This document shows positions 1 through 64,000 of a stretch of DNA of 64,000 nucleotides, piece by piece. How positions within the stretch are numbered: position 1 is the first letter of the stretch; the number at the start of each line of letters is the position of its first letter. Under the pieces are notes generated by a model that made no database searches, was not told where the DNA came from, and was given only the letters and a program-made list of their open reading frames with translations. Position numbers and translations under genes: made by a program. Origin of the DNA: an uncultured Verrucomicrobiae bacterium (GTDB taxonomy: Bacteria > Verrucomicrobiota > Verrucomicrobiia > Limisphaerales > JAFGQR01); the NCBI GenBank assembly GCA_963788655.1, contig CAWBHS010000089.1:1-64000 (forward strand). Reading direction: 5' to 3'.

Positions 1-6
1 ACCGAT

Positions 7-570
7 TTGGCCCCGCTGAGCGTGGAGGAAGTCAGCCGAGAGCCTGCCGGACGCCGACTCCTGGACCGGGCTCTTCGAGAGTTTCATTATCTGGGCCACG
101 GGGGCACCGTGGGCGAAAATCTGCAATACTGCCTCAAAGACCGAGCCGATCGGCCGCTGGCCTGGGCGGTGTTCGGCGCGCCGGCTTGGAAGTGCCAGGA
201 CCGGGACCGGTTCATCGGCTGGAGGGTCGAACAAAGCGAACGCCATCTGGCGCTCATCGCCAATAACACGCGCCTGCTCATCGTGCCCTGGCTCCAGGCG
301 CCGGGATTGGGCAGTTGGTTCTTAAGTCGGATCAGCCGACGGATCCAAGCCGATTGGCAGCGCAAGTATGGACATTCGGTGGCACTCCTGGAGACCTTCG
401 TCCAAGCGAGCCGTTTCCGCGGCACGGTCTACCAAGCCGCCAATTGGCGCCGGGTGGGTTGGACCAAGGGGCGCACCCGCCAAGACCGCGAACGCACGAT
501 CCAGGCGCCGGTTAAAGCGGTTTACGTGTATCCGCTGCAAGCCCATTTCCGGGAGGTCCTCTGCGCATGA
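7..570 (+). CDS. DUF4338 / DruA-like domain protein (5' part outside window)
   Basis: Motifs FHYLG..GENLQY, RDRFIGW, NNTRLLI, LLETFV..RFRGTVYQAANW..G.TKGR; stop overlaps the tnpC start (ATGA). Confidence 0.85.
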   Translation: MAPLSVEEVSREPAGRRLLDRALREFHYLGHGGTVGENLQYCLKDRADRPLAWAVFGAPAWKCQDRDRFIGWRVEQSERHLALIANNTRLLIVPWLQAPGLGSWFLSRISRRIQADWQRKYGHSVALLETFVQASRFRGTVYQAANWRRVGWTKGRTRQDRERTIQAPVKAVYVYPLQAHFREVLCA

Positions 571-2099
571 AAGAGCAGGAGGCCCTGCGTCGTCAACGGC
601 AGCGGACCGAGCAGGCCCTGGCCGCCGCGCAGCAGGCCCTGCAGCAACGCGACGAGCAGTTGCGGCAGACCCGCCAGGAACTGGAGGCGCACCAGCGGAA
701 GCTGGCGGAGGCCCAGGCGATCATCGCCGATCTGAAGCAACAGCTCTTTGGTTCGAAAGCCGAGAAACTCAAACGCCGAGCAGGAAGCGCAACTGCACAA
801 GCTGGCCAACGACCTCCAAGCGCAGGCCCAGGGTCCGGAGCCGCTGAGCCAGGAGGTGGTGGAGGCGGAGCAGAAGCAGGAGCGGGACGAACAGCGGCAG
901 CGCAAAAAGAACCGCCGGAAGCGCCGCCATCTGCCGCCGGTCCAACTGGAAAAGCGAACCGAGGTTTTGGAGCCCCAGGACAAGTTCTGCCCCACCACCG
1001 GCCAACCCCGACCGCGCATCGGCCAGGAGGTCACCACCGAATATGAATTCGAGCCGGCCAAGTTGATCATCAAAGAAACCGTCCGGCCCAAATACGGCGA
1101 GTGCGGGAAGGACTGCTGCTCGGGCGTGACCGTGGCGCCCCTGCCGCCGCGCTTGCTGCCGCAAAGCAAGCTCGGGCTGGGCCTGGCGGTGTTTCTGTTG
1201 CTCAGTCGCTTTGACGACCACATCGCCTACTACACGTTGGAACGGAATTTTCGGGAGCGATTGGGCGTGGTGATCTCGCGCCAGCAAATGGTGCAGTGGG
1301 TCGAAAAGATCGCGCATTTGCTCCTGGCGATTTACTGGGCGATCTGGGAGGAACTCAAGTCGGGGAACTACCTGCAAGTCGACGAGACGCCCGTCAAAGT
1401 GCTCGATCCGGAAGTGCGCGGCAAAGCGGCCACCGGCTATCTTTGGTTTTACTCAGCGCCGCAGGGGGACGTGCGCTTGGAGTTCTGCGGCGGCCGGGGG
1501 CGGGATGGACCCGCCGCCCGGCTCGAGGGATTTGAGGGCACCATCCAAAGCGACGGCTACACCGTCTACGAGTCGCTGCGGCGAGGGAGTGGCGGGCGCC
1601 TGAAACGCATCGGTTGCCTGGGACATGCGCGGCGCCGTTTCTACAAAGCGCTCCAGGAATCACTCCAAGACGGGCTCTGGTTTATCCTGAAGATTCGGGA
1701 GCTCTATCGCATTGAAGACTCCCTGCGAGAGGCCTCGTTTGAGGAACGGCGCCGCGTCCGCTTGGCTCGCACGCCGGCCATCTGGCGAGAGATGAAGCAC
1801 CGCGCCGAACAGTTGCGCAAAGATCCACGGGTATTGCCGGCCAGCACGCTGGGCAAGGCGGCCCGTTACTTCCTCAAGGAGTATACCGCGATGGTCGGAT
1901 ATCTGCGCGACGGGCGGTTCGAAATGGATAACAATCTCGTCGAAAACGACGTGAGGCCTTCGGCGCTCGGCCGCCGCCGGTGGCTATTCATTGGGCATCC
2001 GGACGCCGGTTGGCGCAGTGCGGTCATTTACACCATCATCCAGAGCTGCCGGCGGCGAGACATCAATCCCCAGGAGTACCTGACCGACGGGCTGCGGCG
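567..2099 (+). pseudogene. tnpC: IS66 transposase TnpC, interrupted at 2099 by the inner IS; apparent +1 indel near 770
   Basis: Coiled-coil N-terminus ending LFGSKAEK, then zinc finger, LQVDETP, SDGY, CLGHARRRF, DNNLVENDVR. Confidence 0.9.
1899..2099 (+). repeat. 201-bp direct repeat, copy 1 (copy 2 at 5602-5802)
   Basis: ATATCTGCGCGACGGG...GGGCTGCGGCG present twice with offset 3703; one mismatch seen (GCGCTCGG vs GCGGTCGG). Confidence 0.95.
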
Positions 2100-2202
2100 T
2101 GTTGCTTCGGCAAGCATGCGGGGGCCGTAAAAACCTCCCGGCGAGCCCTCAGCGCGGCATCCGGCCGCCGGGCGGCCCTATCGCGATCTCACGCAGGCTG
2201 CC

Positions 2203-3798
2203 TCAGCCGGTATCGGGGGGAGACAGCGCCTGCTCGTAATTCCAGGGGAGCCACCGGGTCGGATGCTCCAGCGCTTCTTTGGCGTGGCGTTGGAGGGCGT
2301 TGAGATAATCCAGTGGATTGGCGGCGCATAGTCGGCAGGTGTGGATCAAGCTCATGAACCTATCGCCCAATCGGGCGCCGTTCTGAGTCTTGTAGCCCAT
2401 CGAGTTTTTCCGGTGGAGAATGGCCATTTTGAGCGCGCGTTCGCAGATATTGTTATCCAGGGGCGCCCCGGCTTGGCGCAGGAATAGGGTCAAAGGCTCC
2501 CAGTGTCTGAGCATGTAGCCGAACGCCTGACCCAGTCCGGAGTTAGGTTCCACCAATTTCTGCTCCAACCGTTGGCGCATCCACTGATGGAGTTCGTCCA
2601 TGATTTTCTGACTGTGCTCCTGGTGGAACCGAAGCCGGGCCTCGGGCGAGAGCCCGGCTTTCTTGGCCTGCGCCTCGTGTTGGTAAACCTCGCCCAGACG
2701 TTCCAACACGTGCTGGCATTCCTGCGGGAAGTTTTGGGCGAGGTCGACAAACTGCCGTCGGCCATGGCTCAAACAGTGGGCGAGGAGGCTCTGGAACTCC
2801 TTGGAGGGGTTGCGCGAGAGCGCGTCGCACATCTGGATGGGGGGTGAGGAGTGGGCGGCGCGGCGAGCGAGCAACTGGTCCAGGTTTTCGCCGGCGTGAC
2901 GATGTCCGGTCACAAACAGCGCGATCGTGTGGTCCGCGACCTGGGAGATGAGGCCGGTGGTGAAGATCCCGGTGCGCTCTGGCCTCTCAGCGGCCGGGTC
3001 AGCATCCCGGGTCAGGCTTTGCACCCGCAGGGTGGTGTCGTCGTTGTGGATCACCTTGCCTTGAGCGGCCAGCGTGATCAAAGCCTCATGCACCGGTTCG
3101 AGCGCTTGGCCGGCTTGGGCCATGAGTTCCCATTGCGTCGAGGCCGGCAGACGCACGCCCAGGTCGGCCTGCATTCGGTCCAACCGGTAGTGGGGCACGC
3201 CCGTGCCAAAGCGCAAATACCCCAGCATGGAGCCGACCTGCGGATCATATTTGCTCAGCCCCGCTTCCTTGGGGGCCGGGGCGGTGAAGAGCTGGCCGCA
3301 GAGGCTGCAGCGTAGCTTCTCCAGTTCGAACCGGGTCGCGGCAAACAACGGTTGGGCGGTAATGCGCACCAGTTGTCCGAGCTGTTTGAGCGCGGAGAGT
3401 TTGCCTTTTTTGCAGCCGGGACAAGCATCGCCCGGGCGGAGTTGCGGAGGGGGCACCCGCACCCGTTTAGCTCCGGGGTAGCCTGCCGCGGCCGTGCGGC
3501 CGTGGCCGTGGCGCTTGGGCCGAGGTGCGGCTGCCGTTGCGGGGGGGTGGGAACTGGCAGGCGGCGGCGGAAAGAGTTGCTGGGTCTTTTCGGTTTCCGC
3601 ACCGAAGATCAGTCGCTGGAGCCGGCTCAGGCTGGTCTGCTTGGCCTCGATGACTCCCATGACCCAGTGGAGGGTGCGCAAGGACTTCGCGACCAACTGG
3701 TACATCTCCGCCGGCAACAGCCCCGCCAACTTGGCCAGCAACTCTTCCAGTTGCGTGGGGCTCAGCGTGATGATCTCCGGAGCACGGTTCTTAGCCAC
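2203..3798 (-). CDS. tnpC: IS66 transposase TnpC (intact)
   Basis: IFGAETEK, CPGC/CSLCG zinc finger, IHNDDT, CLSHGRRQF, LDNNICERALK, LPWNY. Confidence 0.92.
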   Translation of the reverse strand: MAKNRAPEIITLSPTQLEELLAKLAGLLPAEMYQLVAKSLRTLHWVMGVIEAKQTSLSRLQRLIFGAETEKTQQLFPPPPASSHPPATAAAPRPKRHGHGRTAAAGYPGAKRVRVPPPQLRPGDACPGCKKGKLSALKQLGQLVRITAQPLFAATRFELEKLRCSLCGQLFTAPAPKEAGLSKYDPQVGSMLGYLRFGTGVPHYRLDRMQADLGVRLPASTQWELMAQAGQALEPVHEALITLAAQGKVIHNDDTTLRVQSLTRDADPAAERPERTGIFTTGLISQVADHTIALFVTGHRHAGENLDQLLARRAAHSSPPIQMCDALSRNPSKEFQSLLAHCLSHGRRQFVDLAQNFPQECQHVLERLGEVYQHEAQAKKAGLSPEARLRFHQEHSQKIMDELHQWMRQRLEQKLVEPNSGLGQAFGYMLRHWEPLTLFLRQAGAPLDNNICERALKMAILHRKNSMGYKTQNGARLGDRFMSLIHTCRLCAANPLDYLNALQRHAKEALEHPTRWLPWNYEQALSPPDTG

Positions 3799-4678
3799 AG
3801 CCCGCTCCGCAAAGTTGGCGGCGAAAGTCCGGCCGCAGCGGATAAGCCCACAACTGCTTGAGCGAGCGATTGGGCCGCTTGGTCTGATCGTCTTTGCCCC
3901 GCCCGGTGGTCAACCCCAGATAGAGCCAGTGGGCGGCCCGATAGCAGGTGCCGGCGAAGCGTTCCGGGTCGATAAACGTCTCCAGCAAGTAAACCGGATG
4001 CTCATAGAGCGCTTGCCAGTCGGCGGCAATCCGCCCCGCCAGCCGGGCCAATACATGGCTGGCCAAGCAGGGCACCTTCACCCAGGGCAGGATGAGAAAG
4101 CGGGTATTGTAGGCCAACAGGTGAATCTGGGCTCGGCGTTGCGGGGCCGACCAACCGATGAAGCGGTCGCGCGCTCCCAGATGACGGGGAGCCGAAGACC
4201 AGGCCAAAGCAGCCACGGGTTGTCCCTGGGCGTAAATCAGGTATTTCAGATGCTCGCCGACCGGCCGGGTATAACCTAAGTAATGGTGGGCCTCCAGGAG
4301 GCTGCCGAAGAGTTTTTCGGCCGCCGTGCGTCGCACCTGGCGGATCTCCAACGCCCCCAACTGCGCCAAAGAACACGCCAACGGTGCGCTCACCCGCTCC
4401 GCTGGGCGCGTGGGGGCTCGGTGCTGCGTGGCATTGTTGGGTGGGCAAAACCGCTGCGCCGGCAGTCGAATGTGACCCGCTCGGTGCAACCCCAGCATCA
4501 GGCTCCGGGCGACCATGTCGCGCGGACGGCCGTTGGGCTGCCTCCAGTTCCAGGCCGCACAGAGCTCGGCCGAGAGCCGCCGCCGACTTAAACCGGGATG
4601 AGCGGCGATCAACTGCCGGATAAATTCAATTTCCTGGGCGCTAACCTTGCGGCCCCGGTAAACAAACTCGTTCTGCAC
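3791..4678 (-). CDS. DUF4338 / DruA-like protein with N-terminal winged-helix-like region
   Basis: HHYLGY..VGEHLKY, RDRFIGW, YNTRFLI, LLETFID..RFAGTCYRAAHW..G.TTGRG; stop overlaps the tnpC GTG. Confidence 0.88.
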   Translation of the reverse strand: MQNEFVYRGRKVSAQEIEFIRQLIAAHPGLSRRRLSAELCAAWNWRQPNGRPRDMVARSLMLGLHRAGHIRLPAQRFCPPNNATQHRAPTRPAERVSAPLACSLAQLGALEIRQVRRTAAEKLFGSLLEAHHYLGYTRPVGEHLKYLIYAQGQPVAALAWSSAPRHLGARDRFIGWSAPQRRAQIHLLAYNTRFLILPWVKVPCLASHVLARLAGRIAADWQALYEHPVYLLETFIDPERFAGTCYRAAHWLYLGLTTGRGKDDQTKRPNRSLKQLWAYPLRPDFRRQLCGAGCG

Positions 4679-4756
4679 GAGCGCCAGTTTAGGCGATCAA
4701 ACATGGAACGCAAGCCCAAGGGTGATGTTTTTTTCGCTCCAGCCCGGGGCGCTCAC

Positions 4757-5119
4757 TTAAGCTGCCGGGGCAATCGGCCGCCACCTCGGAGCGGCTTGGG
4801 CGTGGTTGGGGTGGCCGTTCCAGATCAGTAACTGGAGTTGATGCACCTCCAAACCCAAGGTGGGCTGCTGGCCCCCGCTGGGCCACCAGGCGAAGCGTCC
4901 CTGCGAAAGCCGTTTCTGGCAGAGCCAAAAACCTTGGCCGTCATACACGAGGATCTTCAGGGCGCGACGACGACGGTTGGAGAACACGAAGAGCGCGCCG
5001 GCCATCGGGTCCAGGTTAAGCCTCTGCCGGCAAACCTGCACCAGCCCGTCAATGCCTTTGCGAAAATCTACCGGCTCCACCGCCAGCAACAAGCGCATCT
5101 GCGGCGTGAGCTGAATCAT
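4757..5119 (-). CDS. tnpB: IS66 accessory protein TnpB (Orf2)
   Basis: PVDFRKGIDGL, LFVFSNRRR..LKILVYDGQGFWLCQKRL..GRF.WW. Confidence 0.95.
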   Translation of the reverse strand: MIQLTPQMRLLLAVEPVDFRKGIDGLVQVCRQRLNLDPMAGALFVFSNRRRRALKILVYDGQGFWLCQKRLSQGRFAWWPSGGQQPTLGLEVHQLQLLIWNGHPNHAQAAPRWRPIAPAA

Positions 5120-5535
5120 GCACGCTGCCTCCAGAGCCCTTGGGCCAAGGCCAGAGCGGCGGCGCTGTCAGTTTGCGCCAGCCGCAGGGTCAGTTTCGCA
5201 CCCTGGCGATCCTCCAGTTCCATGACCCACTGCGAGTTAGGGCAGGCCGTCATCGGCACCTCGACAAACTCCGCAGCGATCGCGTCAGAACGAGGAGCTT
5301 GCGCAGCCGCAGTGGCCACCAGCCGGTGCTTGAGGGCGGTGTAATTGACCCTCAGAACCTGGGCGACCCGGCTCAGTCCATAACGTCGCGCCAACCTCAC
5401 CATCGCTCGCCAGAGTGGTTCCGGGATTGGTTCCCGATGTTTACGCCTCTGGCGCCAAGCGGTCAGGGCTGGTTGAACCCGCTCAATCGCGGCGGCAAAT
5501 GTGGGATCCGATTTGGTGGTCGTCTTCGCTGTCAT
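5116..5535 (-). CDS. tnpA: IS66 Orf1 / TnpA-like helix-turn-helix protein
   Basis: IPEPLWRAMVRLA HTH-like segment and FVEV motif; ATGA overlap with tnpB. Confidence 0.75.
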   Translation of the reverse strand: MTAKTTTKSDPTFAAAIERVQPALTAWRQRRKHREPIPEPLWRAMVRLARRYGLSRVAQVLRVNYTALKHRLVATAAAQAPRSDAIAAEFVEVPMTACPNSQWVMELEDRQGAKLTLRLAQTDSAAALALAQGLWRQRA

Positions 5536-5601
5536 AATCTGGCGCGAAGACTACCGCGGCGGCCGAAACGCCGTCACACACACTTGCCGAAGCAACACGA
5601 T

Positions 5602-5884
5602 ATATCTGCGCGACGGGCGGTTCGAAATGGATAACAATCTCGTCGAAAACGACGTGAGGCCTTCGGCGGTCGGCCGCCGCCGGTGGCTATTCATTGGGCA
5701 TCCGGACGCCGGTTGGCGCAGTGCGGTCATTTACACCATCATCCAGAGCTGCCGGCGGCGAGACATCAATCCCCAGGAGTACCTGACCGACGGGCTGCGG
5801 CGCCTGCCCTCAATGAATGCGGCCGAGGTGAAGGAGTTAACGCCCAGCCGTTGGAAGCCCGTCCAGCCGGCAGCCACCCCATAG
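5602..5884 (+). pseudogene. tnpC: C-terminal part of outer TnpC (includes direct repeat copy 2, 5602-5802)
   Basis: YLRDGRFEMDNNLVEND...INPQEYL...ELTPSRWK; completes the interrupted gene. Confidence 0.9.
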
Positions 5885-6344
5885 CTTGGTGCTCGGCAGT
5901 TCATAGCCCCCGCTGCGCGATCCGTTCGCACCGGCCGGGCTGCCCCTTGGCCACCGTGCGCCGCCACCGCCTAGTGCCCCCCACGCACCTCCGTTAACGC
6001 TTACGATTGTTGGAAGCAGAGCATTGAAGCGGATGCTCGCATTGGGCCGGGATTGACTGAGAACCGTATGCCTGGCAGGAATCATTCGACATAGCCGGAT
6101 TGGTCGCAGCCATAGCCGAAAGCGAACCGGGCGTGCTGAGTTGAAACAGACTCGCGAAACCACGTTCTTGTGTTGACCGGGACAGCGCCACGAGGCGGGC
6201 AAGGCGTTTGGCTGTTCAGTGAGAGGTAGGCGAGCTTTGCTCCATTTCGAGGAGCATTCGTAGCCGAGAAGCTGTTCCGGCGTTTATTCTCTTGGCACGT
6301 CCCCCGCCTTGGTTGGCTCGTGCGGTTCTTCTCAAAGCCTGTTG

Positions 6345-6812
6345 TTAATCCATTTCAGACCAGCGAACAAATCGTAACCAACAGAAATACCCCAAGCATA
6401 TCACGGCTAACGTTGACGGCAGCGCTGATGCTCTCACTTTAAAACCAAAGTTGTCGCATTCTATTTCAGTCCCAACTTCAGGAATACTCAATTTTCTACC
6501 GAATGACAATTTAAACGATTGAATAGCAGGGAAATAAACTTCGGGCTTAAACAGAATTCTGTGCTGCTTAATAAAGAATAGAATCTTCTCATCATTGTCG
6601 AGAAAAATGTACCTGGCAATGCCGAACAAGCGACCTTTCTCAAAGCGCGAGGTAGCAACGGCCTGTCCATGTCTATTAACTGCAACCGCCTGCAGCTTAT
6701 TTTTTAGCCATATTTCCACGCCGTCCAAGAATTTAGTCTCGACAAGATATGCTCTATCAGGTGACGAGACTCTTGTTGCAGTAACCATGATTGTTGTGCT
6801 AGAAGTTGACAT
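6345..6812 (-). CDS. Putative RHS immunity protein
   Basis: AT-rich 155-aa ORF whose start overlaps the end of the toxin-tip ORF. Confidence 0.65.
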   Translation of the reverse strand: MSTSSTTIMVTATRVSSPDRAYLVETKFLDGVEIWLKNKLQAVAVNRHGQAVATSRFEKGRLFGIARYIFLDNDEKILFFIKQHRILFKPEVYFPAIQSFKLSFGRKLSIPEVGTEIECDNFGFKVRASALPSTLAVICLGYFCWLRFVRWSEMD

Positions 6813-9800
6813 CTGGCGCTCCGAACGTGTATTTGTATTGCCGTCTATTTTTCCAGATCAAACCATATTCGAACACGGCTCTCACGTAACCTCCTACGCC
6901 AAACTTATCCGTGCCCTGCCCAAAATCGTAAGAATAACTTGCATAAGCACCACCTTCGGCAAAAGCATTTACCACCAGTACATTTAGGCCGACTCTCAGC
7001 CCGATCCATCCTGTTCCTCCAATAGAGCCTGTCCACGTTTCTTTCTCAGTGGGCCAGCAGTACTCATAATCTGCTGTTCCTGTTATTGTTACCCCTCCAG
7101 CTATTGAAACTAACGTTGGGCCTTTTGCTGCAATTGCAAATGTTGGTCCGCCTTTTACTTTAACACAGCAACCGTCGGAACTAACTTTGAGCACCCCACC
7201 GTATCTAGTTCTAAAAATGCCAATGTTAATTCCAGGCCGCCTAGTATCATAGGTAAAACTCACTCGATGTTTAGCATGTTTTTTGAAATCTGTATAGAAA
7301 CTCTTTATAGGTACTAATACCATCATCAAAAACACCCTGTATCGGCTCTAAGTAACCCACGAAAGTGCTAACAAATGAATACCCACTGTTCCGTTCATTA
7401 TTGTTTGGAAGTATCGAGCTGGATCCTTCAACAGGAACACTTCCCAATATATCAATAAATAGAAGAGGATCGTTGGCTGTATGACGATACAAGTTGCTCC
7501 CACCAAATTCTCCGAGCAGATCCAAGCTGAGCCAACGCCCCATACCTGGTCGATATTCCCGGAAGAGGTACTTCAAGTCCCCAGTGACCTCATCCGCATA
7601 TTGAGCGCTGAAGCGCATCGGATTCTCTTCCGCCATCGGCCCCGTGGCCCGCAGTTCATTGCCGAACGGATCGTATTCGTAAAGCGCCGACACCTCCCCG
7701 TCATCCACATCCACCAACGCCATCACGTTCCCGTTGCCGTCGTGGCAATAGAAGTGCGTGCCGTTGGTCGCGGTCTTGATCGCCAGCAACCCGCCAACGC
7801 CACCCGCTCCTTGCAGCGTCCCGCTCAAGTCCAAGCCGCGGAGGAACCCGGCCACCAACCCGTTGGTGTGATCGAGAATCGGCCAACAACACTTGTCCGT
7901 CCCACACAAACCGGTTGGTCGCACGATGGCGCGTATGCGCTGCCGTTCCAAGTCGATACTACCCGTTCCATCCACCGGCCATCGGGCAGGTAAGTCCAAG
8001 TCTCGCGTTTCTTGCCTTCGGTTGGAACTCCATTGGCACTCTCGATTGCCACCAGCCGATTCTCCGCATTCCAGGTGTTGGTCCACAGGCTGTCGCCCGT
8101 CAGGTTGCCATCCGCGTCGTAGTACAGGTTCTCCACCGCCTGGGCCACGAGCGCGTTGCCCGTGTTCGTGGCGATCACGTCCACGTTGTTCGAACTGGTG
8201 CCCTGGAGCACGCCCAGCGTCTCGATGCTCGCCCACACCGGGCCGCTCGCGTTGTCCACCGGCACTTCCACCCGGAAGTAGTCCCCGTAGCGTTCGCTGG
8301 GACTCAGGTTGGCCGTCACCGTCGCGGTGTTGGTCGCCGTGCCCAGGATGTCCACGTAGCCCGGCACCGTGCGCTCGGTGTATTGGTTCAGGTTATTGGC
8401 CGAATACTCGGCCTCACGCCCGTTGCGCTCGGTCGTGGTCCGGTTGCCGATGTCGTCAAAGCCATACTCGAACTGCTGGCCCGCCACGGCCGTCCCGTCG
8501 CTCCAATACTTCTTGCCGGAGGTCACCTGTCCGAGATTATCGTAGGTGTAAATCCAGAAGCTGCCGTCGGCGTTGGTCACGCTGGTGCGCTGGTTGGCGG
8601 CGTTCAGGGCGTAGCTGAACGAACTCAGCGTGGCCGGTTGCGTGTCGAGGCTCTCAATCTTCGTCAACCGGTTCAGGTAATCATAGCTCTTCGTCGTGGT
8701 CATGACCCGCGTGCTGCCGTTTGTGAAGTAAACCTGCTCCACCAGCGGCGAGTTGGCAAGATAAGAATACCCGGCGCTGACCGTCCCGTCCGACACCACC
8801 CGCAGCCGGGAAGCCGCGTCGTAGCTGAAGGATTGGCTGAGGGTTGAGGGTTGCGCGTTGAGGGTCAAACCGCTGCGGCGGTGCCAGCCGTCGTAACTGT
8901 TGGTCACGCCCAGGCCGTCCAGCGGCCCGCCCGTGTAGGATTCGCTGAGCAGGTCCCCGACGTCGTTGTACACGCGGGTGATCGTCGTGTCCCCCTGCAC
9001 AATGCTCACCGGCCGGCCCTGGCGGTCGGGCACGTAGGTAATGGGCGAGGTGCTGTCCGAGTACGCCACGTTGGTCAGTGTGCCGCCGGTGTCATACGTG
9101 TAGGTGGTGGTCAAGTCATCGCGCGCCCAGGTGCGTGTGGCCAACCGCCCGCCCGCGGTGTAGGTGTAGCTGGGGCCCTGGCCATCGGCATATTCCTTGT
9201 GCTGCAAAAAGCCCCGGTAAGCGTCGTATTCCCAGGTGGTGGTGGCGGCCCCGCTGCTTCCGGCGTAATCTTTCCAGGTCGTCATGTTGGTCATCCGGCC
9301 CTGGTGGTCGTAGGCGTATTCGACCGGGAACTGGCGGCGGCCCCAGGTCCGTTGCAACAGGCCGTTGGGGTAGTAGAGGTTTTCAACCACCCCGCCGTCG
9401 GGCAGCACTTGTTTCCAGAGGCGGTTGACCCCGGCCACGTTGGTGTAGAGGAAGGAAGTGACCTGCGCGCTTTGGCCGGTGCCCGGCACCGGCGAGATGT
9501 TGGTGACCACCAGGCCGGCGTCGTTATAGAGCAGGGTGGTGTTGCCGTTACGGGCGTCGGCGATGGTGGTTTGGCGTCCCTGGGCGTCGTAGCCGTAGGT
9601 GGTGGCCCCAAGCTGGTTGTCGTCGGCATCGTACTGGGTCACCAACTGGACCAGTCCGTGCAGGTAGTAACTGATGGTGTAGGAGCCGTCAAAGGTGGTG
9701 TTGGTGACGTAGCGGTGGCCGTCACCGGCGTAGGCGGTCCAGGTCCGGTTGGTGCGACCAAAGCTGCTGGTCCAGGAATACAGGCCATTGGGGACTGTCT

Positions 9801-12800
9801 CATGCACCGACGTCAGCACTGAGGTGCCATTGGTGACATAGGGGTAAATGTAGGTTTCGGTGTGATCGACACGGGCAGCCCAGGCCAATGGGGAATCGTA
9901 GTACATACCAGCCGAGTGTATCGTTGATACGGTCCGGAAGCAAGCCCCACCAATGGTTTCGTCATGGTCCACATCCAAGGCGTCAATCGTGCCAAACGGT
10001 CCAAAACTCCTCCTGATGAAGCGTCACTTGGCCGTCGGGCTCCAATTCTTTCCACTTAAACCCATATTGTCATAAAATGACTGGCGGAACGGGTAAGGAG
10101 TGGTCGCCGCCGCATAAACTGTCTTATACTGGCGCCCAGCCATGTCTGTGTAGGTTTTGATCCACTCACTGGCCGCTCCATTGATTTCCTTGACGTACGC
10201 AGAGGTAATGTTGGTCCCAGCCCCGTTGGTGCCGGCCAATTCGATGCCGTAATCGTAGGACACGGGAACGCCGCCGTGCCGGCCACCTCGGCAGAGGCCC
10301 CGTCCTGGCAAAATACCGCTCCAACCGTGTGCTTTGATCCGGATAGGTGCGTTGCCGCACGCGGTAGCCGTTGGCATCGACATAGTTCGTGAAGGTCGTG
10401 GTGTTGCCAAGGGCGTCGGTACTGCTGATCCGTTGCCCGGCGTCATCGTAGGTAGACACTGCTGAGGGTGATCGCCGAGTCATCCGAGCCATAGCGGACC
10501 GTCGCCAGCACGCGCCCCGCGGCGTCCAAAGCGTTACTGGTGGTGGTCCCGTTGGCCGTGGTGGTGGTCAGGCGCTTGAGCGGATCGTAGCCGTACGTCG
10601 TCACAGTGCCCTCCCGGTTAGTGAATACGGTCAGCCCACAACACCCGTAGGCGCTTTGCGTAAAGGTGCCGTCCAGGTAATCCGTCCGCCGGGCGCGATG
10701 GTCCGCATCAAAGTCACTGTAGACTTCATGGCGGTTGGTCACGTAGCCCGTTGCCAGCCACCAATCGATGACCGTCGCGGTCGTTCACGAGTTCCCCGTG
10801 GGACCCGTTACCATGATATTGGTCTTACGCCTATTCGATGGTCATATAATCAAGCGGATTCCAGGACACAACAATATTGGTCATTGTAGCCATTACTCGT
10901 CCATAGAGTAATAAACATCCTGCACATCTCAATGTAATGCGGTTGTAGTCCCCTTGGCTCTTTGCAAGCTGCCCCATAAAGTCCCCGCTGCTGTAATATT
11001 TGTAGGTCGTGACCAGATTGTCCTCATCATTCCAGGCCGCCCCCGCCGTCTGACACTGGATTTCCCGCCGCTCCCACGGTTTGACCACCGTGTAGCGCCG
11101 CGAAACCTCTTCGCCCAACAGGTATTCCACGGTCCGCCGGGGCGTCAGCGGTTGCAGGTCACCTTCGTCCCCGGAGCCGGACACGACATCATTGGTGTAC
11201 GTGTTTTCCACCAACCGGCACAGACTGGCGTTGGTGGTCGGCTCCTGGTTCTTAAAGCCGGAAAAGACTTGGAGCGGTCGCTGCTGCGCATCATACACAT
11301 ACCATTCCCAGGAACCGTCGGCGCGCACGACTTTCTTGCAGGGTCCCATCGTCGTAATACGCGTAGGTGTTGGTCTGCGCCGCGGTCCCGCTCCCCGTCA
11401 CTTCGGCCACCAACCCCTCGCCCCAGTCGAAGGTTTCATACTGCTGCACCCCCACCTGCACCGGGTCGTCCTCCCCTTCCCACACGGTCTTGGTCACCGT
11501 CCGGGTGTCGTTGGTGGTCGCGGTCGTGGCCCGTTCGTGGCGCATCCCGTCGCCCTGCGTCAACTGCCAGGCCCCGTCCACATACTCAAAATCATACACC
11601 GTCGAGTCCCCGTCGTGGGACGCGGTGATGCGCACCTGGTTGGTTTCCCCGGCGCTCCCGGGATTGGACACGGTGTTGGTGGCAAAGGCATTGCCGGTGG
11701 TCTGGTAGAGCCCGTTGGAGAAGCCGGTGACCTCGCTCGCCCGGTAATACACCACCCGATACTGGTTGGTCGAGTCCACCAGCACGTCGGCCAGCAGGTC
11801 GCGGAGTATAGACCTGCCGCAGGCCCTGCCCGTCGGTAATTCGCGTCGTTGCTTTCCAATCGTACGGATACTGCAAGGTGGCCGGGGTGTAGAGCGCATA
11901 ACTGGGACCGGTTTCGTTGATCACCAAGGCGCCCGCGCCCACGCCGCCGGCAAGCTGGCCCATGCCCATCCGCACCTTGAGGTTGCCGGTTTGTTCCACA
12001 ATCGAAGGGGTCACCGCAGCCGGGGCACACGAGCCGCTGCCCCCGCCGCAGGAGTCGCACCAGGCCACGACCAGATTGGTCTCGACCATGCAACCATTGG
12101 TGCCCACCGCTCGAATCAGGATCGCCCCTTCGTTGGTACCCGCGGTGATCAGGGCATTCGTTTCGTCACCAATAACCCAATTGGTCAGCGTACAGCCCAG
12201 CGTATTGGTTGATGCAATCGACCAGACCGCCTCGGGCACAGCACTCGGGTTCGACAGCGATGCCAAGGTGGTCGATTGTCCGTCCGGCGGCAGGGGGTAT
12301 TGACTGAAGTCGATGCTCGAGGCGACAACCGAACGCAGTTGCACGGTCCAACTGCCCGGCTCGCCACTTTCGATATATGTTGTCTTAATGCCGTTAATGC
12401 GTAGTTCATAACAGGAGCTGTTGGTAAGCGTGAAAGTGATTTGCAGATCATGAAAGCAGTCGCATTCCGAGTCCGCTATCAACGTGTAGGTCTGATTGAC
12501 GGTTAAGTCTACGTTGCCGGCATCGCTCTGCACCAGATCGTAACAATCGGTGTTATCAGGATCGCTCCCAGAAATTGTGACGCTATTCAAGGTGACAGAA
12601 AAATTAGTGGTACCAGCCCTAGCCGAAAAACTGACCGTATCGGCCGCCAGTCGGCTGGCGCAACAGAGTAGCCCGATCAGCAAACACAGCAGTCCGCAAG
12701 TTCGCCGGCCAAGCAAGTGGGCCACTAACGACGGGTAATTGCCGGAAGGAGGTTGCATAAGCGATTTGCTGGCGAGGCTGAAAGGCTCGGTTCGAGTAGT

Positions 12801-12818
12801 AGATTCGTGTGTTTTCAT
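6799..12818 (-). CDS. RHS/YD-repeat polymorphic toxin, split by multiple frameshifts; C-terminal toxin tip ~6799-7440
   Basis: AAGGAG RBS before ATG 12818; hydrophobic signal-like N-terminus; many YD repeats; core YEYDPFGN..NPMRFS..GRWLSLD..NLY..NDPLLFIDILG; GC drops after the core. Confidence 0.9.
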
Positions 12819-12835
12819 TTGGAGATCTCCTTGTT

Positions 12836-15056
12836 TTATTGCAGCGGGGTGAACACGGTTAGTTTGACCGTCCCATTGGTATCCTCGGCCGACCCCCAAA
12901 TCAGCGGGTTGCGTCCTTGGAGCACTTCGACATAATCACTGACCCCGTCATCGTCGCTATCCGTGTCATTGGGATCGGTGCCATACACATAGACCTCGTC
13001 CCCATCGCTCAGGCCATCGCCGTCGCTATCCAGCGGTTCGCCGCTGCCATCCACCGCCACGTAGTGGTAGCCAATGTCCACCACCGAGTTGGTTTCCATG
13101 ACTTGGTTGGTCGTCGTGGTGTAGTGGTACAAGCCCGCATTGGTCGCGTTCATGCTGCCGACGTTGATCAAGGTGCTCAGCAATCCACCATTCGTTGGGT
13201 AGTAGTAGTCGCCCAAGGGGCCCACCACGAAATCCAGCGCGCTGTTGGTTAAAACGACGTCATTGGTGCTGGAGGGATCCAGTTGCGTGTAGTTGGTCAC
13301 GTAACCATTGTAACTACTGGACAAGGTGGTCCCGCCGCCGTTCGTTACGCTGGTTTTGTCGAACAAGTTGTCAGTGGCGGTCCACGAACTGCCGGCGGCA
13401 TTTGTGAGCACCAGCACGCCTTCCTCGAACAGACAGTTGCGCAACTCCAATACCGTTGGGTAACTGGAGTTTTGCGTCGTGCTAACCCGTTCCAGCAGCG
13501 TATTCGTCACCGCCATTGTGACGTTCGACGCGCCCGGCGACGTCTGGAAATAGCCGCCCCGGATTTGCGAATCCCGGAAGATCATCGGATCGACATAACC
13601 CTCGTCAGGATTTTGATTGAACAGGTAGGTCCCGCAGAGCATCGGAAAATCGGTAAACCGGAACTTTGCAACGGGAGCAACGGCGGGGGCCGGGTAAACA
13701 TCGGCGAACATGGGAGCGCCGTTGGTACTGTTGCCCAACGGCAATTCCTGGACGCAATGAGTCCGGACAAACCCGTTGAGGGCCGATGGTGTCCCTTCAC
13801 TGAGCACCAGGGCCTCGCTGTCCAAGCACAGGCCCCAATTGGTCGCCGCGGCATCAACGCCGATGACGGCTCCGTTGGTCACGAGCACGGTGGCATTGGT
13901 CACCGTGACATCTGCCAGCAGGTAATCCAGCGGCGGGTAATGGTAACCCAAATCCGGGATGTCGGTATCGCGGAGCGCTTGGGGGCTCCAAGTTACCGAT
14001 TCGGAGATGAGGCTGTTGGTGAATTCCGTCGGCGGATACGTCGTCATCTTTTTGAGGTCGGCCAACAGATCAGCGTTGATGTTGGTGGTGCCGGCGTCCC
14101 GATACTCACTGTCTGCCGCCAGATAGTGCGCACCCGCGCCCACGGTTTGAAAGATGCCCGTGTCGTCCAGGTTCGTCGCCACGTTGCTACCGGAGTAAAC
14201 CAAACCGTTGGTCACCGAGATCAAGAGACAGTTGGTCAGGTTCAAGGTGCCGGAGCCTATGCGCAACACGTTCATATTATGAAAAGTACTCTGTTCGGCC
14301 ACATGGGTCAGCCCGCCGACGCCCATTTGAATTGCCCACAGGCGCACTTTGTAGAACAACACATTGCGCAGGATTAGGGGTTTTTCAGTTAGAATTCCAA
14401 TGTAACTGTCTTCGGTCTGCGCATGCGACAACTCGAAGCTCGCAACCGCGCTACTCACCTGGAACGCCCTCGTCATATACCGACAATGAAGGTGATGCAG
14501 CTTGTAATCCGAAGCGCCCGTCAGGTAGAAAGGGTAGCCATACCAGTTGGCTGGTGAACCACTGGAACCGCTAATTGTTTCGCCGACGGTGTCGTCGTCC
14601 TTGGCCGTAAAGATGGCCGGGAGATACGCGCTGGTGCGGCAGTCAATCGGACCCTGAAAGGTGATGGTGCAATTGCTCAGCTTCACGACCGTTCCGCCTT
14701 GAATTGTGGTGGTTCCGCTTAAATTGACTGCTGCCGCTGGCGTAATAGGTGAGTCCGGCTTGGAAAGTAAAATTACTTGAACTGCCCATGGTCTGATAGT
14801 CCAAGACCAGCCCGCTTTCCGCGCGTCCTGCCTGGGCCAGTTGCATCTTCGGTTTTTCGGTGCGAATGGGGGGCGAAGCAGGCAGAAAGCTTCTCCCAAT
14901 TGGGCTGCTGGTGTTACCCTGACTGGCTAACATCGTCTTGCGTTTGGAGCCGCCAACGGCCGCCGACTCTGGCAACCGGTCCAACTGCGGCGCGATCTGG
15001 AAATACTCCACCTTTTCAATCAGCAACTGCCAAAAGTTGCTGGTGCAGCTTCGCAA
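12836..15056 (-). CDS. Large secreted beta-rich protein with C-terminal thrombospondin-3-like Ca-binding repeats (frameshifted, 5' end unclear)
   Basis: Two D(L/I)GYHY modules and DSDGDGLSD..DTDSDDDGVSD; ORFs 14643-15056 and 12836-14899 join near 14730. Confidence 0.7.
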
Positions 15057-15577
15057 GCTGCCCCGCAGCGGTCGAGGTTGTCTTGCGGTGCTGCTTGGCC
15101 CCTACCGCAAATGTCCACGTCTCACCGGCGACGGCCACCCATTGAATGGGCAAGCGCCGCACCGCCTTGGCTCCGCTCAGGTTGGTGAACCCGTCTTCGA
15201 ATGCCGGCCCGCGCATCAGCCCATGAGGCCGATGAAGGCGGCCGGGGGTGGCGTTGCATATCGTGGCCAAAGCGTCGCCGCAATAGCCCTCTTCCCTGCC
15301 GATAGGTTGCCAATCCTCAATCCGTTCCAACCCACTTCCCATAACAATTCTCCTGCGTACCCTTTATATACGGGAGAAACTGCCTGATCTTTCAAAATTT
15401 CGACCTCGATGAGGCATTTTTAGCGGGATCAAACAAAGCCATACGAACACATTATGGCAGCAAGGCGCTGGGACACTTGCCATTGGTTCGAGTTCGTTCG
15501 CAGTTTTTCCGCAGGAATACGGCTAACCGTCCAGAGGCCAATGCCTCGCGCTAGAGTATCGGAATGGTGCCAGCCCG

Positions 15578-15732
15578 GTAGCGCAGATTTGCAGTCTGCC
15601 CAGCGCCACTCCAATCAGGAACGCCGCTGTGCCAGCCGCAGCGGCTCCGCGGCAAGCTTGGCTTCGGGAAGTTCCCAAGCGATGTCTCATTCGGCACTGC
15701 TGTGGCTGGTCCTGCGGACCCAGCCGCGCTCC
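15578..15732. repeat. REP-like palindromic elements
   Basis: GCAGATTTGCAGTCTGC hairpin, then an imperfect inverted pair GGAACGCCGCTG..CCAGCCGCAGC / GCTGTGGCTGG..CAGCCGCGCTCC. Confidence 0.6.
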
Positions 15733-15746
15733 GGTGTGAAATCCTG

Positions 15747-17126
15747 CTAGCCTGCGCGGGGCAAGATTTCACGCAATGCCTCCGCCAATTGCTCATACTG
15801 CGGCAGCGCATTGTAGAGTTGCGCGGAAATGCGCAGCAACCGCTTGGGCGGTGCCGGCCAGGGAATGAGGGGCACTTCGATACCGTATCGTTCCAGCAAC
15901 GTGTCCTGCAGCGGATCCAAATACAACGGCGACTTCATCGGTTGTCCGGTTGAGGCGTCGGGTATCGGCAGGGCCGCCAGCGCACCGATCATGGAGTTCG
16001 GACAGGGCGCGGGAATGCCGAGGGTTCGGCAAAGGACTTTTCGTCCAGCCAAGGCCAACGCCCGGTTGTGTCGCATTACGGCGGGCCAACCACCGGGCAA
16101 CCGCGAACCGAGGTAACGAATCGCATCGGGTACGCAAAGCCACGCCGAAGGATCCACGGTGCCCAGCCAGCCAAACTCGATCAGAAAACGTGACCGGTCG
16201 GCGCGCGGCGAATTGGCCCCGTGACTGATGGTGAGCGGACGGATTTGAGCTTGCCGATCCTCGCGTACGTGCAGAAAGGCTGCCCCTTTGGGCGCGCACA
16301 ACCACTTGTGGCAATTCCCCGTGTAGTACGTGGCGCCGAGTTGCTGCAAGTTGAGCGGCACCATGCCGGGGGCGTGCGCGCCATCGACCAGCGTCTCGAT
16401 GCCACGGGCTTCCAATTCCCGCACCAATCGGTGAACGGGAAACACCAACCCCGTTTGACTGGTCACGTGATCGACCAACGCCAGTCGCGTGCGCCGGGTG
16501 ACCGCGCGCAACACCGTTTCCAAAACCACCTCCGGCGATGGCAGCGGAAAGCGTACCTGCGCTTCCACGACCCGGACGCCCGCCCGTTTGGCCACGAAGT
16601 CCAACGCATTCCGGCAGGCGTTGTATTCGTGCGTGGTCACGAGCAATTCGTCGCCGCGCTTAAACCGCAGTGAGCGGAGCACTGTGTTGACCCCGGTGGT
16701 GGCATTGGGCACGAAAACCAAGCTGTCAGCATCGGCGCCGAGGAATTGCGCCAGTTCAAGACGCGCTGCGTCCAACAATCCCTCCAGCTCCCGCACAAAG
16801 AACCGCACCGGCTGACGTTCCATGCGGCGGCGCAATTCGTCCTGCTGCTTGAGAATTGCCTTGGGACAACTGCCAAAGGATCCGTGATTGAGAAACGTAA
16901 TCCGTCGGTTCAGCGGCCAGAGCGATGGATCGCAGGCTGGTGAATCGATGGGAGTGCGCTGCCTCGCCGACCTCTCTTCACGACGGGGAAATAGTGCTCG
17001 GCTGGATTGGGGACTTGGCCGAGACAATCGGCGGGAACGCCGTTTGGTGGCACTCGGGACCGCCGCGCTCGCTGCTTTTATGCGCGCGGCTGGCGCTTGG
17101 GAATTGGAACCTGACTTCGGACGCAT
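15747..17126 (-). CDS. Class V PLP aminotransferase (isopenicillin N epimerase / EgtE-like C-S lyase family); start uncertain
   Basis: FLNHGSFG, NATTGVN, VDGAHAPG, GNCHKWL (PLP lysine), RISAQLYN. Confidence 0.88.
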   Translation of the reverse strand: MRPKSGSNSQAPAARIKAASAAVPSATKRRSRRLSRPSPQSSRALFPRREERSARQRTPIDSPACDPSLWPLNRRITFLNHGSFGSCPKAILKQQDELRRRMERQPVRFFVRELEGLLDAARLELAQFLGADADSLVFVPNATTGVNTVLRSLRFKRGDELLVTTHEYNACRNALDFVAKRAGVRVVEAQVRFPLPSPEVVLETVLRAVTRRTRLALVDHVTSQTGLVFPVHRLVRELEARGIETLVDGAHAPGMVPLNLQQLGATYYTGNCHKWLCAPKGAAFLHVREDRQAQIRPLTISHGANSPRADRSRFLIEFGWLGTVDPSAWLCVPDAIRYLGSRLPGGWPAVMRHNRALALAGRKVLCRTLGIPAPCPNSMIGALAALPIPDASTGQPMKSPLYLDPLQDTLLERYGIEVPLIPWPAPPKRLLRISAQLYNALPQYEQLAEALREILPRAG

Positions 17127-17346
17127 AGATTTCGTTGGTTCGGATACTGATGCGGCATTGTTACATCGCAACCGGTCCTTCGATGGCCGGATACAGACGG
17201 CAGCCTACTTGAAGCAGAACAAAGAGGAAATTCGAAATCTGAAGATGTTCCGATTCGTAGAAGATTGGCCAAGCTGTGAGCTGCCGCAGGAACTTGGACT
17301 TCAGACCTTGCTGCTACTTCACCACAGCGGCATCGATATGCGGCAG

Positions 17347-18699
17347 TCAGCGACGGACATTGGTGCCGTGCCGGGTGGTCAGTTCGTAAGTGAACAGTTG
17401 CTTCTCATGCGGTTTGAGCGGCCGGAGGAACTTTACCGTGTCGGCATCGACCTTTTCGTATTTGGCTTCAGTCTTCAGATCCCAGTCGCCCGGAAAATTG
17501 CGCCGGATGTCCAGCACGATGGGAATGTCCTTCGAATTCTGGATTTCGAACTGCCACGTTTCCTCAGTGGTCCAGCCTTTGACGTTGCCGTCGGTGTCAT
17601 AGGCGATGTCAGTCTTCGCCCACGCCATCAGCGTGGGTTTGACCAACACTGCCTGATCGTTGCCCAATTCCATTTCCACGAACTCGCCGATGGGAATGTA
17701 TTTCACGCTGGTGCTGCCGACGAACGAATAGAGTTGGTCGTCGGTGACGAACCGAAACGCCTTCACGGCACCGTCGGGTAGCGGTTCCTTGCCGAGTTTG
17801 CTGGCGACTGAATTGGTGAAGCGGTAATAGCGCATGACCTGGTCGCCCCAACGTTCCTTCTCGAATTTGTAGTAGCTGGTAATCGGCACATCGGCGGCTT
17901 TGAACGAAGGCAACCGTTTGGCCCAGCCGTTGGGAATGGTGTCGCGTCCTTCCACGGTGTACAGAAAGTATTCGGAGAGGCCTTCCTTGACGATTTCTTT
18001 TTTGCGCGCGAGTTGCTCACCTTTGGCCACGCCGCTCTTGAACGCGTAAAAGGATCCGTAACGGAGTTCGCCATTGACTGCCAGCGCTCTGGTTACCGCA
18101 CCCACATCCTTCTTCTCCCCCTGTCGGGCCAGATCAACGATTTGCTCTACCAGCCGGATTACCCCGACCACCAGTCGTACTTGGGCATTCTCGTAGTCTT
18201 CACCACTGTGGTTGTCGACGCGCACATTGCCGGCCAACGTCATCTGATTCTCCGGCTTGGCGGCTTCGGCCACGTAGTCGGCCGACCAACTGATGCCGCT
18301 GGTGAAGTAACGAATCTCCACTTCCACCTCACCGGCGACTTCACTTTGGATGCGCCATTCCAGCGTATTGCTAACGCGAGGGGGAAAGCTCACGTCCAGC
18401 ACGTCCACCGCCTCCGCATGGGTTAGGGCTTGGAATTCCACGCTGGTTGGATCAATCAACGTATTGGCCCAGGAGAATTCGAGGTGATTCAATCCCCGGC
18501 GGAACGTCAAGACGCGTGTCTCTTTCACCAGCGTCAGGTCCACCGAGTTGTAAATGGTGAGTTGAACTGAATCGCGGGCGGGTAGGGTAACAAGGTTGAT
18601 GCGCCCGTAACCGGTGGCGGCTGTGAATAGGGCTAGGGAATAGAGGCCAAGGCGGATTAACGGAGCCGAACGTTTTTGCGTTGGGCGGTTGGTGGTCAT
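17347..18699 (-). CDS. DUF4139-family exported protein, paralog A
   Basis: Signal peptide; QLTIYNS.DLTLVKETR, IDPTSV, YFTSGISWSADY. Confidence 0.8.
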   Translation of the reverse strand: MTTNRPTQKRSAPLIRLGLYSLALFTAATGYGRINLVTLPARDSVQLTIYNSVDLTLVKETRVLTFRRGLNHLEFSWANTLIDPTSVEFQALTHAEAVDVLDVSFPPRVSNTLEWRIQSEVAGEVEVEIRYFTSGISWSADYVAEAAKPENQMTLAGNVRVDNHSGEDYENAQVRLVVGVIRLVEQIVDLARQGEKKDVGAVTRALAVNGELRYGSFYAFKSGVAKGEQLARKKEIVKEGLSEYFLYTVEGRDTIPNGWAKRLPSFKAADVPITSYYKFEKERWGDQVMRYYRFTNSVASKLGKEPLPDGAVKAFRFVTDDQLYSFVGSTSVKYIPIGEFVEMELGNDQAVLVKPTLMAWAKTDIAYDTDGNVKGWTTEETWQFEIQNSKDIPIVLDIRRNFPGDWDLKTEAKYEKVDADTVKFLRPLKPHEKQLFTYELTTRHGTNVRR

Positions 18700-18773
18700 G
18701 GGTTACCTGATGTAAGAGGAATTAACTGTCCCTTTGCCGTGGCGGCTAAGCCATAACTATGTAATTGCATTTC

Positions 18774-18918
18774 GGGAGCGCGCCCGCCTCGGGCGCAGCC
18801 AACCGGCGCCCTCGCCGGTTGGTCCGGTGACTGAGCAGTCACTAATTCGCGAGCCACTCGCGTGTTCGAAAGTGGTTGGCGAGGCGCCAACCACGGCGCC
18901 CGAGGCGGGCGCGCTCCC
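18774..18918. repeat. REP/MITE-like palindromic element
   Basis: Perfect 23-bp inverted repeat GGGAGCGCGCCCGCCTCGGGCGC with internal hairpins; flanked by direct repeat CGTGGCGGCTAAG (18738-18750, 18933-18945). Confidence 0.9.
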
Positions 18919-18956
18919 CTTTCGAACTGAATCGTGGCGGCTAAGTTGTGCATTGG

Positions 18957-20324
18957 TCAGCGGCGGACGTTTGTTCCGTGGCGGGTAGTCAGTTCGCACG
19001 TGAACTGTTGTTTCTCATGCGGTTTGAGCGGCCGGAGGAACTTCACCGTGTCGGCATCGACTTTTTCGTATTTGGCTTCGGTCTTCAGGTCCCAGTCGCC
19101 CGGAAAATTGCGGCGGATGTCCAGCACGATGGGGATGTCCTTCGAGTTTTGGATTTCGAACTGCCAGGTTTCTTCGGTCGTCCAGCCCTTCACGTTGCCG
19201 TTGTTGTCAAAGGCCAAGTCGGTCTTCACCCAGTTCATCATTGTGGGCTTGACCAGCACTTCCTGATCGTTGCCCAATTCCATTTCCACGAATTCGTCGA
19301 TGGGAATGTATTTCACACTGGTGCTGCCAACGAACGAGTAGAGCCGGTCATCGGTGATGAACCGAAACGCTTTCACGGCGCCATCGGGCAGTGGCTCCTT
19401 CCCGAGCTTGCTGGCCACCGAATTGGTGAAGCGGTAATAGCGTATGACCTGGTCACCCCAACGTTCCTTCTCGAATTTGTAGTAGCTGGTAATCGGCACC
19501 TCTGCGGTTTTGAAGGAAGGTAGCCGTTTGGCCCAGCCGTTGGGAATGGTGTCGCGGCCTTCCACCGTGTACAGGAAGTATTCGGAGAGGTCTTCCTTGA
19601 CGATTTCCTTCGGCTTGGCGGGCGCAAGCCGGTCCAATTCCGATAGACTCTTGCGAAGTTCTACTAGTCGTTCGCGCGCCGGCGCCGCGGCGGGGGCGGG
19701 AGCCGTTACCACCTTGGGTGGCAGCGGCCCTGGACGTCCCTGCTTGGCGAGGTCGGCGATGGGTTCGACCAACCGGATCACGCCCACCACCAGCCGCACT
19801 TGCGCATTGTCGTAGTCTTCCCCGCTCTGGTTGTTCACCCGCACCGCGCCGGCCAGCGTCATCGCCTTTTCATTCTTGAGCGCTTCGGCCACATAATCCG
19901 CGGACCAACTAATGCCGCTGGTAAAATAACGGATTTCCACCTGCACTTCCCCGGCAAACTCACTCTGGATCCGCCATTCGAGGGTGTTGTTGATCCGCGG
20001 TGGAAAACTGATGTCCAATACATCGACTTGATCCGCGTGGGACAGCGCCCGAAACTCGACGCTGGTGGGATCAATCAGGGTGTTGGCCCAGGAGAATTCG
20101 AGATGGTTCAACCCCTGCCGAAACGTCAGGAACCGGGTTTCTTTCACCAACGTCAGGTCGGCGGAATTGTAAATGGTCAGTTGGACCGAGGCGCGCTCGG
20201 GCAGGGTGACGAGGTTGATCCGGGCGTGGGAAGCGGCCGCGCCGCTGAACAACAAGGCGGCGAAGAGCCCATGGCATAAGGCAAATGGCAAATAACCGCG
20301 GCCAGGCGATTGGGGTGCGTTCAT
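18957..20324 (-). CDS. DUF4139-family exported protein, paralog B
   Basis: Near-identical to paralog A except for the signal peptide and a central variable segment. Confidence 0.8.
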   Translation of the reverse strand: MNAPQSPGRGYLPFALCHGLFAALLFSGAAASHARINLVTLPERASVQLTIYNSADLTLVKETRFLTFRQGLNHLEFSWANTLIDPTSVEFRALSHADQVDVLDISFPPRINNTLEWRIQSEFAGEVQVEIRYFTSGISWSADYVAEALKNEKAMTLAGAVRVNNQSGEDYDNAQVRLVVGVIRLVEPIADLAKQGRPGPLPPKVVTAPAPAAAPARERLVELRKSLSELDRLAPAKPKEIVKEDLSEYFLYTVEGRDTIPNGWAKRLPSFKTAEVPITSYYKFEKERWGDQVIRYYRFTNSVASKLGKEPLPDGAVKAFRFITDDRLYSFVGSTSVKYIPIDEFVEMELGNDQEVLVKPTMMNWVKTDLAFDNNGNVKGWTTEETWQFEIQNSKDIPIVLDIRRNFPGDWDLKTEAKYEKVDADTVKFLRPLKPHEKQQFTCELTTRHGTNVRR

Positions 20325-20345
20325 AAGCTCTACCCTCGAGGTTGG

Positions 20346-21566
20346 TTAGTAGCTTTTCGGTTCGTTGCCCTGCACGTTCAACCGGTTCAGGTTGAAGGTC
20401 ACGACGGTCTTTTTCTTGCCGTTGCTCTCGGCCGGCAGCTTCAAATTGTATTCGAACGTGAACGCGTCCTTCTTCTTGAATTCCTGCGGATGGCTGTTCT
20501 CGATCATCTTCCAATAACCGGGCACATGTTCCACCACCACCAAGTCCACCGGCGTCTTCTTGAAGTTCTCGATCTCCAGCTTGAACACTTCGTCTGTGTC
20601 CCACAACACATCGCGGTTGCTGTTGTTGCGGCGGATGTGGGTCCGGTCATTCTTCATTTGCCGTTGGGTGACTTTCACCTCGCGGCTTTGCCCGATGTAA
20701 AGCTTCATCTCGCGATCAACCGGCGTCAATTGCGCCCAATCCTCACCGGTGAACGCCACGCCCTCGCCGGCCTTTTCCCCTTCCTTCTCGGGCTGTTCCT
20801 TGGTCTTGATGAAGATGCGGACCTTGCCCGGCAACAACGTGTGGTCGCCCAGTTTGGAGGCTTTGTCGTTTTGGATCACATACGACAAGGGGATGCCCAC
20901 AGTTTGGTTCTCGTGCTCGGGATCCCACGGCAGACTGGCGGCGTCCCACGTGAGAATCTTTTTGACGGGCACGTCCTCAAGGCGTTCGGAAAGCATCTCC
21001 AGCACTTCTTGGAACTGAATGGTCTTCTTGAACTTCGGTCCGTAACCAATCGTGAATTCTGCGTCCGCCAGATCCTCGCCGGAGTTATTGCGTAGCCGCA
21101 GGTAATCGCGCAGGGTCAGGGACTTTTCATCCGGCGCCGCCACCGCTTTATAGACCACGTCGCGGTCCAATCCCGCCAGCAAATAGGAGATGCGGAACCG
21201 TTCCTCGCGGGCGGCGTCGGAGCTGATGGCCCAAATCAAGTCATTCTCGTTCGGCGGATAACTGGTGTTCAGGATCTCGACCTTGCCGGGATTGTTCAAC
21301 GGTCGCACCTGGATGGAACTGGCGTCGATATTGACTCCCTTCCAGGAAAAGTCCACCTGGTTGACACCTTTTTGGAGGGTAATGAGCCGTTCCTCTTCGA
21401 CCAGCGTGGCGCGGGGATTATCGAGCGCAACGACGACGCGGGCCCGTTCGGGCAGGGCCACCAGTTTGACGCGCGCCTGGGCTTGGGGGGCCAGCCAGAC
21501 GAGCGTGGTCAACAAACAGCAATACAGGGAGGTTTTCATAAGCAACAAAGCAGTTCGCGATTTCAT
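20346..21566 (-). CDS. DUF4139-family exported protein, divergent paralog C
   Basis: Signal peptide then RVKLVALPER, TLVEEER, NNSGEDL, LLPGKVRIF. Confidence 0.75.
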   Translation of the reverse strand: MKSRTALLLMKTSLYCCLLTTLVWLAPQAQARVKLVALPERARVVVALDNPRATLVEEERLITLQKGVNQVDFSWKGVNIDASSIQVRPLNNPGKVEILNTSYPPNENDLIWAISSDAAREERFRISYLLAGLDRDVVYKAVAAPDEKSLTLRDYLRLRNNSGEDLADAEFTIGYGPKFKKTIQFQEVLEMLSERLEDVPVKKILTWDAASLPWDPEHENQTVGIPLSYVIQNDKASKLGDHTLLPGKVRIFIKTKEQPEKEGEKAGEGVAFTGEDWAQLTPVDREMKLYIGQSREVKVTQRQMKNDRTHIRRNNSNRDVLWDTDEVFKLEIENFKKTPVDLVVVEHVPGYWKMIENSHPQEFKKKDAFTFEYNLKLPAESNGKKKTVVTFNLNRLNVQGNEPKSY

Positions 21567-21957
21567 AGGCCAGGTTGTCCACCGCGGGGGCGGCAACGTC
21601 AAGTTTTGCAGTGCAGACTTCACAATGGGGTTAGACGAGCCGGGTGGACAAATGCTCCCATCTCGCAGAAAAAGTTGTGGGGCAGTGCAAAACTCTGAAA
21701 ACTTGCCAGCGCACAAGGCCGGTGGAAGCGAGCGATGTCTCTGCCTGGCGCATCCAGGCTCTTATGACTTGGACCGAGAGAAGAATTGCTGACAGGAAAA
21801 TAGACTGTCGAGTCCTCCCGTCGGCTGGTCAACAATCTTCCTACCGTTGTTTCCAACTGCGAGGATTGACCCAGCCATGACCCCGCCAGGAACATCCTGG
21901 TTCGGATGACGATTTGTTTGGTTTCTCTAATTGCGACAGAACATCGCCCTCGCCCGC

Positions 21958-23061
21958 TCAAATCCCTTCGCCCAGCATCACCGGCAGATCATACGTGGTG
22001 GCCACTTCCGGAGTGAGGGCACTGCCTTCGCCGGCCAGAACTCGGTATTGGCGGATTTGAAAAGAAACCTCGCGTCCATCGGCAAGTCCCTGGTGCGCGT
22101 ATTCCTCCTTGCTCATGCGGGCGCGAACGGTCAGGCCGCTGGGCAGTTCCAATTCCACCCGCAACATGACGCCCAGGAAATAGGTGTGTTTCAGCAGCGC
22201 CCGGTAACGGTGCGCTTTGGGATCCGAGGAGATTTGCACCGCGTACGGGCGAAAGCCAATCCGCATGCGCGTTCCCTCCTGGTGGCCGTGACTGGGGAAT
22301 TCCAGCTCGTTGATTCGCGCGAGGCTCCCCTGCACTTCGAGGTCGAGCACGTTCAACACGCCGATGAACCGGGCCACGAATTCGTTGACCGGCTGTTCAT
22401 AGACGTTGCGAGGCGATCCGATTTGTTCGAGGTGGCCGCGGGAGAAAATGGCGATGCGGTCCGAGACTTCCATGGCCTCCTCCTGGTCGTGCGTGACGAA
22501 GATGGTGGTCAACTGGAGATCATGGTGCAAATGCACGAGCCATTCCCGGAGTTCCTGGCGGATTTTGGCATCCACGGCCCCGAAGGGTTCGTCCAAAAGC
22601 AATACGTTGGGCTTGGGCGCCAGCGCGCGCGCGATGGCCACCCGCTGACGCTGACCGCCGGACAACTGGTGCGGATAGCGGTGTTGCAGGCCCTGCAATT
22701 CCAGCAGCGCGAGCAGTTCCATTACCCGAGTTTCGATGTCGGCGCGCTTCCATTTCTTGATTTTCAATCCGAACGCAATGTTCTTGAATACGGTCATGTT
22801 TTTGAACAACGCGTAGTTCTGAAACACGAAACCAATGTTCCGCCGTTGCACCGGAATGTCGTTGACGCGCTGCCCGCGAATGAAAATGTCGCCGGCGGTG
22901 GGCAGTTCCAGTCCGGCGATCATCCGCAGGACGGTGGTCTTACCGCCGCCGCTGGGGCCCAACAGGGCGACCAGTTCGCCGTCGTTCACTTCGAAGCTCA
23001 CTTGGTCCACGGCGCCCACGTCGCCGAAGCGTTTGGACAGGTTTTTGAGGGCGATGCTCAT
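21958..23061 (-). CDS. cysA: Sulfate ABC transporter ATP-binding protein
   Basis: GPSGGGKT, LSGGQRQR, LLDEPFGA; operon context. Confidence 0.92.
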   Translation of the reverse strand: MSIALKNLSKRFGDVGAVDQVSFEVNDGELVALLGPSGGGKTTVLRMIAGLELPTAGDIFIRGQRVNDIPVQRRNIGFVFQNYALFKNMTVFKNIAFGLKIKKWKRADIETRVMELLALLELQGLQHRYPHQLSGGQRQRVAIARALAPKPNVLLLDEPFGAVDAKIRQELREWLVHLHHDLQLTTIFVTHDQEEAMEVSDRIAIFSRGHLEQIGSPRNVYEQPVNEFVARFIGVLNVLDLEVQGSLARINELEFPSHGHQEGTRMRIGFRPYAVQISSDPKAHRYRALLKHTYFLGVMLRVELELPSGLTVRARMSKEEYAHQGLADGREVSFQIRQYRVLAGEGSALTPEVATTYDLPVMLGEGI

Positions 23062-23093
23062 TTCGGATGCTGATTCATTTCAAACTGCACTGC

Positions 23094-24050
23094 CTATTTC
23101 GATTGCGTTTCCTGGCCGGCCAGGGGCGTCACCGGCAGGGACAACGCCGCGGGCTCTGGTTCGCCCGGCACGCGCTGGGCCAATTCGTAATCACGCCGGG
23201 TTTTCCATTCCAAGAATGATTTGATCACCAACGTGGCCAGCGCCAGCACGGCGAGCAGGCTGGCTACGGCGAACGCGGCGGTGCTGTTGAAGCCCTGATA
23301 CAACTTCTCCACGACCAACGGCATGGTCTCGGTCTTGCCGGCAATATGGCCGGACACCACCGAGACCGCACCGAACTCGCCCATCGCCCGTGCGTTGCAG
23401 AGAATGATGCCGTAGAGCAGCCCCCATTTCACCGACGGCAGCGTGACATGCCAGAAGGTTTTCCAACCACTGGCACCGAGGGTTAGGGCGGCTTGCTCCT
23501 GCTCGGAACCGGTGGCCTGCATGACCGGCACCAGTTCGCGCGCAATGAAGGGCAGGGTGACAAACAGCGTCGTCAACACAATGCCCGGCAAGGCAAAGAT
23601 GATTTGAATATCATGCGCATCGAGCCAGGGACCGAGATAACCTTGCAGGCCAAAGAGCAACACATACATCAAGCCCGCCACCACCGGCGACACCGAAAAC
23701 GGCAGGTCAATCACGGTCAGCAAAACTGCCTTGCCGCGAAAGTCGAACTTGGCAATGGCCCAGGCGGCAGCCAAACCGAATATCACATTAACCGGCACAA
23801 TGATGGCAGCGACGAGCAGCGTGAGCCAAATCGCCGAAAGGGTATTGGATTCGTTCAGCGAGTTCGCATAAAACTGCCACCCCTTGGCCAGGGCCTGATA
23901 GAACACATTCGCCAGCGGCAAAATCAGGAACACCAGCAGGAACGCCAACGAAACGCCGATGAGCAGCCACTTCACCAGGGCCGGTTCGTCGGTACCGGCG
24001 GTTTTGACGATGCCGTTGGCGGAGGAGCTTGAAGTGGTTTGGGGGTGCAT
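23094..24050 (-). CDS. cysW: Sulfate ABC transporter permease CysW
   Basis: DLPFSVSPVVAG, NARAMGEFGAVSVVSG. Confidence 0.95.
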   Translation of the reverse strand: MHPQTTSSSSANGIVKTAGTDEPALVKWLLIGVSLAFLLVFLILPLANVFYQALAKGWQFYANSLNESNTLSAIWLTLLVAAIIVPVNVIFGLAAAWAIAKFDFRGKAVLLTVIDLPFSVSPVVAGLMYVLLFGLQGYLGPWLDAHDIQIIFALPGIVLTTLFVTLPFIARELVPVMQATGSEQEQAALTLGASGWKTFWHVTLPSVKWGLLYGIILCNARAMGEFGAVSVVSGHIAGKTETMPLVVEKLYQGFNSTAAFAVASLLAVLALATLVIKSFLEWKTRRDYELAQRVPGEPEPAALSLPVTPLAGQETQSK

Positions 24051-24054
24051 CGCT

Positions 24055-24879
24055 TTAGGATTGGAAACGGCCGGCCCAGCGTTCGAGGAGATTGATGACC
24101 ACCAGCAGGCTGAACGAGACCATGAGCAGTACCACCGCCAGCGTGGCGGCGCCGCCGTAATTGTATTCGTCGAGCCGCATGACGATCAGCACCGGCGCAA
24201 TCTCCGTCCGGTACGGCAGATTGCCGGAGATGAACACGACGGACCCGTATTCGCCAATGGCCCGGGCGAACGCCAGCGCAAAGCCGGTCAGCAGCGCCGG
24301 CAGCAAGCTGGGGGCAATGACATGACAAAGTGTCCGGCAACGACCGGCACCGAGCGTGGCGGCAGCTTCCTCCAATTCGCGGTCAAGGTTTTGCATGACC
24401 GGTTGCAGCGTGCGCACGACAAACGGTTGCCCGACGAACGTCAAAGCGATTACCACGCCCAGCACCGTGTAAGCGCCATGAATTCCCAGGGGTGCCAGCC
24501 ATTGACCCAGCCAGCCGTTATCCGCAAACAGATTGGCCAACGTCAGGCCGGCCACCGCGGTCGGCAACGCAAAGGGGATGTCAATAAGCGCGTCAAGAAA
24601 GCCTTTGCCGGGAAATTCATACCGCACCAGTACCCAGGCCAACAGCGTGCCAAAAACCGCGTTGACGAGTGCCGCCGTCAGCGAAGCGCCGAACGTCAAT
24701 CGATAGCATGCCAGCGCGCGCGGTGAGGTCGCATAGTGCCACAGCTCCGGCCAGGACAAATCCAGTGCCCGTAAGAAAAGCGCGGCGATGGGAATCAGCA
24801 CAACCAGACTCAACAGGAGCAGTGTGAAACCCATCGTCAAGCCGAAACCCGGCAACACATTGAATTTTCTTTGCACCAT
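24055..24879 (-). CDS. cysT: Sulfate ABC transporter permease CysT
   Basis: VLPGFGLTMG, PFALPTAVAG, GEYGSVVFISGN. Confidence 0.95.
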   Translation of the reverse strand: MVQRKFNVLPGFGLTMGFTLLLLSLVVLIPIAALFLRALDLSWPELWHYATSPRALACYRLTFGASLTAALVNAVFGTLLAWVLVRYEFPGKGFLDALIDIPFALPTAVAGLTLANLFADNGWLGQWLAPLGIHGAYTVLGVVIALTFVGQPFVVRTLQPVMQNLDRELEEAAATLGAGRCRTLCHVIAPSLLPALLTGFALAFARAIGEYGSVVFISGNLPYRTEIAPVLIVMRLDEYNYGGAATLAVVLLMVSFSLLVVINLLERWAGRFQS

Positions 24880-24891
24880 CGAAAGCCGATC

Positions 24892-25914
24892 TCAACGACG
24901 TTGCAACGTATCGAACACGCCATCTTCGCCAAAGAAGCGTTTTTGTGCGGCTGACCAATCCGCAGCGACGTCCTTGATCGTAAAGAGTCGCAGCCGTGGA
25001 AAGCGGTTGATGTGTTTGGCCAGGATGGCGGCGTTTACCGGGCGATAGCCGTGGCGGGCGATCAATTCCTGGGCGGGTTCCGAATACAAGTAATGGAGGT
25101 ACGCTTCCGCGGTTGCGCGCGCATCCGGCGCAGCGCTCCGACGGTCCACATTGCGGTCCACCACGGCCACGCTGGGTTGCACCAGGATGGAAGCGGGCGG
25201 ATAGATCGTCTCGAACCGGTTCGTCCCGTATTCCTGGACGGCCAATGCTGCTTCGCTTTCCCACGCGAGCAACACATCGCCAAGGCCGCGCTGGACAAAC
25301 GTCGTGGTGGCGCCGCGCGCGCCGGTGTCGAGCACGGGGACGTTTTGATAGAGTTGCCTCATGAAGGCGATGGCCGCGTCGTCGCTGCGTTGCAAAATTT
25401 TGGTGGCATACGCCCAAGCCGCCAGAAAGTTCCATCGGGCGCCACCCGAGGTTTTGGGATTGGGCGTAATCACACTGACGCCAGGTCGCCCCAGGTCGCC
25501 CCAGTCGTTGATGGATTTGGGATTTCCCTGGCGGACCAGAAAAACGACGGTCGAGGTGTACGGCGCCGAATCGTGCGGCAATCGCGATTGCCAGTTAGGC
25601 CCGATCAGGTGGTGCTCTGCGATGGCCTGCACATCGTAAGCCAGCGCCAGCGTCACCACGTGCGCCCGCAGACCATCGATGACCGACCGCGCTTGTTTGC
25701 CCGAGCCGCCGTGTGACTGGGTGACCCGGACCCGGCGGCCGGTTTGTTGGTAGTAGTGTTCGATAAACAGCCGGTTGTAATCTTTGAATAGTTCCCGGGT
25801 TGGATCGTACGAGACATTCAACAAGTCAATTTCGGCCGCGGCCAGGACCGTTCCCGCCATGAGACACAATCCCAGTGCGGCAATTACTAATTTTACTTTG
25901 CAGGTGAAATGCAT
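24892..25914 (-). CDS. sbp: Sulfate-binding periplasmic protein
   Basis: LLNVSYDPTREL, QSHGGSGKQAR, PNPKTSGGARW. Confidence 0.95.
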   Translation of the reverse strand: MHFTCKVKLVIAALGLCLMAGTVLAAAEIDLLNVSYDPTRELFKDYNRLFIEHYYQQTGRRVRVTQSHGGSGKQARSVIDGLRAHVVTLALAYDVQAIAEHHLIGPNWQSRLPHDSAPYTSTVVFLVRQGNPKSINDWGDLGRPGVSVITPNPKTSGGARWNFLAAWAYATKILQRSDDAAIAFMRQLYQNVPVLDTGARGATTTFVQRGLGDVLLAWESEAALAVQEYGTNRFETIYPPASILVQPSVAVVDRNVDRRSAAPDARATAEAYLHYLYSEPAQELIARHGYRPVNAAILAKHINRFPRLRLFTIKDVAADWSAAQKRFFGEDGVFDTLQRR

Positions 25915-26078
25915 CTTTTGTTCGGTGACCAGAAGCATAGGGGGAATGACGGCTGAGTCAATGCGGCAACTGCGCGCGCAAGAGCGCATGCCGTTGGGCC
26001 TATGGATGCGGGACCGGAACGTTCACGAGATTTAGATGGACCGTCTGAAGTCCGGTAGCACTTCTGCACTGCATCTCG

Positions 26079-26271
26079 CCCCTCACCCTAACCCTCTCCC
26101 AGGGAGAGGGAACAGCAGTCGGTCGTTGCGAGACGTTCGTGAGCGGGAAATCCAATCTCCGCGTTATGTCCGGTCGCAGAGAAACCGGAGGCCAAACCGA
26201 GCCGCCCCAACATTCCAATCCAGCGGAGTGCGATTCTCCCTCTCCCCAAGGGAGAGGGCCGGGGTGAGGGG
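26079..26271. repeat. REP-like inverted pair of CCCTCTCCC..GGGAGAGGG hairpins
   Basis: CCCCTCACCCTAACCCTCTCCCAGGGAGAGGG and inverted copy CCCTCTCCCCAAGGGAGAGGGCCGGGGTGAGGGG. Confidence 0.85.
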
Positions 26272-26391
26272 AAGGAATCGGTCTATCACTCCTAACGCTG
26301 CAAAAAGCCTTGTCGCCTCTGAGCTGCCGAATTTCGGACCGAGGCCGAAATCCGATGTCCGAAGGTGAAGGCGTGCAGGATGCCAGCGCAC

Positions 26392-27081
26392 TCAGATCAG
26401 GTCGCCTTCGGACCGGGTCTGCGAGTTGCCGGGTGTCGGGCGCAGGAGCGCTTCACAACGTTCGAGGGATTGGCGAGTGGCGTCGTCGTGGGGGAGAATT
26501 TTCAATGCGGCGCGCAGACTCTTACAGGCCGCGGCAACGTCGCCGCGCTGCAATTGGCACAACCCGATTCCTTGCCAGGCACCGTAGTGATGGGGATTCA
26601 ATGCCAGGGCTCGTTCGCAGTTTGCTTGCGATTTCGCGTATTCGCCGATTTCCCAATAGACCGCGCCCCGCCGATTCCAGCCTTCCGCAAACCGGGGATA
26701 TTTCGTGGTCAGTTCATCCAGAACGGACAACGCTTGTGCATAATCTTGGGCTTCGGCGGCCGCATAAGCGGTTTTCAAGAGTCGGTAGGCCTGGGGACCG
26801 GCGGCATGGAACCACAGGTATTCCAGACCCCGTTGGGCCATGGTGCGGGCTTGGCGGTCATGGGCATTGAGCGCTTTGAGCAACTGGTTTTCCGCGCCGA
26901 GTTGAGCCAGGGCACTGGCGGCGTACAGTTGCTGATCTTCATTGCCGGTCAGCAACCGTTGATACATCCGCTGCTTGTACCACGGGCTGTGCCGAACCGC
27001 CTGCATGACGAGAAACGTGGTGCAGAAGAGAATGATCAGCCCATAAACCGCGCCGACAACTCGATGACTCACTAGCTTCAC
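26392..27081 (-). CDS. Membrane-anchored TPR protein
   Basis: N-terminal TM; TPR motifs (FAEGWNRRG, PHHYGAWQGIG). Confidence 0.8.
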   Translation of the reverse strand: MKLVSHRVVGAVYGLIILFCTTFLVMQAVRHSPWYKQRMYQRLLTGNEDQQLYAASALAQLGAENQLLKALNAHDRQARTMAQRGLEYLWFHAAGPQAYRLLKTAYAAAEAQDYAQALSVLDELTTKYPRFAEGWNRRGAVYWEIGEYAKSQANCERALALNPHHYGAWQGIGLCQLQRGDVAAACKSLRAALKILPHDDATRQSLERCEALLRPTPGNSQTRSEGDLI

Positions 27082-27148
27082 ACCGAAGCATAAGTCAGGG
27101 TCGGGCCGACGCCAATCCGTAGCCTCTCGGTTCGTGGTTTAGGGGATT

Positions 27149-28456
27149 TTACAATAGATTCGCCGCCAGTTCCGCCAGTTCAGAACGTTCGCCTTTCTGC
27201 AATTCGATGTGCGCGGCCACAGCCTGGTTGCGGAACTTGCTAACGATGTAATTGAATCCATTGGACGAGGAGTCCACGTACGGATTATCGATTTGGTAGG
27301 GATCGCCCGTGAACACGATCTTGGTGCCGTGGCCGACGCGGGTGATGATGGTTTTGACCTCGAGGGGCGTCAGGTTCTGGGCTTCATCGACAATCATGAA
27401 CTGGTGGGCAATGCTGCGTCCGCGAATGTAGCTCAGGGCCTCGACGACAATGATGCCCGAGCGCATCAGGTCGAACGCGCGGCGGTTTTCCTGGCCCATG
27501 TTGAGGTCACTCAACAATTCCAGCGCGTCGTGAATCGGTTGCATCCACGGGCTCAGTTTTTCCTCGAGCGACCCCGGCAAGAAGCCCAGTTCCTTGCCCA
27601 TGGAGATGGTGGGACGGGCCACGACCAGTCGGCGGTATTCCCGGTCGCTGACGGTGCGTTGCAGGCCGGCGGCCAGGGCCAGCAGCGTTTTGCCGGTGCC
27701 GGCTTTGCCCATCAGAGTGACGAGTTTGACCTCATCGTTGAGCAGCGCGTCGAAGGCGAAGTGCTGTTCCCGATTGCGCGGCTTAATGCCCCAGACCGCC
27801 TGGCGGGTTTCGTGAATGGGAACCAGCTTTTCGGCCGCGATATTGACTTTGGCCAGCAACGGTCGCCGCTCGCTGCCGGCTTCGGTCAGGGTGCAGTATT
27901 CGTTCGGACAGCGCGGCGCTTCACCGTTGAGTTGCAGTTCCCGTTTGCTGCGGAAGGATGCCATTCGCTCCGGGCTCAGTTCCAAATCGTAGGTGCCCGT
28001 ATAAAGATCCTGAATCATCACCCGGTCGGCTTCGTAGTCTTCCGCCGGCAGCCCCGCGGCGTCAGCCTTCAAGCGCAAGTTGATGTCTTTGGTGACGAGC
28101 ACCGTGCGTACTTTGGGATGCGCGTTGTGAATGGCCAGGGAGATGGCCAGCAAGCGGTTGTCCACCCCGTTGGCCGGGAAGCCACTCGGGCTTTTTTCAT
28201 CGGCGGGCTGAAAGATGATTTGCAGGCGTCCGCCGTTGGCCAGGGCCACGCCTTCGCTGAGCCGGCCACGGCTGCGCAATCCATCCAGCAAGCGGGAGAC
28301 GGCGCGGGCGTTCACGCCGCGTTCGGTGGTCTCGCGTTTGAACCGGTCGATTTCTTCGATGATTTCGATGGGGATCAGGACGTTGTTGTCGTCGAAGTTC
28401 AGCAGCGAATTGGGATCGTGCAGCAGAACGTTGGTGTCCAGTATGTAGTTTTTCAC
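27149..28456 (-). CDS. PIN-domain PhoH-family ATPase
   Basis: LDTNVLLHDP, TKDINLR, GKAGTGKT, RGRS, DEAQN, GDPYQID. Confidence 0.92.
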   Translation of the reverse strand: MKNYILDTNVLLHDPNSLLNFDDNNVLIPIEIIEEIDRFKRETTERGVNARAVSRLLDGLRSRGRLSEGVALANGGRLQIIFQPADEKSPSGFPANGVDNRLLAISLAIHNAHPKVRTVLVTKDINLRLKADAAGLPAEDYEADRVMIQDLYTGTYDLELSPERMASFRSKRELQLNGEAPRCPNEYCTLTEAGSERRPLLAKVNIAAEKLVPIHETRQAVWGIKPRNREQHFAFDALLNDEVKLVTLMGKAGTGKTLLALAAGLQRTVSDREYRRLVVARPTISMGKELGFLPGSLEEKLSPWMQPIHDALELLSDLNMGQENRRAFDLMRSGIIVVEALSYIRGRSIAHQFMIVDEAQNLTPLEVKTIITRVGHGTKIVFTGDPYQIDNPYVDSSSNGFNYIVSKFRNQAVAAHIELQKGERSELAELAANLL

Positions 28457-28563
28457 TCGATTACGTCTCGGATCGGCAATCCCCGAAGCGCTTCGCGGTT
28501 GGCGAGCTGCCAGGCGGGCTCCAGGATTTGTCGAAGTACTTCATCGCCTGCGGTATTCGAGGG

Positions 28564-29226
28564 TCAGAGGTTGGCGAACTTCACCGTGTTCATGCGGCCG
28601 TGCCATCGCTTCAACCGCGGCAGCGACTTCGGCAGTTTGTAATGCCCGGAATAAAGAAAATTGCCCAGCATGCCCCAGAGATCAAAGTCCACAAACCGCG
28701 GTTTCGCGTCGAGCAGGAAGGCCTGGTTGCGCAGCATTTGTTCGAAGGGAATGAGTTTCTCGGCTAGTTCCGCCAACAGGGCCTTTTGCTGCTGCAACCA
28801 GAGCTTGAGGCACCCGCGTCCGAATTTGCGTTCCTTGAACCGCAGATAGCACAACTGTTCTTCGGCCGGAACGAACTCGGTGTAATAAGCATCGTTGAGC
28901 TTGAAGGTAACCGCTTCGATTTCGTTCTCAATGTAACGCCACACAATCTTTTGCAGACCGTCGCAGGCCGAGGGAAACAAGCCCAACTGGAGTTTGCTTT
29001 CGAGATATTTGGCGATGACTTGGGAGTTGTCATTGGTTTCAAAAATCACCGAGCGCTGGTCTTGCAGGATCGGCACTTGATAATACCGTTGCCGGGTCTT
29101 GCGCCAGACCAGGGAGCGGTCTGCAGGCGGGATGTTGGTTGTTTTGAAAGGGACGCCGCTATACTCGAGAATGCGCTTTTGAACGAGGCAATACGGACTC
29201 CAGGGAAATTGAACAAGTTCCAGCAT
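28564..29226 (-). CDS. Glutathione S-transferase family protein
   Basis: SPYC, QVPIL, NSQVIAKYL. Confidence 0.75.
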   Translation of the reverse strand: MLELVQFPWSPYCLVQKRILEYSGVPFKTTNIPPADRSLVWRKTRQRYYQVPILQDQRSVIFETNDNSQVIAKYLESKLQLGLFPSACDGLQKIVWRYIENEIEAVTFKLNDAYYTEFVPAEEQLCYLRFKERKFGRGCLKLWLQQQKALLAELAEKLIPFEQMLRNQAFLLDAKPRFVDFDLWGMLGNFLYSGHYKLPKSLPRLKRWHGRMNTVKFANL

Positions 29227-29466
29227 AGGGATTCGGGTTGGGGGAAAGCAAAACCAGGTCGCCGCGCTTGCGAGGCTGCGTCGCACTCGCCATCGGATGG
29301 CGGCAGCAAAAAAATTCGCTCAAGATAGGAAACCGCCCTGCCGCCAGTTTGGACATGTCCTGGCGCCGGCAGACAGCAATTGGGTTTCGACTCGCCATGG
29401 GCGCAATCTAGGACGGCGCCAGGGCACTGACAAGCGGAGTTTTTGCCGGCTGGCGGTTCCGCCTAA

Positions 29467-29608
29467 CACTACAGCGACACTTCCACAGATAGGCGCGCGG
29501 CCTTTAGGCCGCTTCAAGCACCAAAGGCCAGCGGCTTGCGGGATAGGATGGTGAGGCGGCGTAAACGCCGCGCTCCTGCCGCGATTCGCCGAAACTGTCG
29601 CTGTAGTG
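29467..29608. mobile_element. 142-bp MITE-like element with REP-like core
   Basis: Perfect 13-bp TIR CACTACAGCGACA / TGTCGCTGTAGTG, flanked on both sides by CTAA (29463-29466, 29609-29612). Confidence 0.8.
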
Positions 29609-29779
29609 CTAACGGAAGCAGCGGAACAGTGGTGGTTATGAAACCAATCTTGGCGCCGCCGCGGGTGAGCACCGTAAACTTTCTTGGCTCACCATAGCGG
29701 CATACCGGCGCCCTCCTGAGGCGCCGCGCCGGGTTGGCAAGAGGACGATGGGGGCAATCGTCGTGTTCTGTTTGCGAGG

Positions 29780-31001
29780 TCAGTCGGCCTTTTCTTGGTA
29801 TTGCTGGAGGGTCTTCTTGAGGTTGGCGACCTGGTCTTCGTTTTCACAAAGCTTAACGGCTTCCTTCTGGTAGCGGATGGCTTCTTTGACTTTGCCGGTG
29901 TCAAACAGCGCCCGCGCGTAGGTGTCCACAATATTGGCATCCTTGCCTTCGGAGGCATCGTACGCGGCTTTGGCGAAGTGCATGGCCAGCTTCAGATCGC
30001 GGTGCTTGATTTTTTCGTCAGTCAACAGATTCCAAGCAATGTCGTTAAGCATCATGGCATTCTTGGAGTGTTCGGCTTCGAGTTGCCGGCCCAGTTTCTC
30101 CAGTTGATCCGCATCGCCTTCCGCCGTGGCGGCGCGATAGTAATTCATGAACGCGCGCTGGAGGGTGAAATTGTGCTTGAAGTCGTCGAAGTCAAATCCG
30201 GTCGGGGCGTGTTGCTTGACCTGCTTTTCGAGGTCCGCGATTTCCTCCTCGCTTTTGCCCTGCGCCATTGCCATCTGGTATTCCCGCAACGCGTTTTGGA
30301 ACCGCGCCTGTTGCCGCACTTGTTCCGGGTCGAATTTCTTTCCGGGGGTGATGCCGCCGATCTCGGCGTCGAGCTTTGACAATTCCTTCCCTAATTCCTC
30401 GAGCTTCTCTTGATCGCCCCCTTTAGCGGCCAGTTCGAAATACTGCTCATACAGCTCCTGGGCACGGTTGCGCTTCTTCGCAACGGCGAGGTCATACTTT
30501 CCCGCCAACATCTGATCGAGTGTTGACTCGAGGTCGGCCATGGGATGACCGTGCCAGACAATGCGACCCTGTTTGTCCACGATGAACGCGTGCGGAATGC
30601 CGTTTTGATTGAAGGCCTTCATGTAGCCCGCCGACGTTCTTGTCGTCCTGGTCGATCGCCACCACGTAGTCCATCTTGTCCCCCATCTGTTTGACGAACT
30701 TTTTCACGGTGGCCAGTTTCTCGTTGCTGATGCCCACGAAGACCACGCCTTTGTCTTTGAATTTCTTTTGCAGCTCCGTGAGATGGGGGATGCTGGCCCG
30801 GCAGGGCGGACACCACGTGGCCCAGAATTCAATGACGTAAATGGTCTTTCCTTTGCCGTCCGCCAGCTTGACGGGGCCACCCTTGACCCATTCGGAAATT
30901 TGCAGCGGCGGCGCCGGATCGCCGAGTTCCGCCGCCATGGCGAACGTCGCGACGGTGAACAGTCCAAGGGCGCTGAGAGCAACTGCTGAGATGGTTTTCA
31001 T
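29780..31001 (-). CDS. TlpA-family thiol:disulfide oxidoreductase with C-terminal TPR region (frameshift ~30640)
   Basis: Signal peptide and EFWATWCPPC; the second frame continues GIPHAFIVDKQGRIVWHGHP, LNDIAW, DTYARALF. Confidence 0.85.
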
Positions 31002-31102
31002 AATCGTTGGTTAATTTTGCGATAATCGCGGTTTCTCTTTTGTGGAAAACTAGACTGCTTTGGCCCGGTGCGTCAACTGCGCAATGGCGAAATGTGGGCC
31101 CC

Positions 31103-31256
31103 GAATTCTCTCCCCGAGCCGGGGACGCTTCCTCACGGTAACAGCTCGGTTTCAAGCGGCGCCGAACAGAGCCGCAACGGTGCGAAAGCGCCTAAACCGT
31201 AACTGCGGGCGCTGCTAACCGGCGCCCTTGCGGGCTGGGCCGGCGAGGGAGAAATC
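31103..31256. ncRNA. Candidate ~150-nt rod-like structured RNA (6S-like?)
   Basis: Nested complementary segments from the ends to the apex, GNRA-capped hairpins, intergenic position. Confidence 0.4.
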
Positions 31257-31374
31257 ACTGAATAGTGAGCGACTGAAGTGATCGAAAGCGGTTGGCGAGG
31301 TGCCAACCTCTGCGCCCGGGGCGGGCGCGATCCCCTTCCCAACGGCAAACGGACGAATTCATTTCGGCGAGTTC

Positions 31375-32721
31375 TTACCCCATCAACGCCAGCGCCTTGT
31401 CCAAGCGCTGCAAAACCCGCTCTTTGCCCAGCACGGCCAGCAAGTGATACAGACTGGGACCAACCGGTTGGCCGGTGCAGGCCAATCGCGTGGGATGCAC
31501 GAGGATGCCGGTCTTGACGCCGAGTTCCTTGGCGGTGGCGGGAAGGGTGTTGCCGATGGTGTCGGCATCGAAACTCGTCAACCGGGCGAACTCTTCCCGC
31601 AGCCGTTGAATCCGCGGCTTGTTCTCCGGCACAAAATCCTTGCGAGCCGCTTCGGGATCGTAGCTCACATCTTCTTTGAAATAGAATCCCGCATACCCGT
31701 TGATTTCGCTGAACAGCTTCACCTTGCCCACGCAAGTGTCCAAGGCTGCTTTGACATATTCCAGCGGGAAATGGTTGGTATCGATGCCGGCCCGCGCCAA
31801 AGCGTGTACCGCCAGTTCATGGAACCGGTCGGGACTGATGGTCCGGGAATACTCGAAGTTCATCCACTTGAGCTTCTCCATGTCGAACCGCGCGTTGTGC
31901 CGGAGTACCTGCGGCAGGTCGAATCGCTCGACGATTTCGGTGAGGGGCATGATTTCGCGGTTTTCTTTGGGGGACCAGCCCAGCAGGCACAAATAATTGA
32001 GCACGGCTTCCGGGACGAAGCCCTCATCCAGGTAAGTCGTCAATGAGGCGCCCACGTCGCGCTTGCTCATCTTGGTGCCGTCCTGGTTGAGGATCAGCGG
32101 AATGTGCGCGTAACGCGGCGGCGGCACGTCGAAGGCCTGGAACAGCGCAATGTGCTTGGAGGTGTTGCTAAGATGGTCCTCGCCCCGGATAACGTGCGTG
32201 ATGCCCATGTCCAGATCGTCCACGACATTGGTGAGGTGAAACACCGGTTTACCGTCGGAACGGACAATGACAAAATCCGGATCCTGCGCTTCCCGGTCGG
32301 TCAACTCCCGCCGCACTTCGCCCACCACGAGGTCATCGATGAGGACCGGCTCGCGTTGCATCTTGAACTTGATGGCGCCGTCGTGTTCGTAGGCCAGGCC
32401 GTGGGAGAGCAGGGCTTCCACTCGACGTTCGTAATCCTTGCGACGCTGGCTCTGGAAATACGGGCCACAGTCACCCTTGAACGGCCCCGTGGCTTCGGAG
32501 GTCAAGGGGCCTTCGTCCCACACCAAGCCCAGCCAGCGCAGGCTGTTCAGCACCACATCGACGGCCTCCTGAGTGTTGCGGGCCGCGTCCGTGTCCTCAA
32601 TGCGCAGGACAAAGTCGCCCCCGGTGTGCCGGGCGTAAAGCCAGTTGAACAACGCCGTGCGGGCGCCACCGATGTGCAGGTAGCCGGTGGGGCTGGGGGC
32701 AAAACGAACGCGAGTTTTCAT
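31375..32721 (-). CDS. gltX: Glutamate--tRNA ligase
   Basis: RFAPSPTGYLHIGG, RGEDH, KMSKR. Confidence 0.97.
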   Translation of the reverse strand: MKTRVRFAPSPTGYLHIGGARTALFNWLYARHTGGDFVLRIEDTDAARNTQEAVDVVLNSLRWLGLVWDEGPLTSEATGPFKGDCGPYFQSQRRKDYERRVEALLSHGLAYEHDGAIKFKMQREPVLIDDLVVGEVRRELTDREAQDPDFVIVRSDGKPVFHLTNVVDDLDMGITHVIRGEDHLSNTSKHIALFQAFDVPPPRYAHIPLILNQDGTKMSKRDVGASLTTYLDEGFVPEAVLNYLCLLGWSPKENREIMPLTEIVERFDLPQVLRHNARFDMEKLKWMNFEYSRTISPDRFHELAVHALARAGIDTNHFPLEYVKAALDTCVGKVKLFSEINGYAGFYFKEDVSYDPEAARKDFVPENKPRIQRLREEFARLTSFDADTIGNTLPATAKELGVKTGILVHPTRLACTGQPVGPSLYHLLAVLGKERVLQRLDKALALMG

Positions 32722-32875
32722 AACCATTGATTTATTGCGCGACACAAGAAGATCCTTGTGCGTCCGAAACCTCACATCTGAGGTCTGTGGGAAGCTTAGG
32801 AAAGAACGACGGCAATGCAACCGCAAACGCGATCAACCGATTCGAATGGCCTGGGGATTGGTGGAACCGCCCTAA

Positions 32876-33043
32876 ACGCCGAAGACCGAAGGCTGAATTC
32901 CGAGAGCAATCCGAAATCGGAAGTCCGAAGCCTGAAACCGAAGGCGTTTCCGTTTCAATGGTGCGCCGCCCGAATTCCCTCCGGCCGGATCAATTTGAGA
33001 TTTCGGGCTTCGGGCTTCTTTCGGATCTCGGCATTCGGATTTC
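32876..33043. repeat. Inverted pair of degenerate heptamer arrays (CCGAA.. units / TTCGG.. units)
   Basis: CCGAAGACCGAAGGCTGAA..TCCGAAATCGGAAGTCCGAAG and TTTCGGGCTTCGGG..TTCGGATCTCGGCATTCGGATTTC. Confidence 0.75.
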
Positions 33044-33094
33044 AATCACCGGGTTTTGCCTTGAACTCCAGGGAACCGCCCCTAGAGTGGTCCA

Positions 33095-33984
33095 ATGAGT
33101 TTTGTACCGTTGACTCGGGGCTTGAGCCTGGCCTGTTTCTGTTGTCCGCCGGCATCGCCGCGGCCCAGGTGGACGTGGCGGTGGTTCTGGACCACGAGCA
33201 ATATCTCCAGGATGAATCGTTGCCGGTGGAAGTGCGGATTGCGAACCGGTCCGGCCAGGACTTGCACTTGGGGCAGGAAGGCTGGCTGACGTTTTCCATC
33301 GAACGGAAAGACGGATTCTTCGTGCGCCAACTCGGCAAGGTTCCGGTGAAGGGCAAGTTTACCTTGGAATCTTCCTATGAGGTCAAGCGGCGGCTGGATT
33401 TGATGCCGTATTTCAGTTTGAGTGAACCGGGGCGTTACTACGTGACGGCCATGGTGAAACTCAAGCAATGGGGCCAGGAAATCGGCAGCAAACCCAAATC
33501 ATTCGACATCACGCGGGGCGCGCGTATCTGGCAACAGGAATTTGGGGTGCCGACCACCGAGGGCATCCCGGAAACCCGCCGCTACGCGCTCATTCAGGCC
33601 AACAACTTCAAGCGGCTCATGCTGTATCTGCGCCTGACGGATCCGCTGGATCAAAAAGTGTTTCGGATGCTGGCGTTGGGACAATTGGTTTCCTTCAGCC
33701 GACCGGAAGCGCAGGTGGACAAAGAGAGCAATTTGCACGTTCTTTTCCAAACGGGAGCGCGGGCATTCCTCTACTACCGGATCAGTCCCCAGGGAACGGT
33801 GTTGCTACGTCAGACGCACGAATATGGCGCGACCCGTCCCGTTTTGAAGAACAATGAGGAAGGAAAGATCTTTGTGAGCGGAGGGGTTCGGCGGATCAAT
33901 TCGTTCGATATTCCGCCGCCCCCGAAAGCGGTGGTGCCAGAGCAACCGACAACCCCGGCGACGCAATCTCCTCGGCTGCCGTAA
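33095..33984 (+). CDS. Exported hypothetical protein (probable frameshift ~33138 within the signal peptide)
   Basis: ATG 33095 frame joins LSAGIAAAQVDV of the long ORF; Ig-like beta pattern. Confidence 0.65.
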
Positions 33985-33987
33985 CGG

Positions 33988-34528
33988 TCAGGCGAAAGCC
34001 AATTGCTGTTTGAGGTGAAGGATCTTGGCGGCGATGGCCGCGAGATCCGGGAGGACAAAATCGTGGTGAACCTGACCCACCCACGGGGATTCCACCAACA
34101 AGGAAAGTACATCCCGCCGTGCGCGCAGCTTCCGAGTCCTGCCACTTGTCGCTGATGATAAACGAATGGTCGAGGTTCAGGTGCCATTTGAAGGCGGCCT
34201 CGATCAGCAGACCCGGGCGCGGCTTGCGACACGGGCAATGGTCGGTTTCATCGTGCGGGCAGACCATGATGTCGTCCAGGGGGAAGGTGCGCCGGAGCAG
34301 GTCGTGCATCCGGTCCAACTCGCGCCGTGATTGATATCCCCGTGAAAGGCCGGGTTGATTCGTGGTGGCGATCAACACAAAACCGGCATCTTTCAGCGTC
34401 TTCAATGGGGCCACGGCCGCCTTGTTCACCTTGCACTCCTCCAACGTCAACGGAGTAATCTGGTGTCGCGGCCCGGTACGCACTTGGTTCAGGATTCCAT
34501 CGCGCTCTATGAACACAGCTCGCTTCAT
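33988..34528 (-). CDS. HAD-IIIA hydrolase, GmhB/HisB-like (frameshift ~34105)
   Basis: FIERDG, TNQPG, CPH..CPCRKP.PG. Confidence 0.85.
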
Positions 34529-34994
34529 AAAAATGCTAATAAGCATAAATGCGGCCCAAGGCTAAACTGAGAGCCAAAAAAAGCGGTGAGCCACTACCGG
34601 CACTGTTTTTTGGCATGTCCGCCTCAAGCCCCCGAAAGCCTCTGCCGATACGGCATGGCCATCGCGAGCCGGCCTTCCCGGCGCATCCTTGCCGCTGCCG
34701 AGCGGGAAGATTTTTCTCAACGTTGCGGCGGCATCCGAAAATCAATTCGGGCATGCCTGATGCCGAGTTGTCATCGGGATCATCCTTGAATTTGCTTTGC
34801 TCCGGCCTCTTTGCCCCGGTACGTCTTGGTAAGACAAAAACACTTTTCGGATTCATACGACATCTATAAGTGTGAACCCAAAATTTCAGATGGCGTCGCT
34901 CCACGCAATCAAAAACTTACTGATATTCTTGACCGGATCGGAGATTGGAAAGCGGGAGGGGCGCAGTGAGGTGGATGCTCATCCAAGCAACAAC

Positions 34995-35396
34995 TCACTG
35001 CACAAGATCCACGATGTCGCCTGGCTCCAGCGTGGGATCGACCTTCCGGGCCAGCAATTGAGACGGATCAACCGTGGTCACTTGGCCCCGATGGTTGACC
35101 AAAATGACCCGCGGATCGCCCAGCCCATCGTATTCGGCCAGCACCAGGGCTTGGGACAGGGTGAGATGTTCGGTCCATGGCACATGGGGTTTATGGACGG
35201 GACCGTTCACCACGACAAATTTGGTCCCGTTTTTGCCGTCATTCTGCCGGCTCATTTGTTGTTGCCGCCAGGCTTGTTGTTGTCCCGCCAGGAAGGCCAT
35301 CCGGGCTTGCATCCGAGCTTCGGACTTGGAAACGCAGCCGGTCGCCGGCAGCAGCAGGACCAACCAGAGCAATAACGTTAGCATCAAGGCATTCAT
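34995..35396 (-). CDS. Putative lipoprotein with beta-grasp-like C-terminus
   Basis: Lipobox ATGC; VNGPV, LEPGDIV. Confidence 0.65.
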   Translation of the reverse strand: MNALMLTLLLWLVLLLPATGCVSKSEARMQARMAFLAGQQQAWRQQQMSRQNDGKNGTKFVVVNGPVHKPHVPWTEHLTLSQALVLAEYDGLGDPRVILVNHRGQVTTVDPSQLLARKVDPTLEPGDIVDLVQ

Positions 35397-35415
35397 CGCC
35401 AGAGTCGCAAAATCA

Positions 35416-35895
35416 TCAGTGTGCGGGCGTTTCCTGCAGCAGCTCTACCGCGTGAGGAATCGCTTCGGACACAAAACTTAAACACTCGACGGCGGCATTT
35501 GGTTTCCCCGGAAGGCAAATTAACAAAGCCCGATCCACCACCACGGCCAGATTGCGCGACAGAATCGCGTGCGGAGTGATCTTCAGCGATTCGGCGCGCA
35601 TGACTTCGCCAAAGCCCGGCAAGTCCCGCACCGCGATCTCCCGAACCGCTTCCGGGGTAACATCCCGCGACGTGATGCCCGTGCCACCGGTGGTCAGAAT
35701 CAAGTGACAGTCTCGTGCAGCCTGAATTTGCACTGCCCGCTGAATATCATTTTTGTCATCGGGCACTGTAGCTTCCGCGAGGATGTTCCAACCATAGCCT
35801 GCCGCTGCCTGCCGGAGCGCGGGTCCGCTCAAGTCGGAGTATTCGCCGCGGAACGCGCGGTCGGAAATTGTGATAAGGCCGACGTTGATTCGCAT
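35416..35895 (-). CDS. mog: Molybdopterin adenylyltransferase MogA/MoaB family
   Basis: ITISDR, TTGGTG..RDVTPEA, LPGKP. Confidence 0.92.
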   Translation of the reverse strand: MRINVGLITISDRAFRGEYSDLSGPALRQAAAGYGWNILAEATVPDDKNDIQRAVQIQAARDCHLILTTGGTGITSRDVTPEAVREIAVRDLPGFGEVMRAESLKITPHAILSRNLAVVVDRALLICLPGKPNAAVECLSFVSEAIPHAVELLQETPAH

Positions 35896-35957
35896 GGGGC
35901 ATCCTAAGTTGCAGATTCCGTTGTTCAATCGGTAAAACGCAATGATTCGGGCATTCC

Positions 35958-36102
35958 GGGGAGCGCGCCCGCCTCGGGCGCAGTCAACGGCGCCCTCGCC
36001 GTTGACCCGGATGGGGCGCGGCTTTCGCCATCCCAATCGCTCCGCTCCGGCGGATGGTCGGCGCGGGGCGTACCGATCCAAAGGCGAGGCGCCTGTGCTC
36101 CC
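35958..36102. repeat. Second, partly deleted copy of the 18774-18918 palindromic element
   Basis: GGGAGCGCGCCCGCCTCGGGCGCAGTCAACGGCGCCCTCGCCGTTG ... GGCGAGGCGCC..GCTCCC. Confidence 0.85.
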
Positions 36103-36163
36103 CAGTTCCTTGGGACTGCACTCAAACGGATGGATCAGTTGCCGTTCAAAGCGCACGTTCGGT

Positions 36164-36616
36164 TCACGTTTTTGTCTTCGACACCAGCCGAACACTCGTG
36201 ATGCGCATGCGTGGGTCCACTGCTTTGCACATGTCGTAAATCGTCAGGGCCGCCACCGTGACAGCAGTCAGGGCTTCCATCTCGACCCCGGTTTGCGCGG
36301 CAATTTTGGCGGAGGCGGTGATGCAAATCCGGTCCTGAGTCTTGGGGGTGTCAAAATTTACTTCGCAATGGGTGATGGGTAACGGATGGCAAAGCGGGAT
36401 CAATTCGCCAGTCCGTTTGGCCGCCTGAATACCGGCCACGCGCGCCGTGGCCAGCACGTTGCCTTTGGCAATGCGGTTGGCTTGGATCAATTGGAGCGTG
36501 GCCTTTTGCAGACGGATTTCGCCACCGGCAACGGCTTCGCGCTTTTGGACGGGTTTGGCTGAAACGTCCACCATGCGGGCTTCACCGCGCGAATCGAGGT
36601 GACTGAATTGCTTCAT
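36164..36616 (-). CDS. moaC: Cyclic pyranopterin monophosphate synthase
   Basis: FSHLD..ARMVDVS, LIPLCHP, TGVEMEAL, IYDMCKA. Confidence 0.97.
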   Translation of the reverse strand: MKQFSHLDSRGEARMVDVSAKPVQKREAVAGGEIRLQKATLQLIQANRIAKGNVLATARVAGIQAAKRTGELIPLCHPLPITHCEVNFDTPKTQDRICITASAKIAAQTGVEMEALTAVTVAALTIYDMCKAVDPRMRITSVRLVSKTKT

Positions 36617-37392
36617 GGCCGCCGAGTTGAGGCGATGGACTGCATCCATTCGCCAACCGCCGCGCGCATTTGCTCGGCGGCGTTGAGATGGGGTTTGACG
36701 AATTTGGGGGTGAACCAGGGAAAGGTGCCCAATAGATCGTGCGAAACCAGAATTTGTCCGTCGCAATCCGGCCCGGACCCGATGCCAATCGTCGGGATGG
36801 GGATCTCCCGCGTGATCTCCGCCGCGACCGGTGGCGTGACCAATTCCAGCACCAGCGCCGTGGCACCGGCTTCCACCAACGCCCGGGCATCGGCCAACAA
36901 GGCTTGGCGCTGTTCTTCGGTCTTACCTTTGACGTGATAACCGCCTTCCGCTCGTACGCTTTGGGGGAGCATGCCCAAGTGGCCGATATACGGAATGCCG
37001 GTCGCGACAATCCCCCGCACTTGTTCGATGATGCCGCGGCCGCCTTCGGCTTTGACCACTTCGGCTCCGGCCGCGACCAATCGGCGCGCATTGGCCAGGG
37101 CGGCTTCCACAGTGTCGCAACTGTGAAAGGGCAGGTCCGCGCCCAGCAGCGCCCGCGGTTGGGCGCGAGCGGCGGCGCGGACGTGATGCTCCATTTCATC
37201 CATGGTCACAAGGGTGGTGTCCGGATACCCCAGCACCACCATGCCTAGCGAGTCGCCGACCAGCAAAAACGGCACACCCGTTTCGTCCAGGAGCTTTGTC
37301 ATCGGATAATCGTAGGCAGTCAGAGCCGCGATCTTCTCGCCGCGCGGTTTCATGGCGCGGAGGGCTTCGGCGGTCACTTTGCTTTGTCGCAT
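36613..37392 (-). CDS. panB: 3-methyl-2-oxobutanoate hydroxymethyltransferase
   Basis: LTAYD, LVGDSLG, GIGSG..CDGQILV. Confidence 0.97.
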   Translation of the reverse strand: MRQSKVTAEALRAMKPRGEKIAALTAYDYPMTKLLDETGVPFLLVGDSLGMVVLGYPDTTLVTMDEMEHHVRAAARAQPRALLGADLPFHSCDTVEAALANARRLVAAGAEVVKAEGGRGIIEQVRGIVATGIPYIGHLGMLPQSVRAEGGYHVKGKTEEQRQALLADARALVEAGATALVLELVTPPVAAEITREIPIPTIGIGSGPDCDGQILVSHDLLGTFPWFTPKFVKPHLNAAEQMRAAVGEWMQSIASTRRP

Positions 37393-37625
37393 GAACCAAC
37401 GATTGCCGTGCCGACCCGCAGCGACAAGCGCAAAATGGTTGAAGGAAAGCTTTCCACGTCGCCGGCTGCAAAACTGGCGTTACTGGCTGTATCGCGGACT
37501 TTCAAGTCGGCTTGTGAGGCGAGGCGTTAACGCGAGCTTTGGGCTGCTGGAAACTCAGGTATTACCAGGCTGAACCAGAACTCGCTTGGCAGTCACCGGG
37601 CCTTTTGCTTAGCTGAGCGCGTTCA

Positions 37626-39794
37626 ATGCACAAGCGTCACGCCATCGTATTGTTGTTGTTCTGCCTGGGATGGGCAGCGTTGGCGGGCGCCCAGGAGAGT
37701 CCGCGCTGGGAGATTCACGCCGAGCAAGGGGTGAATATGAATTTCGAAACCGGCCTGGTCACCACGACCAACGGGATTTCGGTGAAGTATGCTGATTCAT
37801 TGCTTACCGCCCGCAATGCTACCTTGAACCAACGCACCGGCGAGATCACCGCCGAGGGTGACGTGCGCTTGGAACGGCAGGGCGTCGTTTGGCTCGGGAA
37901 AAGCCTCCAATACAATTTCATCACCGGCAAGGTAATTGCGCGGAATTTTAAAACCGGGCAGCCGCCATTCTTCGTGGGGGCCGAGGCAGTGGTCGGCGAC
38001 ACCAAGGCCGGGATTTACGCCGCCGCCAACGGGATGCTCACCACCGATGACGTTGCCAAACCCGGTTATAGTATCCGGGCCAAGTCAATCGTGGTCGTTC
38101 CCGGCGAATACATCATGGCCCGAAACGCGGTATTGTATTTGGGCAAAGTCCCGGTGTTTTGGTTTCCGTATTACCGCCGGAGCCTGGTTCGCCATCCGAA
38201 CTATTGGACGCTGGTGCCCGGCTACCGCAGTCGGGATGGCGCGTACCTGCTTTCGGCGTACAACTGGTATTGGAGCGAACGTTTGGACGGAGCGATGCAT
38301 CTCGACGGGCGATGGAAGCGCGGCGTGGGGGTGGGGCCGGATTTCAACTGGCACCTGCCGCGGTTTGGCGAGGGACAGTTCAAATACTATTACCTCCACG
38401 ATCTGGAGCCCGGTATGACCACCACGGACCGGCCCATCAAGGAGGACCGTCAGCGGGTTTGGTTTTCCCATCAGGTGGCGATCAATTCGAACCTGACCGC
38501 CAAGGCGATGGTGCGCTGGCAGAGCGATCCGATGATTGTCCGGGACTTCTTCGAAAGCGAATATCAGGAGAATCCTCAACCCAGCACCTATCTCGAGGTG
38601 AACCAGCAATGGACGAATTTCACCCTGAACCTCCTGGCGCAACCACGCGTCAACCGGTTCTTTGAAACGGTCGAGCAATTGCCGGATCTCCGCTTGTCGG
38701 GACTGCGGCAGCAGCTTGGCCGGACCCCGTTGTACTACGACAGCGAAAGCTCACTCGGCTGGTACCGGCGCAAGTTTGCCGAGAACGAGACCAACAATTA
38801 TTCGGCACTGCGGGCGGACACGTTCCATCAAGTATTGCTGCCGCACACCTTCTTTGGCTGGCTGAACGTCACCCCGCGCGTGGGCGGCCGGTTCACGCAC
38901 TACGGGGAATCAGATCCTTACGGGCGAGCGTTGTCCGAGCGTGACCGGGGCGTGTTCAACACCGGCGTGGAAATGACCTTCAAGGCCTCGCGGGTCTGGC
39001 CCGACGTGCGCAGCCGGTTTTGGCAACTGGACGGATTGCGGCACATCATCGAACCGGGGATCAATTATGCCTACGTGCCCCGGCCCAATCGGACGCCGGA
39101 CGAATTGCCGCAGTTTCAATTTGAATTGCCCACCACGCGGCTGTTGCCGATCATGTATCCCGCCTACAACGCCATCGACTCGATTGACAGCCAGAATGTG
39201 CTGCGATTGTCATTGCGCAATCTGCTCCAAACCAAACGCCAGGGACGCATCGAAGACTTCCTGCACTGGGCGGTGGTCACGGATTGGCGGCTCAAACCGC
39301 GCGCGGACCAAAGCACGTTTTCCGACCTGTATTCCCAGATGGATTTACAGCCGTTTTCCTGGGTGACGCTTAGCTCCGATTTGCGGATTGGTTTGGACAA
39401 TCCCCGCGTCCGGGAGGCCAATCACGGTCTGACGCTGGCTCCGAACTCCCACTGGAGCGTGAACTTCAGCCATCGGTATCTCGAGACGGACCTGGCCACC
39501 GGTCTGGGCACGGGCAACAACCTCTTTTCCAGCACGCTCTATTATCGGCTCAACGAGAACTGGGGCACGCGGGCCTATTGGCGTTACGAGGCGCGCGACA
39601 AGGTTTTGGAAGAACAACAATACACGCTCTACCGGGATTTCCGCAGTTGGACTGGCGCGCTCACCTTGCGGGTGCGGGACAATCGTAACGGCCCGACCGA
39701 TTTCACGGTGGCGGTGACGTTCTCCTTGAAAGCTTTCCCGCGCTTCGATTTGGGCGAGGACGTCAATCATCCATCGCGGTTGCTCGGATATTGA
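37626..39794 (+). CDS. lptD: LPS-assembly protein LptD
   Basis: Signal peptide, OstA-like N-domain, VPVFWFPY, RHIIEP, beta-barrel pattern. Confidence 0.85.
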   Translation: MHKRHAIVLLLFCLGWAALAGAQESPRWEIHAEQGVNMNFETGLVTTTNGISVKYADSLLTARNATLNQRTGEITAEGDVRLERQGVVWLGKSLQYNFITGKVIARNFKTGQPPFFVGAEAVVGDTKAGIYAAANGMLTTDDVAKPGYSIRAKSIVVVPGEYIMARNAVLYLGKVPVFWFPYYRRSLVRHPNYWTLVPGYRSRDGAYLLSAYNWYWSERLDGAMHLDGRWKRGVGVGPDFNWHLPRFGEGQFKYYYLHDLEPGMTTTDRPIKEDRQRVWFSHQVAINSNLTAKAMVRWQSDPMIVRDFFESEYQENPQPSTYLEVNQQWTNFTLNLLAQPRVNRFFETVEQLPDLRLSGLRQQLGRTPLYYDSESSLGWYRRKFAENETNNYSALRADTFHQVLLPHTFFGWLNVTPRVGGRFTHYGESDPYGRALSERDRGVFNTGVEMTFKASRVWPDVRSRFWQLDGLRHIIEPGINYAYVPRPNRTPDELPQFQFELPTTRLLPIMYPAYNAIDSIDSQNVLRLSLRNLLQTKRQGRIEDFLHWAVVTDWRLKPRADQSTFSDLYSQMDLQPFSWVTLSSDLRIGLDNPRVREANHGLTLAPNSHWSVNFSHRYLETDLATGLGTGNNLFSSTLYYRLNENWGTRAYWRYEARDKVLEEQQYTLYRDFRSWTGALTLRVRDNRNGPTDFTVAVTFSLKAFPRFDLGEDVNHPSRLLGY

Positions 39795-39902
39795 CGCCGA
39801 TCATCGGCAACAGGCCAAGGTGGAGAAGAACATTGTGACGAAGAGAAGGTGTTTACACTGGTAGCCTACGATTGCGTTAACCAAAGAGACATCCTCTGAA
39901 GG

Positions 39903-40862
39903 TCAACTTGTTTCTGCTTGTACTGATGGTTGGCTTGTTCCTTTTCGCATAGCATCCAGTCGCGTTTGTAGAGCGGCAAGGTCGTGCAGGTAAATCGCGC
40001 CAATATCGTCGAGAGTCTTCTGGTAGGCGGCGGCGGCCCGTCCTCCGATGAGAATAATTGCTTCGCCCGGCAACAACTGGCGCAATCGCTTGAGCTCGGC
40101 TTCGAGATACGGATCGTCTTCGGGATAGACCAGGCTCAGCGCCACGGCGCGCGCGCGGTTTTGCAGGGCGGCGCCCGCAATCTCCTCGGCCGGCAAGCAT
40201 GGTCCCAGATAAGTCACCCGCCATCCTAGATTGCTGGCGGTGACCGCCACCATGACAGCGCCCAGTTCGTGCAACTGTCCGGGTGGAGTAGTCACCAGCA
40301 ATCGCGGCGAGCTTTCCGGCAGCGTGTAGGCGCGCGCAAAACTCCCCAGAAAGGTTCGAATGACCGCGGTGGCAATATGCTCGTGGGCCACCTTGAGCGT
40401 CCCGCCCTGCCAGCAATCGCCAATTTGCTGAATCAAGGGCACCATGACTTGCTGCAACAAACCGAGCTGACCCAGTTCCGAGGCGCCCCGGCTCAGCACG
40501 TTTTCAAGCCCCTGTCCGTCGAGTCGCTTGATGGCCGCCAGTCCTTCGGCGACATAATCCGGCTTGATGGATTTGCCCGGGGCAGGCGGGGCGGAGGGCT
40601 GGCGATTGACTTGCCGCTCCGCCTTCAGCAACTCGCTCAATTCCGAGTGCGACAACCGGGCGATTTGACCGATGTGATGGCCCGCCTGTGTCGCCTCGTG
40701 AAGCAATTGTAGGCGGGCTATCTCGGCCTCGCTGTAGAGTCGGCGTTTGGTTTCACTCCGCTCGGGCTTCACCGCTCCGTAACGCCGTTCCCACATACGA
40801 ATCAAATGTGGGCTCAGTCCCGTCCGTCGCGCCACAACCTTCATCGAATGTAAATATCCCAT
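39903..40862 (-). CDS. carH: MerR-family B12-binding photoreceptor/repressor, CarH/LitR type
   Basis: MerR HTH (IRMWERRYG), W-x9-EH (WQGGTLKVAHEH), HELG B12 motif; adjacent to crt genes. Confidence 0.9.
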   Translation of the reverse strand: MGYLHSMKVVARRTGLSPHLIRMWERRYGAVKPERSETKRRLYSEAEIARLQLLHEATQAGHHIGQIARLSHSELSELLKAERQVNRQPSAPPAPGKSIKPDYVAEGLAAIKRLDGQGLENVLSRGASELGQLGLLQQVMVPLIQQIGDCWQGGTLKVAHEHIATAVIRTFLGSFARAYTLPESSPRLLVTTPPGQLHELGAVMVAVTASNLGWRVTYLGPCLPAEEIAGAALQNRARAVALSLVYPEDDPYLEAELKRLRQLLPGEAIILIGGRAAAAYQKTLDDIGAIYLHDLAALQTRLDAMRKGTSQPSVQAETS

Positions 40863-40877
40863 CTAAGTTTATGACTT

Positions 40878-41070
40878 TAGACAAAGCATAAACAAATGGC
40901 AAATAATTAAGAAAATGGTGAATGATCATGGGTTTATCAGGATTTTAGATTTTTCACAATTTATTTACTAACAACACAATACGCAATTAATACGTTGAAA
41001 TCTAGCCTCGGAAGCTTAAAAGTTATACAAAATATTGACAAACAAACAAATATGAGACAAATATAAGACA
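40878..41070. promoter_or_regulatory. Divergent promoter region with 11-bp-periodic ACA repeats (putative CarH operators) and TTGACA at 41035-41040
   Basis: TagACA/TaaACA at 40878 and 40889; TatACA/TtgACA at 41024 and 41035; further ACA at 41046, 41057, 41068. Confidence 0.7.
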
Positions 41071-41118
41071 TGAAGGCGCGGTCCTGAGCGGATCATCGGA
41101 ACTGAAAGACAAAACAAC

Positions 41119-42144
41119 ATGCGAACGAAATTAACCAACTGGAAAAACCAAGCGCAATTGAAGACGAGCTTGAGTCGGCAACGCAAGCGGAGCGCGACAA
41201 ACTCGACACCCGCAAAATCTTTGGACAGCGGCTTGCCTCTGACCAAGACCGCCGTTCAGCGGGGGTCTAGCTCCGTATCAACAGAGATTTCTCCGGAAGC
41301 GGAAGCCACGACAGCGCTGAGTCTCTATCTGCGAGAAATCGGCCAAGTGGATTTGCTCACCCTGGCACAGGAAAATGCCTTGGGCCGGCGCATCAAACGG
41401 GGCGACGCGAAAGCGCGTGACCAGATGATCAAAGCGAACCTTCGCCTGGTGGTTCACATCGCGCGCGACTATGAACATTGCGGACTGCCGCTGCTCGATC
41501 TGATCAACGAAGGCAACATCGGGTTGATGAAAGCCGCCGAGCGGTTTGATCCCGCCAAAGGTGCCAAGTTTTCCACCTACGCCTCGCTGTGGATCAAGCA
41601 GGCCATCCGACGGGGCCTGGCCGGCCAAGCCAAGACCATTCGCCTGCCGGTCAATGCCGTGGATACTCTATATCGCCTACGTCATACCGCCGTGCGGCTT
41701 AGCGAAGAACTGGGGCGCGATCCCAGCGACGAAGAACTGGCTCAGGAATTGGGAATATCCACTCGTCGAGTAACCGAATTGAACGTTGCTTCGTTGCCCC
41801 CGGCCTCCCTTGACGCCGCCATTGGAGACGACGACACGAGCCGGTTGATCGAAATCGTGGAGGACGAGCGCGCGGTCATGCCGAGTGCTGATCTGGAGGA
41901 CAAGAATAACCTGCAACTGGTGGCATCGCTCATCCAAACCCTGGAGCCGCGGGAGGCCACCATTCTGCGAATGCGATTTGGTTTGGACGGAGCCGCGGAG
42001 AGGACGTTGGAGGAAATCGGCAAGAAATTCGGCCTGACCCGCGAACGCATTCGCCAACTCCAAAACGAGGCGTTGCGCAAATTGCGCCGGGGCTTTGAGG
42101 ATCTGGACGTTAATCAACAGGACACCGTTGAGGTCGCCGCTTGA
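41119..42144 (+). CDS. Sigma-70 factor, RpoD/RpoS-like (regions 1.2-4, no region 1.1)
   Basis: LYLREIG, ANLRLVV, DLINEGNIGL, TLEEIG..TRERIRQL. Confidence 0.93.
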   Translation: MRTKLTNWKNQAQLKTSLSRQRKRSATNSTPAKSLDSGLPLTKTAVQRGSSSVSTEISPEAEATTALSLYLREIGQVDLLTLAQENALGRRIKRGDAKARDQMIKANLRLVVHIARDYEHCGLPLLDLINEGNIGLMKAAERFDPAKGAKFSTYASLWIKQAIRRGLAGQAKTIRLPVNAVDTLYRLRHTAVRLSEELGRDPSDEELAQELGISTRRVTELNVASLPPASLDAAIGDDDTSRLIEIVEDERAVMPSADLEDKNNLQLVASLIQTLEPREATILRMRFGLDGAAERTLEEIGKKFGLTRERIRQLQNEALRKLRRGFEDLDVNQQDTVEVAA

Positions 42145-42199
42145 AACTGACTCGGCCATAAACGCGAACACAGGTTCCTTTGAAAAACCGCATCCCATT

Positions 42200-43736
42200 A
42201 TGACCAAAGAAATCATCATCATTGGCGCCGGTCCCGGCGGACTGGCTTCGGCAGTTTTACTCGCCGCGGCGGGAGCTAAAGTCAAAGTCATCGAACGACT
42301 GCCCCAAGTGGGTGGGCGAACGTCCACCATTGAAGCTCACGGTTACAAATTCGATTTGGGCCCGACCTTCTTTCTTTATCCGCGCGTGCTTGAGGACATC
42401 TTCAAGGCGGCGGGCACCGCGCTGTCAGAGCACGTGGAACTGAAGCGCCTCGACCCACAATACCGGCTGATTTTTGGCGAGGGCGGTCAACTCGATCTGT
42501 ACCCCCCAAATCGAGCAGATGGAGCGATCCATCGCCGCCCTCGCTCCAGTTGATGCGCCGTCGTTTCGGCGGTTCATCCTCGAAAACCGCACCAAGTTGG
42601 AAAAGATGCGGCCGTGTCTCGAGACCCCGTTCCTCGGTTGGAAGGATGTGCTCAACCGCCGGATGCTGGAACTTCTGCCGGTGGTGCGGCCACACCAGTC
42701 GATGGACGACTACCTGAAGCGGTTCTTCAAGGATCCGCGCATTCGCCTGGCTTTTTCCTTTCAGTCCAAATACCTGGGCATGTCGCCGTTCCGGTGCCCG
42801 AGCCTCTTTTCGATTCTTTCCTTTCTGGAATATGAATACGGCGTGTTTCATCCGGTCGGCGGTTGCGGAGCCATTTCCCAGGCCCTGGCCGAAGTGGCCT
42901 CCAGCCTGGGGGTCGAGTTTCGCTTGGATGAACCAGTGGAGGAAATGTTGTTCGCCGGGCGCAAAGCCACGGGCGTCCGCACCCGCGCCGGTGTGCATCG
43001 GGCCGACGCGGTAATTGTGAATGCCGACTTTGCCCGGGCCATGGTGCGGATGGTGCCCAACGAATTGCGCCGCCGGTGGACCGACGAGAAAATCACCAAA
43101 AAGAAATTCTCGTGCTCGACGTTCATGATGTATCTCGGGATCGAAGGCCGCTACGAATTGCCCCATCATTCGATCTTCATATCCAAGGATTATGCCCGCA
43201 ACCTGGACGAAATTGAGAACCAGCACGTGCTGTCATCTGATCCGTCCTTCTACGTGCAAAATGCGAGCGTGACCGATTCCACGCTGGCGCCCCGGAACCA
43301 CAGCGCGCTGTATTTGCTCGCTCCCGTGACTCACCAACATCCCCACGTGGACTGGTCCCGCGAACGTGAACGCTTTCGCGGAGTGCTGCTCGAAAAAATC
43401 GCCCAAGCCGGTTTTACGGACGTTGAAGCCCGCATCCGCTACGAACGGATCATTACCCCCGCCGATTGGGACCAGCGTTACGAAATTTATCGAGGCGCCA
43501 CGTTCAACCTGGCGCACTCACTGGACCAGATGCTGCACCTTCGACCGCGCAATCGGTTCGAGGATCTCGACGGAGTTTATCTCGTTGGCGGCGGCACCCA
43601 CCCGGGGAGTGGATTGCCGGTGATTTTTGAATCCGCTCGCATTACCAGCCGGCTTTTGCTGGACGATTTGGGCGTCACGCCGACCGTGGCTCCCGTCCGG
43701 CTGGAAGCCCAGTCCACCACTCTCCAACCAGCCTGA
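42200..43736 (+). CDS. crtN: Phytoene/diapophytoene desaturase, CrtN/CrtI family (frameshift in the C run at ~42505)
   Basis: IIGAGPGG, FDLGPT, YLVGGGTHPGSGLP. Confidence 0.85.
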
Positions 43737-45256
43737 TGAGTAAAGTGCATTCCATTGGCTCCAATCCACTCGAAGCTCAGGCGTTAGCTTCGCGTGCGAT
43801 GGATTTGGAGGCGCGCGTGAAAACCGCGACTCGTGATGCCCGTCTTGCTCAAGTTCAATGGGCAGATACTTCTTTGAAACAGCGCCTCAAATTGCTTCGG
43901 CGGTTGCGTCATTTGCTGGTGGAACGTGCGAGCGAATTGGCGGCGGTGATCGGTGGTCCGCGCCACCGTCCGCTGGCAGAGACCCTCACCGCGGAAGTCA
44001 TTCCCTTGGTGGAAGCCTGTCGGTTTTTGGAGCGTGAAGCGGCAGCCATCCTGGCGCCTCGTCGAATTGGCCAACGTCATCGTCCGCTGTGGTTGACCGG
44101 AGTTTGGTCCGAGGTTCAGCGGGAAGCCTTGGGCGTGCTGCTCAAGGTGGCACCGTTCAATTATCCGCTTTTCATTCCCGGCGTTGTGACCTTGCAGGCT
44201 CTCGCTGCCGGCAATGCCATCCTGATCAAACCGGGGCATCAGGGCATGGCGGCAGCGAATGCATTGGCGCAACTCGTGAACGCCGCGGGAATCGATGGTC
44301 GATTGTGCCGCGTGCTGCCCGAACACCCGGACTCGGTGCGTTGCGCGGTCGAAGCCGGCGTGGCCAAAGTGTTTGTTACGGGCTCGGCTGCCACCGGCCG
44401 GGCGATTCAAGCAATGCTCGCCGAACATGTCGTGCCTTCCACTTTGGAACTTTCGGGCTGTGATTCCGTCCTCGTGCGCCGCGACGCCAATCTCGACCTG
44501 GTGGCGCAAGGTTTGGCTTTTGGCCTGCGACTGAATGCGGGCGCCACCTGTGTGGCCCCGCGACGCGTTTTCGTGCATACCTCGCGGGCCACGGAACTGG
44601 AAGGGCGGCTCGCTCAATTGCTCGCGGACGAAGCTCCGATTCCAATTCCTTGTCCGATGGCCCAGCGGCTCGTTTCCCTGTTGCGGGCGGCCTTGGCCGA
44701 AGGCGCTCATCTCGTGAGCGGGACGATTGGCGACGACGGTTCGGCGATCGGTCCGCAGGTTCTGGCGGGCGCCCAACCCGGGATGCAACTTCTCCGGGAG
44801 GATGTGTTGGCTCCGGTGCTGGCATTGGTATCGACCACCAATGATACCGAGGCGGTGGCGATGGCTAATGACTGTCCGTATGCCTTGGGAGCTACAATTT
44901 TCAGTGAGGACAAAAGATCTGCCGCCGAGTTGGCGGGGCAAATGCACGCGGGCGTGGTGGTGGTGAACGATGTGATCGTGCCCACGGCCGATCCTCGAGT
45001 GCCCTTTGGGGGACGTAAGCATAGTGGCTTTGGCGTGACCCGCGGCGCCGAAGGGCTTTTGGAAATGACGACGCCCAAAGTCATCACGATCCGGCGCGGT
45101 TCCTGGCGGCCGCACTTTGCGAAACCGGCTCCGGGCGATGAAGTTGTCTTTGCTGATTATCTCACCTTGGCTCACGGCGGTAGTCCCCGGAAACGGGTGC
45201 GCGCACTTCTCAACTTATTGCGGCGCCTTAGCAACAAAAACCACAGAACTTCCTGA
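43736..45256 (+). CDS. Aldehyde dehydrogenase, probably diapocarotenoid-aldehyde dehydrogenase (AldH/CrtNc-like)
   Basis: PFNYP, TGS..TG, LELSG, ATCVAP, PFGG.K.SGFG; crt context. Confidence 0.85.
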   Translation: MSKVHSIGSNPLEAQALASRAMDLEARVKTATRDARLAQVQWADTSLKQRLKLLRRLRHLLVERASELAAVIGGPRHRPLAETLTAEVIPLVEACRFLEREAAAILAPRRIGQRHRPLWLTGVWSEVQREALGVLLKVAPFNYPLFIPGVVTLQALAAGNAILIKPGHQGMAAANALAQLVNAAGIDGRLCRVLPEHPDSVRCAVEAGVAKVFVTGSAATGRAIQAMLAEHVVPSTLELSGCDSVLVRRDANLDLVAQGLAFGLRLNAGATCVAPRRVFVHTSRATELEGRLAQLLADEAPIPIPCPMAQRLVSLLRAALAEGAHLVSGTIGDDGSAIGPQVLAGAQPGMQLLREDVLAPVLALVSTTNDTEAVAMANDCPYALGATIFSEDKRSAAELAGQMHAGVVVVNDVIVPTADPRVPFGGRKHSGFGVTRGAEGLLEMTTPKVITIRRGSWRPHFAKPAPGDEVVFADYLTLAHGGSPRKRVRALLNLLRRLSNKNHRTS

Positions 45257-45271
45257 ACGAAAAACAACATT

Positions 45272-46840
45272 ATGACGGCAGAACTTTCACAAAAGATCGG
45301 GGTCATCGGCGGTGGGCTCGGCGGATTAGCGGCCGCCTGCACTTTGGCGGCCCGGGGTCACGAAGTGGTCCTGTTTGAAATGAATTCCTGGCTCGGCGGC
45401 AAAGCCGCTTTGTGGGAAGCGGACGGATTCCGCTTCGACATGGGACCGACCATTCTAACGCTACCGTCAGTGTTGCGACGCATTTTTGCGGAAGCCAACG
45501 AATCCATGCGCGACTACCTCGAACTGATTCCGCTTGATCCGCAGTGGCGCAGCTTTTTCGAGGACGGCTCCACCCTGGACCTGGTGGCGGACGTTCGCGA
45601 GATGGGTACCGCGCTCGATGCATTTTCGCCGGGCAAATCCTTAAGTGCCCGTTACACCCGGTTCATGGCGCTGGCCAAAAAACTGCACGACCTCTCGAAT
45701 CGCTATTTCTTCTATCGTTCGATTGGTGGCCTGCGGGACATGTACAACGCCCGGGCCACGTTTCGGGCCGGCACGTTGCGGGATGTGTTGACCATGCGCA
45801 TGGGCGGCACGGTTGCCGGCACGATCCGTTCCTTCATTCCCGACGCCCGCGTCGCGCAGATGCTCGATCATTTTACCCAGTACGTTGGTTCTGCTCCGGA
45901 CGCTTCGCCGGCGGTTCTCTGTGGCATTGCCGATATGCAGACGGCGGAAGGCGTTTGGTATCCGCGGGGCGGCACTCGGGCTGTGCCCGACGCGCTTGGC
46001 AAACTGGCGGTCAACCTCGGTGTGCATATCCGCACCCGGACGCCCATCGCGCGCATTCTAACCGCCAATGGGCGGGTGAGCGGAGTGGAAACGGCCAACG
46101 GAGAAACCATTCCACTTGCGGCGGTGGTTTCGAATAGCGACTCGGTGCGCACCCATCGCGAACTGCTGACGGGAGACGTTGCGCAGCGTTTCCTCAACCG
46201 TCGTCCGTACGAACCCGCCTGTTCCGGGGTGGTGTTGTACTTGGGATTGAACCGTCGGTATGAACAATTGCGGCACCACAATTTTGTGTTCTCCCAATCG
46301 CCGGAGGAAGAGTTTGATTACATCTATCGCCGCGGCGAACCGGCGCCCGATCCCACCTGTTATGTGTGCGCGCCGGCGCAGACCGAACCCGAGGTGGCGC
46401 CGCCCGGAGGCGAAGCTTTGTATGTGCTGGTCCACACCCCGTATTTGCGGCCGCACCACGAATGGCCGCGAATGCTGCCGGCCTACCGCCGCACCATTTT
46501 GGAAAAACTTAAACGGACCGCCGGTTTACGGGATATCGAGCAGCGCATCGTTACCGAAAAGGTGTTGACGCCGCAGGACATTCACGAGCGCTACCACGTG
46601 TTGAATGGCGCGATCTATGGCTTGGCGAGTCACGGGCGTTTCCTGGGCGCCTTCAAACCGGCCAATCGCAGTCCCGATCTGCGGGGATTGTATCTGGCCG
46701 GCGGTTCGGCCCATCCCGGCCCCGGCATGCCGATGGTGATGATGTCGGGTTGGATCGCTGCCGACGCGTTGGATCAGGATGGGGTGGCCACGCCGTCACG
46801 ACAATCGTCGCCCCGAACCACTGAAATGGTGGCTGCATAA
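45272..46840 (+). CDS. crtP: Diapocarotenoid oxygenase, CrtP/CrtNb family
   Basis: IGGGLGG, FDMGPTILT, HFTQYVGS, GAIYG, HPGPGMPMV. Confidence 0.8.
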   Translation: MTAELSQKIGVIGGGLGGLAAACTLAARGHEVVLFEMNSWLGGKAALWEADGFRFDMGPTILTLPSVLRRIFAEANESMRDYLELIPLDPQWRSFFEDGSTLDLVADVREMGTALDAFSPGKSLSARYTRFMALAKKLHDLSNRYFFYRSIGGLRDMYNARATFRAGTLRDVLTMRMGGTVAGTIRSFIPDARVAQMLDHFTQYVGSAPDASPAVLCGIADMQTAEGVWYPRGGTRAVPDALGKLAVNLGVHIRTRTPIARILTANGRVSGVETANGETIPLAAVVSNSDSVRTHRELLTGDVAQRFLNRRPYEPACSGVVLYLGLNRRYEQLRHHNFVFSQSPEEEFDYIYRRGEPAPDPTCYVCAPAQTEPEVAPPGGEALYVLVHTPYLRPHHEWPRMLPAYRRTILEKLKRTAGLRDIEQRIVTEKVLTPQDIHERYHVLNGAIYGLASHGRFLGAFKPANRSPDLRGLYLAGGSAHPGPGMPMVMMSGWIAADALDQDGVATPSRQSSPRTTEMVAA

Positions 46841-46851
46841 AATCTCTAGCG

Positions 46852-47739
46852 ATGCCCCCTTCGCAACTCCAGATCAATTCGGGCACAGCCGGAGCGTTGC
46901 GCGCGCGGCCACTGGTCCCATTTGCTACGACCAGGCCCATAGGACGTTCGAGCGCGACCTTGGCTGTGCCTTCAGTTTCCCCCTGGTTATTCAAGGGCTT
47001 TGCCCTTTATGCCCGCGCTTACATCAAAAAGCATTTTCACGCGCTTCGGCTTTGTCGTGCGGGGCAACCGCCCGCGGAGGACGACGCGCCGCTGGTGGTG
47101 TATGCGAATCATGCCTCCTGGTGGGATCCGCTGGTGGGCCTGGTGCTCGGGCAAACGTTCTTTCCCCGGCGCAACCTGTTCGCCCCCATGGCGGCTGAGT
47201 CTCTGGAAAAGTATCGAATGTTGGCCCGGTTGGGCTTCTTCGGCGTTGAACAGAACTCCGTCCGCGGGGCGGCCACGTTCCTGCGAACCAGTCTAAAGAT
47301 TCTTCGCTGGCCGAGTGCGTCGCTCTGGATCACCCCGCAGGGCCAATTCGGCGATCCGCGCGACCGACCGATCCGCTTCAAGCCGGGGCTTGGACAACTG
47401 GCGCAGCGGGTGAATCGCGCGCTCTTCGTCCCGTTGGCCATCGAGTATCCCTTTTGGGAAGAGCGCACTCCCGAAGTCTTGGCTGCTTTTGGCGAACCGG
47501 TGCTCGTCGAAGCCTCCCATATCCGACGCGCGGATGCCAAATACTGGACCGCGCTCTTTGAGCAGAAATTATCAGCCACGCTGGATCGGCTGGCGCGGGC
47601 ATCGCAACGCCGCATTCCGGAGGAATTTACGACGATACTGCGCGGACGAGCCGGGGTGGGCCTTCTTTACGATGGGTGGCGCAAGCTGCGCGCACGATTG
47701 CGCGGAGAAACATTCGCCAATGAACACGGCGCCAAATGA
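46852..47739 (+). CDS. PlsC-type acyltransferase, probable carotenoid glycoside acyltransferase
   Basis: NHASWWD (HxxxxD), WITPQG. Confidence 0.8.
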   Translation: MPPSQLQINSGTAGALRARPLVPFATTRPIGRSSATLAVPSVSPWLFKGFALYARAYIKKHFHALRLCRAGQPPAEDDAPLVVYANHASWWDPLVGLVLGQTFFPRRNLFAPMAAESLEKYRMLARLGFFGVEQNSVRGAATFLRTSLKILRWPSASLWITPQGQFGDPRDRPIRFKPGLGQLAQRVNRALFVPLAIEYPFWEERTPEVLAAFGEPVLVEASHIRRADAKYWTALFEQKLSATLDRLARASQRRIPEEFTTILRGRAGVGLLYDGWRKLRARLRGETFANEHGAK

Positions 47740-48974
47740 ATCTCAACACGCTCTCTTTGATTGCCCTGGTTTTGGCGGGGATTCCCTGCCTGCTGTTCCT
47801 CGTGAATCTGCTGGCCTATCGCCAACCGGCCGGCGGCGTTGGAGTATTGCTGCCAAACGCGATTTTGAAACCGCGCTTTCATGTATCCGAAACCAGCGCG
47901 CCGGTCATCGTGCCGCAATCCATTTCCGTGCTCATTCCCGCGCGCAATGAAGAAACGAATATTCGCGCCACGCTGGCGGCGGTGCTTGCCAATCGCGGCG
48001 TCGAGTTCGAGGTCATCGTGATGGATGATCATTCGACCGATCTAACCGCGTCAATTGTCGCTGAGATTGCCGCGCGCGATGAGCGGGTGTTGCTCGTTCC
48101 GGCTCCGGAGTTGCCCGCTGGCTGGTGCGGCAAACCGCACGCCTGCTGGCAATTGGCGAAACATGCGCGGCACGGTCTATTCCTGTTTATCGACGCTGAT
48201 GTGCGCCTGGCTCCCGATGCCCTGGCACGCATGAGTTCGTTCATGAATACTGGCCGGGCCGACCTGGTCAGCGGCGTGCCGCGCCAGGAACTGGGAACAT
48301 TTTCTGAACGCTTGCTGCTGCCTCTGATTCACTTTCTTTTGCTCGGGTACCTGCCGATGCATTTCATGCGCTGGTCCAAATCCACCGGCTTCGGGACCGG
48401 CTGTGGCCAACTCTTCCTGGCCCGGGCCGAAGCCTATCGCCACTGTGGAGGTCACTCGACGGTGCGCGGGACGTTGCACGACGGGTTAAAGTTGCCGAAG
48501 GCGTTTCGTCGCGCCGGTTTTCGCACCGACTTGTTCGATGCCACTCCTCTGGCCGGCTGCCGGATGTATCGCCGCAATGCCGAGGTCTGGCAAGGTTTGG
48601 CCAAGAACGCCACCGAAGGGCTGGCCGCACCAGCGACAATTGCTCCGATGACCTTACTGCTGCTGGGAGGACAAGTGTTGCCGTTTTCATTGCTGGGGAT
48701 GGCGCCGTTTCTATCACCGGTAGCGTTGCTCATGGCGGTCACGGCGGCCCTGAGTTCGCTGTTGCCTCGTCTGATCGCCGTGCCGAAATTCAAACAACCC
48801 ATTGGCAGCGCACTGCTGCATCCCTTCGCCATTCTGGCCTTGCTGATCATTCAGTGGACCGCCTTCATCCGCTGGCTGGCCGGGAAACCGGCCACTTGGA
48901 AGGGGCGCGATTACTGTCCCTCGTTGCCGGTTGTTCACCTGACAAAGTCCATTCCGAAACCACGAAAAGCCTGA
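47736..48974 (+). CDS. crtQ: GT2 glycosyltransferase, CrtQ-like
   Basis: IPARNEE, DDHSTD, GWCGKPHAC, FIDADV, CRMY. Confidence 0.8.
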   Translation: MNLNTLSLIALVLAGIPCLLFLVNLLAYRQPAGGVGVLLPNAILKPRFHVSETSAPVIVPQSISVLIPARNEETNIRATLAAVLANRGVEFEVIVMDDHSTDLTASIVAEIAARDERVLLVPAPELPAGWCGKPHACWQLAKHARHGLFLFIDADVRLAPDALARMSSFMNTGRADLVSGVPRQELGTFSERLLLPLIHFLLLGYLPMHFMRWSKSTGFGTGCGQLFLARAEAYRHCGGHSTVRGTLHDGLKLPKAFRRAGFRTDLFDATPLAGCRMYRRNAEVWQGLAKNATEGLAAPATIAPMTLLLLGGQVLPFSLLGMAPFLSPVALLMAVTAALSSLLPRLIAVPKFKQPIGSALLHPFAILALLIIQWTAFIRWLAGKPATWKGRDYCPSLPVVHLTKSIPKPRKA

Positions 48975-48988
48975 TTACACCTTGTTCC

Positions 48989-49558
48989 ATGAATTACCTT
49001 TTACGCTTGCTAAAACTTCGTTCAGCTTCGATGACTGGGATGTGCTTACTGCACTTTCTCGGATGCGCAGCCTTTGCCGGCCAAGCCAAACCACCTCCGG
49101 CCGACACGACGGCGGCGCACCCGACCAAAGTCGCTCCGTTCGCCCTGGCTGACCAATACGATCATGTTCACCGGTTCACGCTGCCACTGGCGAAAATTAC
49201 CGTGCTGACGGTGGCCGACAAGAAGGGTTCCCGTCACATCGAAGAGTGGGTGCATCCGCTCAAGCAGCGCTACAACCTGCGAATTGACATTGTGGGCGTG
49301 GCCGACCTCCGAGGAGTGCCGGGCCTGTTTCATGGCCGGGTGGTGAAGTCGTTCAAGCAGAGCCAGCGCTACCCAGTGATGTTGGATTGGAAGGGGGAAG
49401 TCGCCGAACAACTCGATTGTGCCAAAGGTCAGGCGAATGTCTTCGTGCTGGATCGTCAGGGACGCATCGTAGCCCGAAGGGCTGGCCCCGCAACTCCAGA
49501 CTCGCTGAAGGAACTTTTCAGCGCCATTGACCGATCAGTGGTTCCGGAGACCCCATGA
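48989..49558 (+). CDS. Exported thioredoxin-fold (redoxin-like) protein without CxxC
   Basis: F.L.DQYD, VMLDWKG, FVLDRQGRIV. Confidence 0.65.
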   Translation: MNYLLRLLKLRSASMTGMCLLHFLGCAAFAGQAKPPPADTTAAHPTKVAPFALADQYDHVHRFTLPLAKITVLTVADKKGSRHIEEWVHPLKQRYNLRIDIVGVADLRGVPGLFHGRVVKSFKQSQRYPVMLDWKGEVAEQLDCAKGQANVFVLDRQGRIVARRAGPATPDSLKELFSAIDRSVVPETP

Positions 49559-49723
49559 AGCTGATTTCGTCCACGTAGCGCAAGCAAGGGAGCCCTGCGC
49601 TACCAACACAATCAAGACGCACGGCTCGGGGCTGTAGCTCCAAAAAAATGCGGGACATTCGGGGTAATTTATGATACGCATTACCTCGTAACCCGTTTTA
49701 TTGGCGAAAGTGAAGTTCAATCT

Positions 49724-52700
49724 ATGAAACGTCGTATCATTTCCTCCCTGGTGATTCTCTTCCTATGTAGCCCCGCTGTGCTTCCGTTGTTCGCGGCGGA
49801 TACTATCGTCATTTCGGAATTCATGGCCAATAACAATGGGATCCTTGCGGACGAGGACGGCGACTTTTCGGATTGGATTGAACTCCATAATCCCACGGCC
49901 ACGGTCGTCGAGCTGGAAGGCTATTACCTGAGCGATGATCCGGGCCTGCTGACCAAGTGGGCCTTCCCGGCGGTCAGCCTGTCGCCGGACGGCTATTTGG
50001 TGGTGTTCGCATCCGGCAAGAACCGCTCCAATCCGGGCGGCCAGTTGCACACGAGTTTTCAATTGAATACTGATGGCGAGTTTCTGGCGCTGGTGTTGCC
50101 GGATGGGCACACGCTGGCCAGCGTGTTCAATCCGGAGTATCCACCACAACGCGAGGACGTGGCCTACGGCGTGGCCCAACAACCCGTGTCCATCGCACTT
50201 ATCGCCAGCTCGGTGCCGCAGATTCTGGTGCCGGCCAATGCCGGCGAATTACCGGCGAATTGGAGCGCGGTCGATTTCCAACCCGACGGCAATTGGATTA
50301 ATGGCAGCGCCCCGGCGGCTATTGGCTTCGATACCGATCAACCAACGGCCACGCCCGTAAACGTCGCTCCCGGTGGCACAGCCGTGCAAAGCACCACCTC
50401 CGGCGGTAACACCGCCAACCTGGCCACCGATGGCAGCACGGCAAATTTCACCCACACCCTGTCCGCTGACACTTCGCCATTTTGGCAGGTTACACTGGCC
50501 AGTGAAACCGCCGTGTATCGTGTCGTATTGCGCAATCGCACGAGTTGCTGCCAGTCCCGGTTGCGCGATATCACCGTGCAAATTCTTTCGGCGGACGGCA
50601 ACGCCACCAACTACAACTCTTCCCTGCTCAACGCGGAGAATGTGGGTTACACCTATCCGGCTGGCCCGGCTTCGATTGAAGTCGATTTGACCGCGCTGGC
50701 GGGCGGCCCGGTGTTGGGCCAGGTGATACGGGTGTTGCGCGCGCCGGACCCGGACCTTTCCGGCAGTGGTGGCCAGGGCGGTGCTGACGAAGTTGCCGTG
50801 TTGTCGTTGGCGGAAGTTGAGGTCCATGGCGTGCCCACGGCTACTGAAGTGAATCTGGCCCGCACCGGCAGTCCGGCGCCCACCGCGTCCCAATCGTCCA
50901 CTTTGAGCACTTACACTCCGGACCTCGCCATCAATGGCAACCTCGGTGATTTCACGCATACCGCCAGCGCGGACTCCAATCCCACTTGGACCCTCAATCT
51001 GGGGCGCCGCTCCGTGGTCAATTCCGTGACGATTCACAACCGTGATGACTGCTGCGGATCGCGATTGCGCGACCTCACCGTGCAAATTCTCGACACCGAC
51101 GGTTCGACCGCGGTTTATACTTCACCCTTGTTGAATCCGGAGAATGCCGGTTACAGTTTTCCGAACGGCCCAGACCATCTCGATGTTGTTCCTCCCGCGC
51201 CGGTGCTCGGCCAATACGTGCGCATCCGGCGGACCCCGGACCCCGATCTTTCCGGCACTGGTGGCCAGGGTAATACTGACGAAGCCGGTGTCTTAGCCCT
51301 GGGCGAAGTGATCGTGCTGGGTTTGGATGTGAACGGCTATCGTCCGTTTATCCGCACCGACCTCGAGAACCAAATGCTCGGCAACAATGCTTCGGCGTTT
51401 GTGCGCCTACCCTTTACGGTGGATGATCCGTCGGTGCTGGATGAACTCACGTTGCGGTTGCGCTACGACGACGGATTTATTGCCTATCTTAATGGGGTGA
51501 AAATCGCCGAACGTAACGCGCCCGCCACGCCCGCCTGGAATTCGGCTGCCACCGTTGATCGCGACCTCGCCAGCGGCATCCTACCGGAAACGATTTCGTT
51601 GACTGACTACCTGCCGCAACTAATGGCCGGCGTCAACGTGCTGGCAATTCAGGCGATGAACTCGAGCGTCAGTGACGGCAATTTTCTACTCCAACCGGAA
51701 TTGACCGGCGCGCAGATTGAAGAGAGTCCGTATGCCTATCTGGTGGACGCCACACCCGGTACCCGCAACGAAACGGACTATTACTTTGGCGACGTGGCGG
51801 ACACCCAGTTCAGCGTGGACCGCGGATTCTTCGATGCACCGTTTACATTGGAGATCACTTCCGCGACGCCCGATGCACAGATCTATTATTCCTTGGACGG
51901 CAGTGAGCCCAGCGCCAGCCGGGGCCTGCTTTATACCGAACCGTTGACCATCACGAACACCACCATCGTCCGCGCCCGCGCGTTCAAGCCGGATCTCAAG
52001 CCAACAGATATTGACACGGAGACTTACATCTTTCTGGACGATGTCATTCACCAGGCGCCCACCGGGGCGGCTCCGCCCAATTTCCCCGCGTCATGGGGCC
52101 GGAACCGCGTCGATTACGGCATGGACCCAACCGTCGTGTCCAAATACTCCCTGGCCGAATGGCACGAGGCACTGACGCAAATCCCGACCATGTCGATCGT
52201 CACCGAGGTGGAGAACCTTTTTGATCCGGTGACGGGCATCTACGCCAACGCGGATGGGCACGGCGAAGACTGGGAACGGCCCAGTTCGATTGAGTTGATC
52301 GATCCGCACGGCACCCCGCAAGGCCAGTTCCAGGAGAACTGCGGGCTGCGCATTCGGGGTGGCTACAGCCGCAACACCGACTTCGTGAAACATTCCCTGC
52401 GCGTCTTTTTCCGGCGCGATTACGGAGCGGCCAAACTGCACTACCCACTCTTCGAAAACGAGGGCGCCGACACCTTTGACACGTTTGATTTGCGCACCAG
52501 CCAAAATTACGCCTGGCCGCGGGAAACCAGCTTGAGCAACGGTCAAAACGATACGCTGGTCCGCGAAGTGTTTTGCCGCGAAACCCTGGGCAAGATGGGC
52601 CAACCCTACCGTCGCTCACGCTACTATCACCTTTATCTGAATGGACAGTATTGGGGTATCTATATGACCGATGAGCGACCGGAGGCTTCCTACGGCGCCA

Positions 52701-55700
52701 CCTACCTCGGCGGTAACAAGGATGATTATGACGTGGTGAAATGTGCCAATCACATCGGCAATTTCGTGACCGAAGCCACGGATGGCAACTTCGGTACCTG
52801 GACCAATTTGTTTACCATGGGGCTAGACATGCTCGACGACAGCGGCAATGCCAATTATTTCCGCATGCTGGGCCGCAATCCGGACGGCACCCGCAATCCC
52901 GCGCTGCCCGTGATGGTCGATGCCGATAACCTGATCAATTACATGCTGGGGATTTTTTACACGGGCGACGGCGATGCCACGCTGTCGTCTTTCCTGGGAA
53001 ATACCGAACCAAACAATTGGTTTGGTATGAAGAACCGCAATAATCCCGACCAGGGTTTCTTGTTCTTCAACAGTGATTGCGAGCACACCCTGGGCGCCCC
53101 CAGCAGTCAGGTGGACCGCACCGGACCGTGGAAGGACATTGCGGGATCGAATGTCCGCAATTTCACCTATTCCAACCCGCAGTACCTGCACGAAGAATTG
53201 ATGCTCAATCCCGAGTACCGCCTCCTTTTTGCCGACCACGTGCAACGCCATTTCTTCAATGGCGGTGTGCTCACTCCGGAAGCATGCACGAATCGCTTCT
53301 TGCGCTGGGCGGACCAGATCAACCAAGCCATCCGCGCCTACGAAGCCCGCTGGGGCGACGCGAATAACGCCCACGTCAAATATTCCGCGACCGATTGGAC
53401 CAATCGCATTAACACCATCGTCAACTCCTGGTTCCCCAACCGCACGGCCACGGTGCTCCAGCAGCTCAAAGTCGATAACCTGTATCCCGCCATTAGTGCG
53501 CCGGAATTCAGTCAGCTTGGCGGCGACATTGCCGAAGGCTTCAACTTGACCATGACCAATCCCAACGCGAGCGGCGCTATTTACTACACGCTCGACGGCA
53601 CGGACCCGCGCCAGGTGGGCGGAACCGTCAATCCCACGGCCGCAGCGTACAGCAGCCCGATTGCGTTGAACGCCAGCACGCGCGTGAAAGCCCGGGTGCT
53701 CAACGGTTCAACCTGGAGCGCCCTGGTGGAAGCCGATTTTGCCATCCCCGGCATCGTGCCGTTGCGCATCACCGAATTGATGTACCACCCGGCCCCGGTG
53801 AGCGCAACCGAGGCGGCGGCGGGATTCAGCAACGCCGACGACTTCGAATTCATCGAACTGCGCAACGTCGGCGCGATCACCATCAACCTGGCCGGCATCC
53901 AATTCGTTGACGGGATCACCTTCACCTTCCCCAGCGGCAGCTTGGCGCCCGGCGAACGTATCCTGGTGGTGAAGAATCTGGCCGCCTTCAACCTGCGCTA
54001 CGGACCCGTGAGTCGTGTGGCCGGTTATTATAGCGGCAACCTGAACAATGCCGGCGAGCATCTCCGGCTCCAGGACGCGGCGGGGCGGGCCATCCTGGAT
54101 TTCTCCTACGCGGACGGGTGGTATCCCATCACGGACGGATTTGGTTTCTCGTTGGTGGCCGTGGATGAGAACGCGCCAGCTTCGACTTGGGGCAGCAAGT
54201 CCAGTTGGCAGTCGGGCAGCAACCTGGGCGGTTCGCCCGGCGCGGCCAATCCTCCGTCACCGGGAATCCCCTTCGTCGTCATCAACGAAGTGCTCACCCG
54301 GCCGGCGGCGGGCGGCAAGGTCAGCGTTGAACTCGCCAACTTGAGCGACAGTCCGGCTGATGTTGGTAACTGGTGGCTGACGGATGATTTTCGCAATCCC
54401 TGGAAGTTCCGTTTGCCGGCGAACACCATCATTCCCGTGGGCGGTTTTGTGGTATTCAATGAAGATGATTTCGGCCCGACCGCATTGGGAATGAATGCTA
54501 TACAGTTGAGCAGCGCCGGCAGCGAAATTCGCTTGTTCAGCGCGGACGCCAATGGGGATTTCACCGGCTACGTCCAAGGCTGGGACTTTGGACCGGCGGA
54601 AGCTGACGTGAGCTTTGGCCGGTACGTGATTAGCACCGGCGCGGACCATCTGGTGGCGCAAACCGCCGTGACGCTGGATGCCACGAATGCCGAACCGCGG
54701 ATTGGCCCGGTGGTGATCAGCGAGATCATGTATCGTCCACCCGACCTGGGCATGAACGACAACAGCCGGGATGAATACCTCGAACTGTTGAACACTTCCC
54801 CGAATCCGGTGCCGTTGTTTGAACCGGCTGCGCCGGTTTACACGTGGCGGGTCACGGGCGGTGTGGATTTCGCCTTGCCACCCGATCTGACTCTGGCGGC
54901 CGGCGAATACTTGTTGGTGGTCAGTTTCAATCCGGCGACTGACCCGGCATTGCTGGCCGATTTCCGCGTCCGCTATTCCGTACCCGCCAACGTTTGCATC
55001 CTGGGACCCTACAGCGGCAAGCTCGACAACTCCGGGGAAAGCGTGGAATTGCGAACGGCAATCCGGTTGCCGACCAGTCTGCCGGCTTGGGCGATAGCGG
55101 ACAAGGTTTCCTACGAAGACGCCGACCCGTGGCCGGGCGGCGCCGACGGTTACGGACCCTCGCTGCAACGTGTGGACGTGGCTGCGTACGGCAATGATCC
55201 AGTGAATTGGGTGGCGGTGGGACCGCGTCCCGGCCGGACCTTTGTCGGCGGCACGCTGCCGGTGATCACAATCCAGCCCACGGACCAAGCAGCGGTGGAG
55301 CAAACGAGCGCCACGTTTAGTGTCGAGGTGGAAGACAGCAGTGCCGTTACGTACCAGTGGCGTTTCGAAGGCCACAATATTGCGGATGCCACCAACACAA
55401 CGTATTCGATTGAGCCTGTGCAGCCCGCGGATGAGGGCTTGTATTCGGTGGTGATTCTGGGTGCGGGTGGCGCCGTGGTCAGCAGCAACGCCGCGCTCAC
55501 CGTGCTCTCATTGCCCAAAATTATCGTCCACCCGGAAAGCCAAACCGTGGATGCTGGCGGCACGGCGATGCTCTCCGTCGTCGCCTCGGGCACGGGTTCT
55601 CTGAGCTACCAATGGCGGCGCAATGGGATCGACGTTCCCGGCGCGACCAGCGCCTCGCTAACCGTGACGGATCTCCAACTCGACGTGAATGACGGGATCT

Positions 55701-56978
55701 ACACGGTGGTGGTTACCGACGCGGTGGGATCGCGCGAGAGCCATCCCGCGCTGGTGGTCTTGCTCCTGCCGCCGGCCGTTGTGGAAGGCCCCTTTCCGAC
55801 CAATCAGGTCGTGGCCTCGGGCAGCACCTTCACCATCAGTCTGACGGTTCGGGGCACGTTGCCGATCGGCTATTATTGGCGCCTCGGGAACGGGTATTAT
55901 AACTTCGAATCCGGAGGCGGGTACACCTATGCCGAGACGAACTCGGCGTACGTCAGCACGAGCGTGCTGGTGATTACCAACGCGCAGAAGGCCTTACACG
56001 AGAATAAATATCGCGTGGGCATCAGCAACAGTGTTCAGACCTACCAAACTGCCAGTGCCTATGCCTATGTGACCGTCATTGACGGCCCGGCCATTACGCT
56101 GCAGCCGACCAATCAATCGGCCGCGCTGGGTGCCCCGGTTACCTTCCATGCCGGCGCGAGCGGCGAAGCGCCGTTGACGTTCCAATGGTGGCACAATGAC
56201 GCTCCGATCGCCGGCGCCACCGGCACCAGTTACAGCCTCAACAGCGTGCAGGCCAGCGACGCCGGCGCGTACACGTTTGTGGCGAGCAATCCGGCCGCCA
56301 GCGCCACGAGCCACGTGGCGTATCTGACGCTGCCCGTGGCTCCGACCATTGTCACGCAACCGGCGGATCAAGCGGTGCATGTCTGCTCGAATGCGGTGTT
56401 CACGGTCGAAGCCAGCGGGGCGCCCTTGAGCTACCAATGGTGGTTCAATGCGACCAATCGCCTGGCCAATGAAACCAATGCCAGCCTGGTGATCGTTCAG
56501 CCGGGCCTGGCCGATGAGGGCCGTTACTCGGTGGTGGTCAGCAATCTCTTTGGCGCGACGCCGAGTGACGCCGCCACGTTGACCCTGCTCGACGGGGACA
56601 GCGATGGTGACGGCATGAGCGACACCTGGGAACTGGCGCACGGCTTGAATCCTTGCGATGCGTCGGACCGCGATCTCGACCCGGACCAGGACGGGCGCAC
56701 CAACTGGCAGGAATTTGTTAGCGGCACCGACCCGGGCAGCAACGCCAGCGTTCTGCGGGTGAGTTTGGTGGGTGACAGCGGGGGAGCGCGCATTCAATTC
56801 GAAGCGGCGCCCAATGTCGGGTACACGATCCAGGTACCGGACCAGCTTGACGGAAGGGCCTTGGCTGAAATTGACCGACATCGAACCCGCAGCGACTCCG
56901 CCGTCGGTGGACTTCCTGGATCCCAACGTAGCGGCCGATGGCGGACGGTTCTATCGCATCGTCACGCCCAGGCAGTAA
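49724..56978 (+). CDS. Large secreted protein: lamin-tail domains, two F-type-lectin-like domains, CotH kinase domain, Ig repeats, TSP3-like repeat (frameshift ~56850)
   Basis: ISEFMANN..DWIELHN, RIRGGYSR, HLYLNGQYWGIY..ERP, ITELMYHP, YQW..N Ig motifs, DSDGDGMSD; the alternate frame ends RFYRIVTPRQ. Confidence 0.88.
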
Positions 56979-56996
56979 TAGGCAGAACCTCTTCGG

Positions 56997-57360
56997 TTCG
57001 GAGTCCCGGCTTTAGCCGGTCAAAGCATGCATCCAAGAGCGGGCACCCAACGGTTAGGCCCCCGGTTCTGATGAATCATACAACGGCGGTTGATTAGGCA
57101 CCGAGAACGCGAAGATTTTGGACGGTTCATTTCACCGCAAAGACACGGAGAGCGCAAAGAATCTGGTTCGGAATCTTTGCGCCCTTCGTGTCTTTGCGGT
57201 GAGTCAGGCGGCCTACTTGCAGTTCTGACGGTCGGAGTCGATATTCGCGCTGCTTTGGGTTGGAGCTCTGCTGTTGCAAGTGGCGACGAGATTTTCTGCG
57301 CGCGGCACCAACCTACCACGATTTAGCGCGAACGCCTTGCCGGCTGAAGCCGACTCCAAA
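56997..57360. repeat. Nested palindromic elements
   Basis: Outer arms GGAGTCCCGGCTTTAGCCGG / CCGGCTGAAGCCGACTCC; inner 29-bp inverted repeat 57132-57202 (27/29 match). Confidence 0.85.
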
Positions 57361-57419
57361 CTTGGCGTGGGGATTTTGCTTGCGACTCGGCTTGGTCGCA
57401 GGCATCACCGCCTCACGCA

Positions 57420-60157
57420 ATGACACTCTTGAAGAACGTTCTTTCCTGCCTGGCAGTGGCAATCACGACAGTTGGATCGTGCTTGGCCGGCGACCTGGTC
57501 CCGACCTCACTCGAATGCGAATACGCGCAAAATCCGCTCGGCGTTGATCTGCCGGCGCCGCGGCTTTTCTGGAAACTCGCGAGCCGCACCCGCGGCCAGC
57601 GGCAAACGGCTTATCGCATCCTGGTGGCTTCATCGCCTGAACGATTGCGCCTGGAAGAAGGCGATCTGTGGGACAGCGGCAAGGTCAGTTCCGAGGCAAC
57701 CATCCAGATCCATTACGCGGGCAAACCGCTCCGGACATGTCACAGCAGGTTTTTTGGAAAGTCCGGGTATGGGACAAAGACGGCGAAGCGTTGAACTGGA
57801 CTGAGCCCGCCACTTGGACCATGGGGGTGCTGGACCGCGCGGATTGGCAGGCGCAATGGATCAGTGCCGCAGCTCTCGAAACGAACCACAACGCACTGGC
57901 GACCTTGCTGCTGCGCCGGGAGGTCGCCATCAAGCCGCGGCTCGTCCGTGCGGTGATGCACCTCTGCGGGCTTGGCCAATACGAATTGACACTCAACGGC
58001 CGCAAAGTGGGCGCGGATTTACTGGCGCCCGGTTGGACGAAGTATGACCGGACCTGTCTCTATGACACGCACGATTTGACGCCGCTGCTGCACGAAGGCA
58101 CGAATGCCCTGGGCCTGTTGCTGGGAAACGGGATGTACCATGTCACCGGCGGCCGGTACACCAAGTTCAAAGGTTCGTTCGGGCCGCTCAAGCTGATGGC
58201 GCAGTTGCGGTTGGAGTATGCCGACGGAACCATGCAGCTCATCGGCACTGACCCGCAATGGCGCGTGGCTCCGGGGCCAATCACGTTCTCGTGCATTTTC
58301 GGTGGCGAGGACTATGACGCCCGCCTCAAGCCGGCCGGTTGGAACCAGCCAGGATTCGCTGATGCGAACTGGGACCGCGCCGTGGTGGTGCCGGGTCCAG
58401 GCGGCCAATTGCGGGGATTGTCCTGCGCGGCGCCACCCATTCGGGCCATCGAAGTGCTGAAGCCGGTGAGCGTGACGGATCTCAGCCCGGGCCTACGCGT
58501 TTATGATCTTGGTCAAAATGCCTCCATTATGCCGCGCTTCCAAGTTCGGGGCCCAGCGGGTTCGGTCGTAAAGATCACTCCGGCGGAACTGCTGCGGGAG
58601 GATGGTTCGGTGGACCGGGGCTCATGCGGCGGCGGGGAGGCCTACTGGAAATACACGTTGTCCGGAAAGGGAACTGAATCCTGGTTTCCCAAGTTCTGGT
58701 ATCACGGCAGCCGCTATCTGCAGGTCGCGTGTACGGCCGCCAGTGGGAAGGGCGAGCGGCCGAAGGTGGAATCGTTGGAGGGGGTGGTCGTGCATTCCTC
58801 CTCGTCGCCGGTGGGTGAGTTTGCCTGCTCCAATGAGTTGTTCAATCGCATCCGCCAACTGGTGCGCTGGGCGCAACGCAGCAATCTCCAGCACGTCATT
58901 ACCGATTGTCCGCACCGCGAACGTTTGGGCTGGTTGGAGCAATATCATTTGAATGGACCGTCGCTGCGTTATGAATTCGACTTGGCCCAGATCTTCACCA
59001 AAGGCATGAATGACATGGCTGATTCCCAGTTGGACAACGGCCTGGTACCGGACATCGCGCCGGAATACACGGTGTTCTCCGGCGGGTTCCGCGATTCGCC
59101 TGAATGGGGCAGCGCGTATGTCATCGTGCCCTGGCAGCAATATGAATGGACGGGCGACCTGGATTTGCTGCGCGCGCATTACCCTGGCATGCAACGCTAC
59201 GTTGCCTACCTGGGCAGCCACGCTAAAAACCATATCGTTTCCCATGGCTTGGGCGACTGGTACGACCGCGGCCCGAAGCCGCCCGGCCCCGCGCAGTTGA
59301 CGCCGTGCGAGTTGACCGCCACCGCGTTCTACTACGAAGACACGCATATCCTGGCACAAACTGCCCGACTCCTGGGCCAACCTGACGACGCCCACAAATA
59401 CGACCAACTGGCAAACAACATCCGCGCGGCCTTCAACCGGGCCTTGTTCAATCCGACCACCGGCCAATACGCCACCGGCTCGCAATGCGCCAATTCGATG
59501 CCGCTGGTGATGGGATTGGCGGACCCCACGGCCCGCGCTGGCTTGGTGGAGGCCGTGGTCCAGGATGTCCGGCGCCGCGGTAATGTGCTGACGCCGGGCG
59601 ACGTGGGGTATCGCTATCTGTTGCGTGCGCTGGCGGACGGCGGTCGGTCCGACGTAATCTTTTACCTCAACAACCAGTCCGCGACGCCGGGCTACGGTTA
59701 CCAATTGAAACAGGGCGCCACCAGTCTGACCGAAGCCTGGGATGCCGGACGCGGCTCTTCGCAAAACCATTTCATGTTGGGCCACATCATGGAATGGTTT
59801 TATCACGACCTGGCCGGCATTCAAGGCGACCCGGCCGGACCTGGTTTCAAGCAAATCATCATTCACCCGCAACCGGTCGGTAACGTCACGTGGACGCGGG
59901 CCAGTTATGATTCGATTCGCGGACGTATCGTCTCGGACTGGCGAATTACCGGCGGGAAATTTGAGCTACGGATTTCGATTCCGGCGAATACTCGGGCGAC
60001 GGTTTTCGTCCCCGGTTCGTCCGCGGACTTGGTGACGGAGGGCGGCCGACCGGCGGCGACGGCGCCAGGGGTGACATTTGCGCGATTGGTGCCGAAGACA
60101 GTGGTGTTCACCGTCGAGTCCGGCAGTTACCTGTTCGCTTCGGCGCTGCCGGAGTGA
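57420..60157 (+). CDS. Alpha-L-rhamnosidase GH78 (frameshift ~57740)
   Basis: L.CEY..NPLGVD, TDCPHRERLGW, LGDW, GATSLTEAW, SQNHFMLG. Confidence 0.93.
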
Positions 60158-60255
60158 GTACCGAGAGAATCGTTCCTTGACCTGCTTTTGCCGACTGCTA
60201 ATTTGGACCATCACTGTCATACGAACATAGATCGATAGCAATAAACGCAATTTAA

Positions 60256-60945
60256 ATGAAATCATACAGCATCCTCGCTCTGACGCTTGGGGTATCGGTT
60301 GTGGCCGCGGGCGCCGCGGACACCGTGAATCTCAAAGATACCAAGCAACGGGTCAGTTACAGCATCGGCGCCGACATTGGCGCGAACTTCAAACGCCAGG
60401 GTATCGAGGTGGATCCCAAAGCATTGGCCGCCGGCATTACCGACTCGCTGACCGGGAAGACGGCGTTGACCGAAGCTGAAATGAAGGAAACCATGATGAA
60501 TTTCCGGAAGGAGTTTATGGCGAAAATGGAAGCCAAACAAAAAGTCGATGGCGAAAAGAATGTCCAGGAAGGGGAAGCCTTTCTGGCGGCCAACGCCAAA
60601 AAAGCCGGTGTCAAAACCACCGCCAGCGGCCTGCAATACAAGGTGATCAAATCCGGTAAAGGGGAATCCCCGCAAGCCACGGACAAGGTCAAAGTGCATT
60701 ATCATGGCACCCTGATTGACGGCACGGTCTTCGACAGTTCGGTGGACCGTGGGGAGCCCGTCACCTTCGGCGTCAACCAGGTTATTCCCGGCTGGACCGA
60801 GGCCCTGCAACTGATGAAGGTGGGTGACAAGTGGCAGTTGTTTATTCCTGCCAAACTCGCCTACGGCGAACGCGGCGCCGGGGGCAAAATCGGTCCCAAT
60901 GCCACGTTGATTTTTGACGTCGAATTGCTCGCCATCGAGAAATAG
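60256..60945 (+). CDS. FKBP-type peptidyl-prolyl isomerase (FkpA/FklB/Mip family)
   Basis: SYSIG, SGLQYKV, VHYHGTL, FDSS, VIPGWTEAL, LIFDVEL. Confidence 0.95.
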   Translation: MKSYSILALTLGVSVVAAGAADTVNLKDTKQRVSYSIGADIGANFKRQGIEVDPKALAAGITDSLTGKTALTEAEMKETMMNFRKEFMAKMEAKQKVDGEKNVQEGEAFLAANAKKAGVKTTASGLQYKVIKSGKGESPQATDKVKVHYHGTLIDGTVFDSSVDRGEPVTFGVNQVIPGWTEALQLMKVGDKWQLFIPAKLAYGERGAGGKIGPNATLIFDVELLAIEK

Positions 60946-60999
60946 CGCGGCGTTTGATGGGGCGTTTTAAGTCCCGCCTTCAGGTGGCGGTGCCGGCTT

Positions 61000-61170
61000 G
61001 GTAGGGCGAGACTCTGTCGAGCCCTGAGTTCTCCGCGGCAATCTCAGTTTTCATCTAACGAAATTGTGGGGGGCTTTGGCGTTCCGAAGGCCCAAGGTTT
61101 TTATTTGATGGGCTGCCGGCTTCCGAATCCACACCTGAGAAACCAGGGCTCGGCGGAGTCTTGCCCCACC
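61000..61170. repeat. REP-like inverted pair
   Basis: GGTAGGGCGAGACTCTGTCGAGCCCTG vs inverted CAGGGCTCGGCGGAGTCTTGCCCCACC (23/27). Confidence 0.85.
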
Positions 61171-61297
61171 GGAGTTGGATTGCGACTCGACTCCGCCGCA
61201 CCACGGGTCGTTGTTCGCGCCGCAAAGTAAGGATTGCCCACGCCGACTGGCTGGCGATATGGTAATTCCCGCTGCAAGTGAACTCGGAATTTAGTGC

Positions 61298-62251
61298 ATG
61301 ACCATGATCACGCCCAATTTCCAAGCCAGTGTAACCGCACCGGTAACGCCAGCCATCCAACGGGCCAAGTGGATGCTGTTCCAGCCGTTCGATTTCACGA
61401 AGTGGTTGGTGATGGGTTTCTGTGCCTGGCTGGCGTATTTGGGACAAGGCGGAGGCAGTGGTGGTGGGGGAGGTTTCGGTTCGAAAATGCGTTCGAGCCC
61501 GCGAAACGCTTCGCGCCAGTTCCACGAGCTGAAAGATTATGTCTTGAACAACCTGGACTGGCTGGTGCCGCTCGCCGTGGGTGTGGCGTTGGTGGGGGTA
61601 TTGATCTGGCTGTTGGTGATGTGGCTCAGCAGCCGCGGCCGGTTCATGTTTCTGCACTGTGTCATCGCGAACACCGCGGAAGTCGTGCTGCCCTGGCAAC
61701 GGTTTGCCGCCCAGGGAAACAGTCTGTTTCTCTTCCGCATCGGGCTCGGGCTCCTGACCTTCCTGGTGTTGGCGCCGTTGTTGCTTGTGATCGGCGGATT
61801 GGTTATCGCCATGATGTCGCAGGGGCAGGCCCGGCTGTTATTGGTCTCCGGGGCGCTCACTGCTTTCATCGCTGCCGTGGGGCTGGGAGTAACCTTTGCG
61901 GTGGCCTTCAAATTCACCGAGGATTTCGTGGTGCCCATCATGTTCCTGCGGCGAGGTAATTGCCTGGAGGGTTGGCGGGAATTTCTGGGACTGCTGGCGG
62001 TGAACAAGGCCAACTTCGCCCTCTACATCGTATTCGTGATGGTCATTAAAATCGTCATCGCCATGCTGATTTTGGTGATCGTGCTGGCAACGTGCTGCAC
62101 GGCCGGCTGCTTGCTGGCAATTCCCTATGTCGGTACGGTGCTGCTGCTACCCGTGCTGGCTTTTGAACGATCGTATTCCCTCTATTACCTGGCGCAATAC
62201 GACGCGCCCTACGATGTGTTTGCCGCGGCCACAGCGGGAACGGGGGAGTGA
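61298..62251 (+). CDS. Multi-pass membrane protein of unknown function
   Basis: Several hydrophobic helices; FVVPIM motif. Confidence 0.75.
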   Translation: MTMITPNFQASVTAPVTPAIQRAKWMLFQPFDFTKWLVMGFCAWLAYLGQGGGSGGGGGFGSKMRSSPRNASRQFHELKDYVLNNLDWLVPLAVGVALVGVLIWLLVMWLSSRGRFMFLHCVIANTAEVVLPWQRFAAQGNSLFLFRIGLGLLTFLVLAPLLLVIGGLVIAMMSQGQARLLLVSGALTAFIAAVGLGVTFAVAFKFTEDFVVPIMFLRRGNCLEGWREFLGLLAVNKANFALYIVFVMVIKIVIAMLILVIVLATCCTAGCLLAIPYVGTVLLLPVLAFERSYSLYYLAQYDAPYDVFAAATAGTGE

Positions 62252-62299
62252 GTAGATGCCACCGCCATCTGGCATCCGGCATTCAGCATCCCTCCACTC

Positions 62300-62539
62300 T
62301 CACGCCAGTTTCCCGTGTGTGCCGTCGCATAACGGAGCGTTGGCGGAATGCTTGCAAGCGCACCAAGCCACGGATTTTTCCTCGGTGACCTCAACTTTCG
62401 TGGGCGCCAGACCGGTGCCTTTATGCGAGCCGTCGCAAAATGGTTGGCCTTGGGAGCGACCGCAGGCACACCACCAATAGATGCCCGGAACTACGTTCTG
62501 CACGATCGGGGATTTTTGAAATACAACAGGTTCAGCCAT
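62300..62539 (-). CDS. CDGSH iron-sulfur domain protein (two domains)
   Basis: WCACGRS..PFCDGSH and WCACKHS..PLCDGTH. Confidence 0.95.
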   Translation of the reverse strand: MAEPVVFQKSPIVQNVVPGIYWWCACGRSQGQPFCDGSHKGTGLAPTKVEVTEEKSVAWCACKHSANAPLCDGTHGKLA

Positions 62540-62638
62540 AAGCGTGATATGAGTTTGGATTTGTTATCGTGTTGCCGGGGTGTTGCGGGGGAGGTTGGAG
62601 CCTCTTTGGCATTACCGTCCCGCGCTGTTAGCCAACGG

Positions 62639-63870
<1,232 letters not shown>

Positions 63871-64000
63871 GGGCGCCGATTAAACGGGGAAGCCTGACAG
63901 AACGCAAAGCCGAAAATGAACTGGCAAAATGACTGACAACCAAGGACCAAGCCCCAGAGAATGACCAAGGGCGAAGGCGCAAGTTCCATCACGGCGTAAC

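Follow-up and report, generated by a model that had tools for sequence, protein, structure and literature searches.

A 201-bp direct repeat flanking a nested IS66-type element in an uncultured Verrucomicrobiae bacterium: most likely two ordinary insertions joined through the shared element

The stretch analysed here (the window, 64,000 nucleotides; C89:1-64000) belongs to the draft genome of an uncultured Verrucomicrobiae bacterium and contains an IS66-type insertion sequence (IS) lying precisely between two direct copies of a 201-bp segment of another, outer IS, with the usual short target site duplication (TSD) absent. The repeat is most likely the product of two ordinary nearby insertions joined via the shared element, whether in the cell or during assembly, and requires no new mode of insertion.

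The inner element is 3500 bp long (2099-5598, minus strand). Its ends are set by relatives with clean 8-bp TSDs, whose termini read exactly GTGTTGC...GCAACAC, and base 2099 therefore belongs to the IS rather than to the repeat. The terminal inverted repeats comprise 16 perfect nucleotides, GTGTTGCTTCGGCAAG (2099-2114 / 5583-5598), or 17 when one flanking base is included. Its genes, all on the minus strand, include tnpC, encoding an IS66 DDE transposase of 531 aa (2203-3798; PF03050, E 1.9e-50; NF033517, 232.8 bits with a cut-off of 180), a gene for a DruA/DUF4338-like protein of 295 aa (3791-4678; PF14236, E 6.8e-30), the 3' end of which overlaps the start of tnpC by 8 nt, and tnpB, encoding an IS66 Orf2-like protein of 120 aa (4757-5119; PF05717, E 9e-30; NF033819, 98.3 bits with a cut-off of 50). 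The first ORF (139 aa, 5116-5535, from the ORF list) occupies the IS66 tnpA position, overlaps tnpB by 4 nt and yielded zero Pfam or NCBIfam matches. Pfam searches detected neither zf-IS66 in the inner TnpC nor any recombinase in the element besides the DDE transposase.

Members of the IS66 family carry tnpA-tnpB-tnpC within about 2.5-2.7 kb and generate an 8-bp TSD. The inner element has the DDE TnpC, the upstream TnpB and the terminal inverted repeats of this family; both inner and outer elements encode TnpB_IS66 and DDE_Tnp_IS66 above curated cut-offs, and 8-bp TSDs are found in relatives. In a departure from the family at large, a DruA/DUF4338-like gene is added between tnpB and tnpC in both elements, and the inner element further differs in its GTGTTGC termini and in a TnpC without a zf-IS66 match. 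The inner and outer DruA/DUF4338-like proteins share 39% identity, and one relative has the domain fused to its transposase. The two elements represent an IS66 subgroup bearing a DruA/DUF4338-like gene. A literature search returned no paper that mentions IS66 together with DUF4338, and a single one that names IS66 and DruA, each once, without DUF4338.

The outer IS is interrupted by the inner one. Its DruA/DUF4338-like gene (1-570, plus strand; PF14236, E 4e-28) has lost its 5' part at the contig start, and the full 318-aa form is present in the uninterrupted outer copy C62 (L004:167-1123). It is followed by the 5' part of the outer IS66-family transposase gene, tnpC (567-2098, plus strand; PF03050, E 1.5e-63; weak matches to zf-IS66 and IS66_C), which has a frame change near 770 common to all near-identical copies. 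The remainder of the outer IS (5802-6004, plus strand; PF13817, E 2.6e-9 in ORF 5501-5884) comprises the end of tnpC, with its stop at 5884, and the right terminus ...ACGCTTAC at 6004; the matching of other copies ends at 6004-6006, and the end ...GCTTAC presumably resembles the canonical IS66 terminus. All five outer-IS copies are situated at contig ends, and one of them, C86, shows 16 mismatches and 7 scattered 1-2-base gaps.

A repeat search of the window returned exactly one 201-nt direct repeat (1899-2099 / 5602-5802), and alignment found 200 of its 201 bases equal. The sole mismatch, C at 1966 versus G at 5669, lies at codon base 1 in the frame of ORF 748-2130 and changes CTC (Leu) to GTC (Val), in agreement with the first-pass annotation, which had reported this recurrence with a single leucine/valine substitution. 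The same annotation had the repeat abutting both terminal inverted repeats; a 17-nt perfect inverted repeat (2098-2114 / 5583-5599) indeed adjoins both repeat copies, but base 2099 is part of the IS and the target is 1898-2098. It had also placed a short 'GAT/AT' junction at 5599-5601, which is present in the window, but the AT (5600-5601) is missing from the contigs crossing the right junction in two public short-read runs (X1 and X2). Without it, the right flank reads GATATCTG, identical to outer-IS 1898-1905. Since the AT is absent from these independent short-read contigs, the duplicated target corresponds to outer-IS 1898-2098 (201 bp), and the extra AT in the window is, judged from those contigs, either a variant or an error of the consensus. 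The left copy of the target accordingly occupies 1898-2098 (unstranded, C at 1966) and the right copy 5599-5801 (unstranded, G at 5669, with the 2 extra bases). The inner IS is thus bordered by GCTGCGGC on the left (2091-2098) and GATATCTG on the right, with no 8-bp TSD.

Both alleles occur elsewhere in the genome, the C-type in outer copies C62, C25 and C102 and the G-type in outer copy C86. A short-read contig of run X2 matches the right-copy haplotype with 0 differences across 5602-5845. The C at 1966 sits in a collapsed multi-copy stretch close to the contig start and may reflect reads of other copies, and the left junction between 2098 and 2099 is read from the assembly alone, being outside the coverage of the X1/X2 contigs (depth 2-5).

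Among 16 complete relatives from five contiguous genomes, TSDs of 8 bp (7/16) or 9 bp (1/16) were found at unrelated targets, in line with the ordinary duplication of ~8 bp that had been assumed, and none (0/16) carried a long flank duplication. A long staggered insertion, one of the two options of the first-pass annotation, is therefore not a habit of this element, although a one-off aberrant event of this kind is still conceivable. Given the 8-bp TSDs of 7/16 relatives, the lack of this IS66 hallmark in either inner copy of the genome concerns these two copies and not the group. No TSD was present in 8/16 relatives, and a pair in genome G043 has one flank in common in inverted orientation (16/16 bases), which together indicate that flank exchange is common for the inner element. 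The base preceding the left end is C in 15/17 left flanks of relatives and the base following the right end is G in 11/15 right flanks; the window has the same bases, and by this measure both of its junctions look transposase-made.

The first-pass annotation had further raised a preference for inserting into other ISs. In tblastn searches, however, IS66-transposase homology was found in 0/32 single-end flanks and 0/32 complete-copy flanks of relatives, and outer-IS DNA was absent from all 77 metagenome loci; a preference for IS66 targets is not supported by these flanks. In short-read metagenome contigs, 0/8 evaluable complete relatives had matching flanks, implying that contigs through this repeat often mis-pair flanks, and a long flank duplication was likewise seen in 0/8. 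Searches of 40 same-order genomes yielded inner-IS fragments only (<=82% identity), with no complete copy.

The earlier suggestion to collect the flanks of all other inner copies leads to just one further copy in this genome, on contig C76 (208900-212403; 1 mismatch in 3504, 99.97% identical). Ordinary 8-bp TSDs at unrelated targets were recovered among the relatives, but this copy is mismatched: its flanks, GATGCAAC and GATGTGCT, are unrelated and include no TSD. Its right flank codes for no more than the C-terminal ~80 residues of a GH123_N-type protein, the rest of the gene lies on contig C96, and the final 284 bases of C96 equal the C76 right flank, reading through the empty site. To judge from these contigs, the C76 copy has demonstrably exchanged flanks. 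Pairing the four flanks of the window and C76 in all combinations, direct and reverse-complement, gave no TSD (8-mers compared by eye), and a search for the empty site of C76 in the same-genus genome G001 and in G004 gave no usable match to either flank. An 8-mer search of contig ends for the partner of the C76 left flank turned up a multi-copy IS of 1,251 bp with a 9-nt match at its terminus, a source that is suggestive only.

The reading that we prefer, at a little short of an even chance, is that the element inserted twice at nearby positions, in different outer-IS copies, and that recombination across the inner IS joined the two. One insertion would have entered outer-IS 2091-2098 (GCTGCGGC) of a C-type outer copy, and the other, in the same orientation, outer-IS 1898-1905 (GATATCTG) of a G-type outer copy. 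Homologous recombination inside the identical inner element would then have united the left half of the former with the right half of the latter, and such a hybrid of two sites would carry the 201 bases between them on both sides. We infer both the separate insertions and their joining in the cell. Recombination is favoured by the different alleles of the two repeat copies, each known in other outer copies, by relatives that make 8-bp and never long duplications, by the transposase-like base at both junctions, by the unrelated flanks of the TSD-less C76 copy and by the frequency of flank exchange among relatives. Furthermore, a recent study names adjacent deletions, and the recombination of one IS copy with another, as frequent causes of missing TSDs (Ngan et al., mBio 2024, PMC11708052).

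Against recombination stands the need for two same-orientation insertions a mere 193 bp apart, a coincidence worth a few percent at best even when both are granted to lie in the outer IS, and the flanks of relatives reveal no liking for IS66 sequences (0/64). The first-pass annotation had already considered two inner copies ~200 bp apart that recombined; the differing alleles and the exchanged flanks of C76 agree with it, but neither parental nor reciprocal junctions (the IS left end preceded by outer-IS ...GATATCTG, or GCTGCGGCGCC after the IS right end) were found in the assembly, which holds just two inner copies, or in the X1/X2 short-read contigs, where a depth of 2-5 is too shallow to tell.

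The same picture would result if an assembler had traversed the 3.5-kb repeat. Under this alternative, which we consider rather unlikely, the same two insertions reside in different outer copies or strains, the assembler threaded the collapsed repeat, and no molecule carries the duplication-IS-duplication (D-IS-D) arrangement. The draft comprises 115 contigs and 8.96 Mb with 5.6% contamination, compared with 5.3 Mb for a same-genus genome, and 143 matches at 97-100% identity place contig ends within the interior of another contig, suggesting several strains. The mismatches and gaps of C86 are typical of noisy long reads, and the assembly looks long-read, error-bearing and multi-strain. Additionally, two junction bases of the window are missing from short reads, both inner copies have mismatched flanks and are no more than about 6.3 kb away from a contig end, the five outer copies are all at contig ends, and the mis-pairing seen in metagenome relatives (0/8) points in the same direction. 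Nevertheless, an assembly join demands the same improbable pair of close insertions, long-read assemblers normally thread 3.5-kb repeats only given spanning reads, and the bin contains no contig bearing the 'proper' partner junctions. Public reads were consulted as Logan contigs of four runs (X1, X2, X3 and X7), the best of which covers 35% of sampled words; none of these contigs spans the D-IS-D stretch, and X3 and X7 hold solely 95-99% relatives of the inner IS.

An improbable third account is a single-step event, in which the inner IS inserted once and duplicated 201 bp of target rather than 8. The IS ends could have attacked the two target strands at positions separated by 201 nt; an IS already resident at 2091-2098 could have used its right end to attack 1898-1905 on the sister chromosome, giving an 'adjacent duplication' that mirrors an adjacent deletion; or the IS could have inserted at the junction of a tandem duplication that was just forming. 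Such an event dispenses with the coincidence of a second insertion, the bases at both junctions suit the target preference of the element, C76 could represent the corresponding adjacent deletion, and the same arrangement has been demonstrated experimentally for an IS481 element in P. fluorescens SBW25 (PMC11708052). Yet no long flank duplication exists in the complete (0/16) or evaluable metagenome (0/8) relatives, and the repeat copies differ at a position where both alleles pre-exist in other outer copies; as a fresh duplication starts out identical, later gene conversion or a consensus artefact would have to be added. It also weighs against a single step that, to our knowledge, the IS66 transposition pathway is not established. 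That an IS66-type transposase made the 201-bp 'adjacent duplication' in one step, together with a matching adjacent deletion at C76, is in our judgement doubtful.

Scarcely credible is a repeat that forms part of the inner element, such as the attachment-site copy of a site-specific element targeting the gene: the repeats do adjoin the element on both sides, but the C76 copy, which has neither repeat copy at its ends, rules this out, relatives end GTGTTGC/GCAACAC with 8-bp TSDs, and the DDE transposase is the only recombinase encoded. A hairpin or cruciform joining both sites was also rejected, the 8-mer shared by the repeat ends (CGACGGGC) being direct, not inverted, and at different offsets.

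Comparable arrangements are known from several systems. Restriction-modification genes in Helicobacter and Neisseria reportedly undergo 'insertion with long target duplication', in which the inserted DNA likewise lies between long direct repeats that are single-copy in the empty site, although no DDE insertion sequence is involved. Sister-chromatid ('alternative') transposition of maize Ac/Ds creates direct duplications in tandem, the element lying where the two copies meet. It predicts D-element-D and a reciprocal deletion from one event, but Ac/Ds is a eukaryotic cut-and-paste element, and nothing comparable has been shown for IS66. The IS481 case in SBW25, a Dup-IS-Dup of 59,943 bp that arose under laboratory observation and was verified by PCR with Sanger sequencing, is 'not readily explained' in the words of its authors (PMC11708052). 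There, too, two direct copies of a host segment immediately border the IS, and a short TSD is absent; the present repeat, in contrast, measures 201 bp, lies inside another IS, comes from a draft assembly only and has copies differing at one base. TSD-less IS copies in E. coli long-term evolution lines, products of IS-IS recombination or adjacent deletion described in the same paper, combine an intact IS with mismatched flanks, which C76 fits exactly; those cases, however, involve deletions or hybrid flanks from distant loci, whereas a 201-bp duplication needs close insertions in homologous copies (PMC11708052). On ISs with a long target site duplication, a literature search gave nothing beyond this study and its preprint.

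If the preferred recombination, or an assembly join, is correct, the case is routine, and it serves as a reminder that, where an element is multi-copy in a draft metagenome genome, its two flanks should not simply be taken as a true pair (matching in 0/8 short-read contigs here). If the one-step account were true, the locus would offer a natural case, small and resolved at sequence level, of the unexplained laboratory Dup-IS-Dup events, would provide base-level junctions for IS-centred duplications of open mechanism, and would suggest that the IS66 family, itself poorly understood, uses replicative, sister-copy chemistry.

A repeat search of the window, which is the first 64 kb of contig C89, returned a direct repeat of 201 nt (1899-2099 and 5602-5802) and a perfect 17-nt inverted repeat (2098-2114 and 5583-5599) that adjoins both 201-nt copies. 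Alignment of these copies gave a single difference, C at 1966 versus G at 5669, which changes Leu to Val in the frame of the ORF at 748-2130; search and alignment agree with the first-pass annotation of a 201-bp repeat with one L/V substitution, adjoining both TIRs. The interrupted gene is the IS66 transposase gene of an outer element that extends from the contig start to a right end at 6004 (...ACGCTTAC); upstream of this gene is a DruA-like gene truncated where the contig begins. The inner element encodes, all on the minus strand, a 139-aa ORF of no family (5116-5535), TnpB_IS66 (4757-5119), a DruA/DUF4338-like protein (3791-4678), and an IS66 DDE transposase, TnpC (2203-3798). Judged by identity (DruA-like, 39%; TnpC, 23%), the outer and inner elements are distant relatives only.

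Public genomes were scanned for the terminal 16-mer of the inner element, with at least 80 loci retrieved, and five contiguous genomes holding this 16-mer were scanned next, which yielded 16 complete relatives. The ordinary 8-bp target site duplication (TSD) looked for in other copies is present and perfect in seven of the 16, another (L349) has 9 bp, and eight have none. All eight TSD-bearing relatives end exactly GTGTTGC...GCAACAC, and the inner element therefore occupies 2099-5598. Among the matches listed, 32 single ends were judged genuine, in which C precedes the left end in 15 of 17 and G follows the right end in 11 of 15; the window junctions, with C at 2098 and G at 5599, agree with this preference.

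Four more copies of the outer IS were found in the same assembly (contigs C62, C25, C102, and C86), every one at a contig end, and the repeat region is uninterrupted in all of them, each thus having the 201 bases once. Position 1966 is C in the left repeat copy, C62, C25, and C102, and G in the right repeat copy and C86, with the caveat that the left copy lies in a stretch common to four other contigs, where the consensus may borrow reads. Since a fresh duplication starts identical and the site is polymorphic among copies, the C/G difference favours halves derived from different outer copies. The outer tnpC changes frame near 770 at ...GAGAAACTCAAACGCCGAG... (567-1046 / 748-2130), with the same sequence in the near-identical C62, C25, and C102; the cause is a frameshift mutation that the copies have in common, programmed frameshifting, or a systematic error of the consensus. 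Rhs-repeat protein genes adjoin the outer IS on the right (7271-9978, minus strand; PF05593, E 6.5e-16), and the 280 bases right of its end recur on contigs C93, C4, and C48 at 76-90% identity.

The right junction is crossed by contigs from two public short-read soil-metagenome runs of one common study (X1 and X2; contig depth 2-5), in which the two bases at 5600-5601 are missing. When these two are omitted, the right flank becomes GATATCTG, identical to outer-IS bases 1898-1905, and the duplicated target is therefore 1898-2098. The previously described "GAT/AT" junction at 5599-5601 is thus present in the window, but its AT is missing from the short-read contigs; this AT (site GATATC) may be an error-prone consensus spot or a strain difference. 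An X2 contig matches 5602-5845 without any difference, so G at 5669 is real. None of the public metagenome contigs compared covers the left junction, and no record spans the inner element; the putative pairing of both junctions in one molecule is that of the assembly.

Just two copies of the inner element occur in this genome, and they differ by 1 mismatch. The second, on contig C76 (208900-212403; L002), was the one copy obtained when others were collected as the first-pass annotation had proposed, and its flanks (GATGCAAC / GATGTGCT) show neither an 8-bp TSD nor a match. Its right flank encodes no more than the final ~80 residues (positions 894-968 in a profile of 969) of a GH123_N-type protein, and its left flank contains an epimerase gene on the opposite strand and a hairpin. 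The body of the truncated gene lies on contig C96 (34670-37670), whose last 284 bases match the C76 right flank at 100% identity and cross the uninterrupted target ...GCGCG GATGTGCT GGCTACC, so that filled (C76) and empty (C96) states of this site are both in the assembly. Because C96 carries both gene body and empty site, flank exchange at the inner element, biological or computational, is demonstrated in this genome. In G043, a genome holding relatives, the right flank of L352 (C2) matches the left flank of L356 (C36) in reverse complement at 16/16 bases, a hallmark of inversion, whether it took place between two IS copies or was made by them. The C76 left junction may lie inside another multi-copy IS, since the last 9 bases before the inner copy (AGATGCAAC; C76:208890-208899) match terminal bases 2-10 of a 1,251-bp IS with at least six copies; this terminus is found at the ends of C95, C78, C22, and C67. 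A ~150-nt sequence and a ~40-nt hairpin (CTGCCGGCG..CGCCGGCAG) in the left flank (C76:207670-207830 and 208846-208894) are REP/MITE-like repeat families, with matches of 72-100% identity on dozens of contigs. A 3,892-bp metagenome contig (L251) contains, in this order, an IS right end, 1,455 bp with the gene for a P-loop protein (at least 407 aa), and an IS left end; it represents either a small segment enclosed by two IS copies or an assembly-graph cycle, which a duplication-IS-duplication structure would also produce.

We tentatively place first, at slightly less than an even chance, a reading in which the inner element would have inserted separately into two outer-IS copies, in the same orientation and 193 bp apart, and the halves would then have been joined across it by recombination in the cell. 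The balance tips to two joined insertions because the alleles differ, the flanks of the sister copy are exchanged, and many relatives lack TSDs. However, such insertions must share an orientation and lie 193 bp apart, and no attraction to IS66 genes is evident among relatives, with such genes in none of 64 flanks (32 from single ends, among the matches listed); the suggested IS-into-IS target preference is not borne out by these flanks. That the assembler joined the two insertions is rather unlikely. The draft (115 contigs, 8.96 Mb, 86% complete, 5.6% contaminated; 5.3 Mb in a same-genus genome) resembles a noisy long-read assembly from more than one strain and is probably a mixture of closely related strains. 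Many contig ends match interior stretches of other contigs at 97-100% identity (143 hits; e.g., C96:1-3000 and C57:356773-359778, 98.9%), outer copy C86 has 16 mismatches and seven scattered 1-2-base gaps relative to the other outer copies, and neither inner copy is more than ~6.3 kb from a contig end.

More doubtful still is a single-step duplication by one insertion event, which needs no coincidence and has a laboratory precedent in PMC11708052, where a new IS481 copy lies without TSD between two direct copies, as in the window, with a duplication of 59,943 bp described as "not readily explained"; against it, the repeat copies carry different alleles, whereas a fresh duplication starts identical. 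An unusually long staggered insertion is not a habit of the element, as flank-word comparison found no long flank repeat in the 16 complete relatives, the longest word common to both flanks being at most 11 nt except in L348, with a displaced 45-nt repeat beside a normal TSD. Among eight evaluable complete copies in metagenome contigs, neither long flank duplications nor TSDs of any kind were found, and the missing TSDs are most simply explained by mis-paired flanks of a multi-copy element in short-read contigs. Other causes take the remaining probability.

In both elements a DruA/DUF4338-like gene (PF14236, E 1e-28 to 1e-32) lies between tnpB and tnpC, at 1-570 and 3791-4678, and such genes also occur at L346:2200-3309, L202:6194-7081, and L353:1429-3900, the last with DruA-like and IS66 DDE domains fused in one 823-aa ORF. 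The PADLOC DruA model matched one of the two elements' genes marginally, at E 0.0085, and did not match the other. In the open literature searched, no paper treating both IS66 and DUF4338 was found, and one mentions IS66 and DruA, once each, without DUF4338 (term match only); a published description of this element type may be lacking.

This genome has many nested insertions. Two outer copies hold, at the same site in their right ends, a ~1.45-kb IS (C102:2505-3958 and C86:18565-21116; ends CAATGCC...GGCATTG) with a ~10-bp duplication (CGCCTAGTGC), and in C86 a further 1.09-kb insertion, like C37:41040-42130, lies inside this IS, giving three nesting layers. The 201-bp duplication is either a new case of an already known kind of IS-associated rearrangement or artefactual, and the nesting agrees better with retention of insertions where they do no harm than with a specific IS-into-IS preference.
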